From contig JAPYVP010000014.1 of the NCBI GenBank assembly GCA_028276785.1, forward strand, positions 1 through 13,213: 13,213 nt of DNA. The letters are read 5' to 3'. Made by a program: the position numbers and the translations under genes. The notes beneath the pieces are model-generated. The model was not told the DNA's origin. It saw only the letters and a list, made by a program, of their open reading frames with translations, and made no database searches. The stretch comes from Candidatus Nanopusillus sp. Its GTDB lineage: Archaea; Nanobdellota; Nanobdellia; Nanobdellales; Nanobdellaceae. Positions 1-13,213 of this stretch are shown here, piece after piece; the stretch's first letter is position 1; each line of letters starts with the position of its first letter.

Positions 1-669
1 GTTTTTTTAATTACGTTAATAATAATCACTGCTGTAGTAGGTGTTGGTTTATCTTTTGCATACTATATAAAATACTATGTAAATTATACTAAAAGTAATA
101 TTTATGTTATATGGAAAGGAGACTTATTTAATAGTACAGTTAATGCAATAATTTCTTTTGCAGAAAGATATTGGGGAGGACCATGGTTTGTAGTAGATAA
201 TGAGACATTTTATGCAATTTATAATGGTAGAGGTGGATATAATGTAGTGTATATAAATGGAACTATATTAACGGTTGAAAAAGGGGTTTTATATAATAAA
301 TTTGTTTTAGATTCTAATATATCCCCACCAAAAGAAATGGTGTTTATAGTTCTTTCTAATTCTACAAAATTTGATGGTGCGTTAATAACGTTATTTGGAT
401 ATTATTGGGATTCAGTTCCAAATCCAGCTCAAGAGGCATATGAACAAGTAATGAGTAAATTAAAAGGCAATTTTACTTTTGATGAAAACATAGGTATGAG
501 GGGTGATAATATATATACGTATGAATCTTCTGAATATTTTGTATCATACATAGAATTAGGTCAACATATGTTTATGAGAATTTTTACTGCAAATATAAAT
601 GCCTCTATAAATCAATTACATACATTTGTTTCTGAAGTAGAATATTTTTTAAAATCAACATTAAGATAG
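1..669 (+). CDS. Hypothetical membrane-anchored, probably extracytoplasmic protein; 5'-truncated by the window edge
   Basis: Frame +1 has no stop from base 1 to the TAG at 667-669. The track starts this ORF at a GTG (247), but 1-246 has no in-frame ATG. The upstream in-frame translation VFLITLIIITAVVGVGLSFAYYIKYY looks like a TM helix, so the gene most likely starts upstream of the window. The soluble part has seven N-x-S/T sequons. No family recognised. Confidence 0.6.
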   Translation, partial: VFLITLIIITAVVGVGLSFAYYIKYYVNYTKSNIYVIWKGDLFNSTVNAIISFAERYWGGPWFVVDNETFYAIYNGRGGYNVVYINGTILTVEKGVLYNKFVLDSNISPPKEMVFIVLSNSTKFDGALITLFGYYWDSVPNPAQEAYEQVMSKLKGNFTFDENIGMRGDNIYTYESSEYFVSYIELGQHMFMRIFTANINASINQLHTFVSEVEYFLKSTLR

Positions 670-770
670 TAAAAAATTTTTATTAGGTAATAATATTTAT
701 ATTTCTGTGTTTTTTGAAGGCTTAAAATCTGATATTAAATTTATCTGACCTGGAAGATAAATATTTGTTT

Positions 771-842
771 TGGACCCGCCGGGATTTGAACCCGGGACCT
801 CTGGCTAGCGAGGCCAGAATCCTACCACTAGACTACGGGCCC
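771..842 (-). tRNA. tRNA-Ala (anticodon CGC)
   Basis: Reverse complement reads GGGCCCGTAGTCTAGTGGTAGGATTCTGGCCTCGCTAGCCAGAGGTCCCGGGTTCAAATCCCGGCGGGTCCA. It has a 7-bp acceptor stem with the G3:U70 alanine identity pair. The anticodon stem is CTGGC/GCCAG with loop CTCGCTA (anticodon CGC). The T-arm is CCGGG-TTCAAAT-CCCGG and the discriminator is A. Length 72 nt, no intron, CCA not encoded. Confidence 0.93.
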
Positions 843-867
843 TAAAATATAATTATCTAAAAAATAG

Positions 868-1035
868 TTATATATTCAATAAAATTTGAAGAAGTGCTAA
901 TATATCTAAAACAACAATACCTCCAGCTGCAAATTTTATATACTCATTGCTAAAAAACGAAGGATTCCATAATAGATACAGTTCTATTAATGTACCTACA
1001 ATTATAAAGGTACTCATCAATAATTTACTGTCCAT
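868..1035 (-). CDS. Possible small (55 aa) hydrophobic protein, below the ORF-track size cutoff
   Basis: Hand translation of the minus strand gives ATG (1033-1035) to TAA (868-870): MDSKLLMSTFIIVGTLIELYLLWNPSFFSNEYIKFAAGGIVVLDILALLQILLNI. It has two hydrophobic segments. A TATA-like CTTATATTT (complement of 1057-1065) is centred about 26 nt upstream of the ATG. No homology recognised, and it could be a chance ORF in AT-rich DNA. Confidence 0.3.
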   Translation of the reverse strand: MDSKLLMSTFIIVGTLIELYLLWNPSFFSNEYIKFAAGGIVVLDILALLQILLNI

Positions 1036-1106
1036 GTATTATATATATGGCTTTGGAAATATAAGCTAATGCTTATCAAATATGATTTATAAATATTATA
1101 AAAAAT

Positions 1107-1472
1107 TTATATTATCAATTTTCCTTTCCCCGGGGATCCTATAGATTTAGCAATTTCTTCCCACTTTTCTCCAAAGTTTTGTTTATATAACTCTATTATT
1201 TCACTTGTTAATAAGTTCTCCTTCTTTAATTTCCAGTATGATATTGGTATCTTATTTTTTAACATTTCTTTTATTAAATCTTCAGTTTTTATTCCTTTAT
1301 TTATATTTAATACTTTATCCGTAGGTTCTAAATGTTTTATATTTACTCTTCTTCTTCTTATATCTCCATCCACTAATACAAAATTATTATCAATTACATC
1401 AATTACTACACAATATCTTCCTGCTTCTCTTCCCTTTAATTTTATGCATACTCTACCAATGTCTAGCAACAT
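1107..1472 (-). CDS. rpl14e: 50S ribosomal protein L14e (KOW fold) with a C-terminal extension
   Basis: GRVCIKLKGREAGRYCVVIDVIDNNFVLVDG...RRRRVNIKHLEPTDK closely matches the archaeal L14e signature as I recall it from Sulfolobus L14e. It lies 2 nt downstream of L34e, its conserved neighbour. Confidence 0.9.
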   Translation of the reverse strand: MLLDIGRVCIKLKGREAGRYCVVIDVIDNNFVLVDGDIRRRRVNIKHLEPTDKVLNINKGIKTEDLIKEMLKNKIPISYWKLKKENLLTSEIIELYKQNFGEKWEEIAKSIGSPGKGKLII

Positions 1473-1474
1473 TT

Positions 1475-1744
1475 TTATTGATTAGAATTTAATATTTTTA
1501 TTTTTTCCCTTACTTTTTCCTTTAATAAATTTTCTAAGCATTTATGACATAAATACCCCCCATACTTTCTGCTAATTCTCTTTTGCGATAAGTTTAATCT
1601 TCTATATCTTGAAGGATGTAATGATGGTAATCCTTGTAATTTTCTTCCGCATATTGCACATTTTGGTATATTTCCTTTCTTTAATTTGACAATTACTGAT
1701 ATTTTACCAGAGGGTGTTTTTCTGATTAAATATGTCTTAGCCAT
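1475..1744 (-). CDS. rpl34e: 50S ribosomal protein L34e
   Basis: Contains ...TPSGK...KKGNIPKCAICGRKLQG...RKYGGYLCHKCL..., the L34e zinc-ribbon-like C-x-x-C ... C-x-x-C pattern with the YGG motif. Its start overlaps the upstream gene's stop by 8 nt (ATGGCTAA). Confidence 0.9.
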   Translation of the reverse strand: MAKTYLIRKTPSGKISVIVKLKKGNIPKCAICGRKLQGLPSLHPSRYRRLNLSQKRISRKYGGYLCHKCLENLLKEKVREKIKILNSNQ

Positions 1745-2360
1745 TTTTATTATCTATTTTAGATTTTTTTATAAATCTTGAGTAAATAATATTAAATACT
1801 AATAAAGAAATTTGTACTAGGATATATAATATTATATATAAAAGTAAAGGATTCAACCAATTTATATTTATTATTGGCAAATAAAATGGTAAAGTATTTG
1901 TTATAACATTTACAGATAATAATTTTGGATCATATGTTTCGTTTAAAGTTATTATATTGTAATTTGCACGGTAAAAACCCAGAAAACTATTATTATAATA
2001 TATAGCAAAATCTTGATTGTATAGTATTGGATTTGTTATTAATATACTTGTTGTATTATTTATATTTGTAATATAAAATCCTGATTGAAATGCAAAGATA
2101 ATAAAAATTAAAATAAAAATTCCAAATATAGTGATAATTATTGTGTGTTTCAGTATTTTTGAATATATTTTAGTAATTTCTCCCATAATATTACTTAATT
2201 CTTCTAATTTTCCAGATTTAAAACTTTCAATGTATCTTTTTTGTATCTCTTGCAATTTTTTTTGATGTTCTCTTATTCCAAGCTTTTTTTCAATTATTTT
2301 TATTACTATGGTTACTAGTATAACTAAAAAAAGTACATAGAAGAATAGCGCATTTATCAT
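1737..2360 (-). CDS. DUF106-type membrane protein (archaeal YidC/Oxa1-superfamily-like insertase candidate)
   Basis: Architecture is TM1 (ALFFYVLFLVILVTIVI), a charged helical hairpin (EHQKKLQEIQKRYIESFKSGKLEELSNIMGEITKIYSKILKH), TM2 (IIITIFGIFILIFIIFAF), then LPFYLPI...NWLNPLLLYIILYILVQISLL. This matches the DUF106 (M. jannaschii Mj0480-type) layout. It sits immediately after secY (ATGA overlap), the conserved archaeal position for this family. The call rests on architecture and synteny, not a computed alignment. Confidence 0.55.
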   Translation of the reverse strand: MINALFFYVLFLVILVTIVIKIIEKKLGIREHQKKLQEIQKRYIESFKSGKLEELSNIMGEITKIYSKILKHTIIITIFGIFILIFIIFAFQSGFYITNINNTTSILITNPILYNQDFAIYYNNSFLGFYRANYNIITLNETYDPKLLSVNVITNTLPFYLPIININWLNPLLLYIILYILVQISLLVFNIIYSRFIKKSKIDNKNG

Positions 2361-3712
2361 TTCAGATATTTTCCAATTAATGGTATTAAATATAACGCAT
2401 CTGCCCTCTTCAAGTCATTATATATTTGTCCGGCTATTACTATTAATAATAATATACTTACCCCAGATATTGCAGAACTTAGTATATCACTCAAAGATGC
2501 TAATAATCCCATTAAAAATCCAGATAAATATCCTATAGGATCTATATATTTTCTTAACATATCTTCTACAACTCTTGGATCTCTTGTATATAATGGAGAA
2601 TTTGGGTTACTTGTTAAATAATTTGCTAAATTTTTTGGATCTAAACCTGTAGAATATATCCAAAATTTAGATATGAACATTCCACCAACTGTAAATAATA
2701 AAAAGTAGAATATTACATGAAATATGTTGAATGGAACATATAGATATTCAATTCCAAACTGTCCAATATTTATTATTAAGTTTGGCGGAGATAATAATTG
2801 TACAATTGGATTATTAGGATTAAATCCAAATAAAGATTGTATTTGAATTATTAATGCATAAATGAATATTGCTGGAATAACAGAAGTATATAATAATTGT
2901 ATTGGATATTTAACAATTTCTCCATTAATGTTTAAATATAATAATGGAACTTCTATTTTTAGTGACTGTAGATATACTGCAAATATTAAAATTCCAATAG
3001 TAATAATTGCGGCAAATAAAAATGCAAGACCCAAATTAATATTTCCTTGAGATAAATATAAAATTCCTTCTGGTATATATCCTGTTGGTTGTGTAAACAG
3101 ACCTGTTGAAGTAGATGGGGGAGAAAGAGGATTAAATAGTCTTAGAACTAATGCAATACTTATTGTAGTTAAAATAATAACATTAATTCCAGATGTAATT
3201 CCATATTTATATGAAAAATCATCTAACAATAATATAATAATACCGCCAATAAATAATTGTAGAAATAAAATAATGTACAAAATTATTGGATCTATTTCTA
3301 AAAATACGTTTGGTGATATATTTCCACTAGCGATTAAAATAGTACTTTCTATTATAATAAATATTAATGCAATAAATCTTGCATAGTTGTCAAATTTGGT
3401 TTTTCCTTCATCAGTACTTATATCGATATTTATTATCCCAAGACCAACTAACAATTGCATAAAAATTCCAGCAATTACTATTGGAGCGATTCCTACGCTT
3501 GCTAGAGTTCCTAAATTAGATCCAAATAACCATAAAAATTGTTCAAGTCTTGTAGAAACTTCTGGAGATATTCCAAATAACGGTATTGATGCTAGAACAG
3601 TATATAATGCAATTACTAATAATGTGTTATATACTCTTTCTCTTAAAGATAATGTTTTTTTTGGTTCTTCGATGGATGGTAAGTATGAGATTATTTTATC
3701 TATTATGTTCAT
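2357..3712 (-). CDS. secY: Preprotein translocase subunit SecY (Sec61-alpha)
   Basis: 451-aa polytopic membrane protein with about 10 hydrophobic segments. The N-terminus (...RVYNTLLVIALYTVLASIPLFG) and C-terminal region are typical of archaeal SecY. It is followed by the conserved DUF106/L34e/L14e neighbours. Confidence 0.93.
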   Translation of the reverse strand: MNIIDKIISYLPSIEEPKKTLSLRERVYNTLLVIALYTVLASIPLFGISPEVSTRLEQFLWLFGSNLGTLASVGIAPIVIAGIFMQLLVGLGIINIDISTDEGKTKFDNYARFIALIFIIIESTILIASGNISPNVFLEIDPIILYIILFLQLFIGGIIILLLDDFSYKYGITSGINVIILTTISIALVLRLFNPLSPPSTSTGLFTQPTGYIPEGILYLSQGNINLGLAFLFAAIITIGILIFAVYLQSLKIEVPLLYLNINGEIVKYPIQLLYTSVIPAIFIYALIIQIQSLFGFNPNNPIVQLLSPPNLIINIGQFGIEYLYVPFNIFHVIFYFLLFTVGGMFISKFWIYSTGLDPKNLANYLTSNPNSPLYTRDPRVVEDMLRKYIDPIGYLSGFLMGLLASLSDILSSAISGVSILLLIVIAGQIYNDLKRADALYLIPLIGKYLK

Positions 3713-3744
3713 AAATAAAACTAATTAAAAACATTTTTAAATTA

Positions 3745-5790
3745 TTAATCAACTTTCTCTCCAGAAAATGTTTCCTGCCTTTTACCCGTTCCTCCAAGAT
3801 CTATTGGTAATTGTGAAAATATTGAGATAGAATATGGAGAGTATCTTGTATATTGAATATAATCTGGAATAACTTGTACTCCTCCATATGGTAACATTGT
3901 ATTAAATTGGTTTATAATATTTCCATATATATTATAAGGTCCAGCACCTGCAATTAAATTGTAATATTCATTTCCATAGATTGCATGAAATTGATTAACA
4001 TAATATCCACCAGGTTCATGTACAATTGTTACTTTTTTATTTTCTAATATATCTCTAATTTTCTCTAATTCTGATGCAATAACATCATCCCAACCCATTC
4101 CTAATGGTAAATGTGTATCTTCTCCAGCTTGTGTCTCATGGACATGTAAATGCTTAATTTCTGGTTTAATTTCTTCAACCCATTTTAATATATCTTCTTT
4201 CGTATATCCATACTTTTCAAACATTTTTATATGTCCAACATCTAATGTAGCTCCTATTCTTTCTTTAACAAATTCATCTACACTACCATATTTTTTCTCA
4301 ATTTCATTTTTTAATTCAGGATATTTTTCTATTACTTTTTTTACTTCTTCCCTTATATTATTTAATAATTTTTTCCATATATCGGGTCTTGTAGCAGGTG
4401 CTCCAGGATATGATTCTTCAATATTTATATAACTTAAATACTTATCAAAATCCTTATACCATCCTTCTGGATTTTTACTTATTTCTCTTTCAATTAGCAT
4501 TCTAATTCCCTCAGCTATTACTTCTGGAGCTGTTTTTATTGCAACTTCTTGATATGGTTTTACAATTGGAATTGGAAATTCTGAAAATACTGTGTTTTTT
4601 AGCTGTGATAATAGATGATTTGTATATTCAATAGATAATATCATGTCATTTACAAAATCAAACATTTTATTCATAAAATAATCTCTATATGCCGGGCTAC
4701 TATTATTCTGTACAACTTCTTTAGCAAATTTAGATATTTCATTTTCATAGTTTTCTATTCTCTTCAAGCTATCTTCAAAATGTTGTTTATAAAAGGATAT
4801 CTTATTTCTTGCAGCTTCTCTTAAATTTGGATCTGCAATATCTTTTATATTATCCCATATTGCATCAATATATTCTTTTACTTTTTCTAAGAAAGACCTG
4901 TATGTCTTTAGATTGTATAAAAATTCTCCTATTTTTTCTTGATCTGTACTAGTATATCCAAAATAACTTATTAATTGATAATTATCTAATAATCTTTTTT
5001 TTATTGAATAAAGGTTTCTATCAATATCATTAAATATATTCATCCAAACCTTTTCATTTTCTTTATAAATTTCATCAACAGCAGAAAGTCTTATTGCCCT
5101 TTCTACGGCACCAGTTAAATATCTTCCAGGCATAACAACCCCCATATATTCGTAATTTCCATTTAAATTAATGTATGCAGCTTCTTGTTTTGCAAAGGCC
5201 CAAGATGGTATATTTTTTTCTAATGTTTCCATATCAACATTATTACTAACTAGCCTATTATATTGTTCTGATGTTATATATCCTAATCTATATAATTTTT
5301 CTGCAAAAGATTTTCTAAATTCATAATTACTTAAAAGTTCATCTTTTAATCTTTTTTCAAAATCTTTATCCCATTCTGTTAATGTAAGATCTCCTGCATG
5401 CATATTTACCTTAATTGGTTCTCCATAAATTCTTGCCATTATTCCCGCACTTTCCAATATTACTGATGTTTTGTAAGCCATTTGTTTTATATTATCCTTT
5501 CTTATATTCCCCCTTTCATCTGTTGCAGGTAATTGAAAATCCCTTTCAGGAGCATGAATTGTAACTTCAACATTATTTATTCTTGCATTTCTTGCAATTT
5601 CTTCAAATATTTGTCTTGGTATATTTGCCCATTGGCCTGAAAAGGAAAATGTTTGTATTTCTACTCCAGGATATCCAGCAGATATTTTTGATAGGTATTG
5701 TTGTAACTGATTTACGGTCTGGGGACTTGTACTGGTAGATATTCCCCTATTATATAATTCCTTTGGATATTTTTTATCTTCATTATCCAT
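3745..5790 (-). CDS. Xylose-isomerase-like / endonuclease IV-like TIM-barrel metalloprotein split by a roughly 290-aa helical insertion; function unknown
   Basis: Ordered motifs are TIHAPE (H79), VNMHAGD (H131), INIEES (E458/459), ATLDVGHIKM (D517, H520), HLHVHE (H547/549/551), GEDTHLPLGMG (D558, H560) and TIVHEPGG (E592). They follow the order of the E. coli Nfo ligands H69, H109, E145, D179/H182, H216, D229/H231, E261. The H131-E458 spacing is about 327 aa against 36 aa in Nfo. The ORF is long and uninterrupted. It lies 24 nt downstream of the 560-aa gene and ends 32 nt upstream of the secY start. Confidence 0.55.
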   Translation of the reverse strand: MDNEDKKYPKELYNRGISTSTSPQTVNQLQQYLSKISAGYPGVEIQTFSFSGQWANIPRQIFEEIARNARINNVEVTIHAPERDFQLPATDERGNIRKDNIKQMAYKTSVILESAGIMARIYGEPIKVNMHAGDLTLTEWDKDFEKRLKDELLSNYEFRKSFAEKLYRLGYITSEQYNRLVSNNVDMETLEKNIPSWAFAKQEAAYINLNGNYEYMGVVMPGRYLTGAVERAIRLSAVDEIYKENEKVWMNIFNDIDRNLYSIKKRLLDNYQLISYFGYTSTDQEKIGEFLYNLKTYRSFLEKVKEYIDAIWDNIKDIADPNLREAARNKISFYKQHFEDSLKRIENYENEISKFAKEVVQNNSSPAYRDYFMNKMFDFVNDMILSIEYTNHLLSQLKNTVFSEFPIPIVKPYQEVAIKTAPEVIAEGIRMLIEREISKNPEGWYKDFDKYLSYINIEESYPGAPATRPDIWKKLLNNIREEVKKVIEKYPELKNEIEKKYGSVDEFVKERIGATLDVGHIKMFEKYGYTKEDILKWVEEIKPEIKHLHVHETQAGEDTHLPLGMGWDDVIASELEKIRDILENKKVTIVHEPGGYYVNQFHAIYGNEYYNLIAGAGPYNIYGNIINQFNTMLPYGGVQVIPDYIQYTRYSPYSISIFSQLPIDLGGTGKRQETFSGEKVD

Positions 5791-5814
5791 TTATATATAA
5801 AGGTATTTCAGAAT

Positions 5815-7497
5815 TTAATAGTTTAACATATTGAATGTCTTTTTAAATGTCATATATATTTTCCATGCAGTATCTATTGTTTTTTCTTTTGTTTCTTCTA
5901 TTATTAATTTTTTTTCTTCTTCAATACTCTTTCTTTTTATATTTTTTTCAATATTTGATAAATCCCTACCAAAAGTCGATATAACTTTAAGTAACCACAT
6001 TATAATATTTCCTAAAGTTGGAAATATTAATGAAATACTAGATTCTTTTTTTTCTTCCTTCTTTTCCTCTTTTTTATCTTCTTTTTTCTCTTTTTTCTCG
6101 CTTTCTAAATATTTTTTTATCCATGTAATACTTGATAATGCTCTTTTTATTCTCTCATCTTTTTCCAATTCTTCTATAAGTTCTCTTGTCCAGCTTATTT
6201 TATAAGGATCATTCCTTATTTCTTCAGGTTTTGCATCAGATTTTTCAGCAACTATCTTTAATAGTTTTTCATCGCTTTTTATTATATCGTATAAAAATAC
6301 TTCTAAAATTAAACCAGACATGCTTTTTATATAATCGTCTGTCAATCCTGTTATATATGCTAAATCTTCACTTTCTTGATTTATTATTATAGAATCATAT
6401 TCTTCTTTTTCAACTAAATAGGCCCTGAGTACTATATCTATCCTTCCTAGGAAAGAATACATTCTTGCATAAGTATCGGTTCTTCCTACTACAGTAGGTA
6501 TTGCTCTCGTTTTCATATCAATTTCATATAATGGTATGTAAGTTTTTTCTATTTCTTTTCCTTCTTTTTCGTCATATTCTTTTACTTTTACCTCTTTTTG
6601 ATTTGCTATTAATGAAATATTTATAATTGCTGTTTCAAATGCATTTACAACATCTATAGGTTGATCTGGATTTTGTAATAATTTTCTTGCAAATTTAAAA
6701 TACGGTTTTGCAAATTCAACATAATATAACAATGAGCTTAGTTCATGTTTTAGATAGGATTTTAATAAGACAATTCTATCATATAAAATTTTTTTATTAT
6801 TTTCAAGCCAACTATAAAATTCTATTAATCTACTATTTAATAAATTATATATTCTTCTATTTATTATTCCATTATTAAATAATTCATTTAAATCTCTTGG
6901 AGTGGTGTTTGTTTGATCATTAAATAATTTATTATATAATTCCTGACCTATTAATTTTTTATTCTTAAATTTTTCAAGTTCAGATTTTAGATCTGTAAAA
7001 AGAAATAGATCTACAATACTTGGGAACCTAGATGCCTGTAAATTTCTTAAAGCACCCGCACCCCTTGAAGAATCGACATTAGATAGCCATCTATCTTTTA
7101 ATGCCAAATAACTTGCAAGAGCTTCTTCGGGATCTTTTGATAATAAATTTTCATATAATATATATACTGAATAAAGCTGTTTATATTCATTTAAAATAGA
7201 AATAATTGTTCTTGTCAATGCGTTAATTAATTCTGCCAATGATCTTGCATTATTTAATACGTTTGTTAACCTTTGACCCATTTCTCCAAAAAATGAAGAT
7301 CCAACAGATGATGTAAAATCATCAGATAATTTATTAATGTCCATCTTTAAACTATCTCTAATAAAATCTACAAGCCAAAAATATATTTGTTCCATCCTTA
7401 TATTTGGATTATCTAATATAAGTTTTATTTCTAATATTTTATGTTTATTGTCTTCAATCTTTTCATTTTTTAAATCATCAATTTTTATATTTTTCAT
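5815..7497 (-). CDS. Hypothetical 560-aa mostly helical protein with a Lys/Glu-rich linker and C-terminal hydrophobic helix; no family recognised
   Basis: Long uninterrupted ORF in DNA where stop codons are frequent. Composition is helix-favouring throughout, with a short beta-like core (residues 320-365). There is a KE-rich tract ESEKKEKKEDKKEEKKEEKKE (residues 465-485) followed by SISLIFPTLGNIIMWLLKVISTF. I saw no Walker A or other catalytic motif. Confidence refers to it being a real gene. Met35 (MEQIYFW) is an alternative start. Confidence 0.8.
   Translation of the reverse strand: MKNIKIDDLKNEKIEDNKHKILEIKLILDNPNIRMEQIYFWLVDFIRDSLKMDINKLSDDFTSSVGSSFFGEMGQRLTNVLNNARSLAELINALTRTIISILNEYKQLYSVYILYENLLSKDPEEALASYLALKDRWLSNVDSSRGAGALRNLQASRFPSIVDLFLFTDLKSELEKFKNKKLIGQELYNKLFNDQTNTTPRDLNELFNNGIINRRIYNLLNSRLIEFYSWLENNKKILYDRIVLLKSYLKHELSSLLYYVEFAKPYFKFARKLLQNPDQPIDVVNAFETAIINISLIANQKEVKVKEYDEKEGKEIEKTYIPLYEIDMKTRAIPTVVGRTDTYARMYSFLGRIDIVLRAYLVEKEEYDSIIINQESEDLAYITGLTDDYIKSMSGLILEVFLYDIIKSDEKLLKIVAEKSDAKPEEIRNDPYKISWTRELIEELEKDERIKRALSSITWIKKYLESEKKEKKEDKKEEKKEEKKESSISLIFPTLGNIIMWLLKVISTFGRDLSNIEKNIKRKSIEEEKKLIIEETKEKTIDTAWKIYMTFKKTFNMLNY
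6043..6106 (-). repeat. Low-complexity polypurine (coding strand) / polypyrimidine (+ strand) tract encoding the KE-rich linker
   Basis: The + strand at 6043-6106 is a run of T/C with only two purines (a6076, g6100). It consists of degenerate ttc/ttt/ctt triplets and is in frame with the 560-aa CDS (AAA/AAG/GAA codons). Confidence 0.8.
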
Positions 7498-7500
7498 ATA

Positions 7501-7544
7501 TCGATATTAAAATATGTTGGAAAATAAAAATTTTAATATATCGA
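7501..7544. promoter_or_regulatory. Imperfect inverted repeat in the divergent promoter region
   Basis: Left arm is tcgatattaaaat (7501-7513). The reverse complement of 7530-7544 is tcgatatattaaaat, identical except for a 2-nt (at) insertion. The 16-nt spacer holds back-to-back TATA-like elements (complement of 7521-7528 = TTTATTTT; 7531-7540 = TTTTAATATA). An additional perfect 10-bp palindrome ATATCGATAT lies at 7497-7506. Confidence 0.3.
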
Positions 7545-7561
7545 AAGATACTTATATTTAA

Positions 7562-8104
7562 ATGAAGATGAATTTAATAATATTATCAAGTAGAGGGTTT
7601 GATGAAGACGATCTTTTTAACTTTTTAGATATATTGGATGGTAGAACATATATTGCTATAAAAAATAGAAAAATTGGAATAGGAAAATATAAAAGTAAAG
7701 TATTACCAGATTTTGATATACATGAAATATTCTTAATGAGAGAAAACCATTTTGATAGGTTGATATATATTTCTGATGAAGGATATAAAGAATTTTTAAA
7801 TGTAGAGTCTCAAGCAATATTTACAAGATTTATAAATTCATACAGGACGGTTATATTATCTTCTTTATCACAAATAGCATTTTTAAAATCTGGTTTATTA
7901 GCGGGAAGAACAATAACATATAATTATGATGAATATCCACAATATTTAAAATTCTTTCCAGATTTTGGTGTGAAATTGGTAACAAATGCGGATTATGTAG
8001 TAGATAAAAATCTAATAACTGTAAAGGGTAGAGACTCTATATATTCTTTAGGTGAAAAATTGAAAGATATAGAAGAAGAATTAAGAAAAATTAGTAATAT
8101 ATAA
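7562..8104 (+). CDS. DJ-1/PfpI-fold (class I glutamine amidotransferase-like) protein lacking the nucleophile Cys; probable pseudoenzyme
   Basis: By-eye alignment to PfpI/PH1704-type proteins, recalled from memory. [15 protein letters not shown] matches KVLFL..[18 protein letters not shown] matches [37 protein letters not shown] matches [43 protein letters not shown] matches VVVDGNWVSSRVPAD. The Cys-His of ICHGP is replaced by Leu102-Ser103 (7865-7870). Confidence 0.55.
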   Translation: [180 protein letters not shown]

Positions 8105-8683
8105 ATTATATTTACGTAATTCCTTATTAATATAGTAAAAACCAATAAATGATAATATTAATAATAATGGAAATGTAGATCCAATTATGGATATTCTAAA
8201 GTATTTATTTATATTTTGATTCTTTAAATGAATAACAATATTATATAATTTTTTTAATATTAAATAATTTGATACTCCAATGATTATTAGCCCAAGATAT
8301 GTAATAAAAATAGATACAAGTATCCCTATATATATCATTGAAAATAAATTATTCGGATAATATTCTCTATTTATCATTTTTTCAATTATCCTAAACATCT
8401 TCTTTAAGTATTCTATGGATAAAAAATATGAAATAATAGAAATAATAATTAATATAATTAAAATTGCTCCCATATTAATTAAATTAAGGGAAATATACAA
8501 TATTGATAAAGATAATGATGGGCTAAATATTAATGTAAATGGACTCATAGTACTATTATATGTAGAAAAAAAGGATAGAATTATAAATAATAAATATGAT
8601 GAAAAACCCAAAATACTAGATATATACGTAATTTTAGAATAACTATTTAGACTATTTATGAATTCTGATAAATTTTCATTCAT
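8081..8683 (-). CDS. Hypothetical polytopic membrane protein (about 5 TM segments)
   Basis: 200-aa ORF with repeated 20-25 residue hydrophobic stretches separated by short K/R/N-rich loops. A TATA-like TTATAAAAAT (complement of 8703-8712) lies 20-29 nt upstream of the ATG. No family recognised. Confidence 0.65.
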   Translation of the reverse strand: MNENLSEFINSLNSYSKITYISSILGFSSYLLFIILSFFSTYNSTMSPFTLIFSPSLSLSILYISLNLINMGAILIILIIISIISYFLSIEYLKKMFRIIEKMINREYYPNNLFSMIYIGILVSIFITYLGLIIIGVSNYLILKKLYNIVIHLKNQNINKYFRISIIGSTFPLLLILSFIGFYYINKELRKYNLYITNFS

Positions 8684-8713
8684 TCTATATTTTTAAACTT
8701 AAATTTTTATAAG

Positions 8714-8796
8714 CGCCGCGGGTGGGATTTGAACCCACGCCCCCTTTCGGGGATATGGTCTCGAGCCATACCCCTTGTCCGCTCGGGCACCGCGGC
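8714..8796 (-). tRNA. tRNA-Ser (anticodon CGA), class II with long variable arm
   Basis: Reverse complement reads GCCGCGGTGCCCGAGCGGACAAGGGGTATGGCTCGAGACCATATCCCCGAAAGGGGGCGTGGGTTCAAATCCCACCCGCGGCG. The acceptor stem is GCCGCGG/CCGCGGC. The anticodon stem is TATGG/CCATA with loop CTCGAGA (anticodon CGA). The variable arm is TCCCCGAAAGGGGGC, the T-arm is GTGGG-TTCAAAT-CCCAC, and the discriminator is G. Length 83 nt, no intron, CCA not encoded. Confidence 0.93.
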
Positions 8797-8799
8797 ATA

Positions 8800-8807
8800 T
8801 TTATATA
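8800..8807 (+). promoter_or_regulatory. TATA box candidate for trpS (implies a leaderless or near-leaderless mRNA)
   Basis: TTTATATA at 8800-8807 matches the archaeal TATA consensus and is centred about 25 nt upstream of the trpS ATG (8829). The AT-rich background lowers specificity. Confidence 0.4.
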
Positions 8808-8828
8808 ATTAACTTTGATATTTGATAA

Positions 8829-9980
8829 ATGAATGAATATAAAGATATTATAAACATATATGATGTAAATATAAAGGAAGAAAAAGATTATGAAAGATTA
8901 ATAAAATTTTTTGGTGTAAAGGAACTTGATGATATTATATTGAATAATTTAAAATATCTAACTGGGGATTTACATGTTTTATTAAGGAGAAAATTTTTTT
9001 ACGCACATAGAGACTTTGATTTATTATTAAGTAAATATATTGAAGGGAGAAGGTTTTTTCTATATACTGGAAGAGCACCTTCTAAAAGTAAGATGCATAT
9101 TGGTCATTTGATCCCATTTTTATTAACTAAATGGTTTCAAGAAAAGTTTGATGTAAATGTATATATACAAATACCGGATGAAGAAAAATATTGGGAAAAA
9201 AAGGCAGATAATTATGAAGAAATAAGGCAATATGCATTGGAAGATGCAAAAACAATAGCATCTTTAGGATTCGACCCGGATAAAACATTCATATTTATAA
9301 ATTCAGAATATATAAGGAATATGTATAAGGCTGCGATTTATGTTGCAAGAGAAATAAATCTAAATACTGCAAAATCTGTTTTTGGATTTGATGATAACGC
9401 AACAATTGGTTTACCATTTTATATTGCACTACAAATTGTTCCCACATTCTTTGAAAGAAATATTCCATTAATCCCATGTGGAATCGATCAAGATCCATAC
9501 TTTAGATTACAAAGGGATATTGCAGAAAAATTTGGATATTATAAAGCTTCTACAATTTTATCAAAATTTGTATGGGGATTACAAGGCCCATATACAAAAA
9601 TGAGTGCATCAGATCCGAGATCTGCTATATTCGTTGATGATGATTATGATACAATAAAATATAAAATATTTAAATATGCATTTTCTGGTGGGAGAAGTAC
9701 ATTAGAAGAACATAGGAAATATGGGGGAAATCCAGATATTGATGTTTCATATTTTTGGTTATCTGTATTATTTGAAGAGAATGATTATAAATTGAAAGAA
9801 ATAAGAGAGAAATATATAACAGGAGAATTAACAACGGGAGAATTGAAAGAATATACTGCTAATAAAATATGGGAATTTTTAAGTAACATACAAGAAAGAA
9901 GAAAAAATATTAATATTGACAAGTTTATGTATGATGGAAAATTGGCAAGGGAAATGTGGGAATGGGAATTTAGAATATAA
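8829..9980 (+). CDS. trpS: Tryptophanyl-tRNA synthetase, archaeal/eukaryotic type
   Basis: Class I signatures are HIGH (MHIGHLIPF, 9096-9107) and KMSAS (9597-9611). TGRAPSKSKMHIGHLIPFLLTKWFQEKFDVNVYIQIPDEEKY matches the archaeal/eukaryotic TrpRS block (TGRGPS..HlGHliPf..kwLQ..f.v...iq.tDDEK). The length of 383 aa is typical. Confidence 0.9.
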   Translation: MNEYKDIINIYDVNIKEEKDYERLIKFFGVKELDDIILNNLKYLTGDLHVLLRRKFFYAHRDFDLLLSKYIEGRRFFLYTGRAPSKSKMHIGHLIPFLLTKWFQEKFDVNVYIQIPDEEKYWEKKADNYEEIRQYALEDAKTIASLGFDPDKTFIFINSEYIRNMYKAAIYVAREINLNTAKSVFGFDDNATIGLPFYIALQIVPTFFERNIPLIPCGIDQDPYFRLQRDIAEKFGYYKASTILSKFVWGLQGPYTKMSASDPRSAIFVDDDYDTIKYKIFKYAFSGGRSTLEEHRKYGGNPDIDVSYFWLSVLFEENDYKLKEIREKYITGELTTGELKEYTANKIWEFLSNIQERRKNINIDKFMYDGKLAREMWEWEFRI

Positions 9981-11102
9981 ATGAAAATAAAAGAAAAACC
10001 GGAAGATTTTATTGTTAAGGAGATAATTGATTTAAATAAAAAGAAAGAGGGGGAAACATTTAGATATTTTTTAATGAGAAAAAAGAATGTAAATACAATA
10101 AATGCAATTAAAATAATTGCAAGAAAGTTACATATTTCAAAAAGAAAAATATACTTTGCTGGGGAAAAGGATAAAAATACAATATCGGAACAATATATTG
10201 CAATAAGGAATTTCAATGATTTTAAGGATGAATATAATTTTGGAAATGTATACTTAAAATATATAGGATCGTATGATGAACCATTAAGGATCTCTGATAT
10301 AAAATATAACTATTTTAAAATAACTATAAGAGAATTAAGTAAAGAAGAAATTAATATATTCAATAAAAATATAGAAATATTTGATAAATATTATTTTAAT
10401 TATTTTGATGATCAAAGATTTGGAAATAGAGGAAATAACCATATAATTGGGAAATATATAATTAAAAGAGACTATGAAAATGCAATAAAAACATTTTTAA
10501 CAGATTATGAGAATGAAAAAAGTGAAAATGCAATAAAAGCCAGAAAATTTTTATATGAAAATTGGGGTAAATTTAAAGAGGCACTAAAAATATTTCCAAA
10601 TTATTTGGATGTTGAAAGATCATTATTAACTTATTTATCTAAGGAGGAAAATTATAAAAGGGCATTAAAGTATATACCAAAGAGATTGCTAAAGATGTTT
10701 GTCCATTCATATCAATCATATTTATGGAATAAAATATTATCCAATTATATAAAAAATAATTATGGAGAAAAATATTTCATAGAAACGAAAATTGGGAAAT
10801 TTTATATAATTAAGGATAAAGAAGAAATTGAAAAATTGAAGGATATGAAATTTCCATTGGTTGGATATGATATAAAAGATAAGAATATATATAAAGATAT
10901 TTTAGATGAAGAGGGAATAAATTATGAAGAATTAAAATTTGAAGATAAGCCATCCTTAACATTATTATCAACGGAAAGGAATATCCTATCAGAAGTAAAA
11001 AATTTAGAGTATAATATAAATGATAATATTATAGTAATTTCTTTTATATTGGATAAAGGATCTTTTGCTACAATGTATATAAAACATTTGTTCTCAAAAT
11101 AG
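9981..11102 (+). CDS. truD: tRNA pseudouridine synthase TruD/Pus7 family
   Basis: N-terminal KPEDFIVKEI, the catalytic GxKD motif in YFAGEKDKNTISEQ (Asp64 at 10170-10172) and NYFDDQRFGNRG (NYFG.QRFG block) are TruD hallmarks. The ATG directly abuts the trpS TAA. Confidence 0.85.
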   Translation: MKIKEKPEDFIVKEIIDLNKKKEGETFRYFLMRKKNVNTINAIKIIARKLHISKRKIYFAGEKDKNTISEQYIAIRNFNDFKDEYNFGNVYLKYIGSYDEPLRISDIKYNYFKITIRELSKEEINIFNKNIEIFDKYYFNYFDDQRFGNRGNNHIIGKYIIKRDYENAIKTFLTDYENEKSENAIKARKFLYENWGKFKEALKIFPNYLDVERSLLTYLSKEENYKRALKYIPKRLLKMFVHSYQSYLWNKILSNYIKNNYGEKYFIETKIGKFYIIKDKEEIEKLKDMKFPLVGYDIKDKNIYKDILDEEGINYEELKFEDKPSLTLLSTERNILSEVKNLEYNINDNIIVISFILDKGSFATMYIKHLFSK

Positions 11103-11106
11103 AAGA

Positions 11107-11679
11107 ATGATAGAAAAAGAATATGTTGAAAGTTTAAAAGAAAAATTTAGAGAATTTGAAAATAAAAAAGATAAAATAATTGAACTGGGAGTAAAATTAA
11201 ATAGAACATCAAAATCAATAATATATTCAGTAATAAGAGGTGATATAAAATCTGCAAATGAATATATGGTTGAAATGGATAAATATAAAGAAGAAATAGA
11301 TAAGATTGTAAGAGAAGAACCGAGATTGTATAATAATGCTCAAATAAGTTATCAGGAGTATGTAGAAGCAAAAATATTCTATAATTTTATATTAAATAAT
11401 AGAATACCAAAGAATGATGAATTAAAGGTTGATGAGTATTCATATGTTATGGGATTGATGGATTTTGTTGGAGAATTGTATAGAAAATCTATAGAAGAAA
11501 TGTTAAAGAATAATGTGGAGTTTGCTTTGAGGGCTAGGGAAATTATATATGAAATATACAAAAATATGTTATATATGGAATTTAAAAATTATGATATAAG
11601 GAGAAAGGTAGATTATGTTGGAGATATATATAATCTATTAACAGATAAAATATTTATAAGAAAAGTTTCTAGAGAATAA
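11107..11679 (+). CDS. Translin-family protein (archaeal C3PO-like RNase candidate)
   Basis: 190-aa all-helical protein with ...ISYQEYVEAKIFYNF... (E84-x-x-E87) and ...YVMGLMDFVGELYRK... (D119). This matches the translin/TRAX family pattern including the acidic residues that are catalytic in TRAX/archaeal C3PO. It starts 4 nt after the truD stop. Confidence 0.75.
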   Translation: MIEKEYVESLKEKFREFENKKDKIIELGVKLNRTSKSIIYSVIRGDIKSANEYMVEMDKYKEEIDKIVREEPRLYNNAQISYQEYVEAKIFYNFILNNRIPKNDELKVDEYSYVMGLMDFVGELYRKSIEEMLKNNVEFALRAREIIYEIYKNMLYMEFKNYDIRRKVDYVGDIYNLLTDKIFIRKVSRE

Positions 11680-12772
11680 AAGAAATATTATATAATATTA
11701 AGATTAGCAATATTGTAGATATTAATAGAGTAATTTTTCTTGACTGCTTTTCATTTAAAAATATCTCCAATATAGATTTCATGGTTTTTCCTCCATCTAA
11801 TGGATATATTGGTATCATATTACCAATACCAAGTCCAATATTTATTACAAATAGCCAGAATAGTAATGATTCAAGGAAATCAATTCCTGGAACTTTATAA
11901 TCATATTCTTGTTTAGTTACAATTCCTATAAATGGTTTACCATCTTTATCTGATAATTCAATATTAAATAATCCCGCACTTGTATTTAATAAAACATATT
12001 CTCCAGGTTTTGTATTATTTAAAACCTTTTCAATTTGATTTATATATAATATTTGATTTCCATTGATAGAATATAAAATTGTATTATTTGGAATAACATT
12101 ATATGCATGTGTATCTGGGAGAGTATATAATATTTTTACATATGGTGTTGCTAGATTAAAAATAGAAATTAAATATGAATAAAGTAAAAATAAAAATAGA
12201 AAAATTAACCCAGCGATTATATTTATAGCAGAACCTGCACTGTATATTTTTATCTGTTCTTTTTTGTTTAATTTTTCTATTTCTTTTTCATCAGGTTCTA
12301 CAAAAGCACCAATCAAAGGTCCTAAATAGAAGAATCCCCAAGATTTTAAATCTAAATTATTTTTATACACTAAAATACCATGCGCAAGTTCGTGTATAAA
12401 TGCTGCTATAAAAATTGAAATTATTGTTTGTACTATAGGTAGTGTTATTGGACCATACGATACACCTGGCAATGCTGGAACATATGTTGGTGTTTTTGTT
12501 AAAATTCCAAAGAATAAGAAAAAAACAGCCAATATTATTAATATAGGACCTAAGATTAAGGACGATGTAGATAAAACCTTTGAAAATTTTGAATTAGAAA
12601 TATTCTTCATCATTTCTAATAGTTTTCTTGTCCTAAACATTCCATAAATAAATTTATAGTCAGTATTCTCTTTTTTAAAGATTTTTAAAAATATAAATAG
12701 TATATTAATAGCTAAAAAAATTATTAATATGCTAAGAATACCACTATTAGATATATATAAATCGTAGCTCAT
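11669..12772 (-). CDS. Site-2 protease, peptidase family M50, with internal PDZ-like segment
   Basis: HELAH zinc motif (FIHELAHGIL, 12380-12394) lies in a hydrophobic segment. The second M50 motif is GNMIPIYPLDGG. There are multiple TM segments, and a soluble middle region (ILYSINGNQI...GEYVLLNT) resembles a PDZ domain. Confidence 0.88.
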   Translation of the reverse strand: MSYDLYISNSGILSILIIFLAINILFIFLKIFKKENTDYKFIYGMFRTRKLLEMMKNISNSKFSKVLSTSSLILGPILIILAVFFLFFGILTKTPTYVPALPGVSYGPITLPIVQTIISIFIAAFIHELAHGILVYKNNLDLKSWGFFYLGPLIGAFVEPDEKEIEKLNKKEQIKIYSAGSAINIIAGLIFLFLFLLYSYLISIFNLATPYVKILYTLPDTHAYNVIPNNTILYSINGNQILYINQIEKVLNNTKPGEYVLLNTSAGLFNIELSDKDGKPFIGIVTKQEYDYKVPGIDFLESLLFWLFVINIGLGIGNMIPIYPLDGGKTMKSILEIFLNEKQSRKITLLISTILLILILYNISFIL

Positions 12773-12970
12773 TTACTTAGTTGTTTTTCCTGCTACTAAT
12801 GTAATCTCTGATTTCTTTGGTCTTAATGCTGTTGATTTACATTTTCTACATCTAACAAGTCCTGCTCTTACTTTATCAGGATTTGCTCTAATCCTAGCTC
12901 CACATTTTCTACATATAAATATTCTATCAAATTTTCTTGCTTTAATCTCTGGTAATAGGTTTGATGCCAT
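12773..12970 (-). CDS. rpl40e: 50S ribosomal protein L40e
   Basis: KARKFDRIFICRKCGARIRANPDKVRAGLVRCRKCKSTALRPKK has the L40e C-x-x-C ... C-x-x-C zinc ribbon with the ...LRPKK ending. A TATA-like TTATAAAT (complement of 12994-13001) lies 24-31 nt upstream of the ATG. Confidence 0.85.
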   Translation of the reverse strand: MASNLLPEIKARKFDRIFICRKCGARIRANPDKVRAGLVRCRKCKSTALRPKKSEITLVAGKTTK

Positions 12971-12995
12971 TATAGGAATAAATTATCAATAACAT

Positions 12996-13213
12996 TTATA
13001 ATAGTTTGTATTCTGCCATATTTATATATAAAGGACCCTGAGGTCTTAATATACTCTGTTTTATATAAAATCTATCTATCAAAATGTCATCAGATATATA
13101 TTTAGATAATTTTTCAATAGACTCTTTAAATTCCTTTTTATTTATTATCTCTTTTATTCTATATATTGTAATATGTGGGGAAAATTTATAATCCCTATCG
13201 ATTTTTATTTTAT
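12996..13213 (-). CDS. RNA 2',3'-cyclic phosphodiesterase / 2'-5' RNA ligase family (LigT/ThpR, 2H phosphoesterase), C-terminal part only; 5' end outside the window
   Basis: Hand translation of the minus strand from the window edge gives KIKIDRDYKFSPHITIYRIKEIINKKEFKESIEKLSKYISDDILIDRFYIKQSILRPQGPLYINMAEYKLL*, with the stop at 12996-12998. PHITI is the second H-x-T/S-x motif, and the ...S.L...GP.Y tail is typical of LigT. It is absent from the ORF track because it has no start codon in the window. Confidence 0.7.
   Translation of the reverse strand, partial: KIKIDRDYKFSPHITIYRIKEIINKKEFKESIEKLSKYISDDILIDRFYIKQSILRPQGPLYINMAEYKLL

Follow-up and report, generated by a model that had tools for sequence, protein, structure and literature searches.

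A conserved two-gene unit of Nanoarchaeota encoding a predicted new-fold protein and a split TIM-barrel protein with endonuclease IV-type metal-ligand positions

Two adjacent genes, herein designated A and B, are found together throughout the Nanoarchaeota, indicating that the pair is a real and previously undescribed lineage-wide unit. As the best overall explanation, still a tentative one, we propose that a conserved operon specific to Nanoarchaeota has A and B as its two-gene core, and that the pair is not an accessory of secY. Together with A in a complex, the B protein most likely acts as a phosphodiesterase, a reading that we favor while giving it less than even confidence. The window, a stretch of 13,213 nucleotides from Candidatus Nanopusillus sp., carries the pair on its minus strand, both reading frames starting with ATG.

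2357..3712, (-): secY, assigned with Pfam and NCBIfam; context, outside the module
3713..3744, (-): B-secY spacer, 32 nt, with TTTAAAAA located ~29 to 22 nt before the ATG of secY
3745..5790, (-): gene B (681 aa), MJ1311-like AP_endonuc_2 TIM barrel with an inserted helical domain; orthologue of Nps_03005, arCOG01895
5791..5814, (-): A-B spacer attctgaaatacctttatatataa, 24 nt
5815..7497, (-): gene A (560 aa), partner with a predicted novel fold; orthologue of Nps_03000, MJ1_0680 and YN1_2290

The coordinates and both spacer lengths agree with an earlier note on this DNA, in which two large co-directional ORFs were described. At the GC content of the window (~25%), chance would not be expected to produce ORFs as long as 560 and 681 codons, and A and B are real genes. 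Both are under purifying selection, with dN/dS against the Nanopusillus and Nanobsidianus orthologues of 0.16 for A and 0.26-0.32 for B, and orthologues at 82-96% identity number in the dozens. Core translation genes flank the pair. No terminator-like element was found within the A-B spacer (5791..5814), which, being only 24 nt long, leaves no room for a standard archaeal promoter at -26. Within the B-secY spacer, TTTAAAAA could be a candidate independent TATA-type promoter directing a leaderless secY mRNA, the surrounding DNA being very AT-rich.

In 36 of the 37 loci whose sequence continues for at least 7 kb beyond A, gene B was found downstream of A on the same strand; the co-occurrence of adjacent homologues that the earlier note had proposed to check was thus observed. 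The informative loci span Woesearchaeota, Pacearchaeota and Nanopusillaceae, and the homologues are only 22-30% identical (about 25%) to those of the window. In the other Nanopusillaceae loci, A and B are separated by up to 31 nt or overlap by up to 41 nt. Outside the Nanopusillaceae, a small charged disordered protein (C) is usually encoded between A and B, and a Pol-beta-type nucleotidyltransferase (D) was detected downstream of B in 44-48 loci. Neither C nor D occurs in the window or in the Nanopusillaceae loci, indicating that they cannot be obligatory partners. The nucleotidyltransferase-type gene often located after B, with its weak matches to PADLOC candidate systems, might suggest a mobile-element, viral or defence cassette present here by chance. 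This is highly improbable, because PADLOC and PHROG gave no match for A or B, no relatives of A were found in 2.9 million viral contigs, the pair keeps its position across 434 species genomes, all from one phylum, and its base composition is that of the flanks, with core translation genes on either side.

The location beside secY, which the earlier note had pointed out as unusual, is a local accident and not a property of the module: adjacency of B and secY was observed in Nanopusillaceae loci only, and in none of about 60 Woesearchaeota and Pacearchaeota loci. In the window and in Nanobdella, the pair directly precedes secY and a YidC-like gene, and A of the window includes a hydrophobic 19-mer (residues 488-506, Kyte-Doolittle 1.83), both consistent with a role in protein translocation or at the membrane, either SecY-associated or anchored. 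We consider such a role improbable, given the restricted secY adjacency and the distribution of the hydrophobic segment. A Kyte-Doolittle value above 1.6 is reached anywhere in only 11 of 63 A-family members, and the segment, replaced in the family consensus by 'NPFxAL', is by this comparison specific to the genus Nanopusillus; the membrane association of A through a C-terminal hydrophobic helix, as suggested before, is accordingly not a family feature. In addition, neither sequence reading nor the published N. acidilobi table, in which the A orthologue has no listed transmembrane domain, gave a signal peptide or predicted transmembrane domain for A or B.

The B protein is composed of a TIM barrel interrupted by a helical insertion and followed by a tail.

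5371..5790, (-): B residues 1-140, N-terminal half-barrel with H79 ('HAP') and H131, from model and alignment
4435..5370, (-): B residues 141-452, inserted segment separating the H131 strand from the E458 strand, from DSSP; pLDDT mostly >85
3952..4434, (-): B residues 453-613, C-terminal half-barrel with E458, D517, H520, H547/H549, D558, H560 and E592
3748..3951, (-): B residues 614-681, tail rich in Tyr and Gly, predicted to be disordered; pLDDT <50

B matched Pfam AP_endonuc_2 in two stretches at 41.1 bits (cut-off 31.1; 52 bits for the L003 homologue), and a distant homologue was aligned with both halves. In the AlphaFold model (AF2; pLDDT 87.5, pTM 0.86), eight barrel strands (18-20, 42-46, 75-79, 127-131, 454-458, 512-517, 545-550 and 588-591) alternate with helices and are broken at residues ~141-452. 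The earlier description of B as a split endonuclease IV (EndoIV)-like barrel, with metalloenzyme motifs in an undescribed architecture, is thus upheld by both the profile match and the model. Out of 1.84 billion proteins, a profile of B detected only 336 clusters, and nearly all of the best 150 of the 336 are 590-720 aa long; the small number of clusters and the uniform length indicate that B represents a discrete family and not generic AP_endonuc_2.

The C-terminal half-barrel was aligned to MJ1311, E. coli Nfo and FrlC. All 71 B sequences each carry H79, H131, E458, D517, H549 and E592, while H520 is present in 70, D558 in 61 and H560 in 62 of the 71. The order of the nine positions, and the motifs around them, are those of Nfo and MJ1311; the residues of the trinuclear zinc site of Nfo are reportedly H69, H109, E145, D179, H182, H216, D229, H231 and E261. 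By this alignment, B keeps all nine ligand positions of the three-zinc site of EndoIV.

With the 71-sequence profile, MJ1311 of M. jannaschii (PDB 3wqo; 'D-tagatose 3-epimerase-like protein') was the sole significant solved relative among the 60 matches listed (E 5.5e-12), sharing with B the motifs HAP, HPG, IEN, DxGH, HxH, DxH and E. It is said to retain the nine EndoIV zinc residues without the DNA-binding groove. MJ1311 is a plain 293-aa barrel lacking the ~310-aa helical insertion, the conserved disordered tail and a known A-type partner, all of which B has. The compact single-domain form of MJ1311-like proteins (~290 aa) thus does not describe the B family, in which the insertion measures 229-356 aa and the tail 82-114 aa. 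Since MJ1311 is itself uncharacterised, it gives B no annotation; the Pfam match of B above the gathering threshold is to the broad AP_endonuc_2 superfamily only, and is thus not the confident match to a well-characterised family that the earlier note would have taken as refutation. The B orthologue Nps_03005 is listed under arCOG01895, class R (Wurch et al. 2016, Supplementary Data 1).

EndoIV (E. coli Nfo, arCOG01894) and B share a TIM barrel and the nine ordered metal-ligand positions, and the three-metal phosphodiester chemistry of EndoIV could therefore operate in B. Unlike Nfo, B has the insertion, the tail and a partner, and the overall sequence similarity is negligible (hmmsearch of Nfo with the B-barrel HMM, E 0.013-0.04). 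One could regard B as a decorated EndoIV orthologue, an AP endonuclease of base-excision repair, with A as an unrelated neighbor: all nine ligand positions are kept, MJ1311 appears in a published table of archaeal EndoIV homologues (PMC2770678), and the Nanobdella B orthologue is annotated 'AP endonuclease'. This is quite improbable. The NCBIfam nfo model matched none of the 71 B-family members, no PDB EndoIV was among the 60 matches listed for the B profile, and the A-B order is kept far beyond chance. Moreover, N. acidilobi, a cultivated close relative, encodes besides its arCOG01895 protein a canonical endonuclease IV, Nps_01285 (arCOG01894), that was detected in its proteome; the role of housekeeping AP endonuclease is therefore an unlikely one for B.

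Among characterised families, FrlC came closest to B in profile comparisons, its NCBIfam model matching 52 of the 71 B members below threshold (best E 1e-9); CbiR gave weak matches in 13 of the 71 and hydroxypyruvate isomerase matched 12. FrlC shares with B the HxH...DxH..PG.G motif and carries seven of the nine EndoIV ligand positions, indicating that HxH...DxH is not diagnostic of a nuclease. The E-D-H-E positions of the single-metal epimerase site occur in B side by side with the further EndoIV ligands that FrlC lacks. The best Foldseek matches of the B barrel were D-tagatose 3-epimerases, and several B orthologues are annotated by JGI as sugar phosphate isomerase/epimerase. These observations are in agreement with B being a small-molecule enzyme that epimerises or isomerises sugars or sugar phosphates (ketoses), comparable to FrlC or D-tagatose 3-epimerase, in which only the central metal site would be used while A, C and the insertion would organise or regulate the enzyme. 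We regard it as unlikely. H79 and H520, for which FrlC has no equivalents and which sugar epimerases lack, are kept in B, and such an enzyme leaves unexplained why a dedicated 560-aa partner and a conserved, putative docking tail were retained across phylum-level divergence. To our knowledge, Nanoarchaeota have almost no sugar metabolism for it to serve. The cobamide-remodelling phosphodiesterase CbiR, of the same superfamily, has a nucleotide-loop substrate and not DNA as its target; its score for B was 23 against a cut-off of 105 bits, and the architecture and context of B differ. Taken at the level of sequence, the metal-ligand pattern of B favors EndoIV-type hydrolysis, while the sequence as a whole is nearer to sugar epimerases than to Nfo. 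A P-loop NTPase repair complex of the Rad50/SbcC type was rejected: the Walker A pattern is absent from A and B, as noted before for NTPase motifs, and the matches to Rad50 and RecN are sporadic coiled-coil noise.

Apart from short helices, the insertion of B (~310 aa) contains a beta-hairpin at 202-219 and a bundle of four helices (237-277, 284-315, 321-361 and 366-404). Conservation within B is lowest here (0.20-0.24), and by Foldseek the insertion resembled designed four-helix bundles only. The bundle also gave weak apolipoprotein-like matches (E at least 0.003), of a kind typical of Lys/Glu-rich helices. These matches, together with the occurrence of trinuclear zinc sites in phospholipase C as well, might suggest a variant of the membrane role, likewise improbable, in which B is a lipid-headgroup phosphodiesterase remodelling host-derived lipids through an amphipathic bundle; the E-values and the helix composition argue against it. 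In contrast to the insertion, the tail is better conserved (0.58) than the barrel (0.50-0.52), and the most conserved stretch of B is its last 26 residues, 'FSxLPxDLGG...ETFSGExxD'. A tail predicted to be disordered and yet best conserved is what is expected of a docking peptide, and the last 26 residues are a putative docking motif.

As the earlier note had stated, A matches no recognised family: Pfam, NCBIfam, PHROG and PADLOC were all empty. Its homologues were found in Nanoarchaeota only.

7297..7398, (-): A residues 34-67, strand-helix-strand, top conservation in A (0.66), from consensus and invariant columns and model secondary structure
6679..7296, (-): A residues 68-273, hairpin of two long antiparallel helices, tipped by a small helical part, from DSSP of the model
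6409..6630, (-): A residues 290-363, extended antiparallel beta-sheet, strands of up to 24 residues, from the model
5968..6102, (-): A residues 466-510, disordered Lys/Glu-rich linker followed by the short hydrophobic segment, from pLDDT and hydropathy

In contrast to the earlier view of a helical protein, A is not purely helical, for its AF2 model (pLDDT 86.4; residues 470-497 below 50) includes a large antiparallel sheet (strands 20-34, 53-63, 290-309, 314-337 and 346-363). Based on this model, A is predicted to have a new alpha/beta fold, an extended sheet flanked by two long helical hairpins with a basic hairpin surface, and looks non-enzymatic. Residues 34-67 include 'LEPIYFWILD' and 'DNFxSSPGSxHFGEMGQR', the latter a Gly/Ser-rich loop leading into the first long helix; the conservation of the hairpin helices is 0.61 (68-119) and 0.68 (214-273). 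The hairpin is basic family-wide (median pI 9.4, net charge +7) while B is acidic (pI 6.0). A search of the model against PDB and BFVD by Foldseek gave nothing below E 0.01. The top matches, not significant, were the EmrA, HlyD and MacA adaptors (EmrA, E 0.03, probability 0.72; TM of the matches 0.16-0.24), in which a beta-domain also carries a projecting long antiparallel helical hairpin, a likeness of architecture only. Unlike these proteins, A lacks a signal peptide, lipobox and TM anchor, has a second hairpin and much longer strands, and belongs to a monoderm organism. With Foldseek E of at least 0.03, TM not above 0.24 and no N-terminal hydrophobic segment, A was rejected as a periplasmic adaptor or membrane fusion protein.

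The earlier picture of an uncharacterised co-directional module, made of a protein without family and a split metal-site barrel, thus persists, and we can also propose the mode of action of the pair. B would be a metalloenzyme capable of catalysis, placed in the MJ1311-like branch of the xylose-isomerase-like/AP_endonuc_2 superfamily, in which the barrel of B would have gained a variable helical insertion (~230-360 aa) and a conserved disordered Tyr/Gly-rich tail. It would hydrolyse phosphodiesters by EndoIV-type three-metal chemistry. A would bind the conserved tail of B in a stable complex and form the platform to which a polyanionic substrate binds. The most plausible substrates would be the end of a nucleic acid, a lesion in it, or a molecule linked to a nucleotide. 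C and the Pol-beta-type nucleotidyltransferase D would belong to the same gene string in most Nanoarchaeota. In favor of this reading, we counted the conserved A-B order, the specificity of the B profile, the nine ligand positions with the H79 and H520 that are missing from FrlC, the conservation of the B tail, the basic hairpin of A versus acidic B, the separate endonuclease IV of N. acidilobi, the nucleotidyltransferase that follows, and the negative viral, phage and defence searches. Counted against it were the overall acidity of B, its barrel sequence nearer to sugar epimerases, the reported absence of the EndoIV DNA-binding groove from MJ1311, and the lack of C and D in Nanopusillaceae. 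A further point against it is that neither the A nor the B orthologue was detected in the N. acidilobi proteome.

A wider proposal, possible but in our view doubtful, is that A and B, together with C and D outside the Nanopusillaceae, constitute an unrecognised Nanoarchaeota-specific multiprotein machine without a known analogous complex, combining the new fold of A and a three-metal hydrolase with a bundle for a lineage-specific essential task. Candidate tasks would be the healing or processing of nucleic-acid ends, or the salvage of nucleotide-linked or phospholipid material from the host. Nanopusillus acidilobi, Nanobdella aerobiophila and strain YN1 are cultivated systems for testing.

As Nanoarchaeota genomes are among the smallest of cellular organisms, a pair of ~1,240 codons kept group-wide is very likely to be important to their biology. 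A has no detectable relatives in sequence or structure databases, and B shows a familiar enzyme barrel in an architecture that is unstudied. Knowledge of the activity of A-B would provide annotation for hundreds of genomes and might establish a new protein fold. In these obligate symbionts, it might also bring to light a step, particular to the lineage, in genome or RNA maintenance or in host-dependent salvage.

Two open reading frames, A (encoding the novel-fold partner protein) and B (encoding the split TIM-barrel metalloenzyme, orthologue of Nps_03005, arCOG01895), are present exactly where the earlier note had placed them (3745-7497), followed by secY, the identity of which was confirmed by Pfam and NCBIfam. 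The individual features of the window are:

771-842, minus strand, tRNA-Ala(CGC), intact and unsplit
2357..3712, minus strand, secY
3745..5790, minus strand, B, ORF of 681 aa
5815..7497, minus strand, A, ORF of 560 aa
8713-8796, minus strand, tRNA-Ser(CGA), intact and unsplit
11107-11679, plus strand, translin-family protein of 190 aa (Pfam E 2e-10), directly after TruD and TrpRS

The spacers described in that note were measured at the same lengths, 24 nt between A and B (5791..5814) and 32 nt between the end of B and the start of secY (3713-3744). The GC content of the window is only about 25%. Exact and near-exact sequence matches assign it to a Candidatus Nanopusillus (Nanoarchaeota). Both genes are real: dozens of their orthologues show 82-96% identity, and the dN/dS values, calculated against the Nanopusillus and Nanobsidianus loci, are 0.16 (A) and 0.26-0.32 (B). 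In the N. acidilobi gene table the orthologue of A is Nps_03000, an 'Uncharacterized protein' without arCOG and without TMD, and neither the A nor the B orthologue was detected in the proteome of this organism (PMC4935971, Supplementary Data 1). No relationship between A and B was found by hhalign. The Walker A motif is absent from both proteins, in agreement with the absence of an NTPase motif noted before, and a Mre11/Rad50-like complex is ruled out, there being no ATPase.

The position next to secY had been called unusual in that note. secY follows B only in the Nanopusillaceae loci, and this adjacency is a lineage-specific rearrangement. The hydrophobic C-terminal segment of A, from which membrane association had been suggested, does exist but is confined to the genus, being replaced elsewhere by a short 'NPFxAL' motif flanked by charged linkers. 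Given both restrictions, a function of A-B with SecY or at the membrane is unlikely. Within the B-secY spacer a TATA-like TTTAAAAA precedes the secY ATG by about 22-29 nt. This distance would suit a TATA box from which secY is transcribed independently into a leaderless mRNA, the signal being weak in DNA of 25% GC. The promoter and terminator scan of the window used a bacterial model and is uninformative for an archaeon.

Downstream of secY are the genes for a YidC/Oxa1-like membrane protein (207 aa, arCOG02673 in the N. acidilobi table), L34e and L14e. The segment 1107-3712 on the minus strand resembles the end of a typical archaeal secY region that lacks adk and cmk, and A and B stand in the place of L30/L15, normally upstream of secY. 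Divergently from A and upstream of it are a 180-aa arCOG00769-type protein, a membrane protein, tRNA-Ser, TrpRS, TruD and the translin-like protein. The 180-aa gene (7562-8104, plus strand) has no Pfam match and is kept next to A in all nine Nanopusillaceae loci; in N. acidilobi the orthologue carries the annotation 'putative intracellular protease/amidase' (arCOG00769). The entire arrangement is syntenic in Nanobdella aerobiophila, including the TruD/TrpRS/translin trio (locus L001).

The distribution of A was determined by scanning one genome per species for 185,579 species, and relatives were found in 434 genomes. The best 80 of these belong to Nanopusillaceae, Woese-, Pace- and Nanoarchaeota, together with a few MAGs labelled only 'archaeon'. 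Of 37 non-redundant loci that extend 7 kb or more beyond the 3' end of A, 36 have B downstream in the same orientation, so that the adjacency proposed for examination in other genomes is retained. The A proteins of these linked loci are only about 25-30% identical to A of the window, and other synteny around the pair is lost. In Nanopusillaceae A and B abut: at most 31 nt separate them, and at the other extreme they overlap by 41 nt. In most lineages outside Nanopusillaceae, a gene C of 150-240 aa is inserted between A and B on the same strand, encoding a fast-evolving, disordered protein with 35-48% charged residues and a basic and aromatic C-terminus. C (L003 7588-8037 and equivalents at about 45 loci of Woese-/Pacearchaeota) is essentially unalignable, often terminating in a basic/aromatic motif such as KRKYPWEA, KRYGWET or EIEVYHG. 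Gene D, after B in 44-48 loci, encodes a Pol-beta-type nucleotidyltransferase of about 290 aa whose helical C-terminal domain is conserved. In most non-Nanopusillaceae loci D is the next gene 3' of B and shares its strand (L003 9948-10784, L047 14022-14915 and about 45 other loci). Genes annotated as 'minimal nucleotidyltransferase fused to HEPN' are listed elsewhere for N. acidilobi (Nps_01570/01575). Gene U, divergent and upstream of A at about 40 loci, encodes a 126-aa coiled-coil protein (L061 6441-6821, Woese-/Pacearchaeota): a motif at the N-terminus is conserved, the middle is disordered and the coiled coil is at the C-terminus. C, D and U are all absent from the window, the divergent 180-aa gene being unrelated to C of other lineages. 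At L003, from one uncultured archaeon, the gene that immediately precedes A, in the same orientation, encodes a form III-type RuBisCO large subunit (4468-5946); this arrangement does not recur at other loci.

Protein A, searched as a single protein and with 63 members or homologues, gave no family match in Pfam, NCBIfam, PADLOC or PHROGs. A second profile search with the A alignment gave no additional homologues, and the profile against PDB sequences gave a single weak match to a sperm flagellar protein (E 0.0045). No relatives of A were found in 2.9 million viral contigs; with the lack of PADLOC and PHROGs matches, a mobile or defence origin of A-B is unlikely. The 'ribosomal protein L24E' label given by JGI to many orthologues appears spurious, as there is no ribosomal Pfam or NCBIfam match, and appears to be driven by the Lys/Glu-rich linker. 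The AlphaFold model of A is confident (pLDDT 86.4, pTM 0.71). From an N-terminal strand-helix-strand unit the chain passes into two long helices (68-119 and 214-273) that pair as a hairpin, the tip of which is small and helical. Residues 290-363 make up an extended antiparallel sheet, its strands reaching 24 residues in length; another long helix, the third, spans 364-408, and after the disordered Lys/Glu-rich linker (470-497) comes the last helix, of 59 residues. Foldseek against PDB and the BFVD viral structures gave nothing below E 0.01. The top matches were EmrA and ssRNA-phage maturation proteins (TM about 0.1-0.2, non-significant), and it is the periplasmic adaptor proteins, EmrA among them, that the fold resembles best, likewise non-significantly. 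An encapsulin-type shell with a cargo carrying a targeting peptide was rejected, since A is not HK97-like and has no viral or capsid fold match. The best-conserved regions of A are residues 34-67 ('LEPIYFWILD', 'SSPGSxHFGEMGQR') and both hairpin helices. The hairpin region is basic across the family (median pI 9.4); B is acidic.

Protein B matched Pfam AP_endonuc_2 in two stretches (41.1 bits, threshold 31.1). Its AlphaFold model, built with 71 homologues, is confident (pLDDT 87.5, pTM 0.86): the chain of an eight-stranded barrel exits after the strand ending at H131 and re-enters at the strand carrying E458. The insertion of about 310 residues in between is modelled as a beta-hairpin (202-219) and a bundle of four helices (237-404), together with short helices. 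This insertion is the least conserved region (0.20-0.24), with a length of 229-356 aa across homologues. The tail, residues 614-681, is predicted to be disordered, yet its last 26 residues show the top conservation (0.58, against about 0.51 in the barrel), as is typical of a peptide folding on a partner. Against 1.84 billion representative proteins the B profile gave 336 matches, the best 150 of which are nearly all 590-720 aa, indicating a discrete family that does not blend into generic AP_endonuc_2. One member of the B cluster of P0172 was deposited as 'Aquificaceae bacterium' (HID65612.1, 1-kb contig), which is almost certainly due to mis-binning of a Nanopusillaceae fragment. Short and long barrel forms coexist, as both are carried by one hot-spring Woesearchaeota contig (L006), the split barrel near its A homologue:

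3505-4335, minus strand, plain 276-aa MJ1311-like barrel
6675-7878, plus strand, very divergent 628-aa split barrel

The nine ligand positions of B (H79, H131, E458, D517, H520, H549, D558, H560 and E592) are kept in 61-71 of 71 sequences, their order and local motif context matching E. coli endonuclease IV by local alignment. In the E. coli enzyme the corresponding nine residues hold three zinc ions, with the ligand numbering of Hosfield et al. 1999. The metalloenzyme motif recognized in the earlier note is present in B, but is not by itself diagnostic of a nuclease, because HxH...DxH is also carried by E. coli fructoselysine 3-epimerase (FrlC), which in a control alignment had 7 of the 9 endonuclease IV ligand positions. 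FrlC is, however, without equivalents of H79 and H520, both invariant in B.

The only significant solved relative of B among PDB sequences is MJ1311 of Methanocaldococcus jannaschii (3wqo, E 5.5e-12), itself uncharacterised; the other matches were coiled-coil noise. The MJ1311 structure paper by Uechi et al. in 2014 reportedly described the nine zinc residues as kept and the DNA groove as absent. MJ1311 is listed as the M. jannaschii endonuclease IV homologue in a 2009 survey (PMC2770678), and no functional study was found in the literature on the A/B locus tags, arCOG01895 and MJ1311. Recurrent NCBIfam matches of the 71 B homologues were to fructoselysine 3-epimerase in 52 members (best 1e-9), to CbiR phosphodiesterase in 13 and to hydroxypyruvate isomerase in 12; nfo was matched by none. 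Because the insertion splits the alignment, B in a Foldseek search of the PDB matched the barrels of D-tagatose 3-epimerase and T. thermophilus endonuclease IV in fragments only. The main rival, that B is a ketose or sugar-phosphate epimerase, is in line with the FrlC and D-tagatose 3-epimerase similarities, but considering the two invariant histidines missing in FrlC we regard it as rather improbable. A housekeeping AP endonuclease is also unlikely, given the lack of nfo matches and the separate canonical endonuclease IV of N. acidilobi (Nps_01285, arCOG01894), detected in the proteome, which argues that B is a paralogue with some other role.

A-B is a conserved, lineage-restricted unit, in which a ligand-complete metallo-barrel of a new split architecture is combined with a partner of unrecognised fold. 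Conserved gene order is said, after Dandekar et al. in 1998, to be a classic predictor of physical interaction, and on this ground we infer that A and B would form a physical complex. The conserved tail of B may serve as a docking element, and B would carry out endonuclease IV-type phosphodiester hydrolysis of a polyanionic substrate presented by the basic hairpin of A. We propose this overall picture tentatively, as plausible but somewhat short of probable; that the substrate would be nucleic acid or nucleotide-linked is a more doubtful possibility.

Follow-up and report, generated by a model that had tools for sequence, protein, structure and literature searches.

A xylose-isomerase-like metal barrel interrupted by a domain-sized helical insertion, encoded downstream of an orphan partner gene in Nanoarchaeota

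MJ1311 of Methanocaldococcus jannaschii (PDB 3WQO, 'D-tagatose 3-epimerase-like protein') is a plain single-domain barrel of 293 aa, which has been described as D-tagatose-3-epimerase-like. It reportedly keeps all nine zinc ligands of endonuclease IV, and is said to lack the DNA-binding groove of that enzyme. Endonuclease IV itself (Nfo of E. coli, PDB 1QTW), which is AP endonuclease family 2, is a member of Pfam family PF01261 and carries a strand-7 spacing, H216-x12-D229-x-H231, that is the PROSITE family-2 signature spacing. The sugar epimerases and isomerases (D-psicose/D-tagatose 3-epimerase, L-rhamnose isomerase) belong to the same barrel superfamily, as does the PF01261-type barrel of CbiR (NCBIfam NF041277), a cobamide-remodelling phosphodiesterase with a non-DNA substrate. 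A canonical endonuclease IV is present in the relative N. equitans (PMC2614490), so that there is no need to suppose the lack of an AP endonuclease, and NEQ368, a short AP_endonuc_2 protein, is among the most abundant proteins of that organism (PMC3149612).

The window analysed here, a stretch of 13,213 nucleotides from Candidatus Nanopusillus sp., contains at positions 3745..5790 on the minus strand (as are all features given below) a complete open reading frame of 681 aa plus stop, whose product is a TIM-barrel protein of PF01261 that carries an insertion inside the barrel and a tail at the C-terminus. No RNA gene overlaps it according to Rfam and tRNA scans. The original prediction had listed a series of endonuclease-IV-type motifs in this protein, all of which are found at the residues given when the 681-aa translation is read, namely HAP (H79), MHAG (H131), NIEES (E458/E459), LDVGH (D517/H520), HLHVHE (H547/H549/H551), EDTHLPLGMG (D558/H560) and VHEP (E592). 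The separation of 327 aa between H131 and E458 is likewise as proposed, compared with 36 aa between H109 and E145 in Nfo (the sequence used for the comparison being identical to 1QTW), and the residues 140-450 in question do correspond to DNA 4443-5373.

Despite this interruption the protein is predicted to fold as a single (beta/alpha)8 barrel, xylose-isomerase-like and of the MJ1311/endonuclease-IV type. It matches the PF01261 profile with 41.1 bits, above the gathering cut-off of 31.1 (E 2.2e-10), and the same profile is matched by 25 of 26 diverse homologues (best E 3.1e-16). Taken alone, the N-terminal fragment aligns to PF01261 positions 6-69 (E 0.0017) and the C-terminal fragment to positions 143-206, and a homologue from which the insert had been deleted (P0080) gives a single stretch covering positions 21-220 of 249 (E 4.7e-13). 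The two halves, which had been suggested to unite in a single barrel, are thus colinear on one profile; they are also colinear on the single-domain crystal structure of MJ1311, in which the N-terminal half aligns to residues 72-134. A fusion of two genes introduced by gene calling or assembly, or a chance order of motifs in AT-rich sequence, can be set aside as having a negligible probability, since nothing was found in favour of such an artefact and it is refuted by the recurrence of the architecture among homologues and by the PF01261 alignment of the insert-deleted homologue. The uninterrupted architecture recurs among 66 close homologues and across 345 representative clusters, which include complete genomes and contigs of up to 773 kb; the insert is never absent, and both barrel halves are conserved. 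In fact, the split barrel is not a one-off: the family is spread across the whole phylum Nanoarchaeota (Nanobdellota), with relatives encoded in at least 576 species genomes (Woese-, Pace- and Nanoarchaeia), and a search with an insert-deleted profile found no short relative without the insert.

The AlphaFold2 model, which was read for its secondary structure and confidence scores, has a pTM of 0.79; it contains eight strands, and the ligands sit where strands 3-8 end. The N-terminal barrel half (residues ~15-141; 5368..5748), which is supported by the model, the PF01261 fragment match, the MJ1311 alignment and ligand conservation, contributes strands 18-20, 42-46, 75-79 (ending in H79) and 127-131 (ending in H131). 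The C-terminal half (residues 406-596; 4003..4575), supported by the same lines of evidence, contributes strands 454-458 (E458), 512-517 (D517, followed by H520), 545-550 (H547 and H549) and 588-591 (followed by E592), as well as a loop, 553-568, which holds D558 and H560; helix 413-439 of the model is likely to be barrel helix 4. The D558/H560 loop and the C-terminal tail have pLDDT values below 50. Foldseek searches with the model returned weak matches only, all with E > 0.09, among them barrels of endonuclease IV, sugar epimerase and rhamnose isomerase (probability 0.75-0.9).

All nine residues that hold the trinuclear zinc site of Nfo have an equivalent, in the same order and on the same predicted strands: H79 (codon 5554..5556) for H69, H131 (5398..5400) for H109, E458 (4417..4419) for E145, D517 and H520 (D517-V-G-H520, 4231..4242) for D179 and H182, H549 (4144..4146) for H216, D558 and H560 (D558-T-H560, 4111..4119) for D229 and H231, and E592 (4015..4017) for E261. 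The conservation on which the original prediction depended is borne out, the ligand columns being essentially invariant among 282 homologues with identities down to 21%; none of the three conditions under which that prediction would have failed was found to apply. This applies to H79 (280/280), H131 (282/282), E458, D517, H520, H549 and E592, while D558 and H560 covary, with (D,H) in 235 sequences and a swap to (H,E) in a subgroup of 35, so that one imidazole and one carboxylate are retained in both versions. Two assignments have to be shifted within their motifs. HLHVHE is present, but its invariant strand-7 histidine is H549 (282/282) and not H547, in place of which 31 of the 282 homologues have K, Q, F or N; similarly, NIEES does supply a glutamate, but the invariant one is E458 and not E459 (position 459 is N in 210/282). 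The invariance of the metal ligands across 21-100% identity argues for retained catalysis. Together, H79, H131, E458, D517/H520, H549, D558/H560 and E592 would form a putative site for two or three metal ions, located where strands 3-8 end on their C-terminal side.

Judged by its sequence, the protein nevertheless lies outside the Nfo family proper. The strand-7 histidine and the following aspartate lie 9 residues apart (H549-x8-D558-x-H560) compared with 13 in Nfo, so that the signature spacing of the strand-7 loop of Nfo is absent; the consensus of strand 7 is HLTDN in the family as opposed to HLNDA in Nfo, H-V-H of the Nanopusillus protein taking the place of H-L-N, and the DNA-recognition loops of Nfo are not recognisable. 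The comparison with Nfo profiles that the original prediction had proposed gave no match: no Nfo-specific NCBIfam model was among the matches at E <= 1, and the family profiles A1, A2 and A4 retrieved no endonuclease IV chain from the PDB at E <= 10. Alignment by hhalign of the insert-deleted profile with the single Nfo sequence gave a probability of 1.7%, although a one-sequence template is too weak for this comparison.

As far as profile comparison can tell, the nearest solved structure is that of M. jannaschii MJ1311, not Nfo. MJ1311/3WQO is the only solved structure matched by the family profile (E 5.1e-12 with profile A2, 2.7e-10 with A4), a match that needed a profile of diverse homologues; with the single protein or a close-homologue profile as the query, the PDB returned coiled-coil or designed-helix noise only. 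The same ligand motifs occur in the two proteins (HAP, H-x-G, D-x-G-H, H-x-H-x-x-D-N and D-x-H-L-x-x-G-x-G), and both have a spacing of 9 residues between the strand-7 His and Asp and an E-x-W loop after strand 4, in which E139-W140 corresponds to E-L-W of MJ1311. Unlike MJ1311, the Nanopusillus protein carries about 260 additional residues that start a few residues past the E-x-W loop, a conserved tail of ~81 residues and a dedicated upstream partner gene, and its family is restricted to Nanoarchaeota; with 681 aa it departs from the ~290-aa single-domain architecture of MJ1311-like barrels. The family may, in turn, help to find out what the orphan MJ1311, known from its crystal structure, does.

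Most automated annotations of the family agree on an entry such as 'sugar phosphate isomerase/epimerase', which would imply a single Mn/Co site formed by E458, D517, H549 and E592 and activity on a sugar or sugar phosphate. PF01261 is dominated by such enzymes, barrels of psicose/tagatose epimerase and rhamnose isomerase are as frequent as those of endonuclease IV among the Foldseek matches, and the D-tagatose-3-epimerase-like description of MJ1311 fits this assignment. In fact, the Glu-Asp-His-Glu tetrad of the sugar isomerases/epimerases is invariant in the family, yet these four residues also lie within the endonuclease IV ligand set and therefore do not discriminate between the two types. 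We regard an isomerase or epimerase as quite unlikely, given that H79, H131, H520, D558 and H560, five further metal-type residues that are absent from the sugar enzymes and unneeded by epimerases, are invariant or compensated in the family. Furthermore, no sugar isomerase/epimerase family model of NCBIfam is matched, the conserved neighbourhood contains no carbohydrate-metabolism gene, and almost no sugar metabolism that such an enzyme could serve is known in the Nanopusillaceae. The best NCBIfam match is instead CbiR (E 4.6e-5), which covers residues 500-573, the region of strands 6-7 only, with a score of 23 bits that is far under the 105-bit cut-off.

The insertion (residues 142-405; 4576..5367) occupies the loop between strand 4 and helix 4, and is modelled with pLDDT values that are mostly 85-97. 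It contains short helices (142-199), a beta hairpin (202-219) and four long helices of 32-44 residues (237-280, 284-315, 321-362 and 366-404; DNA 4579-5082), and the helical character that had been anticipated for the segment 140-450 is backed by the model. The insert is present in 282/282 homologues with a length of 174-293 aa, within which N245 (274/282) and W249 (277/282) are conserved, while it has no Pfam or PDB homologue above coiled-coil noise. Its derivation from the upstream partner gene was ruled out (hhalign probability 0.7%). In the proposed mechanism the strand-4 loop, on the catalytic face, would have grown to a domain of ~260 residues, composed of the small helices, the hairpin and a four-helix bundle, that most likely serves as a cap, a dimerisation module or a partner-docking module beside the active site. 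The C-terminal tail (residues 597-681; 3748..4002), which is modelled with low confidence, is carried by nearly all of the 282 relatives at a constant length of ~81 aa, contains conserved Gly/Pro/aromatic motifs (Y635, F658-S-x-L-P662-x-x-L-G-G666 and F675-S-G677), and probably reaches another subunit or a partner protein.

Directly upstream lies a co-oriented gene of 560 aa (5815..7497) in the same reading frame, which ends 24 nt before the ATG of the barrel gene. It belongs to an orphan family of ~500-aa proteins, a homologue of which precedes the barrel gene in the same orientation at 63 of 83 loci (at most of the others there is no upstream sequence); in Woese-/Pacearchaeota a small charged protein, of about 200 aa in a Woesearchaeote, is encoded between the two genes. 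The predicted structure of the partner is confident (pLDDT 84.5) and contains many long helices and strands. Nothing matched the partner in Pfam, NCBIfam or PADLOC or in a sequence-profile search of the PDB, and Foldseek found no significant match to its fold in PDB or BFVD; the non-significant matches of its beta region include the START/PYL, CERT, Ups1, JHBP and CETP lipid-binding folds (probability <= 0.25).

The long helical bundle, the extended conserved tail and this orphan partner could also be combined in a different manner, in which the barrel is mainly structural and builds a large assembly with insert, tail and partner, catalysis being secondary or lost. The abundance of NEQ368 (PMC3149612), which indicates that barrels of this kind can reach very high expression levels in the group, would suit a scaffold. 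This alternative is very unlikely in our estimation, as all metal ligands are strictly invariant across 21-100% identity and as NEQ368 lacks the insert. NEQ368 was rejected as an orthologue, being a protein of 293 aa without the insert and of different architecture, encoded in a helicase operon (PMC3149612, PMC2614490).

The surrounding genes are of a housekeeping nature (SecY, ribosomal proteins, aminoacyl-tRNA synthetases). At about 62 loci the next gene downstream encodes a Pol-beta-type nucleotidyltransferase, and a gene for an HhH-GPD glycosylase is found within ~3 kb in 16 Woese/Pacearchaeota loci. A defence system was considered and rejected, in view of these housekeeping surroundings and the absence of a PADLOC match for either the barrel protein or its partner. 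Pointers to nucleic acid are the endonuclease-IV-type ligand set, the HhH-GPD neighbour, the Pol-beta-type neighbour and the CbiR hint.

The protein is best read as a phosphodiesterase that has two or three metals and is capped by an extra domain. As a whole, the explanation that we favour, with a probability of about 0.4, is a capped metal barrel that cleaves phosphodiesters, presumably in a nucleic acid, and works with the upstream partner. The metal site would activate water for cleavage of the phosphodiester bond, the enzyme would act jointly with the orphan protein, presumably co-transcribed, of the directly upstream gene, and the leading guess for the substrate is a nucleic acid, for example abasic sites or DNA ends that are damaged or blocked. 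On the other hand, a domain of this size on the catalytic face could keep duplex DNA out, and the conserved neighbours may owe their position to the inheritance of gene order and not to a common function.

The same barrel and metal site might instead act as a phosphodiesterase or phosphatase on a small molecule or a lipid head-group, with the cap forming a closed pocket; candidate substrates are glycerophosphodiesters, nucleotide-linked cofactors and host-derived archaeal phospholipids that are remodelled by lipid-auxotrophic symbionts. Such a substrate, possible though somewhat doubtful, would agree with the reported lack of a DNA groove in MJ1311, with CbiR as the sole NCBIfam hint (albeit below cut-off), with the model, in which the insert emerges at the catalytic face in the manner of a cap, and with the lipid-binding folds among the Foldseek matches of the partner. 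It would also suit the retention of the family in the very small genomes of these DPANN archaea, which are not known to encode lipid and nucleotide synthesis. However, those Foldseek hints are non-significant, the protein has neither a signal peptide nor a membrane segment, genes of lipid or cofactor metabolism are absent from the conserved neighbourhood, and the full set of nine ligands is best known from DNA enzymes.

A bolder and unlikely proposal is that split barrel and orphan partner constitute a Nanoarchaeota-specific machine with no counterpart known in free-living archaea, which in Woese-/Pacearchaeota would include the intervening small charged protein. Such a machine would be, for example, a capped trinuclear-metal phosphodiesterase acting on host-derived lipid head-groups or nucleic acids, with the new-fold partner holding the substrate, and, if real, would be part of the scavenging biology that enables ultra-small symbionts to live without lipid or nucleotide synthesis. 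Even as a plain DNA-repair nuclease, the capped barrel would show how endonuclease IV chemistry can be joined to a helical module and a partner of its own. In the literature on Nanopusillus, DPANN, Woesearchaeota and MJ1311/3WQO we found no description of the split-barrel family, and no earlier report of a metal barrel of the endonuclease-IV/MJ1311 type whose catalytic face bears an insertion the size of a domain. The biology of DPANN thereby gains a conserved and testable protein pair, one carrier of which, Nanobdella aerobiophila, is in culture. The genomes of Nanopusillaceae measure about 0.6-0.8 Mb, and the barrel gene and its partner together occupy 3.7 kb; the pair is kept from Nanopusillus to Woese-/Pacearchaeota, which implies an important, undescribed function.

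The ORF at 3745-5790 (-) encodes a 681-residue PF01261 barrel protein of the MJ1311/EndoIV type. All of the EndoIV-type motifs read by eye in the original prediction are present at the residues assigned to them, with codons that map as expected, and the second and third ligands are indeed separated by 327 residues, as against 36 in E. coli endonuclease IV (Nfo; the reference sequence used was checked to be identical to PDB 1QTW). Of the profiles proposed for checking, PF01261 (AP_endonuc_2, xylose isomerase-like TIM barrel) matches at 41.1 bits (gathering cut-off 31.1), whereas Nfo-specific models fail on the protein (NCBIfam, PDB profile searches and alignment to Nfo); by sequence models it belongs to PF01261 but not to the Nfo family. 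One solved structure, the M. jannaschii barrel MJ1311 (3WQO, 293 aa), was found by a profile of 26 diverse homologues (E 5e-12), and the N- and C-terminal halves of the family align colinearly with its residues 72-134 and 179-282, respectively. The His-to-Asp loop spacing is also common to the two proteins (9 residues, versus 13 in Nfo). They are related but differ in architecture.

The proposal that both halves build one barrel is supported by the agreement of PF01261 fragments, the MJ1311 alignment, an AlphaFold2 model and Foldseek matches. The N-terminal 141 residues alone match PF01261 profile positions 6-69 (E 0.0017) and the C-terminal block alone matches positions 143-206 (E 1e-6), while a homologue (P0080) with its insert deleted gives a single continuous alignment over positions 21-220 of 249 (E 4.7e-13). 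The AlphaFold2 model (pTM 0.79, mean pLDDT 77.5) contains eight predicted strands (18-20, 42-46, 75-79, 127-131, 454-458, 512-517, 545-550 and 588-591), each followed by helices, and places H79, H131, E458, D517, H547/H549 and E592 at or just beyond the ends of strands, the arrangement seen in active sites of TIM barrels. Foldseek matches to this model are weak (all E > 0.09, probability 0.75-0.9) and include EndoIV, psicose-epimerase, rhamnose-isomerase and DgpB-C barrels.

The protein has a complete and strongly conserved EndoIV-like ligand set. An exhaustive family profile search of 1.84 billion representatives returned 345 clusters at E <= 1e-3, of which 228 reached E <= 1e-10; the matches listed measure about 590-760 aa, except for a few short fragments. 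When 282 family sequences (21-100% identical to the window protein) were aligned with MAFFT, the His, Asp and Glu ligands proposed at the outset fell in invariant or near-invariant columns: H131, E458, D517 and H549 are each found in 282/282 sequences, H79 in 280/280, E592 in 281/281 and H520 in 279/282. Within the motif 'HLHVHE', from which ligands had been assigned to the H547-551 segment, H549 is invariant and H547 (251/282) is not, so that H549 is taken as the counterpart of Nfo H216; the family consensus 'HLTDN' stands where Nfo has 'HLNDA'. The pair D558/H560 (DNA 4111-4119) takes the form (D,H) in 235 sequences; a further 35 have (H,E) and make up a subgroup carrying 'GEHTELP' in place of 'GEDTHLP'. 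In this subgroup a His-Glu pair replaces Asp and His at the putative third metal site, a swap that keeps one imidazole and one carboxylate, as would be expected of a metal-binding pair.

A conserved helical domain splits the barrel, and a conserved tail lengthens the protein. The insert begins directly after a conserved E139-aromatic140 pair, the aligned counterpart of the 'ELW' loop in MJ1311, and ends ahead of helix 413-439, probably barrel helix 4. It is present in all 282 sequences with a length of 174-293 aa (median 228), and its helical character, first suggested by heptad-like sequence, is reproduced with high confidence by the AlphaFold2 model as four long helices (237-404) preceded by short helices and a hairpin (202-219). 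Two residues inside it are almost invariant (N245, 274/282; W249, 277/282), which points to a contact with either the active site or a partner. In PDB profile searches, the insert matched only coiled-coil and helical-bundle proteins outside the family, at a non-specific level. The last ~81 residues of the protein are modelled with low confidence, yet constant in length with conserved Gly, Pro and aromatic motifs, a pattern that fits an extended arm binding another subunit or protein. Neither a curated family nor a solved structure nor a paper was found that describes this insert-bearing family, and its members go by various database names ('hypothetical protein', 'sugar phosphate isomerase/epimerase', 'AP endonuclease').

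Across the phylum, the gene is genetically linked to an orphan partner, represented in the window by the 560-residue ORF at 5815-7497 (-) (about 460-575 aa elsewhere) and conserved across Nanoarchaeota with invariant motifs including 'EP-x-YFW-x-LDF' and a C-terminal 'YD-x-YKK-x-HGM'. The partner has no match in Pfam, NCBIfam, PADLOC or PDB sequences; AlphaFold2 models it with confidence (pLDDT 84.5), giving strands of unusual length (11-24 residues) and helices of 45-60 residues, and Foldseek returned nothing significant for it in PDB or BFVD. A relationship between this gene and the barrel's insert was ruled out by comparison of the two. Several JGI entries name the partner 'ribosomal protein L24E', probably because of a Lys/Glu-rich stretch (residues ~465-485). 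Its stop codon lies 24 nt from the barrel ATG (5791-5814, -), both ORFs being in the same frame; the gap holds TTTATATATAA, ending 2 nt ahead of the ATG, which could be a TATA-like element or a mere AT-rich spacer.

At least 576 genomes encode a relative of the barrel protein (one genome scanned for each GTDB species), and the labels in 80/80 loci listed are Woesearchaeota, Pacearchaeota, Nanoarchaeota/Nanoarchaeia or unclassified 'archaeon'. A partner homologue lies upstream on the same strand in 63/83 loci, most of the others being without upstream sequence. The Nanopusillaceae order is partner, barrel, SecY, YidC-like, L34e and L14e; intermediate lineages have an 88- or 287-aa ORF between partner and barrel; and in Woese- and Pacearchaeota the order is partner, a variable, poorly conserved and highly charged ORF of ~200 aa, barrel, and a nucleotidyltransferase of the Pol-beta/NTP_transf_2 type (~280 aa). 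The last of these lies immediately 3' of the barrel gene in ~62 loci (in loci L004-L083; for example, charged ORF and nucleotidyltransferase at 5399-5980 and 7924-8778 of L006), and the three Nanopusillaceae loci examined (L001-L003) have neither of them beside the pair. In 16 Woese/Pacearchaeota loci (e.g. L004-L006, L048, L052), an HhH-GPD base-excision glycosylase gene (gene family 16) is found within ~3 kb, 2-4 genes upstream of the cluster on the opposite strand, which may be a hint of DNA repair or simply inherited gene order.

The enzyme would bind two or three metal ions and hydrolyse a phosphodiester, and the insert, since it is predicted to emerge from the barrel at the catalytic face, would serve as a cap, a dimerisation module or a docking module. 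A nucleic acid is the leading guess for the substrate (probability roughly 0.35-0.4), on the strength of the EndoIV ligand set, the nucleotidyltransferase encoded downstream and the glycosylase gene in 16 loci; a phosphodiester other than a nucleic acid comes close to it in likelihood. Sugar isomerase or epimerase activity is less likely, as it leaves five invariant residues unexplained. Against a simple AP-endonuclease role stand the failure of Nfo-specific models and MJ1311, which reportedly has no DNA groove. The same role is also disfavoured by N. equitans, which already has a canonical endonuclease IV together with the short AP_endonuc_2 protein NEQ368, of 293 aa and in an operon with a DEAD/DEAH helicase (PMC2614490, PMC3149612). 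NEQ368 is among the most abundant proteins in the N. equitans proteome (PMC3149612), which is odd for a repair nuclease.

The moderate interest of the protein lies in the combination of phylum-wide conservation in extremely reduced genomes, a full trinuclear-type ligand set and a dedicated orphan partner; the fold by itself is no great surprise, since TIM-barrel loops commonly carry domain insertions.

Among the other genes of the 13.2-kb window (~25% G+C) are archaeal housekeeping genes (SecY, ribosomal proteins L34e and L14e, TrpRS, TruD/Pus7, a translin-like protein and an M50 protease), and the barrel protein is 100% identical to a JGI/NCBI entry from the same 13,213-bp contig and shares 81-91% identity with proteins named Candidatus Nanopusillus (Nanopusillaceae, Nanoarchaeia, phylum Nanobdellota). 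SecY (2357-3712, -) is followed by a multi-pass membrane protein of 207 aa (1737-2360, -), probably an archaeal YidC/Oxa1-like insertase; a Pfam scan of the window did not recognise it as such. The positional counterpart of its gene in a related locus (L085, 10411-10842) gives a weak EMC3/TMCO1 (PF01956) match. Two tRNA genes, tRNA-Ala(CGC) (771-842, -) and tRNA-Ser(CGA) (8713-8796, -), are matched by Rfam too. A degenerate, divergently transcribed DJ-1/PfpI-like ORF of 180 aa (7562-8104, +; E 0.12) overlaps at its 3' end by 24 nt with a 200-aa membrane ORF on the opposite strand (8081-8683), and similarly placed genes in L084 and L085 give clear PF01965 matches. The translin-family gene (11107-11679, +; PF01997, E 2e-10) adjoins TruD, a pair present in Nanobdella (L001) as well. 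On the related Nanoarchaeia contig L084, the aIF5B/IF-2 GTPase gene (12187-15567, -) contains an intein with a LAGLIDADG homing-endonuclease domain inside.
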